Assembly (NCBI RefSeq): GCF_053078305.1
Contig: NZ_CP166879.1
Reading direction: 5' to 3' (one strand)
Length of the DNA: 64,000 bases
Shown here: positions 1 through 64,000 of the stretch, one piece after another
Numbering within the stretch: position 1 is the first letter of the stretch
Layout of the letters: every line of letters begins with the position of its first letter
Program-made: the position numbers and the translations under genes
Notes under the pieces: generated by a model
Seen by the model: the letters and a program-made list of their open reading frames with translations, nothing else
The model's database searches: none
What the model was told of the DNA's origin: nothing

Positions 1-270
1 AACGACGATATGGCGATAGGTGCGATGAAAGCGTTGCACGAGCGCGGCGTAGCGGTGCCAGAGCAGGTGTCAGTTATCGGATTCGATGATATCGCTATTG
101 CCCCCTACACCGTTCCGGCGCTCTCCAGCGTAAAAATTCCGGTGACTGAGATGATTCAGGAAATTATTGGACGGCTGATTTTTATGCTCGATGGCGGGGA
201 TTTCTCACCGCCGAAAACCTTCAGCGGAAAACTGATCCGCCGCGACTCACTCATTGCTCTTTCGCGATAA
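1..270 (+). CDS. ascG: LacI-family transcriptional repressor, C-terminal part (5' end outside window); AscG-like by synteny
   Basis: Frame-1 ORF open from the window edge to a stop at 268-270; translation (..VSVIGFDDIAIAPYTVPALSSVKIP..) is a LacI/GalR-type C-terminal domain; sits directly upstream of hydN-hypF as ascG does in K-12. Confidence 0.7.
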   Translation, partial: NDDMAIGAMKALHERGVAVPEQVSVIGFDDIAIAPYTVPALSSVKIPVTEMIQEIIGRLIFMLDGGDFSPPKTFSGKLIRRDSLIALSR

Positions 271-283
271 ACATTGTCATCAC

Positions 284-311
284 ATGTCATCGTCACTAGT
301 GTCGATGACAT
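284..311. promoter_or_regulatory. 28-bp near-perfect inverted repeat (atgtcatcg-N-cactagtg-N-cgatgacat), candidate regulator binding site upstream of hydN
   Basis: Palindrome read directly from sequence; lies about 80 bp upstream of a sigma54-like element, as an enhancer-binding-protein site would. Confidence 0.35.
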
Positions 312-365
312 CTTTTTTTCCTGCATTACAGAAATTAATTTCCTTAAATAACAGTGAATTAAAAA

Positions 366-384
366 CTGGCATGATTTGTGAATG
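366..384 (+). promoter_or_regulatory. Candidate sigma54-type -24/-12 promoter element for hydN-hypF (imperfect: TGGCAT-N5-GTGA)
   Basis: TGGCAT matches the -24 box; the -12 GC is replaced by GA; about 35 bp upstream of the hydN start. Confidence 0.25.
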
Positions 385-419
385 TATCGGCGCATTAACT
401 GTCATTGCTGGAGAATTTG

Positions 420-947
420 ATGAACCGTTTCATCATTGCTGACGCGAGTAAATGTATTGGTTGCCGTACCTGTGAAGTGGCGTGCGTGGTTTCTCATCAG
501 GAAAATCAGGACTGTGCATCGCTGACCCCGGAAACATTTTTACCGCGTATCCATGTCATTAAAGGTGTGAACATTTCCACGGCGACAGTTTGCCGTCAGT
601 GTGAAGATGCACCGTGCGCTAACGTCTGCCCGAATGGTGCTATCAGCCGTGATAAAGGGTTTGTTCATGTGATGCAGGAACGTTGCATTGGTTGCAAAAC
701 CTGCGTTGTGGCTTGCCCGTATGGCGCGATGGAAGTGGTGGTACGTCCGGTGATCCGCAACAGCGGCGCGGGTCTGAATGTACGGGCTGACAAAGCCGAA
801 GCCAATAAATGCGACCTGTGCAACCATCGTGAAGACGGCCCGGCGTGTATGGCGGCTTGCCCGACTCATGCGCTGATTTGTGTCGATCGTAATAAACTTG
901 AACAACTGAGCGCAGAAAAACGTCGCCGCACGGCGCTGATGTTCTAA
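420..947 (+). CDS. hydN: Formate-dehydrogenase-associated 4Fe-4S ferredoxin-type electron transfer protein HydN
   Basis: ORF 405..947; translation from the internal Met ([22 protein letters not shown]..) has multiple CxxCxxCxxxCP ferredoxin motifs and matches HydN; start trimmed to the ATG at 420. Confidence 0.9.
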
Positions 948-1099
948 AAATCTTACAGAACTGTTCTGGCATCAAAGGAATTCCCGGAAATATTCGTAGA
1001 ATACGGAGCGGGCGGTATCGCCGACCTGTGACTGCCGGATGCGACGCTGTCGTGTCCGGCTGGGCGGGTTACGCAATTCATGATGGCGGGAATAACTCA

Positions 1100-3352
1100 A
1101 TGGCAAAAAACACATCTTGCGGTGTCCAACTGCGTATTCGTGGCAAAGTGCAGGGCGTCGGTTTTCGTCCGTTTGTCTGGCAGCTGGCACAGCAATTAAA
1201 TCTTCACGGCGATGTCTGTAATGACGGCGATGGCGTAGAAGTCCGGCTGCTGGAAGACCCGGAAACGTTTCTTGTTCAATTGCATCAGCACTGTCCGCCA
1301 CTGGCGCGTATTGATAGCGTCGAGCGTGAGCCGTTTATCTGGCCACAGCTGCCCACCGAGTTCACCATCCGCCAGAGCACAGGCGGCGCCATGAATACGC
1401 AAATTGTTCCCGATGCCGCCACTTGCCCTGCTTGCCTTGCCGAAATGAATACCCCAGGCGAACGGCGTTATCGTTATCCGTTTATCAACTGTACCCACTG
1501 CGGCCCGCGCTTCACCATTATTCGCGCGATGCCTTACGATCGCCCGTTTACCGTGATGGCGGCGTTTCCGCTGTGTCCAGCCTGTGATAAAGAGTACCGC
1601 GACCCGCTCGATCGTCGCTTCCACGCCCAGCCGGTGGCCTGCCCGGAGTGTGGCCCGCATCTTGAATGGGTAAGTCATGGTGAACATGCAGAACAAGAGG
1701 CGGCATTACAGGCGGCTATCGCACAGTTAAAAATGGGCAACATTGTCGCCATCAAAGGGATTGGCGGATTTCATCTTGCCTGCGATGCACGTAACAGTAA
1801 CGCGGTGGCGACACTTCGGGCGCGCAAACATCGCCCGGCGAAACCGCTGGCAGTCATGTTGCCAGTGGCTGACGGTTTACCAGACGCTGCGCGCCAGTTG
1901 CTTACCACGCCCGCTGCGCCGATTGTGCTGGTGGATAAAAAATACGTACCTGAGATTTGTGATGATATCGCCCCTGGCCTTAACGAAGTCGGGGTGATGT
2001 TGCCTGCGAACCCGCTCCAGCATTTGCTGTTACAGGAACTGCAATGCCCGCTGGTGATGACCTCTGGCAACCTGAGCGGTAAACCACCGGCTATCAGCAA
2101 CGAACAGGCGCTGGCGGATTTGCAGGGCATTGCCGACGGATTCTTGATACATAACCGCGACATCGTACAGCGGATGGATGATTCGGTGGTGCGCGAAAGC
2201 GGCGAAATGCTGCGTCGTTCGCGGGGATATGTACCGGACGCACTGGCTTTGCCTCCGGGTTTTAAAAATGTTCCGCCTGTGCTGTGTCTCGGCGCGGATC
2301 TGAAAAACACCTTCTGCCTGGTGCGCGGTGAACAAGCGGTGTTGAGTCAGCATCTGGGCGATTTAAGTGACGATGGCATCCAGATGCAGTGGCGCGAAGC
2401 GTTACGCCTGATGCAAAACATCTACAATTTCACCCCGCAATACGTTGTGCATGACGCACATCCGGGCTATGTCTCCAGCCAGTGGGCGCGCGAAATGAAT
2501 ATGCCGGCGCAAACGGTACTGCATCATCATGCCCATGCAGCGGCGTGTCTGGCAGAGCATCAGTGGCCGCTGGATGGCGGTGATGTCATTGCTTTGACGC
2601 TCGACGGTATCGGTATGGGGGAGAACGGCGCTTTGTGGGGCGGCGAGTGCCTGCGGGTGAACTATCGCGAATGTGAGCACCTGGGCGGCTTGCCTGCAGT
2701 GGCGCTTCCGGGTGGCGATTTGGCGGCGAAGCAGCCGTGGCGTAACCTGCTGGCGCAGTGCCTGCGCTTTGTGCCGGAGTGGCAGAATTACCCTGAAACG
2801 GCAAGTGTGCAACAGCAAAACTGGAGCGTACTGGCGCGGGCCATTGAGCGTGGAATTAACGCGCCGCTGGCGTCATCGTGTGGGCGGGTGTTCGATGCAG
2901 TGGCGGCGGCACTGGGCTGTGCGCCAGCCACGTTAAGTTATGAAGGTGAAGCGGCTTGTGCTCTGGAGGCGCTCGCAGCCTCATGCCACGGAGTGACGCA
3001 TCCGGTGACAATGCCGCTGGTGGACAATCAACTGGATCTCGCCACTTTCTGGCAGCAGTGGCTGAACTGGCAGGCACCGGTTAATCAACGCGCGTGGGCG
3101 TTTCATGATGCGCTGGCGCAGGGTTTTGCCGCGTTGATGCGTGAGCAGGCCACGATGCACGGTATCACTACGCTGGTATTTAGCGGCGGGGTTATTCATA
3201 ACCGTTTGCTGCGTGCACGTCTGGCGCATTATCTCGCTGATTTCACATTGCTCTTCCCGCAGAGTTTACCGGCGGGTGATGGCGGTTTGTCTCTGGGGCA
3301 GGGGGTTATTGCTGCGGCGCGTTGGTTAGCGGGTGAAGTCCAGAACGGATAA
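1100..3352 (+). CDS. hypF: [NiFe]-hydrogenase maturation carbamoyltransferase HypF
   Basis: ORF 1028..3352; from [25 protein letters not shown].. it has acylphosphatase, two Zn-finger CxxC pairs, YrdC and Kae1-like regions typical of HypF; start placed at the ATG at 1100. Confidence 0.92.
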
Positions 3353-3376
3353 AACGTGTTGCATTTGGACACCCTT

Positions 3377-3672
<296 letters not shown>

Positions 3673-3675
3673 CGC

Positions 3676-4809
3676 CTACACCGGCAATGTTTTCAACAAT
3701 CCAAATGCCTCTTTCATCCGATCCTCACTGACCACAAAGGCGCGAAGTTGGTCTGCATCGTCAACACCGCGCGCCACCATTCCCTGGCGTTCGGTATTAA
3801 TCTGCCAGCGTAAATCCTGACGCTGGGTTTCGCCTGCCAGATGCAGCGGTAATTCCGGCGTTTTGATTTTCACCAGCATCGCCGGTAGTTTCAGCGGCGT
3901 GTTATTGCCGAGAAGATTTTTTGCCAGCACCATCGCGCTAAGTTGAATCGGCTGCAGGAACGGCAGTACCTGACCGTTAATTTCCGCGCAATCGCCCAGC
4001 GCGTAAATATCGGCATTACTGGTTTGCAGATAACTATCGACGCAAACGCCGCGATTAATCGTCAGCCCGGCGCGTCGTGCCAGGGCGGTTTCCGGGCGCA
4101 GTCCGGTGGCGGCAATTACCGCATCCACTTCGATGCTACGCTGGCGGTCCAGCGTTGCCAGAATGCCAGAATCCGTTTTTTCCAGCCCCTGCAACTGAGA
4201 TTTCAACAGCAGATGAACGCCCATCTCCGTCAACCGATGCTGCAAGCGGCTGCTTACTTCCGGTGGCATTAACGACGCCAGAATACTGGTAGCGTTGTCG
4301 ATTAGCGTAACCATTTTGCCTGCACGACAAAAATCCATCGCCAGTTCGCTACCAATCAAACCACCGCCAACAATCAACACGCGTCGGGCATCCCGCAGTT
4401 GCGTTTCACAGGCGCGATACTCTTGCTGACTATTTAACGTCAGCATTAACTCACGCCCAGGCACAGGCGGGACAAAGGCGCTGGCACCAGTTGCCAGCAC
4501 TAACTTGTCGTATTGCCACTGATTATTCTGGCTTTTCACCACATGGGCTTCGGCATCGATATCCGTCACCCAGGTGTGCGGAAACAGGCGCAGATTAAAC
4601 TGCTCGGCAAATTCACCCGCCGTCTGGCGGGTAAGGTCGTCGGCACGTTGCCCCTGACTGATAACATGGCTGAGGTCAGGTTTGTTGTACTCATCCATGC
4701 TGTCGGCGGCAATCAGGGTTAATGGAATACTGGCGTCCTGTTTGCGAATATTTTTCACCAGTTGGCGGGCGGCGAAGCCCGAACCAATGATCACAATGCC
4801 GTTGCTCAT
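3676..4809 (-). CDS. norW: NADH:flavorubredoxin reductase NorW
   Basis: 377-aa ORF; N-terminal GxGxxG FAD/NAD fold ([14 protein letters not shown]); directly downstream of norV with 4-bp overlap. Confidence 0.93.
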
Positions 4810-6245
4810 TTTGCCTCCGATGCCAGTTCGTCAAAGACGTCTTTGCCGAGGGAGCATTCCGGGCACAGGAAGTTATCCGGGACTTCACTCCACGGCGTTC
4901 CTGGCGCAACGTCCTGCATTGGCTCGCCTTTTGCCGGATCGTAAATCCACTGGCAGACGCTGCACTGCATCCGTGGGCCGAGGTCAGCCGTCGTGGTGGC
5001 AGAGGTTTCTTCTTTAACTACCGTATTCACCGTGCTCTGCGGCAGCGGCGCGAGCGCCCACTGACGGGCGATTTCGCGACCGTGTTCACGGCATAACTCC
5101 AGAGCGTCCTGGTCTGGTCGCCATTTCGCTTTCAGGCTAAGCGACATTTCGAAACCCGCATCCTGCAGGCGCGTGGAAAGACGATCCACCGCACCGCCGC
5201 TCCAGCCGTGAGAGCCGAAAGCACTGGCGCGTTTGTTACGGAAGCGTAATCCGGTCATCTCCTCCACCAGCCCGGCGATTTTCGGCATCATCACGTTATT
5301 CATCGTCGAAGTGCCGACCAGCACGCCTTTTGAGCGGAAGACATTGGTCAGGATTTCGTTTTTATCGCTTCGGGCGACGTTGAAAATTTTCACCGCCACG
5401 CGTGGGTCGGTTTCCGCAATCCCCTGGGCGATAGCGTCAGCCATCATGCGGGTGTTATTCGACATGGTGTCGTAGAAAATGGTGATTCTGTCTTCCTGAT
5501 AATCAGCGGCCCACTTCAGGTACAGCTCGACAATTTGCGTCGGGTTATCGCGCCAGACCACGCCGTGGGAGGTCGCTATCATATCGACTGGTAAGTTAAA
5601 GCCCAGGATCTCGGTAATTTTCGGCGTTACCAGGCGGCTGAACGGCGTCAGGATATTGGCGTAGTAACGCTGGCACTGCTCGAAAAGCTCCGTCTGATCC
5701 ACTTCATCGTTGAACAGATGCTCGTCGCAGTAGTGCTGACCGAAAGCATCGTTACTGAACAGCACCGCGTCGCCTGTCAGGTAAGTCATCATGCTGTCCG
5801 GCCAGTGCAGCATTGGTGTTTCGACAAAAATGAGCTGTTTGCCGTTGCCGATATCCAGCGTGTCGCCAGTTTTCACCACATTAAAATTCCACTCCGGATG
5901 ATGGTGATGACCATTTATCGAGTCGATAGCGTTGGCTGTACAGTAGATCGGCGTATCGGGAATTTGTGCCATCAGTTCGGTCAGCGCCCCGGCGTGGTCC
6001 TCTTCTGCATGGTTAATCACGATGTAATCGATATCCGCCAGATCGATTTCATTACGCAGGTTCTGCACAAATTCGCGGCTGAATTTATGGTCGACGGTGT
6101 CGATCAGCACGTTTTTTTCTTCGCGGATGAGGTAGCTGTTGTAGCTGCTGCCGCGCAGCGTTTTATATTCCGTGCCGTGAAAATCACGCACTTCCCAGTC
6201 ACGTTGACCCACCCAATGAATGTTATTTTTCACCACAATAGACAT
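4806..6245 (-). CDS. norV: Anaerobic nitric oxide reductase flavorubredoxin NorV
   Basis: 479-aa ORF; metallo-beta-lactamase-like, flavodoxin-like and C-terminal rubredoxin ([14 protein letters not shown]) regions. Confidence 0.95.
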
Positions 6246-6291
6246 AGCAACCTCAATTTATTCAGCGTGTTCTAAAAAGATGTCTTGCTAA

Positions 6292-6309
6292 TTGCAGATT
6301 GCGTGCCAG
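6292..6309 (-). promoter_or_regulatory. sigma54 (-24/-12) promoter of norVW
   Basis: Minus-strand reading cTGGCACgcaatcTGCAa fits TGGCAC-N5-TTGCA; located about 50 bp upstream of the norV ATG. Confidence 0.75.
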
Positions 6310-6363
6310 TTTTTTATCTGATTGTTTTTACTCTATAAATAAAATTATGCTCATTAGTGAGTA

Positions 6364-6419
6364 GTCAAAATGACTATCAATCAAATGGTCGATATGACAA
6401 TATCTATAGTCAAATTGAC
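6364..6419. promoter_or_regulatory. Three NorR enhancer sites (GT-N7-AC): gtcaaaatgac, gtcgatatgac, gtcaaattgac
   Basis: Three evenly spaced GT-N7-AC motifs at 6364-6374, 6388-6398 and 6409-6419 in the norR-norV divergent intergenic region, upstream of the sigma54 promoter. Confidence 0.8.
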
Positions 6420-6431
6420 AGTGAGGCAAAG

Positions 6432-7946
6432 ATGAGTTTTTCCGTTGATGTGCTGGCGAATATCGCCATCGAATTGCAGCGTGGGATTGGTCATCAGGAT
6501 CGTTTTCAGCGCCTGATCACCACGCTGCGTCAGGTGCTGGAGTGCGATGCGTCTGCGTTGCTACGTTACGACTCGCGGCAGTTTATTCCGCTTGCCATCG
6601 ACGGGCTGGCGAAGGATGTACTCGGTAGACGCTTTGCGCTGGAAGGTCATCCACGGCTGGAAGCGATTGCCCGCGCGGGTGATGTGGTGCGCTTTCCCGC
6701 AGACAGCGAATTGCCCGATCCCTATGACGGTTTGATTCCAGGGCAGGAGAGTCTGAAGGTTCACGCCTGCGTTGGTCTGCCGCTGTTTGCCGGGCAAAAC
6801 CTGATCGGCGCATTGACGCTCGACGGGATGCAGCCCGATCAGTTCGATGTTTTCAGCGACGAAGAGTTACGCCTGATTGCCGCGCTGGCGGCGGGAGCGT
6901 TAAGCAATGCGTTGCTGATTGAGCAACTGGAAAGCCAGAATATGCTGCCGGGCGATGCCGCTCCATTTGAAGCGGTGAAACAGACGCAGATGATCGGTCT
7001 GTCGCCAGGCATGACGCAACTGAAAAAAGAGATTGAGATTGTGGCGGCGTCCGATCTCAACGTCCTGATCAGCGGTGAGACGGGAACCGGTAAGGAGCTG
7101 GTGGCGAAAGCGATTCATGAGGCCTCGCCACGGGCGGTGAATCCGCTGGTCTATCTCAACTGTGCCGCACTGCCGGAAAGTGTGGCGGAAAGTGAGTTGT
7201 TCGGGCATGTGAAAGGAGCGTTTACTGGCGCTATCAGTAACCGCAGTGGGAAGTTTGAAATGGCGGATAACGGCACGCTGTTTCTGGATGAGATCGGCGA
7301 GTTGTCGTTGGCATTGCAGGCCAAGCTGCTGAGGGTGTTGCAGTATGGCGATATTCAGCGCGTTGGCGATGACCGTAGTTTGCGGGTCGATGTGCGCGTG
7401 CTGGCGGCGACTAACCGCGATTTACGCGAAGAGGTGCTGGCAGGGCGATTTCGCGCTGACTTGTTCCACCGCCTGAGCGTGTTTCCACTTTCGGTGCCGC
7501 CGCTGCGTGAGCGGGGCGATGATGTCATTCTGCTGGCGGGGTATTTCTGCGAGCAGTGTCGTTTGCGGCAGGGGCTCTCCCGCGTGGTATTAAGTGCCGG
7601 AGCGCGAAATTTACTGCAACACTATCGTTTTCCGGGGAACGTGCGCGAACTGGAACATGCTATTCATCGGGCGGTAGTGCTGGCGAGAGCCACCCGCAAC
7701 GGCGATGAAGTGATTCTTGAGGCGCAACATTTTGCTTTTCCTGAGGTGACGTTACCGCCGCCAGAAGCGGCGGCGGTGCCCGTTGTTAAGCAAAACCTGC
7801 GTGAAGCGACAGAAGCGTTCCAGCGTGAAACTATTCGTCAGGCACTGGCACAAAATCATCACAACTGGGCAGCCTGCGCGCGAATGCTGGAAACCGACGT
7901 CGCCAACCTGCATCGGCTGGCGAAACGTCTGGGATTGAAGGATTAA
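6432..7946 (+). CDS. norR: Nitric-oxide-responsive sigma54-dependent transcriptional activator NorR
   Basis: ORF 6357..7946; from [18 protein letters not shown].. contains GAF domain, AAA+ sigma54-interaction domain ([14 protein letters not shown]) and C-terminal HTH; start placed at ATG 6432. Confidence 0.92.
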
Positions 7947-8908
7947 ATAATCCCGGCCTGATAGAAATCCTGCAGGTTAATTGCGCCGGTGAGTTTGCCG
8001 TTTTCATCCACCACCGGTGCGGCAGTGATTTTGCGCTTCATCAGGATCTCTTTGGCGTCGATGGCGCGACTTTGTGCCTGTAATGTGGTGCCGCCTGTCG
8101 TCATCGCTTCATTGACTGGCGTGGTGAGTGCGCCTCCGCCAACCAGCCAGCGACGTAAATCGCCGTCGGTAAAGACGCCTTGTACCTGTTGTTGAGCGTC
8201 ACATACCGCCACCAGCCCCAGACCGGTGCGACTGAGCTCCAGCATCGCATCCATCACGCTGGCGGTTAACGCTACCTGTGGGATAGCGTCATCACGACGC
8301 ATCAGATGATGCACTTTATTCAGCAAGCGAGCGCCCAGTGCCCCGGCTGGGTGGGAGCGGGCAAAATCTTCTTCATTAAATCCGCGCGCCTGCATGACCG
8401 CCATCGCCAGCGCGTCACCCATCATCAGGGTATTGACGGTGCTGGAGGTCGGCGCAAGGTGCATCGGGCAGGCTTCGCGTTCTACGGAGATATCCAGCAC
8501 CGCTTTCGCCGCCAGGCCCAGCGGTGACGTCGGTTTGCCGGTCATCGCCAGCAGCGCGATAGATTTATCTTCCAGACGCGGAATAATCAGATCCAGTTCC
8601 TTCGCGCCACCGGAGTAAGAAATAAACAGCATCACATCGCGGCTTTCGATCATCCCCAGATCGCCGTGTAGTGCTTCTGCCGGATGGACAAAAAAAGCCG
8701 GTGTGCCAGTACTGGCAAGCGTTGCGGCGATTTTCTTACCAATGTGGCCCGATTTGCCAATTCCCGAAACCACCACTTTGCCTTCGCAGTGCAGGATGAT
8801 ATTGGCGGCGCGAACAAAATCATTGCCCAGACGTTCCGGTAAACGGCTTGCTTCCTGCAATTCCAGCATTAACGTCTGACGTCCCGCGTTCAGTAGTGCT
8901 TCACTCAT
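7943..8908 (-). CDS. gutQ: D-arabinose 5-phosphate isomerase GutQ (SIS domain plus tandem CBS)
   Basis: 321-aa ORF; SIS motif [15 protein letters not shown]; last gene of the gut/srl operon. Confidence 0.92.
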
Positions 8909-9674
8909 TGCTCTCTCCGGTTATGATCACATCGATCCCTTTCTCTTCCAGCGCCTGACGAAACGCCGGATCGATATCTGCGTCGGTAATCAGCTTATCG
9001 ACGCTTTCAAGACTGCAAACTACGTTGGGGCTTTTACGGCCAAACTTTGATGAGTCCGCCATCAAAATCACTTCGCGCGCGGCATTGCACATTGCCTTAC
9101 TGACGGTATAAACCTCGTTGAAGGTGGTTACGCCCGCATTGAGATCGATGCCGTCAGTACCCATGAATAATTTGTCGAAGGTGAAATGCTCGAAGGCATT
9201 CTCTGCCAGCTGCCCGTGAAATGAGGCCGATTTTTTACGAAACGTTCCGCCTGGCATCAGGATAGTTTGTTCGTTATCCAGTTCGGATAGCGCATTGACG
9301 ATATGCAGGCTGTTGGTCATCACCGTGATGTTATTAAAGCGCGAGAGCAGGGGAACCATCTGCAAAACGGTACTGCCAGCATCAAGAATGATCGAATCGC
9401 CATCATGGATAAAACTAACGGCAGCTTCTGCAATCAGCTCTTTCTTGTGGGTGTTGATGAGTGTTTTATGATCGATAGGCGGATCGGATTCCTCTTTATT
9501 CAACATCACTCCGCCATAAGTACGAATGACGGTTCCGGCATGTTCCAGAATGACCAGATCTTTGCGAATGGTTGTGCCTGTGGTGTCAAAGTATTGCGCC
9601 AATTCTTCAACCGAGCATTTACCCTGCTTTTGCAGATACTCCAGAATGGCGGCCTGACGCTGACGAGGTTTCAT
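8901..9674 (-). CDS. srlR: DeoR-family glucitol operon repressor
   Basis: 257-aa ORF with N-terminal DeoR-type HTH; position between gutM and gutQ. Confidence 0.92.
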
Positions 9675-9740
9675 GGGCGTGATTACCTGATTTAGGTTTC
9701 AAAATGATAACTTCGCAAGCAAGTAACATTCACAACGAAA

Positions 9741-10100
9741 TTATCCACGTTTCAGTTTAAGCGCCAATGATAGAGCATTCTGTGATAGTGGATCATGGGG
9801 AAAGATCACATCGGGCTGTAAATCACCCGCATGCATACCGGTAATTGCGGGAATTTTTTGCGGTCGGGCGAAGACGGTCAGTCCTTTCATAAACAAGGTG
9901 TCGGCGATGCGCTGCTGATCGTCCAGGGCGATGGCGACCACGACCCGCGGTTTAAAGCGCCCACTGGAACGGCCCACGCCAACCCGCCCTTGCTGGCATA
10001 GTGTGTCGAAGGCACGGTTAAAACGAGAAATTTGCCAGCCGCCTAAGGCCAGTTGCGCACACCAGGCGATAACGGCGACAGTGATGAGTGCGGATACCAT
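9741..10100 (-). CDS. srlM: Glucitol operon activator GutM
   Basis: 119-aa ORF with N-terminal hydrophobic segment; position between srlD and srlR. Confidence 0.88.
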   Translation of the reverse strand: MVSALITVAVIAWCAQLALGGWQISRFNRAFDTLCQQGRVGVGRSSGRFKPRVVVAIALDDQQRIADTLFMKGLTVFARPQKIPAITGMHAGDLQPDVIFPHDPLSQNALSLALKLKRG

Positions 10101-10135
10101 AACTTTTCCTTAATGTAGTGGCGGAAGTCCTGTAT

Positions 10136-10198
10136 GCCTGATGAGCGTAGCGCGTCAGGCATTCTATTAGTCTCACGGAGATCCTTAACGGATCTCCG
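10136..10198. repeat. Two intercistronic hairpins (REP-like gcctgatgagcgtagcgcgtcaggc and ggagatcc/ggatctcc) between srlD and gutM
   Basis: Perfect inverted repeats read directly from sequence. Confidence 0.6.
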
Positions 10199-10205
10199 CT
10201 GTTGA

Positions 10206-11360
<1,155 letters not shown>

Positions 11361-11370
11361 GTTTCAGCCT

Positions 11371-12908
<1,538 letters not shown>

Positions 12909-13145
12909 TTATTGTTTTATTACCAAACGGCAACCTAATCTAATCAGATTGAAAGATTTAAAAGTGTTATTTTGATCGCAAAATGAAAGATAAATATTTT
13001 AATTTGAAAGTTTGAGTAAAAGGATAGCGAGGAGAATGAGTTGAGTTATGTAAAGTCCGTATCGGGCAGTGACTACCGCTTCCTTGTGCGGGGCGTGATG
13101 CTTTACCATACTTGCCCCTGGTTGAATCTGTTAAATGGACCCCTC

Positions 13146-14231
13146 ATGTTCAAGCGTCGTTATGTAACATTGCTTCCCCTTTTTGTGTTGCTTGCCGCCT
13201 GTAGCAGCAAGCCAAAACCTACTGAGACTGAAACGACCACCGGAACGCCGTCTGGCGGCTTCCTGCTTGAGCCGCAGCACAATGTGATGCAGATGGGCGG
13301 CGATTTCGCTAATAACCCGAATGCCCAGCAGTTCATCGACAGAATGGTGAACAAACACGGTTTCGATCGTCAGCAGTTGCAGGAAATTCTCTCCCAGGCG
13401 AAGCGTCTGGATTCGGTACTGCGGCTGATGGATAACCAGGCACCAACCACATCGGTGAAACCGCCATCAGGTCCGAACGGCGCATGGCTGCGTTATCGCA
13501 AAAAATTTATTACGCCGGACAATGTGCAGAACGGTGTGGTTTTCTGGAATCAGTATGAAGATGCGTTGAATCGCGCGTGGCAGGTGTATGGCGTACCGCC
13601 GGAAATTATCGTCGGGATTATCGGCGTTGAAACTCGCTGGGGGCGCGTGATGGGGAAAACTCGCATCCTAGATGCGCTGGCAACGCTGTCATTTAACTAC
13701 CCACGCCGCGCGGAGTATTTCTCTGGCGAGCTGGAAACCTTCCTGTTGATGGCGCGCGACGAGCAGGACGATCCGCTCAATCTGAAAGGTTCCTTTGCCG
13801 GGGCGATGGGCTATGGTCAGTTTATGCCGTCGTCTTACAAACAATATGCAGTGGATTTCAGCGGCGATGGGCATATCAACCTGTGGGATCCGGTTGATGC
13901 GATCGGTAGCGTGGCGAATTATTTCAAAGCGCACGGCTGGGTGAAAGGCGATCAGGTCGCGGTAATGGCAAACGGTCAGGCTCCAGGCTTGCCAAATGGC
14001 TTCAAAACCAAGTACAGCATTTCGCAGCTTGCCGCGGCAGGTTTAACGCCACAGCAGCCGCTGGGCAACCATCAACAAGCCAGCCTGCTGCGTCTGGATG
14101 TCGGTACCGGTTACCAGTACTGGTACGGTCTGCCGAACTTCTACACCATTACCCGTTATAACCACAGCACCCATTACGCAATGGCGGTCTGGCAGTTAGG
14201 ACAAGCCGTGGCGCTGGCGCGCGTGCAGTAA
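13146..14231 (+). CDS. mltB: Membrane-bound lytic murein transglycosylase B (lipoprotein)
   Basis: ORF 13041..14231; from MFKRRYVTLLPLFVLLAACSSKP.. has a lipoprotein signal peptide with lipobox LAAC; start placed at ATG 13146. Confidence 0.92.
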   Translation: MFKRRYVTLLPLFVLLAACSSKPKPTETETTTGTPSGGFLLEPQHNVMQMGGDFANNPNAQQFIDRMVNKHGFDRQQLQEILSQAKRLDSVLRLMDNQAPTTSVKPPSGPNGAWLRYRKKFITPDNVQNGVVFWNQYEDALNRAWQVYGVPPEIIVGIIGVETRWGRVMGKTRILDALATLSFNYPRRAEYFSGELETFLLMARDEQDDPLNLKGSFAGAMGYGQFMPSSYKQYAVDFSGDGHINLWDPVDAIGSVANYFKAHGWVKGDQVAVMANGQAPGLPNGFKTKYSISQLAAAGLTPQQPLGNHQQASLLRLDVGTGYQYWYGLPNFYTITRYNHSTHYAMAVWQLGQAVALARVQ

Positions 14232-14375
14232 CTATTTGCAAGAGGGGGGCGTGAGCTTCCCTCTGGCTAATCAGCTTTTTTCTGAATCCTCCTCGTAAAA
14301 TTGCAACGCCAACACCATCTTCCTGACGAAAGTGCTATCTTGTCCGGCATAAATTTTTGACTGACAGAGGTTGTG

Positions 14376-14873
14376 ATGACTGACAGTGAACTGATGCAGT
14401 TAAGCGAACAGGTTGGGCAGGCGCTGAAAGCCCGTGGCGCAACCGTAACAACTGCTGAGTCTTGTACCGGCGGTTGGGTAGCGAAAGTGATTACCGATAT
14501 TGCCGGTAGCTCCGCCTGGTTTGAACGCGGATTTGTCACCTACAGTAACGAAGCCAAAGCGCAGATGATCGGCGTACGTGAAGAGACGCTGGCGCAGCAT
14601 GGCGCGGTGAGCGAACCCGTCGTGGTGGAAATGGCGATAGGCGCACTGAAAGCGGCTCGTGCTGATTACGCCGTGTCTATTAGTGGTATCGCCGGGCCGG
14701 ATGGCGGCAGTGAAGAGAAGCCTGTCGGCACCGTCTGGTTTGCTTTTGCCACTGCCCGCGGTGAAGGCATTACCCGGCGGGAATGCTTCAGCGGCGACCG
14801 TGATGCGGTGCGCCGTCAGGCTACTGCGTATGCATTGCAGACCTTGTGGCAACAATTTCTACAAAACACTTGA
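14376..14873 (+). CDS. pncC: NMN amidohydrolase PncC (CinA-like C-terminal domain)
   Basis: ORF 14373..14873 (GTG/ATG); MTDSELMQLSEQVGQALKARGATV.. matches PncC/YgaD; immediately upstream of recA. Confidence 0.9.
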   Translation: MTDSELMQLSEQVGQALKARGATVTTAESCTGGWVAKVITDIAGSSAWFERGFVTYSNEAKAQMIGVREETLAQHGAVSEPVVVEMAIGALKAARADYAVSISGIAGPDGGSEEKPVGTVWFAFATARGEGITRRECFSGDRDAVRRQATAYALQTLWQQFLQNT

Positions 14874-14875
14874 TA

Positions 14876-16014
<1,139 letters not shown>

Positions 16015-16040
16015 TCGTTCGTTATTGATGATAATAGATA

Positions 16041-16177
16041 ATGTGTGCACGGACGGTCCCCTCGCCCCTTTGGGGAGAGGGTTAGGGTGAGGGGAACAGG
16101 CCAGCACTGGCGTGAAAAATTACTCTCACCTCGATCCTCTAACGAATTGGGCCTGCGGGAACATTCTGCACACTCAT
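16041..16177. repeat. Small (about 137 bp) MITE-like intergenic element with imperfect terminal inverted repeats and an internal GC-rich palindrome
   Basis: Ends atgtgtgcac (16041-16050) and tgcacactcat (16167-16177) are inverted relative to each other; internal cccctcgcccc-ttt-ggggagaggg hairpin; no ORF. Confidence 0.5.
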
Positions 16178-16208
16178 TGACTATTAAATCTGTTTATCAG
16201 CAAAACCT

Positions 16209-16238
16209 GGGTCGCATCTGCGGCCCTTTTGCTTTTTT
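16209..16238 (+). terminator. Rho-independent terminator/attenuator between recA and recX
   Basis: Hairpin gggtcgc-atct-gcggccc followed by ttttgctttttt, ending about 18 bp before the recX ATG. Confidence 0.7.
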
Positions 16239-16256
16239 AAGTTGTAAGGATATGCC

Positions 16257-16757
16257 ATGACAGAATCAACGTCCCGTCGCCCGGCATATGCTCGCCTGTT
16301 GGATCGTGCGGTACGCATTCTGGCGGTGCGCGATCACAGTGAGCAAGAACTGCGACGTAAACTCGCGGCACCGATTATGGGCAAAAATGGCCCAGAAGAG
16401 ATTGATGCTACGGCAGAAGATTACGAGCGCGTTATTGCCTGGTGCCATGAACATGGCTATCTCGATGACAGCCGATTTGTTGCGCGCTTTATCGCCAGCC
16501 GTAGCCGCAAAGGTTATGGACCTGCGCGTATTCGCCAGGAACTGAATCAGAAAGGTATTTCCCGCGAAGCGACAGAAAAAGCGATGCGTGAATGTGACAT
16601 CGACTGGTGCGCACTGGCGCGCGATCAGGCGACGCGAAAATATGGTGAACCTTTGCCAACTGTCTTTTCAGAAAAAGTTAAGATCCAGCGTTTTCTGCTC
16701 TATCGTGGCTATCTGATGGAAGATATCCAGGATATTTGGCGAAATTTTGCCGACTGA
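16257..16757 (+). CDS. recX: RecA regulator RecX
   Basis: 166-aa ORF immediately downstream of recA; sequence matches RecX. Confidence 0.93.
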
Positions 16758-16884
16758 ACGCATACGGTATTTTACTTCCCAGTCAAGAAAACTTATCTTA
16801 TTCCCACTTTTCAGTTACCAGCCCGGCGGTTAAGACACGCTGGAGCTGGTGGCGATATTTCGTTAGCTTGATTTCAGGATAATT

Positions 16885-19515
16885 ATGAGCAAGAGCACCG
16901 CTGAGATCCGTCAGGCGTTTCTCGACTTTTTCCATAGTAAGGGACATCAGGTAGTTGCCAGCAGCTCCCTGGTACCCCATAACGACCCAACTTTGTTGTT
17001 TACCAACGCCGGGATGAACCAGTTCAAGGATGTGTTCCTTGGGCTCGACAAGCGTAATTATTCCCGCGCTACCACTTCCCAACGCTGCGTGCGTGCGGGT
17101 GGTAAACACAACGACCTGGAAAACGTCGGTTACACCGCGCGTCACCATACCTTCTTCGAAATGCTGGGCAACTTCAGCTTCGGCGACTATTTCAAACACG
17201 ATGCCATTCAGTTTGCATGGGAACTGCTGACCAGCGAAAAATGGTTTGCCCTGCCGAAAGAGCGTCTGTGGGTTACCGTCTATGAAAGCGACGACGAAGC
17301 CTACGAAATCTGGGAAAAAGAAGTAGGGATCCCGCGCGAACGTATTATTCGCATCGGCGATAACAAAGGTGCGCCATACGCATCTGACAACTTCTGGCAG
17401 ATGGGTGACACTGGTCCGTGCGGCCCGTGCACCGAAATCTTCTACGATCACGGCGACCACATTTGGGGTGGCCCTCCGGGAAGTCCGGAAGAAGACGGCG
17501 ACCGCTACATTGAGATCTGGAACATCGTCTTCATGCAGTTCAACCGCCAGGCCGATGGCACGATGGAACCGCTGCCGAAGCCGTCTGTAGATACCGGTAT
17601 GGGTCTGGAGCGTATTGCTGCGGTGCTGCAACACGTTAACTCTAACTATGACATCGACCTGTTCCGTACGCTGATCCAGGCGGTAGCGAAAGTCACTGGT
17701 GCAACCGATCTGAGCAATAAATCGCTGCGCGTAATCGCTGACCACATTCGTTCTTGTGCGTTCCTGATCGCGGATGGCGTAATGCCGTCCAACGAAAACC
17801 GTGGCTATGTACTGCGTCGTATCATTCGTCGCGCAGTACGTCACGGCAATATGCTGGGCGCGAAAGAAACCTTCTTCTACAAACTGGTTGGTCCGCTGAT
17901 CGACGTTATGGGCTCTGCGGGTGAAGACCTGAAGCGCCAGCAGGCGCAGGTTGAGCAGGTGCTGAAGACTGAAGAAGAGCAGTTTGCCCGTACTCTGGAG
18001 CGCGGTCTGGCGTTGCTGGATGAAGAGCTGGCAAAACTTTCTGGTGATACGCTGGATGGTGAAACTGCTTTCCGTCTGTACGACACCTATGGCTTCCCGG
18101 TTGACCTGACGGCTGATGTTTGTCGCGAGCGCAACATCAAAGTTGACGAAGCTGGTTTTGAAGCTGCAATGGAAGAGCAGCGTCGTCGCGCGCGCGAAGC
18201 CAGCGGCTTTGGTGCCGATTACAACGCAATGATCCGTGTTGACAGTGCATCTGAATTTAAAGGCTATGACCATCTGGAACTGAACGGCAAAGTGACCGCG
18301 CTGTTTGTTGATGGTAAAGCGGTTGATGCCATCAATGCAGGCCAGGAAGCTGTGGTCGTGCTGGATCAAACGCCATTCTATGCTGAATCCGGCGGTCAGG
18401 TTGGTGATAAAGGCGAACTGAAAGGCGCTAACTTCTCCTTCGTGGTGGAAGATACGCAGAAATACGGCCAGGCGATTGGTCACATCGGTAAACTTGCTGC
18501 GGGTTCTCTGAAAGTGGGCGACGCTGTGCAGGCTGATGTTGATGAGGCTCGTCGCGCCCGTATTCGTCTGAATCACTCCGCAACGCACCTGATGCACGCT
18601 GCGCTGCGCCAGGTTCTGGGTACTCATGTATCGCAGAAAGGTTCACTGGTTAACGACAAGGTGCTGCGCTTCGACTTCTCACACAACGAAGCGATGAAAC
18701 CAGAAGAGATTCGTGCGGTCGAAGACCTGGTGAACGCACAGATTCGTCGCAATTTGCCGATCGAAACCAACATCATGGATCTCGAAGCGGCGAAAGCGAA
18801 AGGTGCGATGGCGCTGTTCGGCGAGAAGTATGATGAGCGCGTACGCGTGCTGAGCATGGGCGATTTCTCCACCGAGCTGTGTGGCGGTACTCACGCCAGC
18901 CGCACTGGTGATATTGGTCTGTTCCGCATCATCTCTGAATCGGGTACTGCTGCAGGCGTTCGTCGTATTGAAGCGGTAACCGGAGAAGGCGCTATCGCCA
19001 CCGTTCATGCAGACAGCGATCGCTTAAGCGAAGTCGCACATCTGCTGAAAGGCGATAGCAATAATCTGGCTGATAAAGTGCGCTCAGTACTGGAACGTAC
19101 GCGTCAGTTAGAAAAAGAACTACAACAGCTTAAAGAACAAGCTGCCGCACAGGAGAGCGCAAATCTTTCCAGTAAGGCAATTGATGTTAATGGTGTTAAG
19201 CTGTTGGTTAGCGAGCTTAGCGGTGTTGAGCCGAAAATGTTGCGTACCATGGTTGACGATTTAAAAAATCAGCTGGGGTCGACAATTATCGTGCTGGCAA
19301 CGGTAGCCGAAGGTAAGGTTTCTCTGATTGCAGGCGTATCTAAGGACGTCACAGATCGTGTGAAAGCAGGGGAACTGATTGGTATGGTCGCTCAGCAGGT
19401 GGGCGGCAAGGGTGGTGGACGTCCTGACATGGCGCAAGCCGGTGGTACGGATGCTGCGGCCTTACCTGCAGCGTTAGCCAGTGTGAAAGGCTGGGTCAGC
19501 GCGAAATTGCAATAA
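16885..19515 (+). CDS. alaS: Alanine--tRNA ligase
   Basis: 876-aa ORF; [24 protein letters not shown].. class II aaRS; C-terminal editing and DHHA1 regions. Confidence 0.98.
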
Positions 19516-19749
19516 TATAAGCGTAAGGCAATGCCGTGGACTCGCTTCACGGCATTCGCATTAACGCTATCGACAACGATAAAGTCAGGTTGAAGTTGTG
19601 TATATCGGCTAAACTTAGGTTTAACAGAATGTAATGCCATGACTGCTTAGATGTAATGTGTTTGTCATTGCTTACTTTTTGGCGTTATATGATGGATAAT
19701 GCCGGGATACAGAGAGACCCGACTCTTTTAATCTTTCAAGGAGCAAAGA

Positions 19750-19935
19750 ATGCTGATTCTGACTCGTCGAGTTGGTGAGACCCTCATGATTGGGGATGAG
19801 GTCACCGTGACAGTTTTAGGGGTAAAGGGCAACCAGGTACGTATTGGCGTAAATGCCCCGAAGGAAGTTTCTGTTCACCGTGAAGAGATCTACCAGCGTA
19901 TCCAGGCTGAAAAATCCCAGCAGTCCAGTTACTAA
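19750..19935 (+). CDS. csrA: Carbon storage regulator CsrA
   Basis: 61-aa [64 protein letters not shown], identical to CsrA. Confidence 0.98.
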
Positions 19936-20250
19936 TCTTTCCGCGTCTCATCTTTATCGGTGAGACGCACCCTCAAAATTTCTCCTTCACTCTATAGTCT
20001 TTTCGCTTTACTCCCGTTCATTCAACTTAAGTCTCCATTTTTTTACATTACTGCTATCTGTCAGACCTCCATTTTTCTGTTGATAAAACACTCTTTTTGA
20101 CGTTTTTACAGACTAATTGAACGTGAAGTGTGCAAACGATAAAAGTGTGGGAAAAATTGTTTGACTTATAAGTCTCAGAAAGTAATATGTGCGCCACGCA
20201 GCGACGATGAGCGATAAACAAGTTCTTCGAAGCACTCGTAAGAGGCGTGT

Positions 20251-20343
20251 GGTGAGGTGGCCGAGAGGCTGAAGGCGCTCCCCTGCTAAGGGAGTATGCG
20301 GTCAAAAGCTGCATCCGGGGTTCGAATCCCCGCCTCACCGCCA
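20251..20343 (+). tRNA. serV: tRNA-Ser (anticodon GCU), long variable arm
   Basis: ggtgaggtggccgagaggctgaagg..ccgcctcaccgcca; anticodon loop cuGCUaa; about 93 nt with encoded CCA. Confidence 0.9.
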
Positions 20344-20346
20344 TTT

Positions 20347-20423
20347 GCATCCGTAGCTCAGCTGGATAGAGTACTCGGCTACGAACCGAGCGGTCGGAGG
20401 TTCGAATCCTCCCGGATGCACCA
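20347..20423 (+). tRNA. tRNA-Arg (anticodon ACG), copy 1
   Basis: gcatccgtagctcagctggatagagtactcggctACGaaccgagcggtcggaggttcgaatcctcccggatgcacca (77 nt). Confidence 0.92.
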
Positions 20424-20487
20424 TCTCTTACTTGATACGGCTTTAGTAGCGGTATCAAAAAATCTGCAGTAAAGTAAGTTTCCCGAT

Positions 20488-20564
20488 GCATCCGTAGCTC
20501 AGCTGGATAGAGTACTCGGCTACGAACCGAGCGGTCGGAGGTTCGAATCCTCCCGGATGCACCA
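20488..20564 (+). tRNA. tRNA-Arg (anticodon ACG), copy 2
   Basis: Identical 77-nt sequence to copy 1. Confidence 0.92.
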
Positions 20565-20626
20565 TCTCTTACTTGATATGGCTTTAGTAGCGGTATCAAT
20601 ATCAGCAGTAAAATAAATTTCCCGAT

Positions 20627-20703
20627 GCATCCGTAGCTCAGCTGGATAGAGTACTCGGCTACGAACCGAGCGGTCGGAGGTTCGAATCCTCCCGGATGCA
20701 CCA
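20627..20703 (+). tRNA. tRNA-Arg (anticodon ACG), copy 3
   Basis: Identical 77-nt sequence to copy 1. Confidence 0.92.
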
Positions 20704-20838
20704 TATTCTCCGAAATCTTCAGCAATGAAGATATCGAAGAGGTAGCGGAATTAACCGCAGGCACCAGGGAGGATAACGTTGCGCCAGCAACGGCCCGAAG
20801 GGCGAGCCGCAAGGCGAGTAATCCTCCCGGATGCACCA
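20704..20838 (+). repeat. About 135-bp spacer repeat ending in a tRNA-Arg 3' remnant (aatcctcccggatgcacca), unit 1
   Basis: Read from sequence: ttctccgaaatcttcagcaatgaagatatcgaagaggtagcggaattaaccgcaggcaccagg.. ends with the last 19 nt of tRNA-Arg. Confidence 0.7.
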
Positions 20839-20901
20839 TCTCTTACTTGATATGGCTTTAGTAGCGATATCAATATCAGCAGTAAAATAAATTTTCCCGA
20901 T

Positions 20902-20978
20902 GCATCCGTAGCTCAGCTGGATAGAGTACTCGGCTACGAACCGAGCGGTCGGAGGTTCGAATCCTCCCGGATGCACCA
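20902..20978 (+). tRNA. tRNA-Arg (anticodon ACG), copy 4
   Basis: Identical 77-nt sequence to copy 1. Confidence 0.92.
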
Positions 20979-21113
20979 TATTCTCCGAAATCTTCAGCAA
21001 TGAAGATATCGAAGAGGTAGCGGAATTAACCGCAGGCACCAGGAAGGATAACGTTGCTTTAGCAACGGCCCGAAGGGCGAACGCCAGTGAGTCATCCTCC
21101 CGGATGCACCATC
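20979..21113 (+). repeat. About 135-bp spacer repeat ending in a tRNA-Arg 3' remnant, unit 2 (diverged copy of 20704-20838)
   Basis: Same unit with a few substitutions; ends catcctcccggatgcacca. Confidence 0.7.
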
Positions 21114-21258
21114 TTCTCCAAAAAATTTCCTTCAAAAATATCTCATTTCTAAATAACTACTTTATCCATTTCCTGAATTTTCTTCTCCTTCGCCATCAGC
21201 GACAAAATCAAGCAATTACGCTAAAGTAGCGTCATATTTTTCGACTTGCGAGAAGACC

Positions 21259-21825
21259 ATGTACGAGCGTTATGCAGGTTTAATTTTTGATATGGATGGC
21301 ACAATCCTGGATACGGAGCCTACGCACCGTAAAGCGTGGCGCGAAGTATTAGGGCACTACGGTCTTCAGTACGATGTTCAGGCGATGATTGCGCTTAATG
21401 GATCGCCCACCTGGCGTATTGCTCAGGCAATTATTGAGCTGAATCAGGCCGATCTCGACCCGCATGCGTTAGCGCGTGAAAAAACAGAAGCAGTAAGAAG
21501 TATGCTGCTGGATAGTGTCGAGCCGCTTCCTCTTGTTGAAGTGGTGAAAAGTTGGCATGGTCGTCGCCCAATGGCTGTAGGAACGGGGAGTGAAAGCGCC
21601 ATCGCTGAGGCATTGCTGGCGCACCTGGGATTACGCCGTTATTTTGACGCCGTCGTCGCTGCCGATCACGTCAAACACCATAAACCCGCGCCAGACACAT
21701 TTTTGTTGTGCGCGCAGCGTATGGGCGTGCAACCGACGCAGTGTGTGGTCTTTGAAGATGCCGATTTCGGTATTCAGGCGGCCCGTGCAGCAGGCATGGA
21801 CGCTGTGGATGTTCGCTTGCTGTGA
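21259..21825 (+). CDS. yqaB: HAD-family sugar phosphatase (fructose-1-phosphate phosphatase YqaB)
   Basis: 188-aa ORF; HAD motif I LIFDMDGTILDTE. Confidence 0.9.
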   Translation: MYERYAGLIFDMDGTILDTEPTHRKAWREVLGHYGLQYDVQAMIALNGSPTWRIAQAIIELNQADLDPHALAREKTEAVRSMLLDSVEPLPLVEVVKSWHGRRPMAVGTGSESAIAEALLAHLGLRRYFDAVVAADHVKHHKPAPDTFLLCAQRMGVQPTQCVVFEDADFGIQAARAAGMDAVDVRLL

Positions 21826-22250
21826 GTGAAGCGTTATCGCTTTTCTCGTTGTTTGCCAGTAGTTTTCTCAGCGCTACACTATTACCCGGCAACTCCGAAG
21901 TCGTGCTGGTGGCAATGTTGCTTTCCGGGATCAGTCATCCCTGGGTTTTAGTTTTAACAGCAACAATGGGTAATAGCCTTGGAGGGTTAACTAACGTTAT
22001 CCTTGGGCGTTTCTTTCCATTGCGTAAAACATCGCGCTGGCAAGAGAAAGCTACCGGCTGGCTGAAACGCTATGGTGCAGTCACGCTATTATTAAGCTGG
22101 ATGCCCGTGGTTGGCGATTTACTGTGTCTGTTAGCGGGATGGATGCGCATCTCGTGGGGACCGGTAATCTTTTTTTTGTGCCTTGGTAAAGCGTTACGCT
22201 ATGTTGCAGTTGCAGCAGCGACCGTTCAGGGCATGATGTGGTGGCACTAA
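21822..22250 (+). CDS. yqaA: DedA/SNARE-associated-domain inner membrane protein YqaA
   Basis: 142-aa hydrophobic ORF overlapping the yqaB stop by 4 bp. Confidence 0.88.
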   Translation: MSEALSLFSLFASSFLSATLLPGNSEVVLVAMLLSGISHPWVLVLTATMGNSLGGLTNVILGRFFPLRKTSRWQEKATGWLKRYGAVTLLLSWMPVVGDLLCLLAGWMRISWGPVIFFLCLGKALRYVAVAAATVQGMMWWH

Positions 22251-22295
22251 TTGTAGGCCTGCACATATGGTCACCATTACAGTTATGCTAATTAA

Positions 22296-23879
<1,584 letters not shown>

Positions 23880-23887
23880 CAGAAAAG

Positions 23888-23960
23888 AAAAAGGCCACTC
23901 GTGAGTGGCCAAAATTTCATCTCTGAATTCAGGGATGATGATAACAAATGCGCGTCTTTC
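23888..23960 (-). ncRNA. micA: MicA (SraD) Hfq-dependent small RNA
   Basis: Minus-strand sequence gaaagacgcgcatttgttatcatcatccctgaattcagagatgaaattttggccactcacgagtggccttttt matches MicA including its terminator hairpin; lies between gshA and luxS. Confidence 0.9.
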
Positions 23961-24028
23961 ATATACTCAGACTCGCCTGGGAAGAAAGAGTTCAGAAAAT
24001 TTTTAAAAAAATTACCGGAGGTGGCTAA

Positions 24029-24544
24029 ATGCCGTTGTTAGATAGCTTCACAGTCGATCATACCCGGATGGAAGCGCCTGCAGTTCGGGTGGCGAAAACA
24101 ATGAACACCCCGCATGGCGACGCAATCACCGTGTTCGATCTGCGCTTCTGCGTGCCGAACAAAGAAGTGATGCCAGAAAGAGGGATCCATACCCTGGAGC
24201 ACCTGTTTGCTGGTTTTATGCGTAACCATCTTAACGGTAATGGTGTAGAGATTATCGATATCTCGCCAATGGGCTGCCGCACCGGTTTTTATATGAGTCT
24301 GATTGGTACGCCAGATGAGCAGCGTGTTGCTGATGCCTGGAAAGCGGCAATGGAAGACGTGCTGAAAGTGCAGGATCAGAATCAGATTCCGGAGCTGAAC
24401 GTCTACCAGTGTGGCACTTACCAGATGCACTCGTTGCAGGAAGCGCAGGATATTGCGCGTAGCATTCTGGAACGTGACGTGCGCATCAACAGCAACGAAG
24501 AACTGGCGCTGCCGAAAGAGAAGTTGCAGGAACTGCACATTTAG
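24029..24544 (+). CDS. luxS: S-ribosylhomocysteine lyase (autoinducer-2 synthase)
   Basis: 171-aa ORF; [23 protein letters not shown].. with HTLEH metal-binding motif. Confidence 0.97.
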
Positions 24545-24575
24545 TCAGTAAACTATCTTCACAATTAATTGAAAA

Positions 24576-24599
24576 AAGCCAGTTCAAATGAACTGGCTT
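24576..24599. terminator. Bidirectional rho-independent terminator between convergent luxS and emrB
   Basis: Hairpin aagccagttc-aaat-gaactggctt flanked by an A-run on the plus strand (T-run on the minus strand). Confidence 0.7.
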
Positions 24600-24607
24600 A
24601 GTTGTAC

Positions 24608-26146
24608 TTAGTGCGCACCGCCTCCGCCGCCACCTGCGCCAAAGGGCGGTTTAGCAAACCACACCAGCCCCAGCAGGACGAGGAATATCCCGGCTGACAT
24701 CCAGAAGATCTCATTGGCGGAAATAATCAGCCCCTGGTTAGTGATCTGCTGGGCAATCCAGCCGGAGGCCTGCTGTTGCGTCATCCCAAGCCCTTCCAGT
24801 TGACTGTACATCGCCTGGGCATTCGGGTTGAACGGGTTTACCGACTCGGTTAACTGCGCATGGTGCATCGACTCGCGGTTGGTCCACATGGTTGTGGTTA
24901 TCGACGTGCCGATAGACCCCGCCAGCGTACGCGTAAAGTTGGAGAGACTCGATGCCGCCGCCAGTCGTTCCGGTGGCAAACCAGACAGCGTAATGGTGGT
25001 CAGCGGCATAAAGAAGCAGGCCACAGCGAAGCCCTGGATAAACTGCGGCCAGGCCGACGCGCCAAAATCCATGCCCGGTTCAAAGGTATAGGCACGCCAG
25101 TAGAAGCAGACGGCATACATAATAAAGCTGAAGGTTACCAGTCGGCGCATATCCAGTTTATGCGCGAAGCGGCCGATAATCGGCGAAAGGATCACCGGAA
25201 TAATTCCTACCGGCGCAGAGGCCAGACCTGCCCACGTTGCCGTGTAACCGTAGACCTCCTGCAACAACTGCGGCAGCAGAACAATCGCGCCGAAGTAGAG
25301 CATATACGCGAGGCTGATACACAAACAGCCGATGGTGAAGTTGCGCGACTTAAACAACGACAGATCGACTATCGGGTTATCGTCGGTCAGCTCCCAGACA
25401 ATCAGGAAGCAGATAGCCACCACCGCCACCACGGTAAGGATGATAATTTCCTGTGATGAAAACCAGTCCAGCTCTTTACCGCGGTCGAGCATAATCTGCA
25501 GGCTGCCGATACCAATAACCAGCAGTGCCAGCCCCACGGCATCAATCCGCCGCCGTTCGGTGCGGGTTTCGCGTCCGCGCAGCGTCTGCAATGTCATCAA
25601 CACCACCGCCACGCCAATCGGCACGTTGATGAAGAATATCCAGCCCCAGTGATAATTATCACTGATATAGCCGCCGAGGATCGGGCCGCAAATTGGCGCG
25701 ACAATCACCGTCATCGACCACAACGCCAGCGCGATTGAGCGTTTGGCTGGCGGGTAGTTATTCAGCAATAGACTTTGCGAAAGCGGGATCAACGGCCCGG
25801 CGACAATCCCCTGAATCACGCGGAAGAAGATCAGCATATTTAGGCTGCTGGAGACACCACACGCCCACGACGCAATAGCAAAGGCGATGGTGGACCAGAG
25901 GAACAGTTTCACTTCCCCGACGCGCTTTGCCAGCCAGCCGGTAAGCGGGATCGAGATGGCATTCGCCACCCCGAAAGAAGTGATTACCCACGTTCCCTGG
26001 CTGAGCGATGAGCCCAGATTCCCGGCGATAGTGGGGATCGCCACGTTAGCAATGGTGGAGTCCAGCACCTGCATGAATGTCGCCAGTGACAGCGCAATCG
26101 TCATAATGACCAGTTGCGCGCCTTCCAGCGGTTTTTGCTGTTGCAT
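24608..26146 (-). CDS. emrB: Multidrug efflux MFS permease EmrB
   Basis: ORF 24608..26155; from MQQQKPLEGAQLVIMTIALSLATFMQ.. a 14-TMS-type MFS protein; start placed at the second Met. Confidence 0.93.
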   Translation of the reverse strand: MQQQKPLEGAQLVIMTIALSLATFMQVLDSTIANVAIPTIAGNLGSSLSQGTWVITSFGVANAISIPLTGWLAKRVGEVKLFLWSTIAFAIASWACGVSSSLNMLIFFRVIQGIVAGPLIPLSQSLLLNNYPPAKRSIALALWSMTVIVAPICGPILGGYISDNYHWGWIFFINVPIGVAVVLMTLQTLRGRETRTERRRIDAVGLALLVIGIGSLQIMLDRGKELDWFSSQEIIILTVVAVVAICFLIVWELTDDNPIVDLSLFKSRNFTIGCLCISLAYMLYFGAIVLLPQLLQEVYGYTATWAGLASAPVGIIPVILSPIIGRFAHKLDMRRLVTFSFIMYAVCFYWRAYTFEPGMDFGASAWPQFIQGFAVACFFMPLTTITLSGLPPERLAAASSLSNFTRTLAGSIGTSITTTMWTNRESMHHAQLTESVNPFNPNAQAMYSQLEGLGMTQQQASGWIAQQITNQGLIISANEIFWMSAGIFLVLLGLVWFAKPPFGAGGGGGGAH

Positions 26147-26162
26147 CACACGCACCTCTGGA

Positions 26163-27335
26163 TTAGCCAGCGTTAGCTTTTACGATATCGTCGATCAGTT
26201 TATTGACAGGTGCCAGGCTGATTTCACGCGCGGTGCTTACCGCTACCGGAGTGGAACGTACTTTATTTGCCAGTACCTGACCGTCACGGTTAGTGGTATT
26301 GACGCTCACCAGCGTGGATAAACCGATACGCAGCGGGTATTGCTCCAGCTGTTTCTGGTCCAGTTCGATACGCACAGGCAGACGCTGAACAACTTTGATC
26401 CAGTTACCGGTCGCATTTTGCGCCGGAAGCAGTGAGAACGCGCTACCTGTGCCCATATCCAGACCAACCACTTTACCGGTGTATTTCACATCATCGCCGT
26501 AAATATCGGTGGTGATAGTGACCGGCTGACCGATACGCATATTGGCAATCTGCGTCTCTTTAAAGTTGGCATCCACCCACATATTGGTGGCTGGAACGAC
26601 CGCCATGAGCGGCGTCGTTGGGCTAATTTGCGCCCCAGGCTGTACCGCGCGGCGGGAGACATAACCGGTCATCGGACTGACAATACGAGTACGCTCCAGC
26701 GCCAGCCAGGCGTTACGTACTTCGGTGGCAGCCTGTTGCACGGCAGGCTGATCTTCCAGTTTAGTCCCCAGAATCATCGCCTGATTGGCATTGTATTGTT
26801 GAATCGCGACGTCCAGTTGCGCCTGGGCACTGGTAACGGCGTCGCGGGCGTGTTGCAGCTCTTCGCGACCAATCAGGTTGGCATTGCCCAACGGCACACG
26901 GCGGTTGTAGTCGCTTTGTGCTTTCGCGAGGGCGATTTTCTGCACCTCAATATTCGCCTGCAACTGTTTGCTGTTAATCATCAGCTGGTGGGTTTGGCGA
27001 ACGCTGGAAGCCAGTGCAGTTTTGGCTTTTTCAAACGCCTGGCGAGCATCTGTCGGGTCGAGAGTGACCAGCACGTCGCCTTCTTTTACAAAATCGGTGT
27101 TATCGGCCCAGACTTTCGTCACGCTGCCAGACACCTGAGACATAATTTGAATTTGATTCCCTGCCACGTATGCGTCATCGGTTTCTTCGAAGTGACGCAG
27201 TACCAAAAACCAATAAATCCCTATCGCTACGGCAATAATTATAAAGAGCAAGGTGAGAAGGAGGAGCAGACGCTTACGTTTGCCGCTCTTCTTTACCGGT
27301 TGCTGCGGGGTTTGAGTCTCCGCATTTGCGCTCAT
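26163..27335 (-). CDS. emrA: Multidrug efflux membrane fusion protein EmrA
   Basis: ORF 26163..27347; from MSANAETQTPQQPVKKSGKRKR.. HlyD-family periplasmic adaptor with one N-terminal TMS. Confidence 0.93.
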   Translation of the reverse strand: MSANAETQTPQQPVKKSGKRKRLLLLLTLLFIIIAVAIGIYWFLVLRHFEETDDAYVAGNQIQIMSQVSGSVTKVWADNTDFVKEGDVLVTLDPTDARQAFEKAKTALASSVRQTHQLMINSKQLQANIEVQKIALAKAQSDYNRRVPLGNANLIGREELQHARDAVTSAQAQLDVAIQQYNANQAMILGTKLEDQPAVQQAATEVRNAWLALERTRIVSPMTGYVSRRAVQPGAQISPTTPLMAVVPATNMWVDANFKETQIANMRIGQPVTITTDIYGDDVKYTGKVVGLDMGTGSAFSLLPAQNATGNWIKVVQRLPVRIELDQKQLEQYPLRIGLSTLVSVNTTNRDGQVLANKVRSTPVAVSTAREISLAPVNKLIDDIVKANAG

Positions 27336-27461
27336 ATTGTTCTCCACGATCTTCTTAACTCATCGGCTGAGCCGACCTGCTTGCCAAAAAGGCCAGCATG
27401 TTGCGATGCTGGCCGGTCATTTTTTCTTTTATAAATCTGGATTTTTGAGCGAGATGACGCG

Positions 27462-27992
27462 TTAGCTCATCGCTTCGAGAACCACACCGTCTTGTTCCAT
27501 CTGGTCGAGACGGGAGAGCAATTTGCGGGTGATTTGCTCGAGCTGATCTTTTTCTGTTGTGCTGAGCGCGGACCAGAGTTGATGCAGGCAGTTATGCTGC
27601 GGCGGTAAAACCTCGCGCAAAAACTCGTGACCTTTTTCCGTTAATTGCAGATGCAGGCAGCGGCGATCGTTATCGCTTTCACGACGTTCGATCCAACCGC
27701 GTTTTTCCAGTTCATCGGCAATACGCGTCGCGTTGGTACGGGATGATCCAAGAGCACAACTCAATTCAGAAGGCTGAATACTGTGGTTTTCCTGAGACTC
27801 CAGCGTAATCAACGCCATAAACAACGTCTCGTTAATCCCCTGAGCCTTCAGCATTTTATTGCGGTTCTCCAGCAGCTTGCTTTGCATATGCATGCAAAGA
27901 CGAGTCAGAAGGATCTCCTGATAAGGAAAATCTTCGTGGCGGCTGGCGCGAAATTTTAGCATTTGTTCAATGGGCGTAAACGAACTATCCAT
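27462..27992 (-). CDS. mprA: MarR-family repressor EmrR/MprA
   Basis: 176-aa ORF with MarR wHTH; first gene of emrRAB. Confidence 0.93.
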
Positions 27993-28082
27993 TTGGGTAT
28001 GACCTCATTAATTTCAGCCGATATAGTAACGACAGTGACAAATAAAGTAAATGTATTGTTTTAGAAAAATGATTCTTGTGGG

Positions 28083-28418
28083 TTATATAATCGCCATCAC
28101 TTTCCAGGCGAGCCCATAGGCCAGCGCACTAAGCAGTGTTGGGATGATAATGCTGCGTGTTTTATAGAAACTGGCACCCAGTACCGCGAAGCCGACCAGC
28201 GTGGGCACGAAACGGCGTGTATCGTGCATCACTTCTGGTGCGGTAGAGACAACCAGCAGAGCGCATATCGAGGCGATGCCAATGGTGTCGAGCAAAATAC
28301 CTACCGCGCCACGTTTGGTTGGGCGGGCATTACCCACACGCAGGCGCAGCGGCAAATAGCGGAAGCAATAATTCGCCGCGCCAACCAGTAACCCAAGCAG
28401 CAGAACCTCATAGCTCAT
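28083..28418 (-). CDS. ygaH: Branched-chain amino acid (L-valine) exporter small subunit YgaH (AzlD-like)
   Basis: 111-aa hydrophobic ORF overlapping the ygaZ stop. Confidence 0.88.
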
Positions 28419-29145
28419 CGGGCGCTCCTTGCCAGAATGCCTGGATTAACGCAGTGAGGCAGCCACAGACAATGCCTGCCAGAATGGCGACGGGAATAGA
28501 AAATAGCGTTACGCCTGCAAGGGCACCAACTAACGCTGCGGTAACGCAAAGAGATTGTTTGCGCTGGAAAGAGGCGAGCAGGAAACTCATAAAGAGTGCC
28601 GGAAGCATAAAACCTAATGCTGCTTCAACGGCGGGATAACCTTGCAGCAAGCCGCTGCCGGAGAATGCCCCTATTACCGTACCAAATACCCACGATGACC
28701 ATGAACTGAAGGCAATGCCGATCATCCAGTTCTCGCTCCAGCGGCGATTATTGCGTACCAGTTTTGCGGTGGCGGCGGCAAAAACCTCATCCGTCAGGCC
28801 AAACGCCCATAGGGCGGTTTTCGATTTTTGCAGACGCTGAATAATACGGCTACGCAGTGACGGGCCATACAAAACATGGCGAACATCCATTGCCATGACG
28901 GTCAGTGCAGCAACCCACAAACTACTCCCTGCTGCCAGCATCGCGGTAATGACGAACTGGCTCGCGCCTGCATAAATGATGCAGGAGAAAAAAACGCTTT
29001 CGAGAGGAGAGAATCCCAGACGGGTCGCATTCAGACCGAACGCAAAGGCCACCGGAATATAACTAATAACAATCGGTAAACTGTCTTTGCATCCTTCCAT
29101 GAAGGTCGCCGAACCAGGAGCAGGCTGTGGAGTAGGGCTTTCCAT
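28408..29145 (-). CDS. ygaZ: Branched-chain amino acid exporter large subunit YgaZ (AzlC-like)
   Basis: 245-aa hydrophobic ORF; ygaZH operon arrangement. Confidence 0.9.
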
Positions 29146-29268
29146 AGAGTGTACGCTTAACGATTGTTAATATTATAAATAGACTGAATGAATATCTTAA
29201 CCTTATCAGACTGATGGGCTTCTTAACACCCTTATAAGTGTAAAGCCACGAAAACGGTTGCTGATTGC

Positions 29269-30453
29269 TTAATTTGCGGCTTCCTGACGATGAAAACCTC
29301 GCCACCAGACCAGTAAGTTAACCAGGGCAATCGTCGCGCCAGCCAGACAAACGCCAGCCCAACCGCCATGTTGCCAGGCTGAGGCTGAAATTAGCGAACC
29401 GGCGGCACCGCCAATAAAGTAGCTGGTCATGTAACCTGCGGTCAGGCGATTACGCGCATCAGGATGTATTCGATAAATTACCGTCTGGTTAGTGATATGC
29501 ACGCCCTGTACGGTGAGGTCCAGCACCAGAATGCCGATAATCAACGCCAGTACGGAAGTGTGACCAAACCAGATTGCCAGCCATGAAAGTAACAGCAGCA
29601 GCAGACCGAAAGTTGTGGTGTGGTGCGATTTGCCCTTGTCGGCAAAACCGCCCGCCGGACGAGCGCCCAACGCTCCGGCAGCCCCCGCAAGTCCAAACAG
29701 ACCAATGACGCCATCGTTGTAATTAAAAGGCGGTGCGGCAAGCAAAAAGGCCATTGAGGTCCAGAGAATGCTGAAGTTGGCAAAGGTCAGGCAGCCCAGC
29801 AACGCGCGGGTGCGCAGGATCTTATTGCTGATAAACATACTGAAAACGGAACCCAACAACTGTGGGTAATTGAGGTGGGTTTCTGATTTCATTTGTGGCA
29901 GACCACGCCATAATGCTAGCGCCATCAGAGCCATTAACACCGAGGCAACCCAAAAGACGGTGCGCCAGCCGCCGAGGTTTGCCAGTAACCCGGCAACGGT
30001 TCGTGCCAGCAATATCCCCAACAGCAGGCCGCTCATAATGGTGCCAACCACTTTGCCGCGTTTATCCGGTGAAGCCAGCGTCGCTGCCAGTGGAACCAGA
30101 ATTTGTGCCACGACTGAGAATAAACCGGTTAATGCCGTACCGAGGATCATCATCGCCAGCGACTGACTGCTGGCGGTAATCAACATGCCGCATGCCGCCA
30201 GTAAGGTCATCGAGACAATCAGGCGGCGGCGTTCAAACATATCACCGAGGGGAACAAGAAACAGTAGACCTGCGGCATAGCCCAACTGCGCGGCGGTAAC
30301 AATAAAGCCTGCCGAACTGGCGGAAAGGGAAAAGTTACGCGCGATGGTGTCGAGCAATGGCTGGGCGTAATAGTTACTGGCTACCGCCAGACCGGTGGCG
30401 ATAGACATCAGCACGATTAGCGCCGGGCTAAGCTCATGATTAGGTTTGGTCAT
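29269..30453 (-). CDS. ygaY: MFS transporter YgaY, apparently intact (394 aa)
   Basis: Single uninterrupted 394-aa ORF with 12-TMS MFS character; position between ygaZ and proX. Confidence 0.85.
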   Translation of the reverse strand: MTKPNHELSPALIVLMSIATGLAVASNYYAQPLLDTIARNFSLSASSAGFIVTAAQLGYAAGLLFLVPLGDMFERRRLIVSMTLLAACGMLITASSQSLAMMILGTALTGLFSVVAQILVPLAATLASPDKRGKVVGTIMSGLLLGILLARTVAGLLANLGGWRTVFWVASVLMALMALALWRGLPQMKSETHLNYPQLLGSVFSMFISNKILRTRALLGCLTFANFSILWTSMAFLLAAPPFNYNDGVIGLFGLAGAAGALGARPAGGFADKGKSHHTTTFGLLLLLLSWLAIWFGHTSVLALIIGILVLDLTVQGVHITNQTVIYRIHPDARNRLTAGYMTSYFIGGAAGSLISASAWQHGGWAGVCLAGATIALVNLLVWWRGFHRQEAAN

Positions 30454-30554
30454 TATTTTTGTTCATCAGGTGATGATTAAGCTGGAAATCAATAATAGCG
30501 GATGTTGATGAATATGGGATGAAAGATAGATTGTTGAAATGTGCGGTGTGGTTT

Positions 30555-30636
<82 letters not shown>

Positions 30637-30644
30637 AATAAAAA

Positions 30645-31637
30645 TTACTTCTGCGCTGCCAACGCCTCATTCACCCAGCCATCGAACTGTTGCTGGTGGG
30701 CTTTGATCCAGCCATCAACGTGGCCCTGAATATCGCCTTCTGAGGCTTTGCCGTCATGCATAATGGCGTTCTGGGCGTTAATATCTGCCACTGGCAACTG
30801 CATAATGGCAAACAGTTTCGCTGCTGCAGGGTTTTTCTCGGCCCAGGCTTTATTGGCAACGATATGCATGGTGCTGACCGGGAAGCCGTAATTCGCGCCA
30901 TTCGGCAGTTTGGTATCGGCATTTTTATCGCCCGGCAGTGCAGAGAACGGCACCTGCAACCAGACCACATCTTTCCCTGGCTTCAGCTCATTACTCACCC
31001 AGTACGGCGTCCAGGTGTAGTAAAACACCGGTTTGCCCTCTTTGTAACGACTGATGGTGTCAGCCATCATCGCCGCGTAGTTCCCCTGATTATGCGTCAC
31101 GGTATTGGTCAGTTCATACGCGGCAAGCTGGTGGTTGATCGCCCCTTCGCAGCCCCAGCCAGGGTTACAGCCAGTCAAATCCGCTTTACCGTCGCCGTTG
31201 GTATCGAACAGTTTGGCGATCTTCGGATCTTTTAGTTGTGCGATGTTGGTGATTTTGTACTGGTCGGCGGTTTTCTTATCGATCAGGTAACCCTGTGCCG
31301 CGCCGTTAACAAATACCCCTTCACGATAAAATTTCTTATCGCCACCGGCAGCTTCGTACATGTTGTCATGCAGTGGCGTCCAGTTCACGGCGGTGAAGGT
31401 TGCATCGCCGGAAGCAAGCGAGGTGTAGCCAACGTTGTAATCTACTTCGCTGGGTTTGTTGACGGTATAGCCTAATTTCTCCAGCGCACGGCTGACCAGC
31501 AGTGTCTGGAAGGTTTCTTCGGTGATGGTGCTTTGAACTGGATTAACAGTAATGCCTTTGCCCGGCAGATCGGCAGCAAAAGTTTGTGTAGAGATAAGCG
31601 TGGCAAACGCTGTCGCAAAAAGTACGCTATGTCGCAT
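30645..31637 (-). CDS. proX: Glycine betaine/proline ABC transporter periplasmic binding protein ProX
   Basis: ORF 30645..31685; from [28 protein letters not shown].. with signal peptide; start placed at the internal Met. Confidence 0.93.
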
Positions 31638-31693
31638 TGTTATTCCTTTTTTTGGCAGGGTGATATGCCCGGCGTCACCGGGCAAGTGCAGAG

Positions 31694-32758
31694 TTACTTA
31701 ATGAATGGGCGGGTCAGCAGACCGACAGGGCCAGTGGTGTACCAGCGACGGTTGCCGCGACTGCGTGAGTCGCGCCCAACGGCCTGCGTCAGGCGATCGA
31801 GGATAATGGCGAGGATCACAATCCCGACGCCGCCAACGGTGGCAAGCCCCATATCCAGACGACCGATACCGCGAAGTACCATCTGACCCAGCCCGCCGAC
31901 GGCAATCATCGAGGCAATGACCACCATAGAAAGGGCCAGCATCAGCGTCTGGTTAACGCCCGCCATAATGGTCGGCATCGCCAGCGGTAACTGAACTTTG
32001 AACAGCATCTGGCGCGGGCTGGCACCGAATGAGCGCGAGGCTTCAATCAGATCCGCCGGAACCTGGTTAATCCCCAGAATGGTCAGACGGATAATCGGCG
32101 GCAGAGCAAAGATGATCGTCACCACCACGCCCGGCACGTTACCGATACCAAATAGCATGACGATTGGCACCAGATAAACAAACGCTGGCGTGGTCTGCAT
32201 GGCATCAAGCAGTGGACGAATAATTTTCGCCGCTCGCGGACTTCTCGCCAGCCAGATCCCCAACGGCAAACCGATGACGATACAGAACAGCAGGGCGGTT
32301 AACACCAGCGCCAGAGTCACCATTGCCTGCGACCAGGCACCGATTGCGCCGATGGCAATCAGCGAAACCAGCGTCGCCACGCCCATTCCGACCCCGGAAA
32401 TCTGCCAGGCGATGAGAGCGAAAACGATAATCGCCACTGGCGCTGGCATACCCAGCAGCAATTGCTGGAAACCGTTGAGGATATAATCAACCGGAACGCG
32501 CACGCCCTGGAAGACGGGACGGAAATGGGTAACGACCCAGTCGATCCCTTCAGTGACCCAACTGTCGAGCGGGATCAGCGTTTTATGGAACGGATCGAGA
32601 ATATTAAAATGCTCGACGTTTGGCGCAGGCGTACTGGTCAGCCAGTCAGCACCACCGCCGTCAGTCGGTGCAGTCGTCGGTGTACCCCAGGCGTCTGCGG
32701 ATGGCGCGGCACTGTCCGCCGCTGGTGTGGTATCCCACGGATTATTTTGATCAGCCAT
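31694..32758 (-). CDS. proW: Glycine betaine/proline ABC transporter permease ProW
   Basis: 354-aa ORF with ABC permease EAA-type region and hydrophobic core. Confidence 0.93.
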
Positions 32759-33953
32759 TATTTACCCCCTCACGATCTAAAGCGCGCAGCAGCATTCCTT
32801 TCGAAATGATGCCGACATACTGTTGGTCCTCGTCGACCACGGGCACCGCACAGGGTGCCTGTCCGACATGAGAGAGCAACTCGCTAAGAGGCGTTTGTGC
32901 ATCGACTGCTAACGGCGCATCAATCAGCGCCGCATCAAGACCTTGCTGCTGCGTTAACGCGGTTTTAAGCGAATCGATGGAGACTGCGCCGACAAACTTA
33001 TTACCGCGTTCGATAACGTAGCCATATTCGCGATCTTCATCCTGCAATAATTTCAGTGCCGAACGTGGGCCGAAGCCAGGGGTTTTACGAATTAAGCCAT
33101 TCGGTGTCCGGCGGGCAATATCTTTCGCACTGAATACCTGACTAATATCAACGCCACGGAAGAAGGTACGGACATAATCATTCGCCGGATTATTGAGAAT
33201 TTCATCCGGTGTGCCGACCTGTACCACTTCACCATTTTGCATAATGGCAATTCGGTCGCCAATACGCATGGCTTCATCGAGATCGTGGGAAATAAAGACA
33301 ATGGTGCGCTGATGTTTCGCCTGTAATTTTACCAGCTCATCCTGCATCTCGGTGCGAATTAATGGATCGAGCGCCGAGAAGGCTTCATCCATTAATAAAA
33401 TATCCGGATTAATCGCTAACGCGCGGGCTAATCCCACACGTTGACGCATCCCGCCAGAGAGTTCATCCGGGTAGCTGTGGGCATAATTTTCCAGCCCGAC
33501 CTGACGCAGTGCATCAATGGCTTTTTCCCGGCGTTCTTCGGCATTAATTCCGGCCAATTCCATACCAAACGCAGTATTGTCCAGCACGGTCATATGCGGC
33601 ATTAAGGCAAAGGACTGGAAGACCATCGCAATCTTTTTTCTGCGCACCTCACGGAGTTCGGCGTCGGATATTTTGGCAATATCCACACCATCAATCAGTA
33701 CTTGCCCGCGGGTGGGTTCAATCAGGCGATTGAGAAGGCGTACCATTGTGGATTTACCCGAGCCGGATAATCCCATGATGACAAATATCTCGCCTTCTTC
33801 AATGGCCAGACTGGCGTCTTTTACGCCAAGCGATAGCCCAGTTTTTTCCAGAATTTGTTCTTTTGAAAGTCCTTGTTCGATATATTTGAACGCTCGCTGT
33901 GGATGCTCGCCAAATATTTTATAAAGATTTTTAATTTCTAATTTAATTGCCAT
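32751..33953 (-). CDS. proV: Glycine betaine/proline ABC transporter ATPase ProV (tandem CBS C-terminus)
   Basis: 400-aa ORF; Walker [10 protein letters not shown], signature [14 protein letters not shown]. Confidence 0.95.
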
Positions 33954-34163
33954 GCAATAGAAAGATTCCTGTTATTTGTTTATGTCGATATATTACCCAA
34001 TGGAAATAGTCACTTTTTTCTACCCTAACATACTGAGAATCTGAGGCAACCCCTGATGGCAAATGTGGCATGAATATTGATGCGAGCAAATCGCCGGAAT
34101 TTCCCGTGATATAAGGGCTGAGAGCAAATCGAGAAAAGTTGATATTTTTTGTCAAAGATAGCG

Positions 34164-34194
34164 AAAAAACGCCTGAATATTGTGGTTTCAGGCG
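34164..34194 (-). terminator. Rho-independent terminator downstream of nrdF
   Basis: Hairpin cgcctgaa-N9-ttcaggcg; on the minus strand it is followed by a T-run. Confidence 0.6.
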
Positions 34195-34308
34195 AATAAT
34201 GCAACAGAGTATCAGTGTAGATCACCACAAAATATTTGCGTGATAAAAAGCTATTTGGCGGGAATTATTTCCCTGTCGCGGGTAGTGATATTTTTGAAAA
34301 TAACACCC

Positions 34309-35277
<969 letters not shown>

Positions 35278-37422
35278 TTAAAGTGCACAGGAGACGCAGC
35301 CTTCAATTTCAGTGCCTTCCAGCGCCATCTGACGCAGGCGGATGTAATAGAGCGTTTTGATACCTTTGCGCCAGGCGTAAATCTGCGCTTTGTTGATATC
35401 GCGAGTGGTGGCGGTATCGGGGAAAAACAGCGTCAGCGACAGCCCCTGATCGACATGGCGAGTCGCTTCCGCGTAGGTGTCGATGATCTTTTCTGCGCCG
35501 ATTTCGTAAGCGTCCTGATACAGCGCCAGATTTTCGTTAGTCATAAATGGGGCAGGGTAGTAAACGCGTCCTGTTTTGCCCTCTTTGCGTATCTCTACTT
35601 TCGCCACAATCGGATGAATACTCGACGTGGCATGGTTGATATAAGAGATAGAACCGGTTGGCGGCACCGCCTGGAGATTCTGGTTGTAAATGCCGTAGCG
35701 CATCACGTCATCGCGCAGTTGCGCCCACATCTCACGGGTAGGTAACGTAATACCGCTGCGGGCAAACAGTTCGCCAACTTTCGCCGTTTTCGGCTGCCAG
35801 TTACCTTGCAGATATTGGCTGAAATATTCACCACTGGCATAGCGTGACTGTTTGAACCCGGCGAAGGTTTGACCGCGTTCGCGCGCCAGCAACATCGAGG
35901 TACGCAGTGCGTGCCAGGTGATGGTATAGAAATAGAGATTGGTGAAATCCAGTGCTTCCGGCGAACCATAAGCGATGCCTTCTCGCGCCAGATAACCGTG
36001 TAAATTCATCTGCCCCAGTCCGATGGCGTGCGAGGCGGCATTTCCGGCTTCGATGGACGGTACGCTGCGAATATGACTCATATCTGATACTGCCGTTAAA
36101 CCGCGCACGGCAGTCTCTACCGTGCGGGCAAAGTAGGGGGAATCCATGGTGTGGGCAATATTCAACGAACCTAAATTGCAGGAGATATCATGGCCTGTGC
36201 GGGCATAGTCGAGATTCTCGTTATACTCTGAGGCGCTGTTAACCTGCAAAATCTCTGAGCAGAGATTACTCATATTTATGCGCCCGGCGATAGGGTTAGC
36301 ACGGTTTACCGTGTCTTCATACATGATGTACGGATAGCCGGACTCAAACTGGATTTCTGCCAGTCGCTGGAAGAAATCACGGGCGTTGAGGTATTTTTTT
36401 CGAATGCGTTCATCGGCAACCAGTTCGTCATAGTGTTGACTGATGGCCACATCGGCAAACGGCTTGCCATAAACTCGCTCTACGTCATAAGGCGAAAACA
36501 GCGCCATCTGCGCATTCTCTTTTGCCAGATGGAAAGTGATATCCGGGATCACCACGCCAAGCGACAGTGTTTTAATGCGGATTTTTTCGTCGGCATTTTC
36601 CCGTTTCGTGTCGAGAAAACGCAGAATATCGGGATGATGAGCATGTAAATAGACTGCACCAGCCCCCTGACGAGCGCCGAGTTGGTTGGCATAGGAAAAT
36701 GCGTCTTCCAGCATTTTCATCACAGGAATTACGCCAGAAGATTGATTTTCAATACGTTTAATTGGCGCGCCCGCTTCCCGCAGATTCGACAGCAAAAATG
36801 CTACGCCGCCGCCGCGTTTCGACAGTTGCAGTGCGGAATTTACCGCCCGACCAATCGACTCCATATTGTCTTCAATACGCAGCAAAAAACAGGAAACCAG
36901 TTCGCCGCGCTGCTGCTTACCGCAGTTGAGGAATGTTGGCGTGGCTGGCTGAAAGCGTCCTGACAGCATCTCATCTGTCAGTTGCAACGCCAGCGTCTCA
37001 TCGCCTTGTGCCAGCGTCAGCGCCACCATCGTGACTCGATCGGCAAAATCTTCCAGATAACGTTTACCGTCGAATGTCTTCAACGTATAGCTGGTGTAAA
37101 ACTTCCATGCCCCGAGGAATGTCTGGAAACGAAAACCGCTGGTGTGTGCGTGGTCAAACAGCGTAATGACAAAGTCGCGAGAGTAGCGATTAAGAACGCT
37201 TTCATCATAGTAACCTTCGTTGACCAGCCAGTTCAGGCGCTGCTGCTGGCTACTGAAGGTCACACTGTTCGGACGCACATGCGTCGCAATAAAGGCGTCA
37301 ACGGCCTGGCGGTCTTTATCGAACTGAATGCGACCTGCGCTATCGTAGAGGTTAAGCATCGCATTCAGCGCGTGGTAATCCATCGTTTCCTGCGTCAGGC
37401 ATTCTGCGGTTGTCGTTGCCAA
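35278..37422 (-). CDS. nrdE: Class Ib ribonucleotide reductase alpha subunit NrdE
   Basis: 714-aa ORF; C-terminal redox cysteine pair and RNR catalytic core. Confidence 0.95.
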
Positions 37423-37805
37423 AATTCGGTTACTCCTTTACGAACGTTTTCGATATCGCTTTGCGTACCCATGAGTTCAAAGCGGTACAGCCACGGCACG
37501 CCGCATTTCCGGGCAATCACATCTCCAGCGCGGCCATACGCCTCACCAAAGTTGCGATTACCCGAAGCAATAACGCCGCGAAGCAACGCCCGGTTGTGCT
37601 CGTCGTTTAAAAAGCGAATTACCTGTCGTGGCACCGCGCCAGCCGTACCGCCGCCGCCGTAAGAGGGCACGATCAGGATGTAAGGCTCGTCTACCTGAAT
37701 CCGTTCCCGCTCATTGAGCGGGATGCGCACCGCGGGCAGACCTAAACGTTCGATAAAACGCTGCGTGTTTTCGGAGCTGCTGGAGAAGTAGACGAGCTGG
37801 CTCAT
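37395..37805 (-). CDS. nrdI: Flavodoxin-like RNR maturation protein NrdI
   Basis: 136-aa [20 protein letters not shown]..; overlaps nrdE start. Confidence 0.93.
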
Positions 37806-38047
37806 GCACTGGCCGCGTGTGGCGCTGGATGCAGACGGTTAATCATGTCCGGACGGAAACCAGACCAGCTAAGATCGCCAGCAATCACTACCGGCAACTG
37901 ACGAAAGCCCTGAGCACGCAACACTTCTGCCGCTTCAGGAACGCGATCGACATTAATCATTTCAAAATCAAAGCCCCGGTTTTCCATCGCCCGTTTGGTG
38001 GCGTGGCACTGAACGCAATCGTTACGAGTGTAAATAGTAATGCGCAT
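37802..38047 (-). CDS. nrdH: Glutaredoxin-like protein NrdH
   Basis: 81-aa ORF with CVQC redox motif. Confidence 0.93.
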
Positions 38048-38255
38048 GATTCGTATTTCCGTTTAAAATGAAGATACGGCGCGATGATACGCGTCGGGTT
38101 GTCTCTCTGTTGATACAGAGATACTAGATGTAGTTTAAAAAAGATTCAACCATACAAGATATGGGAATTTTAGATTGATTACGCCACCGATGAATGGCTC
38201 AACGGGGTAGGGGATTTTGTGTTTTTTTGCCGGGTGATTACCCGGCATCAAGAAG

Positions 38256-38687
38256 TTACATGCGCATGGAAACGGCCAGACGGTTAAAACAATTCATCAG
38301 CCCGATGGCAAACGTTAAGTCGCTGATTTCTGCTGCGCTGAAATGCTCAAGCAAAGGTTGATAAACCTCGTCTTCCGCATGGGTTCGGGCAATATCGGTT
38401 ACCGATTCCGCCCATGCCAGCGCCGCCCGCTCGCGATCGTCAAAATGATGGCTTACGCGCCAGCCTGCCAGGGCGTCCAGTTTGTGCTGCGGCACACCGG
38501 ATTTGCGTAATGCTTTGCTGTGCATCTCCAGACAAAATGCGCAGCCGTTGATTTGCGAGACGCGCAAATAAATTAACTCCATCAGCGTGGTATCCAGCGC
38601 GCTATTTTCCAGTGCCGTTTTGGCCTGCACCAGTGCGTTATACACTGCCGGGCTAAGTTCGTAGTAAGGCTGACGTAATGTAGTCAT
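38256..38687 (-). CDS. Carboxymuconolactone decarboxylase / AhpD-like family protein
   Basis: 143-aa ORF; core motif NGCAFCLEMH typical of the AhpD/CMD fold; divergent from the MocR-like regulator. Confidence 0.6.
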   Translation of the reverse strand: MTTLRQPYYELSPAVYNALVQAKTALENSALDTTLMELIYLRVSQINGCAFCLEMHSKALRKSGVPQHKLDALAGWRVSHHFDDRERAALAWAESVTDIARTHAEDEVYQPLLEHFSAAEISDLTFAIGLMNCFNRLAVSMRM

Positions 38688-38774
38688 ACAGTTTCTCCTC
38701 TTATTAACGCCCGCAATGTAGCACTATAATGGACTGCTAAAGAGAGCCATAAATTACCTAAAAAAGCAGACCAT

Positions 38775-40109
38775 ATGCCACGTTATCAGGATATCGCCCG
38801 TCAGTTAAAAACGGCTATTGAGCAAGGGGAACTGAAACCTGGCGCAAGGCTACCTTCGAGTCGTACCTGGTCGCAGGAGTTGGGCGTCTCTCGATCCACT
38901 GTCGAAAATGCGTATGCTGAGCTGGTGGCGCAGGGATGGCTGGTCAGGCGGGGACAGGCGGGTACCTTTGTCAGTGAGCAGATACATCCGCAACAGTCTG
39001 CTGTGGATGTCGTGGCTTTTGCTGGTGAAAGTCAGCAGCCGCTGCCTTTTCAGATGGGGCTACCTGCACTTGATCTTTTTCCGCGTGAATTGTGGGCGCG
39101 GGTGATGGGCCGCCGTCTGCGTACCCAGACGCGTTTTGATTTGGCATTAGGCGATGTCTGCGGCGAGGCGGCCTTGCGCGAGGCTATTGTTGATTATTTA
39201 CGCGTTTCACGTGGGATTGATTGTCAGCCAGAGCAGGTCTTTATCACTCACGGTTATGCGGCCTCAATGGCTTTAATTCTGCACGCTCTGGCGCAACCGG
39301 GAGACGGGATGTGGATGGAAGATCCCGGCTTTCCGCTGATTCGCCCGATTGTCACTCGCCACGGTGTGGAAATTTTACCTGTGCCGGTTGATGACAACGG
39401 ACTGGATGTCACAAGCGGAATACAAAATTATCCTGATGCGCGTTTTGCCCTGATTACTCCGGCACACCAAAGCCCGCTGGGTGTGGCACTCTCTTTAGCG
39501 CGTAGGTATCAGATACTGGAATGGGCAGAGCGTAGTCAGGCATGGATTATTGAAGATGATTACGACAGTGAGTTTCGCTATCACGGTAAGCCGTTACCGG
39601 CACTAAAAAGTCTCGACGCGCCGCAGCGGGTGATTTATGCCGGAACATTCAGCAAAGCGCTATTTCCTGCATTGCGCTGTGCGTGGCTGGTGGTGCCGGT
39701 GGAGCAGATTTCGCAATTCCGGCAGCAGGCGTCACTGGAACCATGTGCTGTACCCGTACTGTGGCAGAACACACTGGCAGATTTCATCCGTGAGGGGCAT
39801 TTCTGGCGGCATCTGAAGAAAATGCGCCAGCATTATGCCCAGCGACGGCAGTGGATTGAGCAGGCACTTACGCAGCAGGGATTTCAGGTTGTGCCGCAAA
39901 AAGGCGGTATCCAGATGGTGATCAAACTAGCAGGTAATGACGTGACATTCGTGCATAAAGCCAATGCTGCTGGTCTTGCCGTACAGGCACTTAGCGACTG
40001 GCGTATCCGCTCAAGCGAGGACGGAGGATTATTGCTCTCGTTTACGAATATCGTTAGCGAAAGTATGGCGCGACAGGTAGCACAGCAATTGCGCAGTGCT
40101 TTAAATTAA
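38775..40109 (+). CDS. MocR/GabR-type transcriptional regulator (GntR wHTH fused to a PLP-dependent aminotransferase-like domain)
   Basis: 444-aa ORF; N-terminal GntR HTH (RLPSSRTWSQELGVSRSTVENAYAELVAQGWLVRRGQAGTFV) and C-terminal fold-type-I region with GTFSK PLP-lysine motif. Confidence 0.8.
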   Translation: MPRYQDIARQLKTAIEQGELKPGARLPSSRTWSQELGVSRSTVENAYAELVAQGWLVRRGQAGTFVSEQIHPQQSAVDVVAFAGESQQPLPFQMGLPALDLFPRELWARVMGRRLRTQTRFDLALGDVCGEAALREAIVDYLRVSRGIDCQPEQVFITHGYAASMALILHALAQPGDGMWMEDPGFPLIRPIVTRHGVEILPVPVDDNGLDVTSGIQNYPDARFALITPAHQSPLGVALSLARRYQILEWAERSQAWIIEDDYDSEFRYHGKPLPALKSLDAPQRVIYAGTFSKALFPALRCAWLVVPVEQISQFRQQASLEPCAVPVLWQNTLADFIREGHFWRHLKKMRQHYAQRRQWIEQALTQQGFQVVPQKGGIQMVIKLAGNDVTFVHKANAAGLAVQALSDWRIRSSEDGGLLLSFTNIVSESMARQVAQQLRSALN

Positions 40110-40258
40110 TAACCCCGAAGCCAGGCTTCGGGGTCCTATAAGACTGGTGACCAGGGCAAAATCCCCTGATGCGCTATGTTTTTCAGGCCTGTAGGCGGAC
40201 AAGGCGTTGACGCACTGAGTACTTTTCAGAAGTCAGACTACTGCTTGTCATCGTCTCA

Positions 40259-40588
40259 CTACGATTTACGCATGCTCAACAACGCACCGATAAAAATACC
40301 CACCGCTGCCGCTGTACCCACACTACACCAGGGTCTTTCACGAACAAAAGAATCCGCGCAGCCTACGGCATCGCGCGCGGCTTGCTGGACGCGAGTACGA
40401 CCATGCATTCGCGCCCTGGTTTCTTTCAGCAATGCCTGAGCTTTACTGCGTGCGGCTTCAGCTTCCCCTTTGGCGTCGCTGCCCCAGGACTTCAATACAG
40501 ATTCGAGGCTGTCAGCTAATTGATTGACATCATTCTGGATATCCTGCACGCCATCATCAACGTCGTTGCGGTTCGGTCGGTTAAACAT
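40259..40588 (-). CDS. ygaM: DUF883/ElaB-family ribosome-associated membrane-anchored protein YgaM
   Basis: ORF 40259..40600; from MFNRPNRNDVDDGVQDIQNDV.. with C-terminal TMS; start placed at the second Met. Confidence 0.85.
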   Translation of the reverse strand: MFNRPNRNDVDDGVQDIQNDVNQLADSLESVLKSWGSDAKGEAEAARSKAQALLKETRARMHGRTRVQQAARDAVGCADSFVRERPWCSVGTAAAVGIFIGALLSMRKS

Positions 40589-40739
40589 ATGATCCCCCAT
40601 TAGAATTCGATGTAATTTTCAGTGTAGACCATAATTTTCTTAACTGAGGTTCATCGCGGCTTTATGGACTTTTCTGAAAGCGTTGTGAATGCGCAATCAG
40701 GTAAGGTAGGCCCGCGGTTGATAATAACGAGGATCAAAT

Positions 40740-41084
40740 ATGTATTTACGACCAGACGAGGTGGCGCGCGTACTTGAAAAAGTCGGTTTTACTGTCGATG
40801 TGGTAACCCAGAAAGCGTATGGTTACCGCCGTGGGGAAAATTATGTCTATGTTAATCGCGAAGCGCGAATGGGACGTACCGCACTGGTAATTCATCCAAC
40901 ATTAAAAGAACGTAGTTCGACACTGGCTGAACCCGCTTCCGATATTAAAACTTGCGATCATTATCAACAATTTCCGCTCTATTTAGCAGGCGAGCGACAC
41001 GAGCATTACGGTATCCCGCATGGCTTTAGTTCGCGTGTTGCGCTTGAACGTTATTTGAATGGTTTATTTGGCGAAGCCAGTTAA
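40740..41084 (+). CDS. ygaC: DUF2002-family protein YgaC
   Basis: 114-aa ORF; divergent from ygaM. Confidence 0.85.
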
Positions 41085-41120
41085 AGACGCGACTGGCGAT
41101 GCCAGTCGCGAAAAGAAGAG

Positions 41121-41570
41121 TCAGGCTTTTACCTGCTGGTAATGGCTGACTTTAAACAGTCGGCGGCAATAATCGAGGAAGTAGCCATAAACCGCCCCCA
41201 TCAACATCGAAACAACGATGTTTGAACTGACTGCCGCCATAATCTGATGCCAGTCTGCGCCCACCACTAACAAGATCGCCACATACACCGGTGACTGGAA
41301 CGTCACATAAGCCAGGATATCCGCCAGATTTTTTATCCAGCCCGACGGGCTAACTTTGCGTGCCGCGCGCATAAACAGATCGCGGTACATACCGTATGGC
41401 CATGCAATTAAGATGTTCACCGGAATCGCTACCAATCTGGAATAAAAAGACTGTTCGAAGCTCATTCCGGAGAGGAAAACTTCAATACACATGTTCACGA
41501 CAGAACAGTAAACAACCATCGCGAACGTATCTGCAACTGCATGACGCAAGCGTGACTGCGGTGAGAACAT
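41121..41570 (-). CDS. alaE: L-alanine exporter AlaE (YgaW)
   Basis: 149-aa hydrophobic ORF; position between ygaC and stpA. Confidence 0.88.
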
Positions 41571-42237
41571 GCTAATGCTCCTTAATAAAAGCGTAATGGG
41601 ATGTTAATGGAGATGAAAGCAGTGGATCTCATTGCCATCTGCATTTTCGCATAGCGTATATCGCTGACTATGACTAATCAATTAGTGAAAAATTTTTATT
41701 TAGTCAGTTTTTGTAGATAAAATATTCCGTAACGGCTCGTTTTTTGTACATTGTGGATTTTTACATGCCGATATGATTTATTTTCAATTAAATCAATTAG
41801 ATATGACCTTTCCTTTAATTTCACTAATGAAAGTTTGGGGGTGAGGTAACGCTATAAGCGTAGAGAATTCGGTGTATGTCGTGACCGGGTCATTTACAGC
41901 ATTTTTTATGCCAGAAAATGTACATTAACAGCAGAAAGCACCAGTGAGTGGTGTTTTCTTTTATTCTGTTATATTGCATTTTTATTCACTTCGGTTTTGT
42001 CAGGCTTGCGGAATTAGCGAGCAGAGAGCGCCACTCTGTTCACCAATAACCTAAATTACTCATCAAAATGGCTAATATATAATCTTGAAATTATTCTGAG
42101 AGTTTCAGAAAATAACAGCTGAAATAATCTCGCGCAGGACTGTAAATAGATTAAATTTTGTGGAAATATAATAAGTGATCGCTTACACTACGCGACGAAA
42201 TACTTTTTTGTTTTGGCGTTAAAAGGTTTTCTTTATT

Positions 42238-42642
42238 ATGTCCGTAATGTTACAAAGTTTAAATAACATTCGCACCCTCCGTGCGATGGCTCGCGAATTC
42301 TCCATTGACGTTCTTGAAGAAATGCTCGAAAAATTCAGGGTTGTCACTAAAGAAAGACGTGAAGAAGAAGAACAGCAGCAGCGTGAACTGGCAGAGCGCC
42401 AGGAAAAAATTAGCACCTGGCTGGAGCTGATGAAAGCTGACGGAATTAACCCGGAAGAGTTATTGGGTAATAGCTCTGCTGCTGCACCACGCGCTGGTAA
42501 AAAACGCCAGCCGCGTCTGGCGAAATATAAATTCACCGATGTTAACGGTGAAACTAAAACCTGGACCGGTCAGGGCCGTACACCGAAGCCAATTGCTCAG
42601 GCGCTGGCAGAAGGTAAATCTCTCGACGATTTCCTGATCTAA
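42238..42642 (+). CDS. stpA: H-NS paralogue StpA (nucleoid-associated protein, RNA chaperone)
   Basis: 134-aa [50 protein letters not shown]; H-NS-type DNA-binding motif. Confidence 0.95.
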
Positions 42643-42688
42643 TTACTGAGGCCGGATGTCGCTGCCAGGGCGCGTCCGGCGTCGCTTC

Positions 42689-43213
42689 TCAAGCTCGTTG
42701 GTTCCACGGCATCTTATCTAAAAACCTTGCCATTCCACAAAAACCGCTGATTCCTGCAAACAGTAACCCGGCACCAACAAAGCCACTTAATAAGAAGAAA
42801 CCGCTATTTACGGTATAACCCAGTATAACGCCGATTAATATTAAACCACCCGCAGCGATCTGCACCTGGCGCATTAACGGCAAGGGTTGAGATTTATTTA
42901 CCGCTACTGGCAATCCTGCTTTTTTCCAGCCATCAATCCCATCTTCGAGTAAAAAGATTTCTGCGGGGGCGGCAATCGCTGCTAATTTATCGGCGTTATT
43001 ACTGGTGCGTTTACCTGCCTGGCAGTGGAATATAATTTGCTCGCGACGTAATTTAGCCGGGAGACCTGACTGTTCCAGCACGGATAATGGAGCCAGATCT
43101 GCTTCAGGAATATGTTCACGAAGATATTCATCAGCGTCACGAATATCGATTAACTTTGCGCCGCGTGCGATTAATTCTTGTGCATCATGCGGCGAAATGG
43201 TTGTCAAAGCCAT
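42689..43213 (-). CDS. ygaP: Rhodanese-domain inner membrane thiosulfate sulfurtransferase YgaP
   Basis: 174-aa ORF; rhodanese active-site Cys (FHCQAGKR) and C-terminal TMS. Confidence 0.9.
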
Positions 43214-43222
43214 AGTGACTCC

Positions 43223-43522
43223 TTACGGACAATAGACATTTTTCAGGCTGGCGATAATGGCATTTACCGCCTCATTTTTAATGGAATATAGAATGCGTTG
43301 GGCATCCCGTTGGCTGTTGATAAGCCCTTCGTCCCGCATACGAGCGAGATGCTGTGATGTCGCAGAGGCGCTCAGTCCGGTAATGCGCGTCAGCTCTCCC
43401 GCGCTGGTGCCGGGGGAACCGCTAAGCATGCACAGAATCAGCAACCGTTTAGGGTGGCTCATTGCTTTCAATAAGGCCGCTGCCTGTTCGGCACTGGCCT
43501 GTAATTGCGCGAGTTCAGTCAT
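43223..43522 (-). CDS. ygaV: ArsR/SmtB-family transcriptional regulator YgaV
   Basis: 99-aa ORF with ArsR-type HTH; operon with ygaP. Confidence 0.9.
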   Translation of the reverse strand: MTELAQLQASAEQAAALLKAMSHPKRLLILCMLSGSPGTSAGELTRITGLSASATSQHLARMRDEGLINSQRDAQRILYSIKNEAVNAIIASLKNVYCP

Positions 43523-43704
43523 ATTTATTTAAGTATTTTCTAAATTAAGTAAACTCTAAACTAAAAATGCAACATATACCAGCCTCAGCAGCGTAAATGA
43601 GAGTAAAAGCGTAAGCTGAAACTGGCAGGCTCCGCTAAAATTACTACGCTTAAGAGATAAAATCTCTTTTTAAACAATGAGTAATTTTCTTATAGGGAGT
43701 ACAT

Positions 43705-43863
43705 ATGGGTTTCTGGAGAATCGTCATCACCATCATTCTGCCGCCGCTCGGCGTGCTGCTCGGTAAAGGGTTCGGTTGGGCGTTCATTATTAATATTCTG
43801 TTGACACTGCTTGGGTATATCCCCGGTTTGATTCACGCGTTCTGGGTGCAAACCCGCGATTAA
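43705..43863 (+). CDS. yqaE: Small membrane protein YqaE (Pmp3/UPF0057 family), 52 aa
   Basis: Not in the ORF track (below its size cutoff); hand translation of atgggtttctgg..cgcgattaa gives MGFWRIVITIILPPLGVLLGKGFGWAFIINILLTLLGYIPGLIHAFWVQTRD. Confidence 0.85.
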   Translation: MGFWRIVITIILPPLGVLLGKGFGWAFIINILLTLLGYIPGLIHAFWVQTRD

Positions 43864-43946
43864 ACCTGTGCTCATCCCCGCGGCGTTAACGCGCCGCGTT
43901 CCTCTGCTACACTTTCTGAGTGTTTCCGTTAACGAATGAGGTAGCT

Positions 43947-44396
43947 ATGGGTCTGTTCAATTTTGTGAAAGATGCCGGAGAAAAACTCTGGGACGCGGTT
44001 ACAGGTCAGCACGATAAAGACGATCAGGCGAAGAAGGTGCAGGAGCATCTGAACAAAACCGGTATACCGGATGCCGATAAAGTGAACATTCAAATTGCCG
44101 ACGGCAAAGCGACGGTCACTGGTGACGGCCTGAGTCAGGAGGCGAAGGAGAAAATCCTTGTTGCGGTGGGGAATATTTCCGGTATTGCCAGTGTCGATGA
44201 TCAGGTGAAAACGGCGACACCAGCCACTGCCAGCCAGTTTTATACCGTTAAGTCTGGCGACACTCTGAGTGCCATTTCCAAACAGGTCTACGGTAACGCT
44301 AATCTGTACAATAAAATCTTCGAAGCGAATAAACCGATGCTAAAAAGCCCGGATAAAATTTATCCGGGGCAAGTGTTGCGTATTCCGGAAGAGTAG
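43947..44396 (+). CDS. kbp: Potassium-binding protein Kbp (YgaU; BON plus LysM domains)
   Basis: ORF 43920..44396; from [18 protein letters not shown].. with C-terminal LysM ([14 protein letters not shown]); start placed at the internal Met. Confidence 0.9.
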
Positions 44397-45059
44397 TTAA
44401 TTGCCAGCCATCGCCTGCTGGATAATGGGAATTGGCGTCAGTAAATGCTGGCGCATTAACTCACTGGCGCGCGCGGTATCTCGCGCCAGTACCGCCGCAG
44501 TCAGGGTCTGGTGCTGATCGTGTTTATCCTCCAGCATTTCCACCGAAAGCACTGTTTGTCGCAGCCAGATAAATCGATAGCGCGCCGCCAGATCAAACAA
44601 CCGTTCACGCATTTGCAGCAAATAGTGAGAACCACAGCCTGCCACAATTGCCGTATGAAACGCCTGATGACGCAGATCCCACTCATCAAGCATTTTCTCG
44701 CTGGCGTCACGGGCCTCAAGCTTACTCAACAGATGCGCTTTTGCGAGAACGTCTGCCTCCCACTCATCGCCACCGCGGGCAATCGCCAGACTCACTAACA
44801 TCGCTTCCATATTGGCGCGGGCATCGAAAATATCGAGCAACTCCTGCTCTGACATAGACGCCACCCGATACCCTTTTTGATTCACCACCGTGACCAGCCG
44901 TTCCGCCACCAGTTGCGAAAGAGCTTCCCGTAACGGCCCAACGCCAAGTGCATAACGCGATGTCAGCAAACTCATTCGTAATTTTTCATCCGGTTGAAAA
45001 TTACCGCGAATAATATCGTTCTTCAGCCAGCGATAGCCATCCAGAGACGTAATGGTCAT
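44397..45059 (-). CDS. csiR: GntR/FadR-family repressor CsiR
   Basis: ORF 44397..45077; from MTITSLDGYRWLKNDIIRGNF..; last gene of the csiD-lhgO-gabDTP-csiR cluster. Confidence 0.9.
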   Translation of the reverse strand: MTITSLDGYRWLKNDIIRGNFQPDEKLRMSLLTSRYALGVGPLREALSQLVAERLVTVVNQKGYRVASMSEQELLDIFDARANMEAMLVSLAIARGGDEWEADVLAKAHLLSKLEARDASEKMLDEWDLRHQAFHTAIVAGCGSHYLLQMRERLFDLAARYRFIWLRQTVLSVEMLEDKHDQHQTLTAAVLARDTARASELMRQHLLTPIPIIQQAMAGN

Positions 45060-45079
45060 GGTGTGACTCCTGATCATTA

Positions 45080-46480
45080 TCAGCGCGTATTATGAACGGG
45101 TGTTTTTTGCCACAATACCAGCTTTTTCCAGCGAGCCATAATTGGCACGGTACAGATAATCCCTATCGCTAATAAGCCGGTAGAGATCACTTCTAACTGT
45201 TGCGCCGGGCGGAATAACATCACCACCAACACAAAGGTAATAAAGCCGATTACCAGCCAGGTGAGCCACGGGTAAAGCCACATGCGCAAGCGAATTTCGC
45301 TTCCTTCTGCTCGCAGAATTTTACGCATCCGCAACTGTGAAACGGCGATGACTAAATAAACCAGCAGGGCGATAGCACCGGAGCTGTCTATCAGGAATTT
45401 AAACACTTTCGCAGGTGCGTAATAGTTCACCACCACCGTTAAAAATGCCGCGCCGGTGGAGAGTAACACCGCCACGTACGGGGTTTTACTGCGGTTGATT
45501 TTACCCATTACCGCGGGCGCATCACCGCGACGGCTTAAGGAGTAGAGCATCCTGGAAGCGGTATACAGCGCCGAGTTCAGGCAACTGGTTACGGAAAGTA
45601 ATATCACGCAGTCCATGATTAATTTCGCATGGGGAATATTGAGCAATTCCAGAACCGAGCGATAAGAACCAACGGCTTTCAGCCCCGGCATATTCCACGG
45701 TATTAATGCCACGACGACAAAAATAGAGCATAAATAGAAGATAGAAATACGCCAGATAACCGAGTTGGTGGCGCGGACAATATGTTTTTCCGGCGTGTCG
45801 GATTCCGCGGCGGCAATGGTGACAATTTCTGCGCCCATAAACGAGAACATGGTGATCAACATCGCGCTTAATACCGCGCCGAAGCCGTTGGGCATAAAGC
45901 CGCCGCTATCCCACAATCTTGAAATCCCGCTCACGTCGGCATACGGGTAAAAACCGCTAATTGCGACTGCACCAAGGAAAATAAAGGCCAGGATAGCGAT
46001 GACTTTGCACAGCGCCAGCCAGAACTCAAATTCGCCGTAGTTTTTAACGCTTAATAAATTACTACCAGTTAAGGCAAGGGTAATGACGAGGGAAAATAAC
46101 CAGATGGGAATGCCTGGAACCCACGAGTGCAGGATCATGGCGGCGATGTTGGCTTCCAGTGGGATAACCAGTACCCAAAACCACCAGTACAACCAGCCGA
46201 TGGTATAGCCCGCCCAGCGGCCAATGGCTTTATCGGCATAGGTGGAAAACGAACCGGTATCGGGCGTGGCAACCGCCATTTCCGCCAACATCCGCATAAT
46301 CATAACCACCAGTAGCCCGGCGAACAGATAGGCCAGTAATACCGCCGGGCCCGCTTCGGCAATAGCGACGCTTGAACCGACAAACAGACTTGCGCCGATA
46401 ACACCGGCAATAGACAACATGGTGACGTGGCGTGATTTCAGCCCGCCGCCTAACTCATGTGGTTGCGATGATTGCCCCAT
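45080..46480 (-). CDS. gabP: GABA permease GabP (APC family)
   Basis: ORF 45080..46543; from MGQSSQPHELGGGLKSRHVTMLSIAGVIG..; start placed at the internal Met. Confidence 0.93.
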   Translation of the reverse strand: MGQSSQPHELGGGLKSRHVTMLSIAGVIGASLFVGSSVAIAEAGPAVLLAYLFAGLLVVMIMRMLAEMAVATPDTGSFSTYADKAIGRWAGYTIGWLYWWFWVLVIPLEANIAAMILHSWVPGIPIWLFSLVITLALTGSNLLSVKNYGEFEFWLALCKVIAILAFIFLGAVAISGFYPYADVSGISRLWDSGGFMPNGFGAVLSAMLITMFSFMGAEIVTIAAAESDTPEKHIVRATNSVIWRISIFYLCSIFVVVALIPWNMPGLKAVGSYRSVLELLNIPHAKLIMDCVILLSVTSCLNSALYTASRMLYSLSRRGDAPAVMGKINRSKTPYVAVLLSTGAAFLTVVVNYYAPAKVFKFLIDSSGAIALLVYLVIAVSQLRMRKILRAEGSEIRLRMWLYPWLTWLVIGFITFVLVVMLFRPAQQLEVISTGLLAIGIICTVPIMARWKKLVLWQKTPVHNTR

Positions 46481-46630
46481 CCTGAATCCTCTCGAAAGTG
46501 TGTCACTTGGGAGAGCGCCCCGACATTTCCCGCGTCGGGTCACGCGTTTAATTGTTATTGATTCTTTTTGCCGGAGAGCGGCTCCGCCTTACCCGGCCAA
46601 CATAGATTTCTTCCTGTTCACGTACAGATT

Positions 46631-46710
46631 GTCGGATGCGGCGTAAACGCCTTATCCGACCTACATTTCCGTAGGCCGGACAAGACGCGCAGCGTCGCCT
46701 CCGGCATGGG
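46631..46710. repeat. REP (palindromic unit) elements between gabP and gabT
   Basis: ggatgcggcgtaaacgccttatccgacctac..gtaggccggacaagacgcgcagcgtcgcctccggc. Confidence 0.85.
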
Positions 46711-46717
46711 GGCGGTG

Positions 46718-47998
46718 CTACTGCTTCGCCTCAGCAAAACACTGGCCGATGATCTCCAGACCTTGACGAATCTGAGCGTCTTCAATAGTGAGCGGTACCA
46801 GGATGCGCAGCACGTTGTAATACGGGCCGCAGGAGAGAAGAATCAGGCCCTTATCGCGGGCGCGAGCCACGATCTCGGCGGTGAGTTTGGCGTCCGGTTT
46901 GCTGTGATCGCCATCTTCAAACAGCTCGATGGCGATCATCGCCCCCAGACCGCGTACGTCGCCGATCTCCGGGTGTTTTTCGGCGATCGCCAGCAATCCG
47001 TCTTTCAGCTTCTGCCCCAGATCGTTGGCTTTCTGCAGCAGATTTTCCTGCTCGAACACCTTCAACACTTCCAGCGCCGCCACGCAGGCAATCGGATTAC
47101 CGGCATAGGTGCCGCCCAGCCCGCCTGGAGCGACGGCATCCATCACTTCGGCGCGCCCGGTGACGCCCGCCAGCGGGAAGCCGCCTGCGATCGATTTCGC
47201 AAAGGTGGTGAGATCTGGTGCCACGCCCATTTGCTCCATCGCAAACAGCGTGCCGGTACGCCCCGCGCCGCTCTGCACTTCATCGGCAATCAGCATGATC
47301 CCGTGCTCGTCACACAGCGCGCGTAAACGCTGCATAAAAGCAGGCGTCGCGGCGTAGAAACCGCCTTCGCCCTGAACCGGCTCAATCACGATGGCGGCGA
47401 TATCTTCCGGCGCGGCGTCATTTTTGAAGATCCGGTGGATGCTGGCGATAGCGTCATCCTCACTGATGCCGTGCAGCGGGCAAGGATAAAGCGCGCGATA
47501 AACGTGCCCTGGCATCAGGCCCATGCCCGCAGAGTACGGATTCACCTTGCCGGTCAGCGCCAGCGTGTAATGCGTGCGCCCGTGATACGCGCCGCTAAAA
47601 GCGATGGTGCCGCTACGTTTGGTGGCTGCGCGGGCGATCTTTACCGCGTTTTCCACCGCTTCGGAACCGGTCGTAACCAGCAGCGTTTTCTTGGCAAAAT
47701 CGCCCGGCACCTTCTGATTCATAATTTCGCACAGCTCCAGATACGGCTCGTAAGCCAGCACCTGGAAGCAGGTGTGCGACAGTTTTTTCAACTGCGCTTC
47801 CACCGCCGCAACCACTTTCGGATGCAGGTGCCCGGTATTGAGCACCGCAATGCCGCCCGCGAAATCAAGATACTCACGGCCTTCAACGTCCCACACCCGG
47901 CAGTTTTCTGCGCGATCAGCGAAAATGGGGTGAATTTGCCCAACGCCACGAGGAACTGCCTGACTACGGCGCTGCATTAACTCTTTATTGCTGCTCAT
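46718..47998 (-). CDS. gabT: 4-aminobutyrate aminotransferase GabT
   Basis: 426-aa ORF; class III aminotransferase. Confidence 0.95.
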   Translation of the reverse strand: MSSNKELMQRRSQAVPRGVGQIHPIFADRAENCRVWDVEGREYLDFAGGIAVLNTGHLHPKVVAAVEAQLKKLSHTCFQVLAYEPYLELCEIMNQKVPGDFAKKTLLVTTGSEAVENAVKIARAATKRSGTIAFSGAYHGRTHYTLALTGKVNPYSAGMGLMPGHVYRALYPCPLHGISEDDAIASIHRIFKNDAAPEDIAAIVIEPVQGEGGFYAATPAFMQRLRALCDEHGIMLIADEVQSGAGRTGTLFAMEQMGVAPDLTTFAKSIAGGFPLAGVTGRAEVMDAVAPGGLGGTYAGNPIACVAALEVLKVFEQENLLQKANDLGQKLKDGLLAIAEKHPEIGDVRGLGAMIAIELFEDGDHSKPDAKLTAEIVARARDKGLILLSCGPYYNVLRILVPLTIEDAQIRQGLEIIGQCFAEAKQ

Positions 47999-48011
47999 TC
48001 GCGTTCTCCAG

Positions 48012-49460
48012 TTAAAGACCGATGCACATATATTTGATTTCTAAGTAATCTTCGATGCCATACTTCGAACCTTCACGACCCAGACCCGAGGCTTTGATGC
48101 CGCCGAACGGGGCCACTTCATTGGAAATAATCCCGGTATTGATGCCGACGATGCCGTACTCCAGCGCCTCGCCCACGCGGAAGACGCGGCTTAAATCACG
48201 AGCGTAGAAGTAGGCGGCAAGGCCAAACTCGGTGTCATTGGCCTGCGCAATCACATCGGCTTCATCTTTAAAGCGGAATAGCGGGGCGAGAGGGCCGAAG
48301 GTCTCTTCTTTAGACACTTTGGCGTTAGCCGGAACGTCCACCAGAATGGTCGGCTGGAAGAAGTTGCCGCCGCGTTCATGTGCTTTACCGCCGCAAACCA
48401 CGCGCGCGCCTTTCTCCAGCGCATCGGCGATATGCTCTTCCACTTTTGCTACCGCTTTTTCATCAATCAGCGGCCCGATGGTGACGCCTTTATCCAGCCC
48501 GTCGCCGATGTGCAGTTTGCTCACCGCCTGCTGCAATTTTTCGGCAAAGCGGTCATACACGCCGTCCTGCACATATAAACGGTTGGCGCAGACGCAGGTT
48601 TGCCCGGCGTTGCGGAATTTCGAAGCCAGTGCGCCTTCCACGGCTTTATCGAGATCGGCATCGTCAAAGACGATAAACGGCGCGTTGCCGCCCAGTTCCA
48701 GCGACACTTTTTTGATGTCTTTCGCGCACTGTTCCATTAACTGGCGGCCAATTTCGGTCGAACCGGTAAACGACAGTTTGCGTACCAGCGGGTTGCTGGT
48801 CAGTTCATTACCCACCGCGCCCGCCGAACCGGTGACCACGTTAAACACGCCAGCCGGAATGCCCGCGCGGATCGCCAGCTCTGCCAGCGCCAGCGCAGAG
48901 AACGGCGTCTGACTGGCGGGCTTCAGCACCATCGTGCAGCCAGCCGCCAGCGCCGGGCCGGCTTTACGGGTAATCATCGCCGCCGGGAAGTTCCACGGCG
49001 TGATAGCCGCGGTGACGCCAATCGGCTGCTTGATAACAATCAGGCGTTTATCGGCCTGGTGACCGGGAATGGTGTCGCCATAAATGCGTTTGCCTTCTTC
49101 GGCAAACCACTCAATAAAGGAGGCGGCGTAGCTGATTTCACCTTTCGCTTCAGCCAGTGGTTTGCCCTGTTCGAGGGTCATCAGGCGCGCTAAATCGTCC
49201 TGATGCTCCATCATCAAATTGAACCAGTTGCGCAGAATGTTGGCGCGTTCTTTGGCGGTGAGCGCACGCCAGGCGGGCAGGGCGCGGTTGGCGGCGTCGA
49301 TAGCGGCGCGAGTTTCATCAGCGCCCATTTTCGGCACGCTACCCAGCTTGTCGCCGTTCGCCGGATTGGTGACGTCGATGACTTCACCATTGTTGGCGTC
49401 CAGCCATTCCCCGTTAATCAACGCCTGCTGGCGGAATAAGTTACTGTCGTTCAGTTTCAT
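48012..49460 (-). CDS. gabD: Succinate-semialdehyde dehydrogenase (NADP+) GabD
   Basis: 482-aa ORF; aldehyde dehydrogenase family with catalytic Cys region. Confidence 0.95.
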   Translation of the reverse strand: MKLNDSNLFRQQALINGEWLDANNGEVIDVTNPANGDKLGSVPKMGADETRAAIDAANRALPAWRALTAKERANILRNWFNLMMEHQDDLARLMTLEQGKPLAEAKGEISYAASFIEWFAEEGKRIYGDTIPGHQADKRLIVIKQPIGVTAAITPWNFPAAMITRKAGPALAAGCTMVLKPASQTPFSALALAELAIRAGIPAGVFNVVTGSAGAVGNELTSNPLVRKLSFTGSTEIGRQLMEQCAKDIKKVSLELGGNAPFIVFDDADLDKAVEGALASKFRNAGQTCVCANRLYVQDGVYDRFAEKLQQAVSKLHIGDGLDKGVTIGPLIDEKAVAKVEEHIADALEKGARVVCGGKAHERGGNFFQPTILVDVPANAKVSKEETFGPLAPLFRFKDEADVIAQANDTEFGLAAYFYARDLSRVFRVGEALEYGIVGINTGIISNEVAPFGGIKASGLGREGSKYGIEDYLEIKYMCIGL

Positions 49461-49482
49461 CGCTACATCCTGTTTTCAAAGG

Positions 49483-50751
49483 TTATTGATTAAATGCGGC
49501 GTGTAAGGCATCCACACTACGTGCCGCTCGCAGCGTGCGTCCGGGGTTACTCTGGCTTGCCAACAGCGTTTGTACCTTGCTGACAATATGCGCACCAATA
49601 GGAATTGCTGATGTCGCTGCCGGGGAGGGCGCATTGCAGGTGTGGATCGTGCGCGGGGTGGTGACAAACAGAAAATCGTCAATCAGCTTGCCGTCCGGCG
49701 ATACCGCCTGCGCCCGCACACCGGCGGGCCAGGGCTGGAGATCGCTTAACGAAAGCCGGGGACAATACTTTTGCACCAGCCGCAGATAGCCGCTTTTACA
49801 CAGCGAGTTTTTCATCTCGCCCAGTCCTGAGCGTAGATGGTTTTGCAGCACCCGGCGAATCCCCGACGAGCCTAAAATCTCCAGCGTGTCGCTAAATGAG
49901 AAGTCGCGCTTGCGATAGCCTTCGCGTTTGAACGCCAGCACTGCGTTTGGCCCTACGGTGACGCTACCGTCGATCATGCGGGTGAGATGAACGCCCAAAA
50001 ACGGCATTGCCGGATCGGGAATGGGGTAAATCAGATGGTTAACAATCTGGTTATGCTCCGGCGCCAGGCGGAAATACTCGCCGCGGAACGGGCAGATAAT
50101 AAAGCCCGGTTCGAGGCCGAGCATTTTCACCAGCCGGTCAGCCATCAGCCCGGAACAGCTAATCAGCGTCGATGCTTCATAGTCGCCGCCCTGACGGGTA
50201 CGTATCACCACGCCGCTTTTATGCTCACTAAGGCCGCTGACTTCGGCGTTATAGATAATCTCGCCGCCTCTGGCCTGGAAAATTTTTGCCATCGCCGCCG
50301 TGACTTCGCGGTAGCTGACAATGCCGCTGGACGGCACAAAAATACCGCCAAGCCCGGTGATATTCGGTTCGCGCTCGCGCAGTTCATCGGCGTTTAAGCA
50401 CTCGCGCTCGATACCGTTCGCGGCCGTGCGTTCCCATAAGGCGCGCATCCGTTCCATTTCGAGTTCAGACGTGGCGACCAGCATCTTGCCGCAGTTGTCG
50501 TAGCGAATGCCGTTTTGATCGCAAAAGGCTTTGGTGGCGCGGTTTCCCGCCAGGCAAAACTGCGCCTTCAGACTGCCGGGCGTGTAATAAACCCCGGCAT
50601 GGATCACGCCGCTGTTGTGGCCCGTCTGGTGACAGGCCGGGCCAGACTCTTTCTCCAGCAACGCAATGCGGGCGTCCGGGTAGACATCAATCAGTTGCAT
50701 GGCGGTCGACATGCCGATGATGCCACCGCCAATAATCACAAAATCATACAT
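49483..50751 (-). CDS. lhgO: L-2-hydroxyglutarate oxidase/dehydrogenase LhgO (YgaF)
   Basis: 422-aa ORF; N-terminal FAD motif MYDFVIIGGGIIG. Confidence 0.93.
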   Translation of the reverse strand: MYDFVIIGGGIIGMSTAMQLIDVYPDARIALLEKESGPACHQTGHNSGVIHAGVYYTPGSLKAQFCLAGNRATKAFCDQNGIRYDNCGKMLVATSELEMERMRALWERTAANGIERECLNADELREREPNITGLGGIFVPSSGIVSYREVTAAMAKIFQARGGEIIYNAEVSGLSEHKSGVVIRTRQGGDYEASTLISCSGLMADRLVKMLGLEPGFIICPFRGEYFRLAPEHNQIVNHLIYPIPDPAMPFLGVHLTRMIDGSVTVGPNAVLAFKREGYRKRDFSFSDTLEILGSSGIRRVLQNHLRSGLGEMKNSLCKSGYLRLVQKYCPRLSLSDLQPWPAGVRAQAVSPDGKLIDDFLFVTTPRTIHTCNAPSPAATSAIPIGAHIVSKVQTLLASQSNPGRTLRAARSVDALHAAFNQ

Positions 50752-50769
50752 CCGCTCAATTCCTTTGCG

Positions 50770-51861
<1,092 letters not shown>

Positions 51862-52083
51862 TTATTGTGATCAAAAACAACAAATTAGTAACATTTAACG
51901 TAGGGTATTAAGGCAAAGTGAGACAGGAAATGAATAACTAAAGCAACAGGTTAGGGGGGAATTACCATCAGAGAACAGATTATCTGGTCGATAAAAAACA
52001 GTAAATGGCTTCAATGCAAAATGACCGTTAGTAAACTAAACATATTATCTGCCCCGTTTTAGCGGGGCAGATATAACATTAAA

Positions 52084-64000: not shown

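Follow-up and report, generated by a model that had tools for sequence, protein, structure and literature searches.

The ascG-hydN-hypF locus

The first 1.2 kb of the window (the whole 64,000-nucleotide stretch of DNA that was analysed) corresponds to the ascG-hydN-hypF locus of E. coli, in reverse-complement orientation when compared to K-12. Many E. coli chromosomes match it at 99.3% identity and have ascG, hydN and hypF annotated there, and the K-12 annotation and the open reading frames concur with this assignment. The features of the region are as follows.

1 to 270, plus strand: 3' end of ascG, encoding a LacI-family repressor; open reading frame 10 to 270 with the stop codon TAA at 268-270, annotated as ascG in the 99.3%-identical genomes and in K-12.
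275 to 281, no strand: extra half-site TGTCATC, a perfect complement of 304-310 and the putative third pentamer unit of the enhancer.
284 to 311, no strand: 28-bp palindrome, the proposed FhlA enhancer (upstream activating sequence, UAS) of hydNp, as suggested by its complementary arms, uniqueness, conservation, phasing and shared words.
291 to 304, no strand: inner core CGTCA-ctag-TGTCG of the palindrome (pattern YGWCA-N4-TGWCR), present once in 64 kb, where chance alone would give about one copy (0.9 expected); the definition of the pattern is post hoc, made after the sequences had been inspected.
312 to 336, no strand: non-conserved spacer, with an information content of about 0 and a length that varies by about one helical turn between species.
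313 to 319, plus strand: run of seven T directly 3' of the palindrome, preceded by a C at 312 and resembling, together with the hairpin, an intrinsic terminator.
349 to 361, plus strand: IHF-like element TAACAGTGAATTA, a 7/9 match to WATCAANNNNTTR, part of an A/T-rich block of moderate conservation (about 337-361).
366 to 382, plus strand: sigma-54 promoter hydNp, CTGGCATGATTTGTGAA, with the -24 GG at 368-369 and GA at 380-381 in the -12 position; assigned from a published sigma-54-bound site and from conservation.
393 to 419, plus strand: predicted 5' untranslated region of hydN, with +1 at about 393 as deduced from the position of the -24 element (G369 = -24).
420 to 947, plus strand: hydN coding sequence (4Fe-4S electron-transfer protein), starting with ATG at 420; open reading frame and annotation.
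From 1100, plus strand: hypF, downstream of hydN.

Both the palindrome and the promoter are situated within the 149-bp spacer between ascG and hydN, and positions 275-382 are the control region of the hydN-hypF hydrogenase-maturation operon, an ordinary and already characterised one. hydNp is reportedly the sigma-54- and FhlA-dependent promoter of this operon in E. coli, and is said to have been described as such by Maier, Binder and Bock in 1996. Transcription of hydN is predicted to begin near position 393; this start, derived from the assignment of G369 to -24, agrees with the 27-nt "distance" to hydN listed in Table 1 of PMC4591121. A Shine-Dalgarno sequence, GGAG, is located at 410-413.

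An Rfam scan of positions 1-1500 yielded nothing in the ascG-hydN intergenic region; the sole match was a sub-threshold one to naRNA4 at 1010-1061, in the hydN-hypF spacer (20.5 bits compared to a gathering score of 59.5, E = 0.7). naRNA4 is a REP-derived nucleoid-associated RNA, and 1010-1061 is probably a REP-like palindromic element.

A conserved palindrome phased to the promoter

The two arms of the palindrome, 284-297 (ATGTCATCGTCACT) and 298-311 (AGTGTCGATGACAT), are complementary at 13 of 14 positions and directly abut each other. When the whole 64-kb window was scanned for palindromes with 14-nt arms, up to one mismatch and a spacer of 0-6 nt, this was the only one of its class, with about 0.01 expected per spacer class. 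A preliminary description of this DNA had already recorded both the near-perfect 28-bp inverted repeat and the related tgtcatc half-site ahead of it, and both are confirmed here. The same description had placed the repeat about 80 bp upstream of the promoter element; this is correct for the stretch between the first base of the palindrome (284) and TGGCAT at 367, whereas the GG is about 70 bp away from the palindrome centre (297/298).

Conservation was assessed in 80 hydN loci from the Enterobacteriaceae, one genome per species. The palindrome, in the form TGTCATCGTCA-N4-TGWCGATGACA (that is, TGTCATCGTCA-N4-TG(A/T)CGATGACA), was present upstream of hydN in 79 of the 80 species, whether or not ascG was the neighbouring gene. 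In an alignment profile three conserved blocks stood out from the unconstrained sequence between them: the palindrome arms at 285-310, an A/T-rich stretch at about 337-361, and the -24/-12 region with the ribosome-binding site. The first of these, which in the window reads TGTCATCGTCA-ctag-TGTCGATGACA and is centred at about -95 from the predicted start, displays a near-maximal information content that drops to about 0 in its flanks. Of the 22 arm positions, all but two are essentially invariant, while the four central bases are free to vary (19 different tetranucleotides), and the only variable mirrored pair of the arms, pair 9, is a T.T mismatch in 24 of the 79 species. Invariant arms that tolerate such a mismatch fit recognition by a sequence-specific protein rather than selection for a hairpin. 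Of the palindrome, the most divergent loci (L058, L060 and L063) have kept the inner core, and in most genera a [TC]G[TA]CA unit stands just 5' of the palindrome, with a start-to-start distance of 7 nt in most species and 10 nt in Escherichia.

The distance between the palindrome and the promoter falls into two discrete classes. Counted between the -24 GG and the centre of the palindrome, it is 58-61 bp in one class (30 species) and 68-71 bp in the other (49 species), with no species at 62-67 bp. It is in the non-conserved spacer that the difference of one turn arises, as the A/T-rich element and the GG are a fixed distance apart. Spacing quantised in whole turns is as expected if a protein bound to the palindrome must face the polymerase. 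The palindrome is thus a real and highly conserved element, phased to the hydN promoter in whole helical turns.

Resemblance of the palindrome to a terminator of ascG

In the window the palindrome also has the form of an intrinsic terminator, a likeness (seven T, 14 nt after the ascG stop codon) to which the preliminary description made no reference. Transcribed into RNA, positions 284-311 would form a hairpin of -12.5 kcal/mol with five G-C pairs, beginning 14 nt after the stop codon of ascG and followed by C plus U7 at 312-319; the fold of the wider segment 265-325 reaches -14.4 kcal/mol (z = -3.2). Moreover, an ascG-like stop codon lies 10-14 nt ahead of the palindrome, often overlapping the extra half-site, in 66 of the 69 sequences that carry an ascG-like gene upstream.

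One possible explanation for the palindrome is accordingly that it is primarily a rho-independent terminator of ascG and has no part in the activation of hydN, but the comparative data make this very unlikely. Across the hydN loci the T-run has an information content of about 0, and of the 69 sequences in which an ascG-like gene precedes the palindrome only 13 have a T-rich tail, as opposed to 7 of the 11 in which none does; the palindrome itself persists where ascG is absent. Since the T-run is neither conserved nor tracks the upstream gene, a role in termination cannot explain the conservation of the palindrome. Its arms are invariant instead of covarying, with pair 9 mismatched in 24 of the 79 species as described above, and its spacing is phased to the downstream promoter and not to the upstream gene. 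A consensus terminator scan of positions 1-1200 did not call the hairpin either, owing to the T.T mismatch in the stem next to the loop.

Within Escherichia the T-run is polymorphic: T7 in the strain examined here, G plus T5 in K-12 (L005) and T6 in Escherichia sp. E1V33 (L011). This polymorphism shifts the quality of the terminator and, by 1 bp, the spacing between enhancer and promoter. Fifty-six of the 69 ascG-bearing sequences have no T-rich tail. It is possible that the palindrome serves in E. coli as a terminator of ascG in a secondary and evolutionarily recent role.

Relation of the palindrome to FhlA enhancers

Upstream activating sequences of FhlA are reportedly known at fdhF, hyc/hyp and hyf, and are said to go back to the work of Birkmann and Bock in 1989, Schlensog in 1994 and Leonhartsberger in 2000. 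The FhlA-dependent enhancer regions of these operons, taken from K-12, were compared with the region upstream of hydN. The hyc/hyp enhancer word G-TGTCAT-TT-CGACA-T equals the hydN arm A-TGTCAT-CGACA-C with two T added, so that the hydN arm TGTCATCGACA and the hyc word TGTCATTTCGACA share their recognition words. The fdhF enhancer contains the core CGTCA-aaac-TGACG (CGTCAAAACTGACG) 79 bp upstream of the fdhF GG, and the hyfA enhancer the core CGACA-cggg-TGTCG (CGACACGGGTGTCG) 103 bp upstream of the hyfA GG; both follow the same YGWCA-N4-TGWCR pattern as hydN, the core of which is 69 bp from the GG in K-12. In contrast to hydN, the hyc enhancer has no strict core of this pattern. Five to six YGWCR pentamers are found within about 40 bp in each of the K-12 enhancers, that of hydN included, and WTCGWCR heptamers number two to three per enhancer, compared to a background of 0.33 per 200 bp. 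With its centre about 70 bp from the GG (at about -95), the hydN palindrome is also located where a UAS is expected, some 70-150 bp upstream of a sigma-54 promoter.

The preliminary description had looked to FhlA motifs as a check on this assignment, and here the published motif proved to be of little help. The published FhlA consensus, CATTTCGTACGAAATG, finds no match in the palindrome, and the best score that it reaches in the hydN region, 9/16, lies outside the palindrome. The footprinted hyc and fdhF enhancers likewise reach only 9/16, a level that occurs 337 times in the window; because true enhancers score no better than these 337 sites, the 16-mer is non-discriminating, and as a string it cannot separate real FhlA enhancers from background. 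The half-site CATTTCGT has no match of at least 7/8 anywhere in the hydN region, since the hydN arms lack the TT of the hyc word. A rigid 13-nt half-site matrix derived from the 32 distinct hydN palindromes, which is overfitted, produced only a moderate match in the hyc enhancer (CATCATCGACATT, 9.5 bits) and none in the fdhF enhancer.

Taken together, the shared words suggest that FhlA binds the palindrome upstream of hydN. The published record points in the same direction: hydN-hypF is listed as an FhlA target in Salmonella (PMC3844500; PMC4987338), and according to a 2025 review formate and FhlA enhance the expression of hydN-hypF as part of the formate regulon (PMC11841067). FhlA is described as a tetramer with helix-turn-helix domains that contact one side of the DNA, in the passage of PMC11291172 that cites Leonhartsberger 2000, and such a tetramer on one face of the DNA would fit four phased half-sites. 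A search of the literature turned up no genome-wide FhlA binding (ChIP-exo) study, and FhlA site sequences are absent from the Proteus FhlA paper and the FhlA-formate preprint.

Similar words were also observed elsewhere in the locus. In the K-12 ascF promoter region (L005, 2166-2180), about 50 bp upstream of ascF, the sequence CCGTCACGTCGAC holds CGTCA, CGTCG and CGAC words as in the FhlA enhancers; this may be due to chance.

A further scenario is that the palindrome serves another sigma-54 activator with a related DNA-binding domain, NorR or HyfR. HyfR is reportedly a paralogue of FhlA that acts at hyf, as attributed to Skibinski in 2002. As for NorR, both hydN arms fit its loose core GT-N7-AC, its operon is about 3 kb away, and a single base separates its site 2 in the window (TGTCATATCGAC) from the FhlA word of hyc, TGTCATTTCGAC. 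The fit does not extend to the full site: NorR sites are 11-bp units of the form GTCA-N3-TGAC, and the hydN arms, GTCA-TCG-TCAC and GTGT-CGA-TGAC, each break the inner dyad. The literature, moreover, assigns hydN-hypF to FhlA and formate, and to our knowledge norVW is the only accepted target of NorR in E. coli. We therefore consider an activator other than FhlA to be very unlikely. By eye, neither the GlrR-type TGTC-N10-GACA nor dyads of the CRP, FNR and ModE types fit the palindrome.

The three NorR sites of the norR-norV intergenic region (about 6370-6430, minus strand), GTCAATTTGAC, GTCATATCGAC and GTCATTTTGAC, are nearly the same word as the hyc FhlA word and the hydN arm TGTCAT-CGAC. It seems that NorR and FhlA, which are both GAF-domain activators, recognise DNA words that are closely related.

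The sigma-54 promoter

The element TGGCAT-N5-GTGA had been noted in the preliminary description as resembling a sigma-54 -24/-12 promoter with a non-consensus -12, an observation that stands: the GG at 368-369 lies within TGGCAT, and GA occupies 380-381 where GC is expected. By the rule of GG and GC ten bases apart (TGGCAC-N5-TTGCW), hydNp possesses the GG and fails on the GC. A weight matrix was constructed from 41 other published E. coli intergenic sigma-54 sites, with hydN excluded. hydNp scored 11.1, which is within the span of the known sites (9.1-20.8) but below 39 of the 41, and ranked 15th among the approximately 128,000 positions of the window, as weak as had been suspected. On sequence alone, the element does not rise above chance.

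The view that the sigma-54-like element is a chance match, and that hydN is transcribed from a sigma-70 promoter, could thus appeal to the low score, the rank and the missing -12 GC. It is nonetheless highly improbable, as the reality of hydNp is founded on published sigma-54 ChIP-seq data and on conservation rather than on the matrix score. The 17-mer CTGGCATGATTTGTGAA is letter for letter the sigma-54 ChIP-seq site OS26 assigned to hydN, with a fold-above-threshold score of 11 (PMC4591121; Bonocora et al. 2015), and occupancy of hydNp by sigma-54 is taken from this identity; OS26 also carries the EcoCyc flag "C", denoting an experimentally confirmed promoter (PMC4591121). In vitro, a genomic-SELEX (gSELEX) peak of the RpoN holoenzyme falls within the hydN/ascG spacer (PMC8743547). 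The orthologous site of Salmonella, TGGCACGATTCGTGTATA, is likewise occupied by sigma-54, and there hydN-hypF displays a 13-fold, sigma-54-dependent rise (PMC3844500). A TGG-N9/10-TG element is present 50-55 nt before the ATG in all 80 hydN loci, with a high information content at 361-382, and a consensus promoter scan of positions 1-1200 identified no sigma-70-like promoter. Functional sigma-54 sites without a -12 GC are not confined to hydN; pspA and pspG (TTGTA) and glnH are other examples (PMC4591121). The doubt that the preliminary description had cast on the promoter because of the -12 mismatch was therefore legitimate as far as the sequence goes, but the ChIP-seq data and conservation decide the matter in favour of a real promoter, and hydNp illustrates that a promoter doubtful by sequence can be real. 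The other alternative put forward there was an AscG-type operator, by which the palindrome would bind the LacI-family repressor encoded next to it. This idea draws only on adjacency and dyad symmetry and has a negligible probability: the operators of the ascG-ascF intergenic region, GTGACCGGTTTCAC and GTGAAACCGGTTTC, share no words with the palindrome, and E. albertii, Salmonella, Cedecea and further loci have kept the palindrome although no ascG-like gene ends upstream of it.

The departure from the consensus recurs in the other species. None of the 79 Enterobacteriaceae hydN promoters has the consensus at both -24 and -12: TGGCA[CT] at -24 is always combined with TGA or TGT at -12 (50 species), and TGGAAC, TGGCTC or TGGCG[CT] at -24 always with TGC at -12 (29 species); the 79 species are phylogenetically non-independent, the TGC class nevertheless holding three different degraded -24 variants.

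Immediately upstream of the -24 element, the IHF-like sequence keeps a fixed distance from the GG and agrees with WATCAANNNNTTR at 8/9 or better in 39 of the 80 sequences, for instance as AATCAATAAGTTA in Enterobacter. This agreement makes 349-361 a candidate site for the binding of IHF at hydN.

The matrix also pointed to other sigma-54-like sites in the window. The second-ranking one, CTGGCATAAAAAATGCT at 41898-41914 on the minus strand, scored 16.8, above the median of the known sites; it is situated in the 667-bp unannotated alaE-stpA spacer, pointing toward alaE from about 330 bp upstream, and is absent from the main text of the sigma-54 ChIP-seq study of E. coli. Two further high-scoring sequences, both on the plus strand, are GTGGCACGCAAATTGTT at 58794-58810, inside the autotransporter gene ypjA, and GTGGCATGAATATTGAT at 34065-34081, which is the published antisense site OA04 near ygaC (PMC4591121).

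Interpretation of the control region

The region is best read as the sigma-54 promoter hydNp preceded by an IHF-like bend site and, further upstream, an FhlA enhancer, a reading to which we assign a probability of roughly 0.85. The formate/FhlA control of hydN-hypF through an enhancer and a promoter, as envisaged in the preliminary description, is thereby supported by the ChIP-seq site OS26, the Salmonella data, the conservation in 79 of 80 species and the phasing. According to this reading, sigma-54 RNA polymerase would occupy CTGGCATGATTTGTGAA (366-382) as a closed complex that is unable to start transcription alone. Formate-sensing FhlA would bind the palindrome TGTCATCGTCA-N4-TGTCGATGACA (285-310) and the half-site at 275-281, centred at about -95. 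The DNA is probably bent at 349-361, where the A/T-rich, IHF-like element directly precedes the -24, and this bend would allow FhlA to touch the polymerase and to use ATP in opening the promoter.

A more speculative joint reading, which we regard as possible but rather doubtful, is that hydNp has been kept sub-consensus and FhlA-dependent in all lineages and that the Escherichia palindrome acts in addition as the ascG terminator. If this were true, the sub-consensus promoter and the two enhancer distances would reflect selection for a weak closed complex and strict dependence on FhlA.

As a discovery the region carries little weight, hydNp being EcoCyc-confirmed and hydN-hypF a textbook member of the formate regulon. 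The spacing quantised in helical turns, the -24 and -12 elements that are never both consensus, and the possible doubling of the palindrome as an ascG terminator in Escherichia may be new. What is gained is a sharper description of the hydN enhancer, namely a 26-bp dyad with an extra half-site and a spacing in whole helical turns, which could guide FhlA footprinting or the design of synthetic formate-responsive promoters.

Comparison with known systems

Compared to the known hydNp of E. coli, the region has the same locus, an identical promoter 17-mer and the same gene order, ascG-hydN-hypF. The intergenic differences from K-12 are limited to the T-run (G plus T5 in K-12, T7 here) and one base in the A/T block; nothing substantive differs, the spacer of the present strain being one base longer and its T-run longer.

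Intrinsic terminators are matched by the hairpin of -12.5 kcal/mol, the U7 and the position 14 nt after a stop codon, but the hydN stem is conserved in sequence rather than covarying and its U-tract is unconserved.

The norVW control region, in the same window (about 6290-6430; Tucker et al. 2004, 2010), similarly combines multiple dyads of the GTCA/TGAC type, some 70-130 bp upstream, with a GAF-domain activator and an A/T-rich block (AATCAG...AAAAACTGGCA) directly upstream of the -24; IHF has been reported to bind between the norV enhancers and the start site. The NorR enhancers are three separate 11-bp sites, whereas hydN has one compound palindrome and a half-site, and the effector is NO for NorR as opposed to formate for FhlA.

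The fdhF, hyc and hyf enhancers are resembled by hydN in its pentamers and heptamers and in a location 70-100 bp upstream of the -24 element. Its site differs from these in being a clean 26-bp dyad, the arms of which are without the TT of the hyc word TGTCAT-TT-CGACA.

Follow-up and report, generated by a model that had tools for sequence, protein, structure and literature searches.

The stretch of DNA analysed here (hereafter the window) covers 64,000 nucleotides of contig NZ_CP166879.1. It is E. coli DNA, and the nearest complete genome matches it with 98.9% identity over 25 kb. The subject of this study is the divergent norR–norV spacer at positions 6246-6431 (186 bp, 32% G+C) together with the genes that border it. 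On the minus strand lies norV (4806..6245), an intact gene encoding the flavorubredoxin NO reductase of 479 aa, and beside it norW (3676..4809, minus strand), which encodes the NADH:flavorubredoxin reductase of 377 aa. The first 4 bp of norW are shared with the end of norV, and the norV-norW operon is intact, without frameshift or deletion. On the plus strand norR (6432..7946), also intact, encodes the NO-sensing sigma-54 enhancer-binding protein of 504 aa. The gene order is that of K-12 MG1655 (norR–norVW, b2709/b2710), with hydN-hypF on one flank and gutQ-srlR-gutM-srlD on the other.

Results of full-length, gap-free comparison with the K-12 proteins showed 99% identity for NorV (477 of 479 residues), 99% for NorR (498/504) and 97% for NorW (367/377). 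All three were assigned to NCBIfam equivalog models, with scores of 1047 bits for NorV (NF003954, cut-off 711), 686 bits for NorW (NF003437, cut-off 392) and 824 bits for NorR (NF003451, cut-off 476). Pfam domains were ODP/Lactamase_B, Flavodoxin_1 and Rubredoxin in NorV, and GAF, Sigma54_activat and AAA_lid_14 in NorR. The Pfam HTH_8 model did not reach 1e-5 in NorR; the HTH lies within the last 58 residues, and these do not differ from those of K-12. Alignment to K-12 NorR also showed that the GAFTGA loop (residues 262-267) and the Walker A motif are kept, as are all five of the published iron ligands, R75, D96, D99, C113 and D131 (PMC4601167). An open reading frame with a GTG start at 6357-7946 was rejected as a mere 5′ extension of norR; the ATG at 6432 yields the 504-aa K-12 protein. 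An Rfam scan of the norR–norV spacer detected no known RNA family.

NorR boxes and the norVW promoter

The earlier note on this DNA had claimed three GT-N7-AC sites for NorR between norR and norV. All three are there exactly as described, and they are the only matches to this pattern in the 186-bp spacer. Site 1 (GTCAAAATGAC, 6364-6374), the box closest to the promoter, has the wild-type sequence from which both the Site1 primer and the 21-bp NorR1 oligonucleotide derive, and site 2 (GTCGATATGAC, 6388-6398) and site 3 (GTCAAATTGAC, a palindromic GT-N7-AC at 6409-6419) are the wild types of the Site2 and Site3 primers, respectively. These are the mutagenic primers with which Tucker et al. (2010) changed GT-N7-AC to GG-N7-CC in the three boxes (PMC2831303). 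Each box in the window is in fact an extended GTC-N5-GAC palindrome. The norR ATG lies 12 bp beyond the end of site 3. The 66-bp NorR123 oligonucleotide, described as the minimum footprinted DNA (PMC2831303), corresponds to positions 6359-6424 on the minus strand with zero mismatches. In the same study mutation of any single box abolished the induction of a norV-lacZ fusion, and NorR sites were found conserved upstream of norV, hmp and norA (PMC2831303).

For the promoter, the outcome was less straightforward. The minus strand carries a sigma-54 promoter, CTGGCACGCAATCTGCA (6309-6293), composed of TGGCAC (6308-6303), GCAAT and CTGCA (6297-6293), with the -24 GG at 6307-6306 and the -12 GC at 6295-6294; these dinucleotides are ten bases apart and the promoter points toward norV. 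A consensus TGGCAC-N5-TTGCA promoter had been reported in the earlier note. The promoter is indeed present, but its -12 box is CTGCA and not TTGCA, i.e., one mismatch (C for T) to that consensus. The TTGCA that had been read (6292-6296) is on the plus strand, where it forms part of the complement of CTGCAA, shifted by one base, and TGGCAC-N5-TTGCA occurs on no single strand. The CTGCA box is also common to E. albertii, Citrobacter and Pseudocitrobacter, and it is the native Escherichia/Citrobacter allele rather than a lesion. Because the same allele is native to K-12, the deviation is no argument against function. The 17-mer CTGGCACGCAATCTGCA does not differ from K-12 and is identical to the motif of the sigma-54 ChIP-seq peak OS25, assigned to norV in K-12 (Bonocora 2015, PMC4591121). 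An RpoN gSELEX peak has also been located within the norR/norV spacer (PMC8743547).

Counting 12 nt from the -12 GC, we place the norV transcription start near 6282, which would give an untranslated leader at 6246..6282 (minus strand). The 37 nt from this predicted start to the ATG equal the value of 37 given for norV in Table 1 of PMC4591121. Site 1 is separated from the TGGCAC -24 box by 55 bp (6309-6363), and relative to the predicted start the centres of the three boxes would lie near -87, -111 and -132.

As such short patterns are expected to recur, we determined how often they appear by chance. GT-N7-AC alone gave 212 matches in the 64-kb window, and triplets of it within 45 bp were seen four times vs. 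about one expected; for the sigma-54 pattern with up to one mismatch, 1.9 matches are expected by chance per 64 kb. Each of these two patterns, GT-N7-AC and the 11-base sigma-54 motif, is thus individually at chance level in 64 kb, and these figures are what could be said for the motifs being chance matches to a short, degenerate consensus in an A/T-rich spacer, devoid of regulatory meaning. The extended palindrome behaves differently. GTC-N5-GAC occurs only 12 times in 64 kb, and three of these copies lie inside a 56-bp stretch. About 2e-4 such triples are expected per 64 kb, and 0 of 150 simulations produced one; this clustering is highly non-random. Similarly, only 0.4% of simulations with the spacer's own composition contained three or more GT-N7-AC matches, and DNA of exactly this sequence has been shown by experiment to be bound. 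Considering also the recurrence of the array in other genomes (see below), we regard the probability of a chance origin as negligible. What secures the call is that the palindromes are extended and clustered, that they lie in the right spacer and in the right order relative to a properly oriented promoter, and that they match characterised DNA exactly.

Directly upstream of the -24 box we noted an A/T-rich, IHF-like block, TAAAAACAATCAGATAAAAAA (6310..6330, minus strand), whose coordinates were derived from alignment to other genera. Binding of IHF has been reported in the interval that separates the NorR sites from the start of norV transcription (PMC2831303, citing Tucker 2004), and the 6310-6330 block is the probable bending site. 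In most other genera the exact IHF consensus AATCAAnnnnTTA is found at the position of this block; the version in E. coli and in the window (6310-6330) is degenerate, AACAATCAGATAA. The exact consensus WATCARNNNNTTR gave nine matches in the 64-kb window and none in the norR–norV spacer, where the strict scan is blank because the E. coli block is degenerate.

The three-box array in other bacteria

As an independent test we scanned about 100,000 species, each represented by a single genome, with the pattern GTCA-N3-TGAC, an 11-15-bp gap, GTC-N5-GAC, an 8-12-bp gap and GTC-N5-GAC, which returned at least 120 loci. A NorR homologue (42-96% identity) starts right after box three in 59 of those 120 listed, on the same side in every case, and in 29 of these 59 norV is the divergent gene. 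Among the matches listed, the norR-adjacent arrays were found in Enterobacteriaceae, Pectobacterium, Morganella, Shewanella, Moritella, Photobacterium, Pseudomonas and several Burkholderiales, and thus span gamma- and betaproteobacteria. That the array stands beside norR in so many of the listed loci, together with a conserved -24 box, is a further argument against a chance origin of the motifs. Other arrays among the matches listed flank genes for flavohaemoglobin, quinol NO reductase or NnrS, which agrees with the report of NorR sites upstream of norV, hmp and norA cited above.

We then aligned 30 norV-type spacers, including that of the window, from a range of genera. The -24 TGGCAC, which was outside the search pattern, turned out to be nearly invariant (1.85 of 2 bits). 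The -12 box reached 1.14 bits and the block abutting the -24 box 1.17 bits, vs. 0.6-0.7 bits in the spacers. The offset between site 1 and the promoter is 54-56 bp in Escherichia, Citrobacter and Pseudocitrobacter. As in the window, three boxes lie directly upstream of norR in Citrobacter, Pseudocitrobacter, Enterobacter, Lelliottia, Klebsiella, Pectobacterium and Morganella, and these genera likewise have TGGCAC at -24 and a divergent norVW; an IHF-type site abuts their -24 box, at the position of the IHF-like block of the window. They also differ from the arrangement seen here. In Klebsiella, Pectobacterium and a norV-bearing Pseudomonas about 42-43 bp separate site 1 from the promoter vs. 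55 bp in the window, and the Enterobacter group has TTGAT at -12, without the GC. A norV promoter reading TGGCACGCAACTTGATA was observed in Enterobacter, Lelliottia, Pseudescherichia, Phytobacter and Morganella (loci L016, L018, L020, L030, L037, L039, L047, L063, L069 and L088). It has GA for the canonical GC at -12, yet the -24 element is conserved in these loci, and so are all three boxes and the IHF site.

More distant counterparts are the enhancers of hmp/fhp (Pseudomonas, Vibrio), norAB (Ralstonia eutropha) and qnorB, which consist of the same GT-N7-AC palindromes in arrays of three and also adjoin a NorR-type regulator and an NO-detoxifying gene (see also PMC4601167). They differ from the region described here in their target (flavohaemoglobin, quinol NO reductase or NnrS vs. 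flavorubredoxin), in the spacing of the boxes (15/8 or 14/9 vs. 13/10) and in a NorR identity of only 45-60%. The TyrR boxes of E. coli offer a parallel of another kind, drawn by Tucker et al. themselves, with three adjacent dimer sites nucleating a hexamer of a protein related to the enhancer-binding proteins (PMC2831303). TyrR, in turn, has sigma-70 as its partner, is mainly a repressor and differs in box sequence and ligand.

Several strong three-box arrays without an adjacent norR were also observed in Pseudomonas spp. They adjoin a 116-aa conserved secreted protein with no Pfam match (L033, L080 and L118), a CheW-plus-receiver (CheV-like) protein (L070 and L113) and NnrS (L065), and are possible distal members of the NorR regulon. 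Among the remaining matches, those in Bacteroidales MAGs (L002, L021-L023, L041-L045, L084 and L112) and in an Actinomycetes MAG (L007) were set aside as tandem palindromic arrays with a 22-23-bp period, unrelated to NorR. The other matches, in Streptomyces and Clostridia, are consistent with a few chance matches for so short a pattern.

The NO-responsive switch and its variation within E. coli

On this evidence we identify the region, with a probability of roughly 95%, as the canonical norR–norVW divergent control region of E. coli. When it was compared with the published sites, every published element aligned at the coordinates given here, and the misalignment that the earlier note had named as grounds for refutation did not occur. 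The earlier note had presented the region as a known system, included as a positive control, and this description holds: it is the K-12 norR–norVW region, whose published 66-bp enhancer is matched without a mismatch. The control region is already known and nothing in it is novel. Its value here is one of calibration, as motif reading from the sequence alone placed a textbook module at the right coordinates and deserves trust to that extent.

According to the model that we favour, three NorR dimers would occupy the three palindromic boxes at 6364-6419, whose centres are 24 and 21 bp apart, and would assemble on the DNA into a hexameric AAA+ ring. Sigma-54 RNA polymerase would meanwhile be held in a closed complex on CTGGCACGCAATCTGCA, and IHF would bend the A/T-rich DNA between enhancer and promoter to bring the ring to the sigma-54 holoenzyme. 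Binding of NO to the ferrous iron of the NorR GAF domain would relieve the repression of the ATPase, upon which the ring could remodel the holoenzyme into an open complex and allow transcription of norV-norW leftward from about 6282. Occupancy of the same boxes would lower the transcription of norR. The binding itself, the need for all three sites, hexamer assembly, the IHF footprint and bending, and NO sensing are taken from published work (PMC2831303, PMC4601167).

The position of the boxes raises the question of how norR itself is controlled. With only 12 bp between the end of site 3 and the norR ATG, enhancer and norR promoter must overlap. In the annotation of K-12, NorR is a dual regulator, and from this annotation and the geometry we infer that NorR bound to the boxes probably damps norR transcription. 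One could go further and see the three boxes mainly as operators that repress an overlapping norR promoter, with the activation of norV being secondary. Such a reading is in line with the dual annotation and with the distance of only 12 bp, which requires norR transcription to start within or beyond the enhancer. Yet, the loss of norV-lacZ induction in every single-box mutant makes activation a demonstrated primary role, and across genera the array is found at a fixed distance from a conserved sigma-54 promoter. In addition, a simple sigma-70 scan located no norR promoter on the plus strand; it gave one match on the minus strand, at chance level. We therefore consider a mainly operator role doubtful. 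Repression of norR is in any case an addition to the activation of norVW, which stays the main explanation, and not a rival to it.

Comparison with K-12 MG1655 showed that the leader and ribosome-binding site, the three NorR boxes with their 24- and 21-bp spacing, the IHF-like block and the sigma-54 17-mer are all identical. The K-12 region was reportedly characterised by Tucker et al. in 2004 and 2010, by Gardner et al. in 2003 and by Hutchings et al. in 2002. Only two bases of the spacer differ from K-12, at 6351 and 6357, both between site 1 and the IHF-like block and hence outside the NorR boxes, that block and the promoter. The T at 6351 is shared with most E. coli, K-12 being the one that deviates. 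The G at 6357, by contrast, is replaced by A in all six other aligned Escherichia (K-12, O157, three other E. coli and E. albertii). This position is 7 bp from site 1 on the promoter side, one base outside the 21-bp NorR1 oligonucleotide.

Across complete E. coli genomes the 281-bp region was found in 5425 of 5426; none of them contained an exact match to it, the best being 99.6% identical. Of 5423 complete E. coli records, 3735 have the 66-bp enhancer with an identity of 99% or more; for the block of promoter and IHF-like sequence the corresponding count is 3134 of 5410. As to the proteins, NorR carries six substitutions relative to K-12 (T177A, C316S, S399R, S423N, T443P and V446A) and NorW ten. 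The exact proteins recur on public E. coli contigs, 115 of them for NorR, at least 1000 for NorV and 19 for NorW.

The earlier note took the intact motifs as a sign that the switch is functional. Given that both the elements and the genes are intact, there is a strong inference that the norVW switch works in this strain, and anaerobic detoxification of NO under the control of NorR has most likely been kept here, as in nearly all E. coli. It could be objected that function is not readable from sequence. The cis-architecture might be intact and the switch nevertheless dead, either through a defect in rpoN or ihf (rpoN and ihfA/B lie outside the window) or through the six substitutions in NorR, which include C316S and S399R in the AAA+/lid region, or the ten in NorW, a protein only 97% identical to that of K-12. 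However, all three proteins are full-length and exceed the equivalog cut-offs by a wide margin, NorR has its known iron ligands, GAFTGA loop and Walker A motif unaltered, and the recurrence of the exact proteins on other contigs marks them as circulating alleles, not a private lesion. A dead switch is accordingly very unlikely.

A subtler effect is conceivable, namely that the change at 6357 or the NorR allele (C316S, S399R and the four others) measurably retunes the strength of NO induction. A possible route for this would be contacts with flanking DNA or wrapping, as suggested by experiments with 266-bp vs. 66-bp DNA. The prospect of such retuning seems to us slight in the extreme.

In the course of these comparisons we came across a bloodstream isolate, E. 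coli AF3 (L124, NZ_OZ547117.1), with a 45-bp deletion in the norV–norR spacer that leaves a single NorR box. Because mutants in single boxes are published to abolish induction, the induction of norVW should be lost in AF3.

Other features of the window

A second sigma-54 promoter, CTGGCATGATTTGTGAA, is located at 366-382 (plus strand) upstream of hydN-hypF and matches exactly the K-12 ChIP-seq motif OS26 (PMC4591121). Its -12 box is GTGAA, without the GC. Between hypF and norW (3364-3711) lies an array of the REP/BIME type with three 98-bp units, vs. one in K-12, and owing to these extra units the hypF–norW spacer is about 196 bp longer than in K-12. An open reading frame inside this array (3229-3609, 126 aa) has no Pfam match and was dismissed as a gene, being probably spurious.

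Further differences from K-12 were seen elsewhere in the window. The recA–recX spacer (16018-16209) contains about 190 bp missing from K-12, which form a small dispersed repeat with G-rich inverted arms; the repeat is present in 6-14 copies per E. coli genome, and about 1630 genomes have a copy at this same site with at least 99% identity. Between nrdH and ygaM (38162-40257) there is a 2.1-kb segment, also missing from K-12, with genes for a 444-aa regulator of the MocR type (GntR–aminotransferase) and, divergently oriented, a 143-aa protein of the carboxymuconolactone-decarboxylase family. The gene ygaQ, a pseudogene in K-12, is intact here as a 750-aa open reading frame (52084-54336, minus strand). 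The ypjA autotransporter frame (57923-62632, plus strand) measures 1569 aa in the ORF listing, with a GTG start, vs. 1526 aa in K-12. The tmRNA gene ssrA (62792-63155) directly adjoins the ypjA side, the 22-kb CP4-57 cryptic prophage of K-12 being absent. Rfam and ARAGORN also detected, as in K-12, the REP-derived RNA naRNA4 (30558-30635, minus strand), MicA (23889-23960, minus strand) and the serV-argV/Y/Z/Q tRNA cluster (20251-20978, plus strand).

Follow-up and report, generated by a model that had tools for sequence, protein, structure and literature searches.

The literature on the BoxC repeat of Escherichia coli is said to include work by Bergler in 1992 and the reviews of Bachellier. 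Several other small palindromic repeats share the intergenic regions of this organism. BIME-1 units (RIP or RIB) consist of two REP sequences around a linker with an IHF site and lie at the 3' ends of transcription units. REPINs are doublets of REP sequences that form hairpins and are mobilised by RAYT transposases; their description is reportedly due to Bertels and Rainey in 2011. ERIC (IRU) elements are palindromic, are transcribed in 3' untranslated regions and vary in their presence between strains. The repeat known as BoxC in the literature of the 1990s was called PIT, for potential intrastrand triplex, by Hoyne and Maher in 2000/2002, and TMECO by Holder et al. in 2015 (PMC4666352). The K-12 chromosome holds 23 TMECO motifs, and five of its sites have a pair made up of one type A motif and one type B motif in inverted orientation (PMC4666352). 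The same authors counted one or two TMECO motifs in strains of phylogroup B2, and reported no association of the family with phages or plasmids (Holder et al., PMC4666352).

Here we describe a long form of the recA-recX spacer which, judged by its sequence, very probably owes its extra 174 bp to a paired-form copy of this repeat. The window, by which we mean the whole 64-kb stretch of DNA that was analysed, is E. coli DNA, and the spacer and its flanking genes are organised as follows.

14953-16014, plus strand: recA coding sequence, from the open reading frame list, with its stop codon TAA at 16012-16014 and a translation ending in ETNEDF, which served as the RecA query.
16015-16256, plus strand: recA-recX spacer, long allele, 242 bp, from the recA stop codon to the recX ATG (16257).
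16015-16025, plus strand: left junction TCGTTCGTTAT, from the recA stop codon to the element, placed by K-12 alignment and a table of termini.
16026-16203, plus strand: whole repeat unit of 178 bp, a composite BoxC forming a long imperfect palindrome, delimited by end-to-end alignment with the K-12 gcvP-ygfF BoxC pair.
16026-16056, plus strand: left outer arm (extension) TGATGATAATAGATAATGTGTGCACGGACGG, identical to K-12 gcvP-ygfF at 20 of 26 aligned positions and pairing with 16164-16190.
16059-16094, plus strand: intact BoxC/PIT/TMECO motif CCCTCGCCCCTTTGGGGAGAGGGTTAGGGTGAGGGG, of type A with one mismatch, fitting the published consensus pattern exactly.
16097-16121, plus strand: conserved 25-nt linker CAGGCCAGCACTGGCGTGAAAAATT between the BoxC arms, 21/25 identical to the K-12 gcvP-ygfF and alx-sstT linkers.
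16122-16163, plus strand: second BoxC arm, inverted and decayed, of type B origin with CGA replacing CGG, matching the intact inverted type B arm of gcvP-ygfF at 29/39 positions.
16164-16203, plus strand: right outer arm (extension), ending in ...CTGTTTATCAGCAA, identical to the gcvP-ygfF copy at 21 of 29 aligned positions.
16204-16208, plus strand: AACCT, the gap between element and terminator, which is the same in the E. albertii allele.
16209-16238, plus strand: recA intrinsic terminator, stem-loop GGGTCGC-ATCT-GCGGCCC followed by TTTTGCTTTTTT, from the terminator scan and identical in K-12.
16245-16250, plus strand: recX ribosome-binding region TAAGGA, the same in K-12 by alignment.
16257-16757, plus strand: recX coding sequence, 166 amino acids, from the open reading frame list and annotated as recX in matching genomes.

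A preceding sequence-only reading had described a recA-recX spacer of 242 bp, and the positions of the recA TAA (16012-16014) and the recX ATG (16257) confirm this length. Its figure of about 70 bp for the K-12 spacer was also right: in MG1655 the spacer is 68 bp long (recA start at 2822708 and recX end at 2822639, complement strand), and an identical 242-bp spacer is not found in K-12. The genes on either side differ little from those of K-12, with 99.8% identity over the last 600 nt of recA and 99.4% over recX. Within the spacer, the alignment with K-12 ends after TAATCGT. The element lies in the recA 3' untranslated region, downstream of the stop codon, and a gap of 5 nt separates it from the intrinsic terminator. 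The only open reading frames that cross it are spurious ones of 71 and 51 amino acids.

The extent of the repeat is best seen from its alignment with the gcvP-ygfF pair. The sequence-only reading had placed the element at about 16041-16177 (some 137 bp); the homology spans 16026-16203, so these limits left out about 15 nt at the left end and about 26 nt at the right. The termini of the unit, TGATGATAA... and ...TTTATCAGCAA, are separated by 178 nt, a size which agrees with the difference of 174 bp in length between the alleles. The imperfect terminal inverted repeats noticed earlier are real and longer than had been given, comprising 30-nt arms at 16032-16061 and 16157-16186 (70% complementary) together with outer arms at 16025-16034 and 16194-16203 (90%); the internal GC-rich palindrome of that reading was located at 16057-16067 and 16085-16095. 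As RNA, positions 16026-16190 are predicted to fold into one long hairpin of 60 bp (-71.2 kcal/mol, z = -6.07; none of 200 shuffled sequences was as stable) with the linker at 16097-16121 at its tip. Six of the 60 pairs are G-U pairs, no more than in the intact K-12 copies. Selection at the RNA level, as a possible reason for G-U pairs in excess in the decayed arm, was rejected on this count.

Several observations identify the unit as BoxC. A regular-expression search with the TMECO pattern, 5'-CCCTCNCCC N3-6 GGGNGAGGG N3 GGGNGAGGG[GTC-]-3', returned 16059-16094 as the sole copy in the 64-kb window, and this core is identical to K-12 TMECO nos. 7, 11 and 15 (Table 1, PMC4666352). The type A arm as a whole agrees with that of the K-12 gcvP-ygfF pair at 40/40 aligned positions. 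The paired arrangement is present as well, an intact type A arm being followed by the linker (21/25) and by an inverted, decayed arm derived from type B (29/39). When other copies were checked they matched the 178-bp unit, as BoxC identity requires. The element thus resembles BoxC in its exact 36-nt core, its intergenic position, its multiple copies, its A and inverted B arms, a copy number that depends on lineage and a polymorphic site. It departs from consensus BoxC in that its second arm has decayed and no longer fits; this arm, at 16122-16163, falls outside the TMECO pattern, and the same decayed arm occurs in Escherichia sp. E1V33. The 178-bp unit, with its outer arms and conserved linker, is also longer than the 36-nt TMECO or the 56-bp BoxC that are usually quoted. 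For the composite we considered the name RSA, a repeat which is listed in a table entry as 150 bp long with six copies in K-12. No Rfam family matched the spacer, either in a search of 15000-17500 at the E-value threshold or in one of the whole window at the gathering threshold. As isolated strands, oligonucleotides identical to the core form an intrastrand purine-motif triplex in vitro, as judged by CD and NMR, and the structure was not seen in vivo (PMC4666352).

The repeat family and this site are already on record, the former since the 1990s and the latter in a catalogue of 2015. Entry No. 91 in Table S8 of Holder et al. (2015) is a TMECO motif of strain E24377A at NC_009801 2983331-2983296. 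TMECO No. 91 falls within the 242-bp spacer of that genome, between the end of recX at 2983133 and the start of recA at 2983376. The site is given there by coordinates, and recA and recX as names of flanking genes are absent from the text and supplementary files of that paper.

Among other repeat systems, BIME-1 units come close to the element in two respects. They too lie between the stop codon of a gene and its terminator, and their ends, TGATGACAAA... and ...TTTGTCAGCAA, appear similar to its own; E. albertii has such a unit at recA-recX itself, with a shared right junction. Unlike BIME-1, the element has neither a REP nor an IHF-type linker, and its core is BoxC. In line with this, a search of the window with the Y-type REP pattern gave matches only at 3377 and 46631 and none in the spacer. 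To REPINs it is likened by its form, an inverted doublet of a short palindromic repeat with a short spacer that folds into one long hairpin, and by being intergenic and multi-copy; it differs from them in that the GTAG/CTAC tetranucleotide of E. coli REPs is absent from BoxC. To our knowledge, no RAYT is associated with BoxC. ERIC elements resemble it in size, palindromic structure, transcription in 3' untranslated regions and variable presence between strains, but show no sequence similarity to it.

To determine how widely the element is distributed, the 242-bp spacer was searched against complete E. coli genomes by megablast. Matches were found at 37170 places in 5425 of 5426 genomes, the recA-recX locus itself included, with a median of 7 and a maximum of 14 per genome, nearly all of them chromosomal. 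The search for further copies thus bore out the suggestion that the element is repetitive and not single-copy. Some genomes are far richer in BoxC, Enterobacter asburiae LF7a having 143 copies. On phages and true plasmids our searches found essentially no BoxC, most of the large "plasmid" matches being chromosome-sized records. The long allele at recA-recX is present in 1634 of the 5426 genomes (30%), and its carriers include O145 strains, E24377A, DEC9B and many animal and environmental isolates. All 41 of the genomes sampled from those without it had a spacer of 67 or 68 bp (a span of 266-268 bp, compared with 442 bp). Short-allele genomes include K-12, HS, C600 and O157:H7, as well as those in the sample that have a single BoxC match and probably belong to phylogroup B2. 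The long alleles are 99.3-100% identical to each other and carry occasional single-nucleotide polymorphisms, two of which lie within the BoxC core.

An outgroup sample, in which the locus was anchored on RecX and fetched from 79 Enterobacteriaceae species, places these alleles in a wider setting. The spacer measured 66-73 bp in 50 species, 76-91 bp in 8 and at least 100 bp in 21; in the 50 species with short spacers, among them E. whittamii, about 20 nt separate the stop codon from the terminator. Since 50/79 species have a spacer of 66-73 bp, the short spacer is ancestral and the BoxC allele derived. Outside E. coli, the 242-bp allele is also found in Escherichia sp. E1V33, where the spacer shows 13 differences, and Escherichia sp. 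MOD1-EC7003 has a decayed remnant whose left junction is that of the window. By these sequence comparisons, the allele is either old or well travelled and is present in at least one other Escherichia species. Between E1V33 and the window the element is 99.4% identical, compared with 97.8% for recA, 95.6% for recX and 84.8% for the right flank; conservation of the element above its flanks could reflect constraint or recent transfer. Constraint on the BoxC core was considered separately, and the occasional polymorphisms within the core of E. coli long alleles are evidence against it.

How the element came to lie here was considered in the light of the two alleles. The description of the element as MITE-like, made in the sequence-only reading, holds in so far as it is small, non-coding, palindromic, bounded by inverted repeats, multi-copy and present or absent between strains; it fails in that no target-site duplication and no known transposase go with it. 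The family to which the element belongs has a name of its own and has not been established as a MITE; the term is only partly apt. That it is a true MITE, a non-autonomous element moved by a transposase which recognises its terminal inverted repeats, is accordingly regarded as very improbable. Its inverted repeats, small size, lack of coding capacity, multiple copies and presence/absence polymorphism are what such an element would display, but comparison with the K-12 site revealed no convincing target-site duplication, the flanks TCGTTCGTTAT and AACCTGGG not being direct repeats. Neither do TCGTTCGTTAT and AACCT, the sequences that border the unit, contain one. A clean insertion would not turn one allele into the other, since the 16 nt that precede the terminator in K-12 (CTTGTTTGATACACAA) are replaced. 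A weak likeness of both flanks to the K-12 pre-terminator sequence was considered as a possible duplication and rejected, being within what AT-rich sequence gives. There is no known insertion sequence whose ends match, Holder et al. found neither transposase or integrase remnants nor such insertion sequences near TMECO sites (PMC4666352), and copies hardly ever occur on phages or true plasmids. Variation at other loci likewise takes the form of decay or collapse and not of clean excision. At the alx-sstT BoxC locus no clean empty site was found among the strains compared; one strain with a single BoxC match, probably of phylogroup B2, has a collapsed hairpin remnant there, and another has unrelated DNA.

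The reverse history, in which the ancestral spacer was the long one and a deletion removed the element from K-12, would draw on the fact that BoxC pairs do undergo internal deletions (PMC4666352), and on a loose likeness, judged by eye, between the K-12 pre-terminator sequence TGTTTGATACACAA and the right end of the element TGTTTATCAGCAAAA. We consider it hardly credible in view of the spacer of 66-73 bp in 50/79 Enterobacteriaceae species, E. whittamii included, and of one E. albertii allele which combines the K-12-type 20 nt after the stop codon with an element-type right end. Because E. albertii carries both sequences, the K-12 pre-terminator and the element end are separate, and neither is derived from the other. 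A derived BoxC copy in an ancestrally short spacer is therefore the reading that we retain.

We next consider whether the element affects the expression of recX. The sequence-only reading had placed it upstream of the terminator hairpin at 16209-16238, and the terminator scan agrees, returning this as the sole terminator-like site within 15800-16500. The hairpin itself (16209-16226) has a 7-bp stem with six GC pairs and a 4-nt loop, is followed by TTTTGCTTTT and folds with -13.5 kcal/mol. A promoter scan of the same region, 15800-16500, found no sigma-70-like promoter able to drive recX. Alignment with K-12 shows no difference between the alleles in the terminator or in the recX ribosome-binding site. 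In E. coli, recX is expressed through about 10% read-through of the recA terminator, as Pages et al. (2003) are cited in PMC3542578. PIT elements are reported, in the account given in PMC4666352, to be without promoter or terminator activity and without effect on RNA polymerase. As far as can be told from that account, these tests apparently concerned PIT elements in reporter contexts and not the present composite in the recA 3' untranslated region.

Under the reading that we favour, the element would be transcribed within the recA mRNA and would form one long hairpin in its 3' untranslated region. With the terminator and the translation signals of recX untouched, recX would still be expressed from read-through of about 10%, as in K-12. 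A large effect on read-through is not expected, given that the terminator and ribosome-binding site are identical and that PIT elements are reported to lack promoter and terminator activity. We infer that the element, given its BoxC identity, is probably a passenger that leaves the RecA:RecX ratio unchanged or nearly so, a view that we hold with reasonable but by no means full confidence.

The sequence-only reading had raised the opposite view, that the element alters read-through and with it the RecA:RecX ratio. A working 3'-untranslated element in long-allele strains might do so by slowing 3'-to-5' decay of the recA mRNA, by adding a pause or termination point, or by offering RNase III a cutting site that separates the recA message from that of recX. 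The hairpin is long and stable, at 60 bp and -71.2 kcal/mol (z = -6.07), and stands 18 nt upstream of the terminator, where, followed by UGUUUAUC, it might pause or weakly terminate RNA polymerase; its AU-rich base, however, is poorly suited to intrinsic termination, and in the family tests published so far, as relayed in PMC4666352, the elements neither acted as terminators or promoters nor affected RNA polymerase. In the RNA fold, AGCAAAA also pairs with the T tract over its first 7 nt, so that this A-rich stretch of the long allele could change the efficiency of a terminator on whose read-through recX relies. Between two Escherichia species the element is better conserved than its flanks, but individual strains carry polymorphisms in the BoxC core, and the G-U content of the hairpin is that of other copies. 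Finally, the element is absent from 70% of E. coli genomes, very successful lineages among them. We therefore think it unlikely, though not negligibly so, that the hairpin is a working regulatory element. With two barriers in series, any effect that it did have would be expected as less read-through and not more.

Across lineages, small repeats of four different kinds occupy the short stretch that separates the recA stop codon from the terminator. E. coli has BoxC at this spot, and E. albertii a BIME-1/RIP-type unit with two REPs around an IHF-type linker. MOD1-EC7003 has, beside its BoxC remnant, 5.1 tandem copies of a 169-bp unit made up of a BIME and a terminator-like hairpin. Silvania confinis has an ERIC element between recA and recX, two further genomes have remnants of ERIC, and Kluyvera sichuanensis has a REP-like pair. 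In E. coli the unit of E. albertii is found again at aspC-gloC and artJ-rlmC. At all three sites the local terminator hairpin is present in two diverged copies, one on either side of the unit, and only the right-hand copy has a T tract.

The ends of the element were compared with those of such units. A left end TGATGACAAAG... and a right end ...TTTGYYAGCAA(TCT) appear to be common to BIME-1 units and to BoxC at recA-recX, gcvP-ygfF and two metagenome loci. At one of these metagenome loci most contigs have a BoxC/REP chimera and another contig has a full BoxC pair; at the second, a single BoxC lies inside the same ends. The left outer arm of the element (16026-16056) is similar to the left end of BIME-1/RIP units, and the right-end motif TTT(G/A)TCAGCAA is common to these units and to the E. 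albertii allele at the same locus. The right junction, AGCAAAACCT followed by GGGTCGC, is identical in the window and in E. albertii. Both ends of the 178-bp unit resemble the RIP ends at aspC-gloC, artJ-rlmC and E. albertii recA-recX; these ends were located by pattern, so that a shuffle test of the resemblance is biased. A metagenome scan for the left end together with BoxC gave a full TMECO in 19 of 120 matches, about a dozen of these 19 being enterobacterial and the rest of the matches mostly due to chance. The alx-sstT pair of K-12 does not have both shared ends, and examples of shared ends are few.

These observations allow the tentative suggestion, which we regard as possible but doubtful, that BoxC and BIME-1/RIP are alternative cores of one terminator-associated mosaic frame with shared ends. 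Under such a reading, the recA-recX locus may have undergone one insertion followed by a swap of cores, or a single insertion mechanism may be aimed at terminators. Bachellier et al. are said to have described, in 1997, boxC insertions in or near BIMEs as well as external motifs of BIME-1. Part of the shared-ends observation may already be known.

Taken as a whole, the finding is real but ordinary. It has some practical bearing, in that recA-recX primers and MLST-type amplicons will meet a lineage difference of 174 bp, and that strains with the long, non-K-12 allele have a recA 3' untranslated region of about 225 nt with a strong hairpin, which calls for caution in applying K-12 data on recX read-through to B1-type and STEC strains. 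The locus also offers a natural pair of alleles for testing the effect of BoxC on a well-measured transcript. The shared ends are the only part that might repay more work. Together with the occurrence of four kinds of repeat at one spot, they bear on how BoxC spreads, and a shared frame, if true, would tie BoxC to the REP/BIME system and possibly to its machinery.

The spacer of Escherichia sp. E1V33 (locus L003, 1259-1500) was compared with positions 16015-16256 of the window. The 178-bp element differed at 2 positions, whereas 3 differences were found in the 5 nt 3' of it and 7 in the recX ribosome-binding region; recA and recX were 97.8% and 95.6% identical, respectively. The surroundings are less conserved than the element itself. 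Its higher conservation in E1V33 may reflect constraint, recent transfer or chance.

The context of the recA terminator was examined by comparing window 16191-16240 with the K-12 spacer. AGCAAAA at 16199-16205 of the long allele can pair without mismatch with the terminator U tract over its first 7 nt, and the folding energy is -19.0 kcal/mol, versus -17.4 kcal/mol in the K-12 context. AGCAAAA is a second difference between the alleles and could affect termination independently of BoxC.

Plasmid-borne matches to the spacer made up only 9 of the 37170 places. One of these lies at 1627-1664 of NZ_CP074792.1, a record of 154,743 bp from the E. coli collection, where 38 nt match the BoxC core exactly; apart from such rare cases, BoxC hardly occurs on plasmids or phages. 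An Rfam scan of the window at the gathering threshold returned the first five entries below, and REP sequences occur at two positions.

Window 20251-20975, five-tRNA cluster, downstream of alaS
Window 23889-23960, MicA sRNA
Window 30558-30635, naRNA4 (REP-derived nucleoid-associated RNA)
Window 54896-54967, one further tRNA
Window 62793-63155, tmRNA
Window 3377-3410 and 46631-46664, REP sequences

The alx-sstT locus of K-12 (L084) was compared with those of strains FDAARGOS_1298 (L087) and NS-NP030 (L088). FDAARGOS_1298, which is probably B2, has a single BoxC match in its genome; at alx-sstT its outer arms are retained and the BoxC pair is replaced by a single collapsed hairpin, CCCTCTCCCCAAAAGGGGCGAGGGG. 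NS-NP030 carries approximately 500 bp of unrelated GC-rich sequence at this locus.

Small repeats of other kinds occupy the recA-recX spacer in other genera:

Silvania confinis (L019), 195 bp, contains CAGTAAGTGACTGGGGTGAGCG
Loci L060 and L065, 149 bp
Kluyvera sichuanensis (L032), 152 bp, GTAG...CTAC pair

Judged by the consensus sequences, the CAGTAAGTGACTGGGGTGAGCG-bearing repeat is probably an ERIC/IRU element, the L060 and L065 spacers presumably hold ERIC end remnants, and the Kluyvera pair is assumed to be REP-like.

Within Escherichia, the 238-bp spacer of E. albertii (L007, 1263-1500) holds a BIME-1/RIP-type unit where the window has BoxC, in the order Z-type REP, IHF-like linker, Y-type REP. 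The recA terminator hairpin flanks this unit on both sides, one copy being degenerate and the other intact, and the right junction, AGCAAAACCT followed directly by GGGTCGC, is the same as in the window. The spacer of Escherichia sp. MOD1-EC7003 (L005, 479-1500) reaches 1022 bp. A decayed remnant of BoxC, whose left junction matches that of the window, precedes a tandem array at 597-1471; its repeat unit of 169 bp, in which a BIME is combined with a terminator-like hairpin, is present in 5.1 copies that are 94% alike.

BoxC and REP parts also meet at one enterobacterial locus in metagenome contigs:

L104, about 2390-2650, minus strand; same locus in L106, L167, L185 and L192, variant in L151

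The order in L104 is a terminator-like hairpin, the left end motif, one BoxC of type A, the linker start, and a Y-type REP in inverted orientation together with its flanking sequence. By this arrangement the locus is a BoxC/REP chimera; in contig L151 the position is taken by a full BoxC pair.

Finally, the ends of RIP units from K-12 aspC-gloC (L090), artJ-rlmC (L091) and E. albertii (L007) were compared with those of BoxC elements (window 16026-16203; L002, 1483-1657; L147, 2873-2983). A left end, TGATGACAAAG..., and a right end, ...TTTGYYAGCAA, appear to be common to BoxC elements and BIME-1/RIP units, and at all three RIP sites the local terminator hairpin is present twice, in diverged copies on either side of the unit. 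The similar ends suggest that BoxC and RIP may have a common mosaic frame, or may share a mode of insertion at terminators.

Follow-up and report, generated by a model that had tools for sequence, protein, structure and literature searches.

Repeated spacers in an Escherichia coli tRNA-Arg array as members of the tRNA-linked repeat family, with the copied tRNA end as the suggested strand of a conserved helix

tRNA-linked repeats (TLRs) are a family of enterobacterial sequences whose hallmark is a terminal 18-19 bp identical to the upstream tRNA's or rRNA's 3′ end; K-12 carries 22 of them at ten loci, the first seen in tyrT in 1978 and the family catalogued by Rudd in 1999 (PMC8144298). Those of the arg locus in K-12 bear the EcoGene names raQ, raZ and raV (PMC8144298 supplement). 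At both tyrT and rrnB, the entire unit between the repeated 3′ ends accumulates, as RtT in the first case and as the 173-nt RrB in the second (PMC8144298, PMC3318445). RrB begins at an RNase E site located 3 nt past 5S rRNA and ends 3 nt beyond the repeated 18 nt, and the authors ascribed the role of the repeat at rrnB to the recognition or recruitment of RNase E (PMC8144298).

We analysed a window of 64,000 nt (contig NZ_CP166879.1 of assembly GCF_053078305.1), in which the region 19900-21500 is the csrA/serV/tRNA-Arg array/yqaB locus of E. coli and is 100% identical to that of strain PS10-3. The locus lies directly 3′ of csrA. ARAGORN called a tRNA-Ser(GCT), the serV equivalent, as the first gene of the array (20251-20343), followed by four tRNA-Arg(ACG) genes of one identical sequence at 20347-20423, 20488-20564, 20627-20703 and 20902-20978, all on the plus strand, in agreement with the first-pass annotation of this DNA. 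A short spacer comes after each of copies 1 and 2, 64 nt long in the first case (20424-20487) and 62 nt long in the second (20565-20626). Copies 3 and 4 are followed, from the base next to their CCA and on the same strand, by two longer units: unit 1, of 135 nt, at 20704-20838 and unit 2, of 133 nt, at 20979-21111. The 63 nt that separate unit 1 from copy 4 (20839-20901, plus strand) are homologous to the spacers after copies 1 and 2 and 97% identical to the short spacer found 3′ of these complete tRNA copies, so the long spacer consists of a TLR plus an ordinary short spacer. This identity had been missed on first reading.

Both long spacers had been described as carrying a repeat of roughly 135 bp that ends in the last 19 nt of tRNA-Arg, with a few bases differing between the copies. 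The repeat is present, at the two lengths given above, and the copies are equal at 125 of 135 aligned columns (92.6%), the differences amounting to eight mismatches and two gap columns. Every one of these is confined to the 3′ half, and the leading 65 nt are identical. The length of 19 nt holds for unit 1, the end of which (20820-20838) is AATCCTCCCGGATGCACCA, the tRNA-Arg 3′ end with its CCA. The remnant of unit 2 (21094-21111) likewise includes the CCA and is 18 nt long, because the base before it is C rather than A; it stops at 21111, 2 nt short of the end previously assigned to the feature (21113), the location of which was otherwise accurate. The sequence ATCCTCCCGGATGCACCA occurs six times in the window, four times in tRNAs and twice in the remnants, with no occurrence expected from 100 shuffles. 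Neither ARAGORN nor the Rfam tRNA model called the remnant-containing units as complete tRNAs, only the five complete tRNAs being called, which leaves the earlier description of partial copies standing. As no tRNA finder called the units, we rejected their identity as complete tRNAs or pseudo-tRNAs.

The observation is therefore correct and the feature is already known, as the two units belong to the long-known TLR (RtT-like) family of enterobacteria. Each unit lies directly 3′ of a tRNA gene, in the same orientation and the same operon, and each ends in the terminal identity that defines the family (19 nt for the first and 18 nt for the second). Homologous units follow argV, argZ and argQ in K-12 MG1655 and are 93-96% identical to those of the window; identity reaches 95.6% between unit 1 and raZ and 93.2% between unit 2 and raQ, a match that rests on orthologous locus and sequence, with the names taken from the supplement of PMC8144298. 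It is virtually certain that the two units are TLRs, one raZ-like and the other raQ-like, within an E. coli tRNA operon of the serV-argVYZQ kind. For this identity taken jointly with processing of the Arg units by enzymes that act on tRNA ends, we estimate a probability of about 0.75. The end copied in both units is that of tRNA-Arg, which sets them apart from the 5S-linked TLR small RNAs RrA, RrB and RrF. The units should accordingly be annotated as raZ-like and raQ-like TLRs, not as pseudo-tRNAs or assembly artefacts. We also observed that the RefSeq annotation of K-12 MG1655 omits the units of the arg locus.

Membership in the Rfam family RtT (RF00391) was assessed separately. The model aligned over its full length to both units, but unit 1 scored 26.9-34.8 bits and unit 2 scored 22.0 bits, both short of the curated gathering score (45 bits). 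At this threshold, membership is thus rejected, and because the threshold was tested we label the units TLRs and RtT-like rather than members of Rfam RtT. In the alignment to the Rfam model, the core agrees almost base for base over model positions 46-130. The same model gave 133-137 bits for tyrT units and, among long-form units, 94.5 bits for a Pro-linked, 79.7 bits for a Lys-linked and 70.8 bits for a Yersinia Arg-linked unit. This last unit, from Yersinia nurmii, passes the gathering score and also has 66.6 bits with R1, a model that we built from short-class TLRs. R1 gave 103.7 bits for unit 1 and 92.6 bits for unit 2, and recovered tyrT units at 29-30 bits (E about 3e-5). The Rfam threshold overlooks the short form, and Rfam at present covers the long form only. 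RtT is absent from the current version of the CoCoNuT preprint, and the mobilome and pseudouridine preprints contain nothing specific on the Arg units.

We scanned one genome per species for the 18-mer GCAACGRCCCGRAGGGYG from the TLR core, CGTTGC-loop-GCAACGGCCCGAAGGGCG (CGUUGC-loop-GCAACGGCCCGAAGGGCG in RNA). The scan returned at least 120 loci, with chance matches in high-GC coding DNA filtered out through a required upstream hairpin half. At least 50 distinct units have the core at a distance of 38-113 nt behind a gene for tRNA-Tyr, Arg(ACG), Lys, Gln or Pro, with the terminal 16-19 nt of the unit's own upstream tRNA following 14-21 nt past the core. In 5S-linked units, the same core is followed by the 5S 3′ end. 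Hosts among the matches listed include numerous Enterobacterales, such as Enterobacter, Citrobacter, Klebsiella, Pantoea, Erwinia, Hafnia, Yersinia and Brenneria, and the core is also present, again among the matches listed, in Photobacterium, Marinobacterium, Amphritea, Stenotrophomonas and Pseudomonas.

The layout of the window, Ser-Arg-Arg-Arg-TLR-Arg-TLR, recurs in Enterobacter cloacae, in Hafnia paralvei and in the GTDB representative of E. coli, indicating that the arrangement is old and not the accident of one strain. In Brenneria and Phytobacter, every Arg gene is followed by a TLR. The core also occurs away from its usual setting: in Pectobacterium, it is found in tandem within a 3′ UTR with no tRNA nearby, so a tRNA-like end is not obligatory for the core, and in Stenotrophomonas, it lies inside other palindromes. 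Long-form TLRs of other taxa additionally contain the 5′ half of the tRNA T-arm (GGTTCGA).

Both units fold stably, with minimum free energies of -60.5 kcal/mol for unit 1 (z -6.9) and -47.5 kcal/mol for unit 2 (z -4.5); the antisense strand of the units folds equally well. The predicted fold consists of two 5′ hairpins, which in unit 1 occupy 20707-20740 and 20745-20758, and then a long closing helix around three small hairpins. The 5′ strand of this helix in unit 1 is GCACC-A-GGGAGGAT (20761-20774). Read as RNA, GCACC-A-GGGAGGAU pairs with AUCCUCCC-GG-A-UGC, the latter being the copied 3′ strands of the T-stem and the acceptor stem, and the ACCA stays free; the copied 18-19 nt comprise the T-stem 3′ strand, the acceptor 3′ strand, the discriminator base and the CCA. 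Enclosed by the helix are the two core hairpins, CGUUGC-loop-GCAACG and GCCC-GAA-GGGC, and a variable third. In unit 1, these lie at 20777-20792 (CGTTGC-GCCA-GCAACG), 20793-20803 (GCCC-GAA-GGGC) and 20806-20815 (GCC-GCAA-GGC). The core hairpins of unit 2 lie at 21052-21067 and 21068-21078, and its closing-stem 5′ strand (21036-21049) reads GGAAGG, which introduces an A-C mismatch that weakens the stem. The closing helix is predicted to be contiguous and, as we read the sequence, is reminiscent of a minihelix, the stack that acceptor and T stems form in a tRNA, with the core replacing the T-loop.

The upstream partner strand changes with tRNA identity. Units linked to tRNA-Tyr have the 5′ partner GGGGAAGGAU and the copied 3′ end AUCCUUCCCC, those linked to tRNA-Gln have CGGCAGGAU and AUCCUGCCG, those linked to tRNA-Lys have CGUG-A-AGGAU and AUCCU-G-CACG, and the Arg-linked units of Hafnia have GGGAAGAU and AUCUUCCU. 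In this last case, a change in the tRNA T-stem from CCUCC to CUUCC is answered in the partner by a change from GGAGG to GGAAG. Across 12 short-form sequences, 91.9% of cells were paired, compared with 26-51% when the 3′ partners were slid. Among 31 distinct sequences, in an alignment that was fitted to the model and so leans towards structure, double-sided changes were found in 13 of 26 pairs; the closing stem accounts for 10 (of its 13 pairs) and the third hairpin for the other 3 (of its 3). RNAalifold, applied to full-length Arg units in a MAFFT alignment that was not fitted to the model, arrived at the same fold, with compensatory pairs at 12 of 37, the 5′ hairpins included.

Duplex energies point in the same direction with less resolution. 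The cognate duplex of partner and suffix is more stable than the non-cognate mean in 47 of 50 units, counted among the listed matches and over units that are not independent; the energies of cognate and best non-cognate duplexes overlap, the best non-cognate suffix is often equally good, and the Wilcoxon P value therefore says little by itself. The two core hairpins are nearly invariant, to which the search pattern itself contributes by ascertainment. Collectively, these results indicate that the closing helix is kept by compensatory changes and that the remnant is one of its strands. The G-U and A-C counts came to 16 and 27 in the first of two alignments and to 12 and 6 in the second, and these strand counts, together with the equal folding of the antisense strand, mean that the conserved structure could act in DNA or on the opposite strand.

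The position of the units bears on whether they are transcribed. The sole promoter-like site on the plus strand in 19900-21400 is a consensus match, TTGACT-16-TAATAT, upstream of serV (20161-20188), in a number equal to the shuffle expectation. A consensus scan also found a terminator-like hairpin, ACGCTAAAGTAGCGT, with a T-run at 21218-21242 on the plus strand, 107 nt past unit 2 and just 5′ of the start of the yqaB ORF (21259-21825). The tRNA operon probably ends at this hairpin, and unit 2 would then belong to the 3′ trailer. Unit 1 is flanked on both sides by genes of a single operon and no promoter-like site intervenes, so that copy 4 can be made only by read-through of the unit, which on this sequence evidence must be transcribed. 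Unit 1 would thus be a transcribed structured spacer and unit 2 a structured 3′ trailer.

By analogy with the characterized relatives, a route for the release of the units can be proposed. As the 3′ end of a unit mimics that of a tRNA, it may be set by the enzymes that act after tRNA CCA ends: RNase E would cut a few nucleotides downstream of the unit, and exonucleolytic trimming would follow. The 5′ end of the unit would be the cut that frees the tRNA ahead of it, and the by-product would be a discrete RNA of about 135 nt, as is known for RtT and RrB. Because the imitation of a tRNA 3′ end is the ground for expecting excision by tRNA end-maturation enzymes, we regard excision of the Arg units as RNAs of about 135 nt by these enzymes as an evenly balanced proposition. 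The first-pass annotation had raised the idea that the remnants could be processed into tRNA-derived fragments. The same analogy favours a modified form of it, in which the whole unit would become a discrete RNA and the 19-nt remnant alone would not.

A more speculative reading goes beyond processing. Selection may have made the TLR module a mimic of a tRNA's upper half, with an acceptor/T-stem helix, a free ACCA and a near-invariant core of three hairpins in place of the T-loop, and the module may have a real role; we consider this a tentative possibility, with the odds against it. As judged from sequence, the module appears to be attached to at least six tRNA species and to 5S rRNA, throughout the Enterobacterales and reaching the Vibrionaceae and Oceanospirillales. 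Such a mimic might engage or titrate either the tRNA-end machinery (RNase P, RNase E, 3′ exonucleases, CCA-adding enzyme or poly(A) polymerase) or some core-recognizing factor. If this were true, TLRs would be neither processing by-products nor selfish DNA. Nothing here overturns existing knowledge. The closing helix that covaries with its cognate tRNA and the natural range of one to four copies in E. coli strains could make TLR function more tractable, because nature supplies isogenic-like variants and the helix offers a well-defined target for mutation.

That range emerged when we compared the array across 14 E. coli genomes sampled across the BLAST ranking. These contain two to five tRNA-Arg genes and one to four TLRs in at least eight distinct architectures, and the presence or absence of a TLR is bounded exactly by the 18-19-bp repeats. 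Spacers between tRNA genes fall into classes of 62-64 nt (no TLR), 196-198 nt (a TLR plus the short spacer) and 102 nt (the TLR 5′ hairpin fused to the short spacer). The tail from the last tRNA to yqaB is 280 nt with a TLR present, 210 nt after an internal deletion between two GCACCA microrepeats and 147 nt with no TLR. Only 284 of 5,426 complete genomes align colinearly to the window array over at least 80% of its length, a count of colinearity in which BLAST joins repeated pieces into one place.

The window units are like raV, raZ and raQ of K-12 in locus, orientation, unit length and 18-19-nt identity to the tRNA end. They differ in that the window strain lacks a unit at the raV position, having short spacers after copies 1 and 2 instead, and in that GCCA and TTTA, the variants of the hairpin loop, have traded places. 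This swap, together with the identical 5′ 65 nt of the two window units, fits exchange between copies. Recombination in the DNA is driven by the identical tRNA genes together with the direct repeats of 18-19 bp; it adds or removes whole tRNA-plus-spacer units and precisely deletes or restores TLRs.

The exactness of these presence/absence boundaries also recalls mobile DNA. The core could be a selfish repeat, either a miniature repeated or mobile element or what is left of an integrase-type element, that sits at the T-loop-to-CCA segment of a tRNA or at the corresponding segment of 5S and duplicates 18-19 bp, in which case the hairpins would matter in single-stranded DNA rather than in RNA; we consider both parts of this explanation unlikely. 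Integrases of the T-loop class duplicate the T-loop-to-CCA segment of a tRNA, and C-GAA-G is an unusually stable DNA mini-hairpin. Presence or absence exactly between direct repeats resembles a target duplication or attL/attR, a single core stands behind many different tRNAs, and the tandem cores of Pectobacterium and those in other palindromes of Stenotrophomonas lie off tRNAs; nor are the G-U versus A-C counts specific to RNA. However, the units have no accompanying transposase or integrase, and the partner strand covaries with the type of tRNA, whereas a fixed mobile sequence would not bring such a partner with it. Precise loss is explained equally well by recombination between direct repeats. 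An interrupted tRNA-Tyr-like gene in Citrobacter and Phytobacter, which we considered as a candidate T-loop insertion, is more simply explained by a deletion between two GGTTCGA segments, one in the tRNA T-loop and one in the TLR. Integrases do leave attL/attR duplications of the T-loop-to-3′-end segment of a tRNA around their insert, and these are likewise direct repeats flanking an inserted segment; a TLR differs in that its insert is only about 116 bp, without an integrase, and in its tandem arrays and tRNA-covarying structure.

Alternatively, the near-invariance of the core across genera, which suggests recognition by a factor, could mean that the released Arg TLR RNA acts in trans by binding a protein or other RNAs, as RrA, RrB and RrF do or as 3′ETS-leuZ does in sponging small RNAs. 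Although csrA lies directly upstream, which may be coincidence, and the 5S-linked relatives bind both Hfq and CsrA in vitro, all 19 TLRs of tRNA operons have a predicted CsrA-binding score below 0.01 (PMC8144298). A function and phenotype claimed earlier for RtT have been retracted, and a K-12 strain with all 22 TLRs deleted has been built and is listed in the supplement of the same study (PMC8144298). As TLR copies also come and go freely from strain to strain, whatever function one copy has is dispensable, and a trans-acting regulatory role for the Arg units seems decidedly unlikely.

The first-pass annotation had taken the repeat for a footprint of unequal recombination or partial duplication. 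This stands as far as the array is concerned, which is reshaped by recombination, with its two to five genes, one to four units and repeat-bounded insertions and deletions. It does not extend to the unit itself, which belongs to a conserved family with a common core, an old layout and compensatory changes, and is not a mere scar. In its strict form, this explanation would make the units leftovers of unequal crossing-over or partial tRNA duplication with no selected sequence or structure. The highly recombinogenic array, with its several spacer classes and GCACCA microrepeat deletions, is what it would expect, and the GGTTCGA of long-form TLRs makes an ancient partial duplication plausible as the ultimate origin of the family. 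However, the body of the E. coli Arg unit, about 116 nt, is not tRNA sequence, its core recurs in units that follow five further RNA species and in further bacterial families, the layout is kept from E. coli to Hafnia, and the helices are maintained by compensatory changes. We therefore regard purely passive scars as very improbable. It is barely credible that a unit encodes an arginine-rich peptide analogous to Tpr of the tyrT repeat, and we rejected this coding potential: the 23-codon frame of unit 1 (20779-20850, TTG start) reads RQQRPEGRAARR and resembles the Tpr stretch RRQRPEGRSARS because the nucleotide core is shared, but it has no ATG, and the loop variant TTTA creates an in-frame TAG stop in unit 2 and in K-12 raV and raZ, where the ORF list has no equivalent.

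With the units placed among the TLRs, and their processing by tRNA-end enzymes proposed, they can be set beside three characterized RNAs. 3′ETS-leuZ (mentioned in PMC8144298) is likewise a by-product of tRNA-operon processing that persists after the release of the tRNA; it pairs with small RNAs, whereas the Arg units have no known or predicted targets of this kind. RrA, RrB and RrF, which are linked to 5S and lie between the rrn terminators T1 and T2, have the same core hairpins, followed by a copy of the terminal 18 nt of the upstream RNA, and a discrete RNA bounded by the repeats has been shown experimentally (PMC8144298). They differ from the Arg units in that the copied end is that of 5S rRNA, and in their GGA motifs and their binding of Hfq and CsrA in vitro (PMC8144298). 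The third is RtT RNA itself (RF00391; rttR of the tyrT-tyrV operon). The Arg units are a short form of it, without the GGUUCGA hairpin, which corresponds to the T-arm 5′ half, and without the CUCGAGCG-n-AGCGAG hairpin, and they have two unrelated 5′ hairpins instead. Beyond these, RtT and the Arg units share the core AACGUUGC-loop-GCAACGRCCCGAAGGGYGA, a third variable hairpin, the junction GAGUMAUCC and a closing stem in which one strand is the copied 3′ end of the tRNA.

The tRNA-linked repeat (TLR) core, a pair of near-invariant hairpins, also occurs beyond tRNA and rRNA operons, as a locus from Pectobacterium zantedeschiae (L101) reveals. There, three 73-nt units bearing the core lie in tandem on the minus strand (approximately 988-1285), each including AACGTTGC-GCA-GCAACGGCCCGAAGGGTG and a hairpin, GGCGGACA..TCCGCC. 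These units sit in a protein gene's 3' untranslated region, ahead of a terminator, and ARAGORN found no tRNA at the locus; the core is therefore not confined to tRNA and rRNA operons. The tandem units had no Rfam match. A further site of the core, recorded alongside this one, is at 9687-9767 of L099.

Both core hairpins were also found without a linked tRNA at two Stenotrophomonas loci (L006, 10730-10767; L035, 3879-3945), where they are nested amid other palindromes, namely GGGAATCGC..GCGATTCCC and CATGCCATGGATGGCATG. The match of these loci to R1, a model built from the short-form TLR class, was limited to positions 21-60.

Within E. coli arrays, deletion derivatives of TLRs were found in the spacer between tRNA-Arg copies 3 and 4 (L124, L126, L127 and L129) and in the tail of L126. 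In the 102-nt spacer derivative, the 5' hairpin is all that is left of the TLR and is joined to a short spacer, and the 210-nt tail derivative has lost the core and the tRNA remnant between two GCACCA microrepeats. The three short spacers of the window (20424-20487, 20565-20626 and 20839-20901) are 76-97% alike, and each has a 7-bp inverted repeat of its own, TTGATAY ... RTATCAA.

Citrobacter werkmanii (L007), Citrobacter sp. FP75 (L028) and Phytobacter massiliensis (L121) each encode an interrupted tRNA-Tyr-like sequence that is almost full length, with an anticodon that is now GCA. Its T-loop, GGTTCGA, passes directly into the TLR core, and the acceptor 3' strand is missing. The simplest explanation of this arrangement is a deletion that joined the tRNA T-loop to the GGTTCGA of the TLR itself, which would most simply have made the gene at the tyrT position a pseudogene.

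A 261-codon open reading frame on the minus strand (window 20054-20839), antisense to serV, three tRNA-Arg genes and TLR 1 (the unit after tRNA-Arg copy 3), was rejected as a gene, being a mechanical artefact of repeated tRNA sequence. The tRNA-Arg(TCG) that ARAGORN called on the minus strand of an Enterobacter cloacae locus (L016, 3210-3282), antisense to the first tRNA-Arg(ACG), is probably a false, complementary-strand call.

Elsewhere, the window encodes tmRNA (ssrA; 62793-63155, minus strand), with the tag peptide ANDENYALAA. ARAGORN labelled the plus-strand tRNA at 54895-54969 as tRNA-Met(CAT), a label that is probably wrong because the sequence is nearly identical to E. coli tRNA-Ile2 (ileX/ileY type), which is read as Ile once modified with lysidine.

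Follow-up and report, generated by a model that had tools for sequence, protein, structure and literature searches.

The question raised by this locus is whether the 149-bp spacer between gshA and luxS carries an RNA gene on the strand opposite to both neighbours. The original prediction had placed the full MicA sequence there, on the minus strand of the window (the whole stretch of 64,000 nucleotides that was analysed), and had named an Rfam search as the check. When the complete 64-kb window was scanned with Rfam cmscan, RF00078 (MicA) matched at 23889-23960(-) with an E value of 1.4e-11 and 83.9 bits, which is twice the gathering score of 41; the match covered model positions 1-75 of 75 and was not truncated. 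A permissive scan of 23300-24700 called MicA again and showed no second family at E<=1. The minus-strand sequence of 23888-23960 is GAAAGACGCGCATTTGTTATCATCATCCCTGAATTCAGAGATGAAATTTTGGCCACTCACGAGTGGCCTTTTT; it starts with the +1 at 23960 and ends within the U-tail at 23888. Compared to the curated K-12 gene (b4442, a 73-nt ncRNA at 2814802-2814874 of NC_000913.3, 8 nt from gshA), 73 of 73 nucleotides were identical and the extent was exactly equal. Since there is a single copy of the 27-nt 5' end in the window, and none in 100 shuffles even when 3 mismatches were allowed, the match is not due to chance. Strand, position and identity were thus as predicted, and it is practically certain that 23888-23960(-) is micA of a non-K-12 E. 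coli strain, encoding the sigma-E-driven, 73-nt, ompA-pairing sRNA MicA (SraD).

The gene is oriented against both of its neighbours, as had been proposed. The 518-codon ORF of gshA (glutamate-cysteine ligase, 22323-23879(+)) is convergent with micA, with 8 nt between its stop codon and the micA 3' end, and the 171-codon ORF of luxS (S-ribosylhomocysteine lyase, 24029-24544(+)) is divergent, with 68 nt between the micA +1 and the luxS ATG; both appear in the ORF list and in the RefSeq annotations. The next gene after luxS is emrB at 24608-26155(-). The prediction had also described the sRNA as invisible to ORF-based annotation, which agrees with the three records compared. Only the curated NC_000913.3 annotates a feature in the spacer, whereas the PGAP RefSeq records of the K-12 derivative NZ_CP032667 and of PS10-3 list none and contain just gshA and luxS at the locus. 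Although MicA is a textbook example of an envelope-stress regulator, both PGAP E. coli records inspected have an empty spacer, and an ORF-only pipeline would overlook a functional gene at this position. The value of the finding is limited to annotation quality. It is correct and already known, as the prediction had itself remarked (MicA is covered by PMC1851643, PMC2956633 and PMC4618604), and concerns a canonical gene with nothing unusual; no new biology results from it.

Compared to K-12 MicA (SraD, b4442, RF00078), this strain shows the same 73 nt, promoter, terminator, spacer, neighbours and orientation, and the gene itself comprises no difference. The spacer is identical to K-12 at 149 of 149 bp, while the flanking genes account for 62 substitutions over 3.5 kb of the window. 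The divergence amounts to 2.1% for gshA, where 32 of the 33 substitutions fall on third codon positions, to 1.0% for luxS and to 3.5% for emrB. The perfect conservation of the spacer, while its neighbours drift, can be explained by the presence of micA in it. The same comparison bears on whether the gene could have decayed or fallen silent in this strain, with its expression lost. No specific point speaks for such a loss, and disruption as such does seem possible, with at least one E. coli genome (R13) matching only over the 3' half of the gene, but promoter, transcript and terminator correspond base for base to the functional K-12 gene amid neighbours with 1-3.5% substitutions. We therefore regard a decayed copy as extremely unlikely, and transcription of micA in this strain would be expected from its sequence identity to K-12.

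Overall, the micA locus was found in 5,423 of 5,426 complete E. coli genomes. In R13 (NZ_CP107151.1, 3677243-3677331), only bases 83-171 (52%) of the 171-nt query comprising micA and its promoter matched, corresponding to the 3' half of micA and the end of gshA, which suggests that disruption or rearrangement has affected the micA promoter and 5' seed of R13. As a separate observation, the substitutions relative to K-12 were unevenly distributed across 22323-25262. The changes in gshA cluster at 22484-23039, and yqaA as well as all three intergenic spacers showed none. This uneven spread may represent a mosaic or recombination pattern.

Upstream of the +1, a sigma-E-type promoter was identified on the minus strand at 23967-23993, consisting of the -35 box GAACTC (23988-23993, -33 to -28), a 16-nt spacer and the -10 element TCTGA (23967-23971, -11 to -7). 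The motif GAACT-N17-TCTGA showed a single match on both strands of the 64 kb, located at the micA promoter, compared to an expected number of 0.05. The -35 box is preceded by an A/T-rich, UP-element-like tract at 23996-24014(-), corresponding to -54 to -36, as read from the sequence. The A/T-rich tract at this position was remarked on in the legend of Fig. 3 of PMC1851643, and the upstream tract is also A/T-rich in the homologues among the matches listed. For the same K-12 sequence, Udekwu and Wagner described a promoter bearing the sigma-E consensus signature, and in K-12 the expression of an RNA of about 70 nt was reported to be induced by envelope stress or in stationary phase, to be undetectable in a ΔrpoE mutant and to be induced by sigma-E overexpression (PMC1851643). 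The promoter motif was established here directly, and sigma-E dependence would be transferred to this strain from the work on the identical K-12 sequence. No sigma-70 promoter was detected on the micA strand by the promoter scan, which is the expected outcome for a sigma-E gene.

The transcript folds into two hairpins comprising nt 24-43 and nt 51-68, with a free energy of -21.2 kcal/mol and a z of -3.05 compared to shuffles. Stem-loop 1 (nt 24-43, 23918-23937(-)), as given by both the Rfam structure line and the MFE fold, consists of a 4-bp and a 3-bp helix around a conserved 1x1 C/A internal loop, and its pairs were retained in 96-100% of the 83 distinct homologues among the matches listed. 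The additional pair U23-A44 of the MFE fold was present in only 33 of the 83 homologues and was dropped from the model. The two hairpins are connected by the A/U-rich linker AAAUUUU (nt 44-50, 23911-23917(-)), for which a mean unpaired probability of 0.98 was determined at nt 45-50. In the K-12 RNA this linker is the published Hfq-binding site (PMC4618604), and on this basis a putative Hfq site is assigned to the linker of this strain's MicA.

The terminator that had been predicted to complete the gene was detected by the terminator scan at 23883-23910(-). It is an intrinsic terminator in which the 7-bp G+C-rich hairpin GGCCACTCACGAGTGGCC (nt 51-68, 23893-23910) is followed by TTTTTCTTTT. The T-run is present on the minus strand only, the other side of the hairpin carrying AAAATTTCATC, a poor U-tract, in the plus-strand direction. 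From this polarity we infer that the hairpin would terminate micA efficiently and gshA poorly, which agrees with the published read-through into luxS.

The asymmetry of the terminator also helps to decide whether the spacer might act on the plus strand only, as a gshA terminator and/or a structured 5' leader of luxS, with no RNA gene on the minus strand at all. The hairpin does lie 14 nt beyond the gshA stop codon, where a gshA terminator could be placed, but the T-run follows it on the minus strand alone. A weak sigma-70-like site (ATGATA-18-TATACT, 9/12) was found at 23938-23967(+), on the luxS strand inside micA, but with one plus-strand site found compared to 0.9 expected it lies at chance level, while the sigma-E motif, which has no second match in the 64 kb, is directed along the minus strand and correctly spaced from the +1. 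Moreover, the Rfam model is strand-specific and scored the minus strand only. The published luxS transcript starting at -332 (G at 23697) crosses the region, but this leader, although real, exists in addition to micA rather than instead of it. Altogether, an exclusive function on the plus strand is very improbable, and the minus-strand sRNA gene is retained as the explanation of the spacer.

The conservation of the gene was determined by a homologue search with one genome per species, using the seed GAAAGACGCGCATTTRTTATCATCATC. The exact 27-nt seed was found in at least 120 species genomes of the Enterobacterales, and these loci (at least 120) include the genera Escherichia, Citrobacter, Enterobacter, Klebsiella, Yersinia, Serratia, Pantoea and Erwinia, as well as Dickeya, Pectobacterium, Hafnia, Rahnella, Tatumella, Rosenbergiella and others. 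Among the matches listed, 113 of the 114 homologues with enough flank showed a -10 element of the form TCTGA, TCTTA or TCTCA (87, 18 and 8 loci, respectively), and a -35 box of the GAACT/GAAAC type was observed for these 114 loci. The arrangement of the genes was likewise conserved. All 110 listed loci with enough flank (110/110) have luxS divergent upstream and gshA convergent downstream, the sequence ending early on one side in the remaining 10. At these 110 listed loci, the distance from the luxS ATG to the micA +1 has a median of 72 nt and a range of 67-179, and the distance from the micA 3' end to the gshA stop codon a median of 9 nt. Orthologues from Salmonella, Citrobacter, Klebsiella, Yersinia, Serratia, Pantoea, Dickeya and others thus share the seed, the sigma-E-type promoter, the two hairpins and the orientation towards luxS and gshA, whereas both the sequence and the length of the stem-loop 1 loop, the linker and the terminator loop differ among the matches listed, the RNAs being 71-81 nt long.

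For the alignment, 84 sequences (83 distinct) were chosen for an exact match to nt 1-27, and since they were selected on the exact seed the set is biased towards conserved copies. Within nt 1-27 of the 84 aligned sequences, nt 16, which is an R in the search pattern, is the sole variable position. Among the 83 distinct homologues listed, 94.9% of the structure cells were paired, compared to 30-52% when the 3' partners were slid by 1-3 columns. Of the 15 hairpin pairs, 10 never vary and two show compensatory changes, both of them closing a loop. The loop-closing pair of stem-loop 1 changes from G-C to A-U in 4 sequences. In the terminator, six pairs are invariant in the 83 homologues listed and the top, loop-closing pair covaries, changing from A-U to U-A or G-C in 6 sequences; it is U-A in the window and in the other Escherichia and Citrobacter copies and A-U in most genera among the matches listed. 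The covariation support for the MicA hairpins is therefore real but thin, and the structure is kept mostly by invariance.

The same alignment allows an assessment of a 48-aa ORF at 23816-23962(-), present in the ORF list, whose ATG overlaps the start of micA and which could be taken for a small protein gene. Its first 9 codons fall within the invariant seed, but the 84 listed homologues show 80 different translations past residue 9, an in-frame stop within the sRNA in 38 of 84, and lengths in all three classes modulo 3 (33/31/20). In addition, the ATG lies at -2, ahead of the mapped transcription start, without a Shine-Dalgarno sequence before it, and the terminator would cut the message after 24 codons. 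Based on the frame and indel evidence the small-ORF reading was rejected, and a coding function of this ORF is of negligible probability compared to the sRNA.

The pairing of MicA was calculated with the K-12 leader of ompA, since the ompA gene of this strain lies outside the window. The target-pairing seed comprises nt 7-24 (23937-23954(-)) within the 5' region of nt 1-23 that precedes stem-loop 1, and for nt 1-24 a mean unpaired probability of 0.62 was determined. Nucleotides 7-24 pair with positions -22 to -5 of ompA (GGAUGAUAACGAGGCGCA), including the Shine-Dalgarno sequence, at -21.7 kcal/mol with a z of -2.96. As 15 of 2000 shuffles of the seed pair equally well with ompA, the pairing energy alone is not decisive. 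The complementarity agrees with the published antisense mechanism, in which ompA translation is blocked and the mRNA decays, and which is Hfq-dependent and was confirmed by compensatory mutations (PMC4618604). Further direct targets include ompX, lamB and phoPQ (PMC4618604). A calculation with full-length MicA and the ompA leader (RNAduplex, -44.5 kcal/mol) was discarded and replaced by the test with the 5' 24-nt seed. In the full-length case 38 of 1000 shuffles were as good, and the structure was unrealistic, with large interior loops and both hairpins forced open.

With Hfq dependence and the target list transferred from published work on K-12, whose sequence is identical, the gene would operate as follows. 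Under envelope stress, RNA polymerase carrying sigma-E would start at 23960(-) and stop at the hairpin and U-tail near 23888, yielding the 73-nt RNA. With the help of Hfq, which would bind the A/U linker and the U-tail, the 5' seed would pair with the ribosome-binding region of ompA mRNA, the other published targets being phoP, lamB and ompX. The pairing would block translation and promote mRNA decay, and the load of outer-membrane proteins would become smaller. RybB, the other classical sigma-E-dependent, Hfq-binding sRNA, follows the same logic of sigma-E promoter, 5' seed, Hfq and repression of omp mRNAs, according to PMC1804206 and PMC4618604. It is not related to MicA in sequence, is encoded at another locus and has other principal targets, and RybB was not detected by Rfam within the 64-kb window.

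A second layer of regulation could arise from the luxS transcript on the opposite strand. According to Udekwu 2010, luxS is transcribed from a sigma-S-type promoter, P1, whose mapped start is a G at -332 relative to the AUG, and long luxS transcripts undergo MicA- and RNase III-dependent processing (PMC2956633). The base at 23697 (24029-332) of the window is a G with CTATGAT ahead of it, in agreement with the -13 C and the -10 box described in PMC2956633. The long luxS leader of the P1 transcript would accordingly comprise 23697-24028(+) and probably run antisense across the whole of micA in this strain too. Since the leader is transcribed across micA on the opposite strand, MicA would be fully complementary to it, and RNase III would cleave the resulting duplex, as in the published work; for this strain the processing of luxS is carried over from the K-12 literature. 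The sigma-70-like site at 23938-23967(+) lies close to the TAP-enhanced 5' end that Udekwu 2010 assigns to the short luxS transcript R3 (PMC2956633).

The constant order of luxS, micA and gshA in all listed loci with enough flank could mean that the arrangement itself is under selection, with MicA and the overlapping luxS leader regulating each other in cis, either via RNase III cleavage or via transcriptional interference. We regard this as conceivable but on balance doubtful. If true, envelope stress would be coupled to AI-2 and activated-methyl-cycle output across the order and beyond E. coli. A cis-antisense relation of MicA and luxS has reportedly been raised for Salmonella by Kint et al. 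(2010). For E. coli, the idea was raised by Udekwu 2010 (PMC2956633). In such a cis-antisense reading, the order-wide conservation alone would be new.

Besides micA, the window contains several other RNA features. The ssrA gene (tmRNA) was found at 62793-63155(-) with an Rfam score of 295.8 bits and the tag ANDENYALAA according to ARAGORN. A further difference to K-12 concerns this position: the 22-kb cryptic prophage CP4-57, located beside ssrA in K-12 (2755941-2777971), is absent from 54895-63155 of the window, and the distance from ileY to ssrA is 7.8 kb in the window compared to 29.8 kb in K-12. In the best-matching genomes ypjA lies near ssrA, and a 'recombinase family protein' is also annotated under the match. 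ileY itself is located at 54895-54969(+). It was called tRNA-Met (CAT) by ARAGORN, while its position corresponds to K-12 ileY, which is annotated as tRNA-Ile(CAU); calling a lysidine-modified isoleucine tRNA as tRNA-Met is a standard miscall. At 20251-20978(+), a tandem tRNA cluster begins with tRNA-Ser(GCU) and continues with four copies of tRNA-Arg(ACG), which all have the same Rfam score, and is of the serV-argVYZQ type. A match to naRNA4 / CssrE (RF02564) at 30558-30635(-), with 76.4 bits compared to a gathering score of 59.5, comprises two adjacent imperfect hairpins and is presumably a REP/BIME-type repeat.

Follow-up and report, generated by a model that had tools for sequence, protein, structure and literature searches.

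In Escherichia coli K-12, ygaY is already known to be a pseudogene, and intact copies elsewhere are likewise known and are the norm for the species. Metabolic-engineering papers reportedly mention ygaY and suggest its use as an integration site; these mentions aside, the literature on the gene treats it only as a K-12 pseudogene, as a neutral control, a role in which its deletion has served in published K-12 work, and as an H-NS bridge anchor. Nothing relevant was found in the literature under ygaX, b2680 or b2681.

The characterised transporters closest to YgaY are members of the DHA1 (drug/metabolite:H+ antiporter) group. SotB/YdeA, a DHA1 sugar efflux transporter of E. coli (PDB 6KKI/6KKK/6KKL), has a 12-helix architecture and a similar size in common with YgaY and is its best full-length structural match (TM-score 0.84-0.90, rmsd 2.3-2.7 Å). 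The DHA1 multidrug:H+ antiporters MdfA, NorA, EmrD and Bcr/CflA share the fold as well (TM-score 0.78-0.85), but are only about 15-17% identical to YgaY, in which the canonical motif C is absent. For NorA, the mutant names E222Q and D307N in the PDB point to membrane carboxylates as putative protonation sites.

The ygaY locus

The window, i.e. the whole stretch of 64,000 nucleotides analysed here, carries the gene on its minus strand:

29269..30453, minus strand: ygaY coding sequence, 394 aa plus stop (open-reading-frame listing, Pfam, RefSeq CDS, AlphaFold2 model and TM-scores)

The open-reading-frame listing gave a single ATG-initiated frame of 394 codons, with proX (ORF 30645-31685) as its 5' neighbour and ygaZ (28408-29145) as its 3' neighbour. 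The minus-strand order proW, proX, ygaY, ygaZ, ygaH, mprA agrees with the K-12 map nrdEF-proVWX-ygaY-ygaZH-mprA-emrAB. Over 1.6 kb the DNA is 100% identical to that of strain YZMc3-1, where RefSeq annotates the 1185-bp CDS as WP_000165682.1, 'MFS transporter', a protein identical to YgaY of the window. At the DNA level this allele is uncommon, with 99% identity or more over the 1.6 kb in only 12 of 5,439 records.

When the region 20000-44000 was compared with the complete-genome collection, the best matches (99.1% over 24 kb) were freshwater, otter, frog and chicken isolates, followed by O157:H7 strains at 98.9%; the lineage of the window is absent from this collection. From ygaZ to proX (28408-31640, compared with 4133-7355 of the K-12 locus sequence L001) the divergence from K-12 forms a mosaic, with about 33 mismatches lying within nt ~360-1030 of ygaY, about 31 in the central and 3' portions of proX, and near identity in ygaZ, in the spacer and over the initial 360 nt of ygaY. 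This pattern suggests recombination blocks.

A 7-bp deletion disrupts ygaY in K-12

In MG1655 (NC_000913.3), ygaY (b2681, formerly ygaX/ygaY, b2680-b2681) is annotated as a pseudogene of 1178 bp, and in a second K-12-type laboratory strain it is annotated as 'frameshifted'. Locus and neighbours are the same as in the window, with proVWX upstream and ygaZH-mprA-emrAB downstream. Pairwise alignment of the two copies revealed 37 substitutions and one 7-bp gap over 1178 aligned bases, and the gap falls on a short repeat:

30185..30198, minus strand: perfect 7-bp tandem repeat GCGGCAT-GCGGCAT, gene nt 256-269, codons 86-90 (A-A-C-G-M), inside TM3 (alignment with b2681)

The window ygaY has two copies of GCGGCAT and is uninterrupted, whereas K-12 is one copy short. 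Past the deletion the K-12 frame reads GCG GCA TGT TGA, which shifts translation inside TM3 and ends it after 88 residues. The loss of one GCGGCAT copy is the pseudogenising lesion of K-12 ygaY. Replication slippage classically removes single units from tandem repeats and would most simply account for the missing 7 bp. The sequence-only reading had named ygaY as annotated as disrupted in K-12 and had proposed alignment with the K-12 locus as the way to find the lesion; the statement was correct, the alignment places the lesion at the repeat in gene nt 256-269, and the K-12 copy is frameshifted rather than identical and intact.

Just past the deletion (L001, at about 5572) the ATG of Met90 in K-12 retains the original downstream frame and opens an ORF of 305 codons (MLITASS...), presumably the one that was formerly listed next to ygaX as a gene in its own right. 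A product of this ORF would miss TM1, TM2 and part of TM3.

Family, predicted fold and direction of transport

YgaY scored 141.7 bits (E = 3.4e-41) against Pfam PF07690 MFS_1, for which the gathering cut-off is 33.4, and thus belongs to this family. An AlphaFold2 model built from an alignment of 97 diverse homologues was all-helical with high confidence (mean pLDDT 94.9, pTM 0.92) and comprises 12 transmembrane helices, as expected of an MFS protein, plus one interdomain helix. The modelled helices of the N-terminal half span residues 10-40, 45-71, 75-94, 99-126, 132-161 and 163-184; a linker helix (196-209) is followed by helices 211-239, 247-272, 276-298 and 301-329 of the C-terminal half. 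DSSP assigned residues 331-393 of the model to one continuous helix, which we read as TM11 and TM12. The single 394-aa ORF with full MFS topology that had been reported from the letters of the DNA is therefore borne out by the ORF listing, the MFS_1 score and the 12-helix model.

Both sequence and structure place the nearest relatives of YgaY among DHA1 members. Foldseek against solved structures gave TM-scores of 0.84-0.87 to full-length SotB and MdfA, with the ranking SotB, MdfA, NorA and then VMAT, and in a profile search of the PDB SotB came first with a full-length match (E = 3e-16), ahead of EmrD and YajR. Among the NCBIfam models that matched over the full length, the efflux models PRK03545 'sugar transporter', Cmx/CmrA and Bcr/CflA scored best. 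None of them assigns YgaY to a named subfamily or equivalog, as all 25 models listed in the NCBIfam scan scored far under their cut-offs, the top full-length score being 64.6 bits where 401 would be required. This score belongs to NF002921 'sugar transporter', which we take to be the SotB/YdeA model. Given this miss and a sequence identity of about 17%, YgaY is not a SotB orthologue and the substrate of SotB is not transferable to it. Identity to the closest characterised exporters is about 15-17% throughout, and the family itself is a large one: at E <= 1e-30 it comprises 1,154 clusters (50% identity).

Three features within the protein bear on its mechanism:

30220..30255, minus strand: MFS motif A region, residues 67-78 (VPLGDMFERRRL), between TM2 and TM3 (HMMER alignment to GlcP)
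30001..30003, minus strand: codon of Arg151, a nearly invariant basic residue inside TM5 (homologue alignment; model helix 132-161)
29518..29520, minus strand: codon of Asp312, a nearly invariant, membrane-embedded acidic residue of TM10 (homologue alignment; model helix 301-329)

In the HMMER alignment the stretch P68-L-G-D71-M-F-E-R75-R-R-L is paired with PLADKLGRRRL of GlcP. It represents a variant form of motif A (G-x-x-x-D-[RK]-x-G-R-[RK]), with Met in place of R/K and Glu74 in place of the usual Gly; among the 97 homologues P68 never varies, and conservation of G70 and D71 is at least 90%. A second copy of the motif, G-F-A-D272-K-G-K, can be read after TM8. The antiporter motif C (G-x-x-x-G-P-x-x-G-G) gave no regular-expression match in TM5 of YgaY, which reads G137-TIMS-G142-LLL-G146-ILLA-R151 and contains no Pro; in its place the family conserves G137, G142, G146 and R151. 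Asp312 is a candidate protonation or substrate site, and Arg151 is a candidate part of a coupling or substrate site. The parallel between Asp312 and D307 of NorA is that of a membrane-embedded acidic residue as putative protonation site in both proteins.

Since every NCBIfam subfamily score lies far under its cut-off, it is resemblance to the nearest neighbours that suggests export, and on these grounds we favour a putative exporter by somewhat better than even odds. That YgaY instead imports its substrate as a solute:H+ symporter is possible, though clearly the less probable direction: the best matches of the N-terminal domain include the symporters TIGR00895 (aromatic acid/H+ symport, 73 bits) and GlcP, and motif C, which is typical of antiporters, is not canonical in YgaY; however, the symporter matches are confined to residues ~20-190, whereas the full-length matches in sequence and structure are led by the exporters SotB, MdfA, NorA, EmrD, Bcr and Cmx. 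Around distant homologues (57%, 50%, 46% and 41% identity) no conserved partner gene was found that would hint at a substrate.

Orthologues, selection and expression signals

Orthologues of 394 aa are present in E. fergusonii (97% identity), E. albertii (95%), Citrobacter (93%) and Salmonella (92%). Together with the E. coli and Shigella proteins (e.g. WP_000165682.1) they form an orthologue group defined by 92-99% identity over 394 aa and by the position between proX and mprA-emrAB, a synteny that holds in K-12, Citrobacter and Salmonella. The order in Citrobacter is that of E. coli (proVWX-ygaY-ygaZH-mprA-emrAB), and the order in Salmonella is proVWX-ygaY-mprA-emrAB. Genes ygaZH, which encode the AzlC/AzlD valine exporter, are thus missing from Salmonella between ygaY and mprA (L004, 5186-5681) and present in Citrobacter and E. 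coli; because Salmonella has ygaY without them, ygaY and ygaZH are not an obligate unit. Both the start codon and the N-terminus MTKP(N/T)H(E/G)LSPALIVLMS are kept in E. coli, Salmonella and Citrobacter.

Substitutions between the window copy and three others were distributed as follows:

Window versus K-12: 35 synonymous and 2 non-synonymous (N210D, N246S); dS 0.124, dN 0.0023, omega 0.019
Window versus Salmonella: 172.7 synonymous and 37.3 non-synonymous; dS 1.00, dN 0.044, omega 0.044
Window versus Citrobacter: 181.6 synonymous and 38.4 non-synonymous; dS 1.13, dN 0.046, omega 0.040

These dN/dS values of 0.02-0.04 indicate strong purifying selection on ygaY. That omega is low even in the comparison with the K-12 pseudogene implies a recent inactivation in K-12.

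The DNA on both sides of the gene was inspected for signals of expression:

30454..30644, minus strand: proX-ygaY spacer (upstream comparison, Rfam match and sigma-70 scan)
30558-30635, minus strand: REP/BIME-type element in the distal part of this spacer (Rfam naRNA4 (CssrE), 76.4 bits; gathering score 59.5)
29146..29268, minus strand: ygaY-ygaZ spacer, holding a good sigma-70-like site

The 105 nt of the upstream spacer that adjoin ygaY are AT-rich (35% GC) and include a -10-like TATTAT/TATGAT element about 40 nt upstream of the gene, conserved with Salmonella and Citrobacter. No recognisable Shine-Dalgarno sequence precedes ygaY, and a simple sigma-70 scan detected no ygaY promoter in the upstream spacer. 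Terminator-like matches inside the coding sequence were at chance level (4 versus 2.3 expected). Due to the REP/BIME-type element the 1.6-kb query matched a median of 9 places per genome. In BL21 and some other strains the proX-ygaY spacer is longer by 100 bp. The downstream spacer contains TTAAGA-17-TATAAT (29200-29172, minus strand; 10/12 match to the consensus), and from this sigma-70-like site ygaZH probably has a promoter of its own.

In K-12 the ygaY region has been described as anchoring an H-NS bridge and as transcribed at a low level that depends on StpA, in connection with the 'crypticity of ygaY' (PMC10656529). Intact ygaY might accordingly be effectively cryptic, i.e. silenced by H-NS, equipped with poor translation signals and without contribution to the cell, so that its loss in K-12 was inconsequential. 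The effects of H-NS and StpA and the low transcript level reported there would fit such a state, as would the AT-rich upstream DNA without Shine-Dalgarno sequence or scan-detected promoter and the observation that K-12 grows well without ygaY, with the deletion serving as a neutral control. We nevertheless regard it as unlikely, because an omega of 0.02-0.04 at dS values near 1 is unexpected for a gene that is never expressed, length and start codon are conserved across three genera, and the K-12 expression data concern the pseudogene allele. Low dN/dS, the conservation of length, start and synteny across genera and the complete modelled MFS fold are the reasons why YgaY of the window is probably functional.

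Distribution and direction of the 7-bp change

When 5,401 complete E. coli genomes were searched with a 70-nt query spanning the K-12 junction, 353 matched exactly. By this query, which reads the 7-bp junction alone, the remaining 5,048 count as undeleted; they fall into bands of 80-95% identity, as expected from 7 extra bases, and all sampled rows outside the exact-junction set span 77 nt against the 70 of K-12. All 60 junction carriers that were listed, like the four among the sampled rows of the junction query, are K-12 or laboratory derivatives, among them MG1655, C600, DH1, DH5alpha, J53, HMS174 and NCM3722. Concordantly, an intact 1185-bp ygaY CDS is annotated in BL21, in one ST131 strain and in one O157:H7 strain, and in a spread sample of 39 genomes the length within the gene differed only in three rows, which carry the K-12-type 7-bp deletion (1594 nt).

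The sequence-only reading had ascribed an intact ygaY to this strain as something retained. Intact it is, but this is not special to the strain: about 93% of the genomes (5,048/5,401) are undeleted, and K-12 is the outlier.

Slipped-strand mispairing is known to act on perfect tandem 7-mers, and this one has undergone a deletion once; it might therefore be a contingency (phase-variable) site that toggles ygaY recurrently in E. coli. This is very improbable, as the one-copy form occurs in one lineage (K-12) among the 5,401 genomes, two copies are fewer than the repeat number typical of contingency loci, and a three-copy repeat was found in 0/5,401 genomes, with no full-length match to an 84-nt construct; phase variation of ygaY was rejected on the latter grounds. 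Since the junction is confined to K-12 derivatives and the three-copy form is missing, the distribution points to a single deletion event in the K-12 lineage, older than the split of the common laboratory sublines, at a site without recurrent slippage.

Outside Escherichia, ygaY is 1185 bp long in both Salmonella and Citrobacter, and the repeat units are imperfect (GCGGCTT GCGGAAT in Salmonella, GCCGCAG GCGGCAT in Citrobacter). As the units have diverged in both outgroup genera, the two-copy frame is ancestral, with the perfect form of the repeat peculiar to Escherichia. The opposite course, in which K-12 retains an ancestral one-copy form and a 7-bp duplication joined ygaX and ygaY into the 394-aa ORF, has next to no chance of being right and was ruled out by the outgroup comparison: two sequences alone would leave the direction of a 7-bp indel in a tandem repeat ambiguous, but Salmonella and Citrobacter have the uninterrupted 1185-bp gene with diverged repeat copies, E. 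fergusonii and E. albertii have 394-aa orthologues, and the one-copy form encodes a truncated MFS protein with fewer than three helices that is confined to K-12 derivatives.

Proposed role of YgaY and its loss in K-12

We consider it highly probable that an ancestral, intact ygaY, likely encoding a DHA1-type transporter, lost one repeat copy in K-12. The sequence at 29269-30453 of the window represents the ancestral intact allele of a core gene of Escherichia, Citrobacter and Salmonella. Its product would most likely be a proton-coupled secondary transporter of the DHA1 type, and it may export small solutes by rocker-switch alternating access between the N- and C-terminal six-helix bundles, with the buried residues Asp312 (TM10) and Arg151 (TM5) as candidate coupling or substrate site. 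The K-12 lineage has lost one repeat unit in TM3, most simply through slippage during replication, leading to the frameshift and to termination after 88 residues. That the constant placement of ygaY in Escherichia, Citrobacter and Salmonella, between the osmoprotectant uptake operon proVWX and the efflux locus mprA-emrAB, marks an active exporter with a related role, e.g. in the release of compatible solutes or toxic metabolites, and that this role escaped notice as E. coli genetics is nearly all done in K-12, where the gene is dead, is a speculative extension that we think doubtful.

To the known pseudogene status of ygaY in K-12 these data add the exact lesion, one copy of a 7-bp repeat, the finding that this lesion is restricted to K-12, and a measure of the purifying selection that acts on the gene elsewhere. 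They imply that ygaY is a conserved E. coli transporter gene invisible to K-12 genetics, and that re-insertion of 7 bp would restore it in K-12.

Follow-up and report, generated by a model that had tools for sequence, protein, structure and literature searches.

A divergent MocR-type regulator and AhpD/CMD-like gene pair between nrdH and ygaM, ancestral to the Enterobacteriaceae and deleted in K-12 and most Escherichia coli

Between nrdH and ygaM, the 64,000-nucleotide stretch of Escherichia coli DNA analyzed here (the window) harbors a two-gene divergon, in which a gene for a MocR-type regulator (mocR) and a gene for a small AhpD/CMD-like protein (hereafter the CMD gene) diverge from a common control region. 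The divergon is vertically inherited and ancestral to the Enterobacteriaceae at this position, and it has been deleted in K-12 and in approximately 74% of E. coli. It adds a third MocR regulator to the species repertoire of E. coli, next to YdcR and YjiR, the only two that K-12 possesses, and laboratory-strain work has overlooked the module because K-12 does not carry it. The practical value of the finding is modest, and the pair is real but ordinary. The analysis now defines a concrete 46-bp candidate operator, corrects a "PdxR" name that has likely been over-propagated in RefSeq, and points to three natural E. coli genotypes for a regulator–target pair that is present in dozens of Proteobacteria.

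The divergon is already catalogued as the Spro_3719 regulog. It is therefore not new: a published classification lists its orthologs, STM2803 and CKO_04020 among them, as a MocR regulog with a COG2128 target (Suvorova & Rodionov, 2016; PMC5320631). The members of this regulog, designated 'Spro_3719 - Enterobacteriales' in RegPrecise, are STM2803, CKO_04020, KPN_03002, Ent638_0497, ECA2654, and Spro_3719 (PMC5320631), locus tags that we linked to the present loci by genus, position, and target type. The regulator–target pair and the bacterial family are the same as in the window, a single AhpD/CMD (COG2128) target is predicted, and the protein of the window shares 74–79% identity with its Salmonella and Citrobacter counterparts, which occupy the same slot and are each paired with a CMD gene. 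The E. coli copy went unlisted because K-12, which lacks the pair, was the only E. coli in the published set. More broadly, COG2128 appears in 53 MocR regulons (Suvorova & Rodionov, 2016; PMC5320631). Literature searches combining MocR with carboxymuconolactone decarboxylase or with AhpD found no papers, and a broader search with GntR and nrdH returned nothing relevant.

Locus layout

An earlier note on this DNA, made from the sequence alone, had described two divergent genes of 444 and 143 aa, separated by 87 bp and located between nrdH and ygaM; the open reading frame (ORF) list agrees exactly (Table 1). The family calls made in that note also hold, the smaller protein matching CMD (PF02627) and AhpD core (TIGR00778) models and the larger matching MocR-type models over its full length, as do its description of the base composition as native and its view that the pair is missing from K-12. 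The GC content of the pair is 0.50–0.55, matching that of its flanks, and RefSeq annotation of O157:H7 contains the identical two genes. In K-12-type genomes, for example HST04, nrdH and ygaM are adjacent, separated by a 247-bp spacer, and the pair is missing. The ORF list and direct reading of the sequence revealed no mobility genes or edge repeats around the pair, and an Rfam scan of positions 37700–40800 gave no match at E ≤ 1.

Table 1. Features of the divergon and its flanks, in window coordinates
Feature	Position	Strand	Evidence or remarks
nrdH	37802..38047	minus	ORF list; flanks the CMD side of the pair
Stable hairpin just past the CMD stop	38229..38246	minus	-15 kcal/mol; z-score -3.6
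CMD/AhpD-like gene, 143 aa	38256..38687	minus	ORF list
Divergent control region common to CMD and mocR, 87 bp	38688..38774		Direct sequence reading
CMD Shine-Dalgarno, GAGGAGA	38694..38700	minus	Direct reading; conservation 0.89
Back-to-back overlapping -10-like hexamers	38723..38730		Conservation 0.95, including adjacent TAGCAC
TATAGT, putative CMD -10	38728-38723	minus	
TATAAT, putative mocR -10	38725-38730	plus	
Box 1, ATGGACTGC	38729..38737	plus	Left arm of long-spaced inverted repeat; mean conservation 0.90
Box 2, AGAGAGCCAT	38741..38750	plus	Internal half-site in box 3 orientation; mean conservation 0.96
Conserved A-tract before box 3	38760-38765		Mean conservation 0.97
Box 3, GCAGACCAT	38766..38774	plus	Right arm of inverted repeat, abuts mocR ATG; mean conservation 0.97
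MocR-type regulator gene, 444 aa	38775..40109	plus	ORF list
Hairpin at mocR stop, ygaM intrinsic terminator	40111..40135	minus	Terminator-like site; -19.8 kcal/mol; z-score -3.7
Allele-specific 123-bp spacer, terminator hairpin to ygaM stop	40136..40258		Outside the functional unit
ygaM	40259..40588/40600	minus	ORF list; flanks the MocR side of the pair

The intergenic control region

The spacer between the two genes is 87–91 bp long in Escherichia, Citrobacter, and Salmonella, and across 46 distinct spacer sequences conserved blocks alternate with variable stretches. A search of this region for direct and inverted repeats of the MocR type, as the earlier note had proposed, yields three conserved boxes, of which the outer two are inverted. 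Comparison of the 46 sequences defines a putative 46-bp operator-like site, ATGGACTGC-N3-AGAGAGCCAT-N15-GCAGACCAT, that overlaps the TATAAT box and touches the mocR start codon. Boxes 1 and 3 form the inverted repeat, while box 2 stands in direct orientation relative to box 3; boxes 2 and 3 have only CCAT and a few flanking bases in common, and box 1 reads ATGGTCTGC in many species. Conservation is 0.55–0.69 in the stretches beside box 2, compared with 0.96 for the box itself. This signal emerged only through cross-species comparison; a generic repeat finder, applied to the spacer, gave nothing beyond short, chance-like repeats (for instance, CGTAATGTAG/CGCAATGTAG). The pattern ATGGWCTG-N24-32-CAGWCCAT occurs once in the 64 kb of the window, compared with no occurrence in 100 shuffles.

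Box 1 overlaps both the TATAAT hexamer and the site at which mocR transcription likely begins. The spacer contains no consensus -35 element, and a sigma-70 promoter consensus scan called no promoter within it, so the two back-to-back hexamers can be regarded as putative -10 elements only. Judging from the geometry of these hexamers, box 2 would occupy the position expected for the -35 element of the CMD promoter. Upstream of distant MocR genes, a long-spaced inverted repeat was recovered in 15 of 32 loci, compared with 6 of 32 shuffled controls, which lends the operator geometry some, albeit weak, support. A perfect 9/9 inverted repeat with 28 bp between its arms lies upstream of the Kerstersia mocR; at seven Achromobacter-type loci, from six Achromobacter genomes and one Proteobacteria MAG, the arms of the inverted repeat are 30 bp apart.

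A proposed regulatory mechanism

The reading that we favor as a whole, and consider probable, is that of an ancestral divergon in which MocR represses its own gene and activates a CMD redox gene in response to a PLP-reactive effector. By analogy with GabR and Bacillus clausii PdxR, a MocR homodimer would hold PLP on Lys294. In one ligand state, its two winged helix-turn-helix (wHTH) domains would contact boxes 1 and 3, the arms of the inverted repeat, with 28 bp between them; in the other state, they would contact the direct pair formed by boxes 2 and 3. Binding would repress mocR itself, because the boxes cover its -10 hexamer, leader, and start codon. Effector-bound MocR would activate the CMD gene, as is suggested by the position of boxes 2 and 3 at about -30 and -54 of a CMD promoter without a -35 element. 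The effector would react with or displace PLP in the sensor domain, and the CMD product would act as a CxxC thiol oxidoreductase of the type of Pseudomonas aeruginosa PA0269, most likely removing an oxidant or electrophile. We infer DNA binding, homodimer formation, PLP use, and the direction of regulation from characterized MocR proteins.

It is also possible, though rather unlikely, that MocR acts as a plain repressor of both genes, with the effector releasing the protein and no activation step. The overlap of the boxes with both -10-like hexamers and with the mocR start codon would fit such an arrangement, and EnuR-type MocR proteins are described as repressors (PMC8739950). Further, 111 genomes keep the CMD gene while having lost the DNA-binding half of mocR, an outcome expected if loss of the regulator turns CMD on. 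However, these genomes may represent one recent clone, so their intact CMD gene carries little weight. In divergons, MocR regulators as a rule switch on the divergent target and repress their own gene (PMC5320631), and the CMD promoter has no recognizable -35 element, with box 2 at that position; both points favor activation of CMD coupled to autorepression over repression of both genes.

A more speculative extension of activation by effector-bound MocR is that the MocR/AhpD-like pair serves as a dedicated sensor–effector for a PLP-reactive toxic small molecule, with a PLP adduct as the signal, on the lines proposed for MpaR and cyanide. This we advance very tentatively, as an unlikely reading. 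Candidates for such a molecule include an oxidant, an electrophile, a cyanide-like nucleophile, and an aminooxy or hydrazine compound. If this reading were true, the pair would constitute a widespread, as yet uncharacterized stress response, and its retention in phylogroup E (O157) and in many B2 extra-intestinal pathogens, set against its loss in K-12, ST131, and most commensals, would affect bacterial fitness within the host.

Identity of the regulator

Its sequence identifies the 444-aa protein as a MocR-subfamily regulator, with a predicted GntR wHTH joined to a fold-type I aminotransferase-like domain that is putatively PLP-dependent. The protein is covered from end to end by NCBIfam MocR-type models. 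Residues 2–80 match GntR N-terminal domains (HutC, LldR, and others), residues 2–74 match wHTH structures of YvoA, and residues ~85–440 match aminotransferase models and structures; PF00392 (GntR) and PF00155 are recorded in MocR homologs, those with PF00392 being 75–92% identical. K294, within an FSK motif, together with D261, Y263, and S293, is invariant across 79 homologs, and the dN/dS of 0.07–0.10 reflects purifying selection. Its best matches among solved structures are B. clausii PdxR (7pq9, E 5e-65) and GabR (4n0b, E 7e-59). With 33% identity to the PdxR structures for the regulator, and 40% identity to PA0269 for the CMD protein, the folds of both proteins can be considered fixed.

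Several RefSeq records name copies of mocR pdxR, and a genuine PdxR, controlling the biosynthesis or salvage of vitamin B6 (PLP), would be consistent with the score of the protein against the PdxR equivalog model NF052282 (417.6 bits, above the cut-off of 320), with B. clausii PdxR as its best solved relative, and with an operator layout that resembles the PdxR operator. However, gene context gives this name no support. No pdxS, pdxT, pdxK, or other B6 gene is adjacent—the neighbors are CMD, nrdH, and ygaM—and the conserved partner is a CMD gene, at 41 enterobacterial and 27 distant loci. GabR is nearly as good a match in the PDB as PdxR, and the gene is missing from ~74% of E. coli, K-12 included. 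PLP synthesis in E. coli, moreover, uses the PdxA/PdxJ route. The orthologs have also been placed in the unnamed Spro_3719 group, apart from the PdxR, PdxW, and PdxQ groups (Suvorova & Rodionov, 2016), and another gene, STM2436, is the PdxR2 of enterobacteria. A genuine PdxR is therefore, in our estimation, quite improbable. PLP itself could be the sole ligand of the MocR protein.

Distribution and ancestry

The pair was recovered from 1387 of 5426 complete E. coli genomes, in each case as a single chromosomal copy and never on a plasmid. Three genotypes can be distinguished: an intact pair (1276 genomes), a regulator-truncated form in which the DNA-binding half of mocR is deleted and CMD is intact (111), and a full deletion (about 4000). 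A model of repression alone accounts for the truncated genomes no less well than one of activation. Carriers include O157:H7, O55:H7, O145, APEC O1, and ABU 83972; in K-12 HST04 and ST131 strain JJ2434, the pair is missing at the same junction. Because most E. coli have lost the pair, its function is dispensable in many niches. The losses encompass K-12, ST131, and most commensals, and the pair is kept in phylogroup E (O157) and in many B2 extra-intestinal pathogens.

Beyond E. coli, 41 of 48 Enterobacteriaceae species loci share the gene order nrdI-nrdH-CMD-MocR-ygaM/ygaC-alaE, and the same slot is occupied in E. albertii, E. whittamii, Citrobacter, Salmonella, Klebsiella, Enterobacter, Buttiauxella, Cedecea, and others. 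Since the slot is the same at these 41 loci, the pair is ancestral and the K-12 state is a deletion. Exact or near-identical proteins occur in E. fergusonii, E. albertii, and E. marmotae, and protein identity to the window is 91–94% in other Escherichia, 74–79% in Citrobacter and Salmonella, and 60–71% in Klebsiella, Enterobacter, and Buttiauxella. Farther afield, a CMD homolog adjoins a MocR homolog in 27 of 32 distant proteobacterial loci, in varied orientations, showing that the linkage outlasts rearrangement. Among the neighbors of these distant relatives are AzoR-like flavoproteins, at 19 loci, and GNAT acetyltransferases, at 9, a context in keeping with a role in redox or electrophile detoxification. 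The earlier note had suggested that the pair may be an ancestral module lost in K-12, a view that the identical enterobacterial position sustains, and had called its arrangement typical of a regulator with a single target gene, with which the conserved spacer repeats and the distant MocR–CMD linkage agree; the CMD gene is probably the regulated target of the MocR protein.

The patchy distribution within E. coli could instead suggest that the pair is a horizontally acquired islet of some lineages (O157, B2) and that the K-12 state is ancestral, and the two E. coli alleles are indeed unusually divergent, with a mocR dS of 0.34–0.47 compared with 0.07–0.14 for flanking genes. This scenario is very improbable and was dropped: it is contradicted by a slot and gene order shared across many genera, by protein identity that declines along the host phylogeny, and by a K-12 junction that retains a fragment of the post-CMD hairpin. 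The native GC content, the edges without mobility genes or repeats, and the absence of the pair from plasmids also argue against it.

The K-12 junction can be described in terms of the two hairpins that flank the pair. The post-CMD hairpin is located between CMD and the nrdHIEF promoter region; since it is followed by an A-run on the CMD strand, it does not qualify as a canonical terminator. The ygaM terminator hairpin, which is common to the convergent mocR and is kept in K-12, JJ2434, and APEC, forms the right edge of the K-12 deletion; at the empty site, the distal half (right arm) of the post-CMD hairpin is fused directly to it. The 123-bp stretch that follows is present at at least 99% identity in exactly 364 genomes, those with the window/O157-type allele, and is missing from the B2/APEC allele and from E. 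albertii. A REP element was considered for this stretch and rejected in favor of an allele-specific spacer, of which most genomes have one weak partial copy at another site.

The CMD protein

The 143-aa protein matches the Pfam CMD family PF02627 over residues 13–94 (E 2.7e-21), scores 57.5 bits against the NCBIfam AhpD core domain TIGR00778 (cut-off 27.8), and is 40% identical over its full length to PA0269 (PDB 2o4d/2ijc); on these sequence matches, it is assigned to the CxxC members of the PA0269 subfamily (COG2128). The proton relay of PA0269 consists of Glu36, Cys48, Tyr50, Cys51, and His55 (PMC3141380). The window protein has E37, C49, C52, and H56, of which the two cysteines and the histidine are invariant across 74 homologs and the Glu is kept in 51 of 74; the position of Tyr50 is occupied by Phe in the window protein and in 56 of the 74. 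A dN/dS of 0.05–0.10 reflects purifying selection on the gene. In vitro, PA0269 carries out weak thiol-dependent H2O2 reduction, and thiol alkylation blocks the activity (PMC3141380). The weakness of this peroxidase activity, and the Phe in place of the relay Tyr, count against a redox role for the window protein.

The PF02627 match of the protein and a weak match to TIGR00777 (AhpD; 30.8 bits) might suggest a true gamma-carboxymuconolactone decarboxylase, or a true AhpD that works with AhpC. Both identities are extremely improbable and were dropped: the TIGR00777 score lies far under the cut-off of 191.95, the six NCBIfam hits include no PcaC model, neither ahpC nor pca genes lie near the pair (in the window ORF list and in the RefSeq neighborhood), and the nearest characterized relative, PA0269, is a stand-alone AhpD-like protein. 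The gene z3974 in Wang et al. (2011) may correspond to the window CMD gene, and is a lead only.

Comparison with known systems

The P. aeruginosa PA0268-PA0269 pair resembles that of the window in that a MocR regulator adjoins a stand-alone CxxC protein of ~145 aa. Structures of PA0269 include 2o4d, 2ijc, and 7xw1, and its relay Glu, Cys, Cys, and His are kept in the window protein, unlike Tyr50. PA0268, however, belongs to another MocR orthologous group in the 2016 classification, and its regulon often includes a cupin gene (COG1917).

B. clausii PdxR has the same protein architecture as the window regulator and is likewise part of a divergon. Its experimentally defined operator packs two direct motifs, an inverted one, and an A/T tract into 48 bp (PMC10450172), and this pdxR-pdxST operator has the same layout as the window site, with spans of about 46–48 bp. 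The half-site sequences are unlike the window boxes, however, the protein is 478 aa long compared with 444 aa, and it controls PLP synthase, not an AhpD-like gene. Bacillus subtilis GabR, a MocR protein with a PLP lysine, both activates a divergent gene and represses itself (PMC5320631); it differs in sensing GABA, in controlling gabTD, and in an operator consisting of a direct-repeat pair only. P. aeruginosa MpaR is a MocR protein tied to redox or toxin defense, rather than amino-compound catabolism, that needs its PLP lysine and has been proposed to sense a PLP–cyanide adduct (PMC10790758). Unlike the window regulator, MpaR targets ccoN4 and neighboring genes, and its motif is palindromic.

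Identity of the gene pair

The two divergent genes between nrdH and ygaM form a real pair, and they are a member of a MocR-COG2128 divergon that has already been catalogued. The ORF list bears out the coordinates and description given for both genes in the earlier note, with an 87-bp spacer between them, and the native base composition noted there agrees with a GC content of 0.50-0.55, the same as in the flanks. Purifying selection acts on both genes, with dN/dS at 0.05-0.10 when they are set against their counterparts in O157, a B2 strain, E. whittamii, E. albertii, Citrobacter and Salmonella.

Features of the nrdH-ygaM interval in the window
Feature	Position	Strand	Basis or remark
nrdH, left neighbour of pair	37802..38047	minus	
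CMD gene, 143-aa ORF	38256..38687	minus	ORF list
CMD Shine-Dalgarno	38694-38700		conserved (alignment)
TAGCAC + TATAAT	38719-38730		conserved (alignment)
box 1, ATGGACTGC	38729-38737		conserved (alignment)
box 2, AGAGAGCCAT	38741-38750		conserved (alignment)
A-tract	38760-38765		conserved (alignment)
box 3, GCAGACCAT	38766-38774		conserved (alignment)
mocR, 444-aa ORF	38775..40109	plus	ORF list
ygaM, right neighbour of pair	40259..40588	minus	then ygaC, alaE

The reconstruction of MocR regulons across 259 genomes by Suvorova & Rodionov (2016) lists, in its Table S1b, a regulog 'Spro_3719 - Enterobacteriales' (CKO_04020, Ent638_0497, ECA2654, a Klebsiella gene, STM2803 and Spro_3719), every member of which has a COG2128 target (AhpD/CMD, PF02627); the group bears a locus-tag name only, without a functional name in the table, and is kept separate from the groups named PdxR, PdxW and PdxQ (PMC5320631). 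COG2128 recurs in 53 MocR regulons, one group among them being that of PA0268, which targets the COG2128 gene PA0269, and the E. coli copy is not in the list because K-12 was the sole E. coli studied (PMC5320631). The interpretation of the pair in the earlier note was correct, and the divergon itself is already on record (PMC5320631). Our literature search turned up no experimental work on the pair; in Salmonella, STM2804 figures solely as a neutral insertion site, its function being described as unknown (PMC3723669).

MocR-type NCBIfam models match the full length of the larger protein, whose close homologues bear Pfam PF00392 (GntR) and PF00155 (aminotransferase class I/II), and whose best solved relatives are PdxR of B. 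clausii (7pq9, E 5e-65) and GabR of B. subtilis (4n0b, E 7e-59). Lys294, at the PLP-holding position in an FSK motif, is invariant among 79 homologues, as are D261, Y263 and S293. The regulator scores 417.6 bits on the NF052282 (PdxR) profile, above the cut-off of 320, and for this reason the NCBI pipeline calls some of the E. coli copies pdxR; RefSeq carries the same E. coli regulator (genome matches H4, H6, H7, H47 and others) both as 'pdxR: MocR-like pyridoxine biosynthesis transcription factor PdxR' and as 'PLP-dependent aminotransferase family protein'. We do not file it as PdxR, because the linkage to B6 genes that defines PdxR was not found. PLP by itself could still be its ligand.

The smaller protein matches Pfam CMD (PF02627, E 2.7e-21) and the AhpD core domain (NCBIfam TIGR00778), and a full-length alignment with PA0269 of P. 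aeruginosa gives 40% identity. PA0269 is AhpD-like, has a proton relay made up of Glu-Cys-Tyr-Cys-His, and reduces H2O2 weakly in a thiol-dependent manner (PMC3141380). The window protein has E37, C49, C52 and H56, with Phe at the Tyr position of the relay; both Cys and the His are invariant among 74 homologues. Its score falls far under the true-AhpD cut-off, and no PcaC model in the NCBIfam search matches it.

Ancestry and loss

The pair is ancestral, as the earlier note had suggested, and K-12 has a deletion of ~1.86 kb. A scan with one genome per species yielded 80 loci, 48 of them enterobacterial and 32 distant. The order nrdI-nrdH-CMD-MocR-ygaM/ygaC-alaE is shared by 41 of the 48, among them Escherichia sp. 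E1V33, E. whittamii, E. albertii, many Citrobacter, Salmonella enterica subsp. diarizonae, Klebsiella, Enterobacter, Yokenella, Buttiauxella, Cedecea, Pseudescherichia and others; the remaining seven are mostly broken by contig ends. Identity to the MocR protein of the window declines with host distance, from 91-99% in Escherichia to 74-79% in Citrobacter and Salmonella and 60-71% in other genera, and the protein is also present in E. fergusonii and E. marmotae. In filled sites the ygaM terminator hairpin lies at the mocR stop codon; at the K-12 empty site that terminator directly adjoins what is left of the hairpin found after the CMD stop codon, namely its right arm. Horizontal acquisition is rejected, given a slot common to so many enterobacterial loci and an identity that tracks host distance.

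Deletion in part of the E. coli species accounts for the patchy distribution of the pair. The flanks were found in 5421 of 5426 complete genomes and the pair in 1387, always as one chromosomal copy and not once on a plasmid. Among the carriers are O157:H7, O55:H7, O145, APEC O1:K1:H7, O2:K1:H4 and ABU 83972. Sequence comparison confirmed that nrdH and ygaM are neighbours in K-12-type HST04, where, as in ST131 strain JJ2434, they lie 247-250 bp apart at an identical junction without the pair.

Partial losses also occur. Franconibacter helveticus and Enterobacter pulveris, two of the seven enterobacterial loci outside the common order, keep the MocR gene beside nrdH and have lost the CMD gene. 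In 111 E. coli genomes (including AF22, positions 1736-2491 of locus L085) a ~581-bp deletion running from the mocR start codon takes out the DNA-binding domain together with the linker and the beginning of the sensor domain, leaving the CMD gene and the putative operator intact, so that these strains amount to a natural regulator knock-out. Several species of the Citrobacter freundii complex (L010, L012, L014-L021) have lost ygaM and kept the pair.

Putative operator and regulation

The search of 38688-38774 for direct and inverted repeats, suggested in the earlier note, recovered a three-box arrangement. In an alignment of 46 distinct spacer sequences, the tabulated elements have conservation of 0.89-0.97, against 0.55-0.69 in intervening stretches. 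Boxes 1 and 3 form an inverted repeat with arms 28 bp apart, perfect where box 1 reads ATGGTCTGC, as in many species, and box 2 has the orientation of box 3; the composite pattern has one match in the 64-kb window and none in 100 shuffles. This layout, two direct motifs and one inverted motif with an A/T tract over ~46-48 bp of a divergent spacer, resembles the experimentally defined operator of B. clausii PdxR, in which the motifs touched by the two winged-helix domains change with ligand state (PMC10450172).

The boxes overlap the mocR -10-like hexamer, leader and start codon, and box 2 occupies the -35 position of a putative CMD promoter reading from TATAGT on the minus strand; a consensus promoter scan of the spacer called none. 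From these placements, and by analogy with GabR and PdxR (PMC5320631), we infer that MocR would repress its own gene and activate CMD in an effector-dependent manner. A stable hairpin lies 3' of the CMD stop codon (38229-38246); because it is followed on the CMD strand by an A-run and not a U-run, CMD transcription may continue into the nrdHIEF promoter region (38048-38200).

At 40624-40632, in the ygaM-ygaC intergenic region, there is an isolated near-match to box 3, GTAGACCAT; it is probably due to chance, as the window has 21 one-mismatch matches where 14 would be expected.

Possible function

The neighbours that recur at distant loci are indicative of redox or electrophile handling, not of vitamin B6 synthesis. 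The 32 distant loci (including Achromobacter, Rhizobium, Pseudomonas and Burkholderia) encode MocR homologues of 44-49% identity, adjoined in 27 by a CMD homologue in divergent, tandem or convergent orientation. Other repeat neighbours are an AzoR/AcpD-like flavoprotein (19 loci), a GNAT acetyltransferase (nine), a LOG-family/TIGR00730 protein (eight) and the chromate transporter ChrA (six). Going by EDL933 numbering, the CMD protein may be the one designated 'z3974'. A salicylidene acylhydrazide affinity resin captured 'z3974' of E. coli O157 together with Tpx and WrbA (PMC3191033). It seems rather improbable, although MpaR offers an analogue (PMC10790758), that the pair would be a sensor for a reactive toxin, signalled via a PLP adduct.

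Alleles of the module

No complete genome identical to the window over this region was found; the closest are Escherichia sp. E1V33 (MocR 99%) and E. coli A16, from an otter, with nucleotide identity of 99.2-99.6% for A16 versus 98.5-98.8% for O157:H7. The module has two E. coli alleles that differ to an unusual degree: between the O157-type allele of the window (38775-40588) and the B2 allele of APEC O1:K1:H7, dS is 0.34-0.47 for mocR and 0.25 for ygaM, but only 0.07-0.14 for nrdI, nrdH, CMD and ygaC. The mocR divergence between these alleles equals that of the window from E. whittamii, and this suggests that the allelic lineages are ancient or that there was import from another Escherichia species. 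The ygaM terminator hairpin is separated from the stop codon of ygaM by a 123-bp spacer (40136-40258), which occurs at >=99% identity in exactly 364 genomes, those with the O157-type allele, and is missing from the B2 allele, K-12 and E. albertii; a 52-bp part of it has one weak additional copy elsewhere in most genomes.

Follow-up and report, generated by a model that had tools for sequence, protein, structure and literature searches.

A two-way control region between alaE and stpA

The 667-bp stretch at positions 41571-42237 of the window (the whole 64,000-nucleotide stretch of contig NZ_CP166879.1, assembly GCF_053078305.1, that was analysed) is very probably, at roughly 85%, a shared two-way control region of alaE, the gene for the L-alanine exporter, and stpA, the gene for an H-NS paralogue, and itself encodes neither an RNA nor a protein. 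A two-way control region at this locus is already known in Escherichia coli K-12. The evidence on protein binding and regulation used here comes from the K-12 and Salmonella literature; the anatomy, the conservation and the composition of the region were computed in this study.

Reading from the left, 41570 is the last position of the start codon of alaE (41121-41570, minus strand), and the ATG of stpA (42238-42642, plus strand) lies at 42238, so that 41571-42237, which is assigned to neither strand, is exactly the intergenic region between the two genes. In a genome with an identical copy, these are annotated as the L-alanine exporter (minus strand) and the H-NS paralogue (plus strand). They face apart, and each has a conserved promoter-like element near its 5' end, as in a divergent promoter region. 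The first-pass annotation had described about 660 bp of AT-rich sequence without credible ORFs before stpA, which agrees with the exact gap of 667 bp, its 34.3% G+C and its longest ORF of 42 codons. It overlooked alaE, however, and the gap is the promoter region of alaE as much as that of stpA. The gap ranks fourth in length among the 44 stretches of the window without an ATG-started ORF of at least 100 codons (median 141 bp), and of the three that exceed it at least one, 43214-43946, is not truly devoid of coding sequence, with the small genes ygaV and yqaE inside it.

The window is part of an E. coli chromosome. Among the 5426 complete E. coli genomes searched, 5419 have the region, always once and on the chromosome, and it is therefore core DNA that was not horizontally acquired. 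Moreover, stpA lies beside alaE in 58 other species of the Enterobacteriaceae, with a gap of 475-789 bp and 31-43% G+C, which makes the AT-rich gap an old trait. In K-12, the stpA-alaE (formerly stpA-ygaW) spacer (NC_000913.3, 2798496-2799163) is the same locus with the same flanking genes; it is 668 bp long as against 667 bp in the window, and the RefSeq record annotates no feature in it. The two sequences are 99% identical in the end modules described below and 95.6% identical in the centre, where the window carries the rarer allele: only 90 of the 5419 genomes are at least 99% identical to it over the whole region. In the neighbourhood, a gene for a MocR/GntR-type PLP-dependent regulator and a gene of the carboxymuconolactone decarboxylase family lie to the left of ygaM (38775-40109 and leftwards). 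In K-12, nrdH directly follows ygaM, which points to a strain-variable insertion beside the locus in the window.

Composition of the region

The G+C content of the gap is 34.3%, compared with 50.7% in the whole window, and only 2.8% of the 667-bp segments of the window are as AT-rich. Tracts of at least four A or four T occur at 3.3 per 100 bp, about three times the window mean of 1.05 and the maximum among 667-bp segments sampled every 50 bp; 28% of the bases sit in A/T runs of six or more, and the TpA frequency is at the 96th percentile. In AT-richness, A-tracts and TpA steps alike, the gap has the composition of H-NS/StpA-type DNA. The A-tracts gave no 10-11 bp signal of helical phasing. 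Elsewhere in the window, at about 52600-57200, there are stretches that are still more AT-rich (28-35% G+C), including 1385 bp without a long ORF at 54337-55721.

Published regulation and the proposed model

By genomic SELEX in K-12, sites for RNA polymerase holoenzyme in both directions and an H-NS site were located in the stpA-alaE spacer (PMC3946193). The stpA gene is silenced by H-NS, sustained by Lrp in minimal medium and stimulated by temperature and osmolarity (PMC4668568), and its expression is 4.5-fold higher in a Salmonella hns mutant (PMC7544231). In K-12, Lrp gives a double ChIP peak, with one site in the spacer and the other inside ygaP; when the ygaP site is deleted, the activation of stpA by Lrp falls more than 5-fold, and purified Lrp bridges the stpA-alaE/ygaP DNA as seen by atomic force microscopy, a bridging that leucine abolishes (PMC10127797). 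The K-12 alaE promoter also responds to Lrp, with slight repression in minimal medium and activation when leucine is present (PMC10127797). Together with the A-tract and TpA composition, the H-NS site (PMC3946193), the repression of stpA (PMC4668568, PMC7544231) and the Lrp occupancy (PMC10127797) bear out the earlier suggestion of an H-NS/StpA-type region. The published results on H-NS, RNA polymerase and Lrp explain the gap with no need for an extra gene.

From these reports a model can be proposed, in which RNA polymerase would start in both directions from the gap, and H-NS and StpA itself would cover the AT-rich DNA and hold down stpA. Bound to the spacer, Lrp would bridge to the other site, inside ygaP at a distance of about 1 kb, by which stpA would be activated in poor medium and alaE with leucine or alanine. 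The model assigns no role to the strong plus-strand hairpin of this strain, which is described below.

Individual binding motifs are weak in the region. The Lrp consensus YAGHAWATTWTDCTR has three matches of 12/15 in the gap (at 41652, 41701 and 42084), and over the whole window its 101 matches are not above chance (85 +/- 11). The best match in the gap to the H-NS high-affinity motif TCGATAAATT is likewise weak (8/10, TAGATAAAAT, 41714-41723) and lies in a conserved block; in the whole window this motif occurs 88 times, marginally above the 68 matches of shuffled sequence. Such matches do not fix the position of the Lrp and H-NS sites.

With the H-NS-silenced and Lrp-countered promoters of E. 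coli the region shares an AT-rich and A-tract-rich upstream DNA, the opposition of a silencer and an activator acting at a distance (here by Lrp bridging), and a sequence turnover faster than that of unbound intergenic regions (PMC4720273). Unlike in the general class, the silenced gene is here itself an H-NS paralogue, so that the gap is part of an H-NS/StpA feedback loop.

The two conserved end modules

When the 60 sequences of the family (those of the window, of K-12 and of the 58 other species) are aligned and the Escherichia species are compared among themselves, the region falls into three parts, with a conserved module at either end and variable sequence in between. The alaE-proximal module (41571-41810, 240 bp, minus strand) contains blocks of 70-97% identity over the 60 sequences and comprises the alaE leader, the core promoter and upstream A/T-rich blocks that probably serve as protein-binding sites. 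Among the runs in it that do not vary between the six Escherichia lineages are 41649-41661, 41677-41701 and 41709-41721, and an A/T block lies at 41688-41701. The alaE ribosome-binding site GGAGCA is at 41576-41581 (minus strand), and its GGAG is invariant in all 24 aligned species. Further upstream, the family alignment points to a predicted alaE core promoter at 41653-41681 (minus strand) with a -35-like TTGATT (41681-41676) and a -10-like TATACG (41660-41655). The -10-like element reads TATAAT in several other genera, and it overlaps a conserved palindrome, AGCGTATATCGCT (41653-41665). In addition, a direct repeat, AATCAATTAG, occurs at 41676-41685 and again 115 bp away at 41791-41800, in both cases in a conserved block. 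This pair, which has no strand, is the sole repeat in the gap that coincides with conserved blocks, and the two copies are candidate sites for a regulator. In Citrobacter amalonaticus S646, where the gap is 778 bp long, a G+C-rich insert directly upstream of alaE (about 2371-2470 of its locus) displaces the conserved alaE promoter block; it carries GGCCCCTGAGGGGC-like repeats and looks like the insertion of a small repeat element.

The stpA-proximal module (42151-42237, 87 bp, plus strand) is 92-98% identical across Escherichia. Its -10 element TATAAT (42167-42172, plus strand) lies within TGGAAATATAAT (42161-42172), a block conserved at 50-90% per position in the family alignment, and the TGGAAAT part of the block is invariant in 12 of 12 aligned sequences of Escherichia, Salmonella and Citrobacter. 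From the position of this -10 element we infer a start site near 42178, which gives a leader of about 60 nt; the ribosome-binding site of stpA lies within GGCGTTAAAAGGTTTT (42215-42230). Outside the module, a second perfect TATAAT (42078-42083, plus strand), which has no good -35 element, stands inside the block GGCTAATATATAATCT (42070-42085). The block is invariant in ten E. coli alleles and mostly retained in the other Escherichia species, and its TATAAT is possibly a weak second stpA promoter, or merely AT-rich binding DNA.

Three observations concern the stpA gene itself. Codon 94 (42517-42519), in the conserved RQPR-P-AKYKF stretch at the start of the DNA-binding domain, encodes Leu in the window and Pro in K-12; since the exact 60-mer is found in none of 5417 complete E. 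coli genomes, Leu94 is either a missense change private to this strain or an error of sequencing. A hairpin followed by a T-run is predicted on the minus strand at 42522-42505. Besides the main end after the gene, K-12 Term-seq has a 3' end at 2798243 (about 42490 in the window), inside the stpA coding sequence and 252 nt past the start codon (PMC7815308).

A fast-evolving centre of constant length

Between the two modules lies a central spacer (41811-42150, 340 bp, no strand). When E. coli is compared with E. albertii, E. whittamii and related lineages, its identity is 54-58%, well above that of shuffled controls (about 33%), and the centre is therefore homologous across Escherichia. The neighbouring divergent intergenic regions are 87-96% identical in the same comparison, and even the four-fold degenerate codon sites of seven surrounding genes, at 66-72%, are above the centre. 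The ratio of corrected distances between centre and silent sites is 0.7 for clade I and 1.4-2.0 for the more distant species, which means that the sequence of the centre is essentially unconstrained or evolves somewhat faster than silent sites. Its length, in contrast, hardly changes: all Escherichia lineages fall within 338-342 bp, and no more than 1-4 single-base gaps are needed to align any two of them.

A few short islands survive in the centre and are probably protein sites. The island GTAGAGAAT (41860-41868, no strand) is invariant in six Escherichia lineages and partly retained in Citrobacter. The near-palindrome CAGCATTTTTTATGCCAG (CAGCAT-N5-ATGCC, 41897-41914, no strand) is kept in Escherichia, Salmonella and Citrobacter, with a perfect form (CAGCAT-N5-ATGCTG) in the last genus, and is a candidate site for a regulator. 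The island AAATAAC/GAAATAAT (42110-42128) also survives across the Escherichia lineages.

Apart from these islands, the central spacer appears to need only length and AT-richness and not a particular sequence. A stronger statement, which we regard as doubtful, is that the centre is selected solely for length and AT-richness, that it thereby dictates how the H-NS/StpA filament and the Lrp bridge are arranged in space between the alaE and stpA promoter modules, and that its sequence drifts. Selection of this kind would explain how 42-46% substitution can go together with just 1-4 single-base gaps across Escherichia. In a still bolder version, the perfect hairpin of the rare allele may also be functional, as an insulator before the stpA promoter or as a strain-specific transcript end.

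It is a general pattern that H-NS-bound upstream regions evolve faster than unbound intergenic regions (PMC4720273), in a data set that left out gaps longer than 300 bp and thus does not contain the alaE-stpA gap. H-NS binding alone fails to explain the fast centre, as can be seen from the nearby ygaV-yqaE gap (43523-43704), which is also divergent, has 31% G+C and is marked as H-NS-bound (PMC3946193). This gap is short (182 bp), and it is 91-93% conserved across Escherichia as against 54-58% for the alaE-stpA centre.

An alternative origin of the divergence is regulatory switching, in which the regulatory DNA of the centre was replaced by recombination with a distant lineage and did not evolve fast in place; this would be compatible with the two-way control region. 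There are three deep sequence types of the centre within Escherichia, mutually 53-63% identical, conservation sets in abruptly at about 42150, and the divergence scales unevenly with that of silent sites, with 0.7 for clade I versus 1.4-2.0 for the distant species. However, every Escherichia type is 38-48% identical to Salmonella and Citrobacter and none is closer than the others, and in plasmid and phage collections the centre matched only mislabelled chromosomes and one 92-bp fragment. Furthermore, the length and the short islands have stayed in register, which suggests descent in place, and fast evolution is the rule for H-NS-bound upstream regions (PMC4720273). Nothing in the compared sequences indicates a donor lineage, and replacement seems unlikely to us. 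As to the matches themselves, the terminal 92 bp (1635-1726) of the 1.7-kb phage record OR845717.1 ('Escherichia phage ECO95 1-6-1') are identical to 41811-41902 of the window and are probably host DNA within the record, and in PLSDB three multi-megabase E. coli chromosomes are entered as plasmids.

A remnant of a mobile or repeated element (REP, ERIC, IS or MITE) was considered and rejected: the region is single-copy in each genome and contains only scattered inverted repeats of 10-14 nt. The centre has no terminal repeats, and besides the AATCAATTAG pair a search of the gap for tandem and dispersed repeats gave one trivial near-repeat of 11 bp. The 8-mer GGGGTGAG near 41838 resembles by eye the core of the ERIC repeat; it stands in this same single-copy DNA.

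Tests for a hidden RNA or protein

The first-pass annotation had also supposed that the region may hide a small RNA or a small protein, and neither part of this idea held up. For a small RNA, the candidate would be an unannotated plus-strand transcript in the centre that ends at a terminator-like hairpin (41933-41970, plus strand), with an 11-pair stem at 41933-41959 followed by a T-rich tail. Hairpin and tail fit an intrinsic terminator, in this strain only, and resemble the GC-containing hairpin and T-run with which small-RNA genes end in long intergenic regions of enterobacteria. The allele of the window folds far better than shuffled sequence (-14.7 versus -7.0 kcal/mol, z = -3.6), and its 5' arm does not vary within E. 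coli. The 3' arm, on the other hand, is a polymorphic hot spot: the stem, perfect in the window, is bulged in K-12, the other E. coli alleles range from -12.6 to -4.5 kcal/mol, and the weakest are no better than shuffles. Compensating changes are seen in none of the 11 pairs, six of which are disrupted in some alleles. Of 5392 genomes, 9 share the 60-mer of this strain exactly, and 21% depart from it at 6-12 of the 60 positions. E. albertii, E. whittamii and related lineages lack the hairpin, which does not occur outside E. coli and clade I and is thus a lineage-specific and decaying structure.

A sigma-70 scan of the plus strand upstream of the hairpin (41571-41930) gave no match, and the best promoter found there by eye, TTTACA-N15-GAAAAT, would make an RNA of only about 40 nt. 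With Rfam at a permissive threshold, the sole match in 40000-44000 was rli43, whose 16.9 bits (E = 0.67) fall far short of the gathering score of 100 and amount to noise, and a search for tRNA genes with ARAGORN found nothing in the region. The published K-12 Term-seq tables (PMC7815308), to which the Term-seq check proposed in the first pass was confined, list no RNA 3' end between 2798243 and 2800533, where the K-12 allele forms the bulged, weaker hairpin, so that the window allele is not strictly tested by them. In the literature we found no small RNA between stpA and alaE/ygaW, and the published SMRT-Cappable-seq tables do not name stpA or alaE. Unlike known small-RNA genes, the hairpin therefore comes with no promoter, conservation, covariation, Rfam family or K-12 3' end. 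As the end of a small RNA it was rejected on conservation, covariation, the missing promoter and K-12 Term-seq, and we consider such an RNA very unlikely.

Still less probable is a cis-regulatory RNA, such as a riboswitch, an attenuator or a thermosensor, in either leader. The gap contains the leaders of both genes, and both genes respond to conditions, stpA to temperature and osmolarity (PMC4668568) and alaE to alanine and leucine (PMC10127797), but the consensus folds largely refute the idea. For the stpA leader of 21 species, no pair was predicted; for the alaE leader there are two invariant 5-pair helices (10 pairs) around the start codon, which have no compensating changes, and the rest of the leader is poorly conserved. 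Moreover, Rfam gave no match to either leader, and the response of alaE is accounted for by Lrp at its promoter (PMC10127797).

A small protein of at most 50 residues is almost certainly not encoded in the gap. Its ORFs come in about 30 variants of 10-42 codons on the two strands that share 20 stop codons, and not one of them has both an ATG and a ribosome-binding site at a good distance from it. Among the ten E. coli alleles that were compared, several stay open throughout, but at 96-99% DNA identity this is expected by chance. Six ORFs (the longest and those intact in all E. coli alleles) were followed through the 60 family sequences, and each is intact in only 2-4 of them; stop codons interrupt them in most sister Escherichia species, and none has an excess of change at third positions. 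The small-ORF check raised in the first pass thus ended with no small ORF kept across sister species.

Meaning of the two-way control region

As a discovery, the alaE-stpA gap carries little weight, since it is a studied regulatory region that the tests run here have cleared of hidden genes. What appears from the comparisons to go slightly beyond published work is the centre, free in sequence and stable in length, and the perfect form of the hairpin, a rare allele carried by this strain, and both points are minor. The gap is a clean example of promoter architecture, with two conserved modules and, between them, DNA that keeps its length and composition and not its sequence, and it lies upstream of a gene whose own product, a nucleoid protein, binds DNA of this kind. 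If the length constraint is true, the region would offer a simple natural test case for the dependence of H-NS filaments and Lrp bridges on spacing over sequence.
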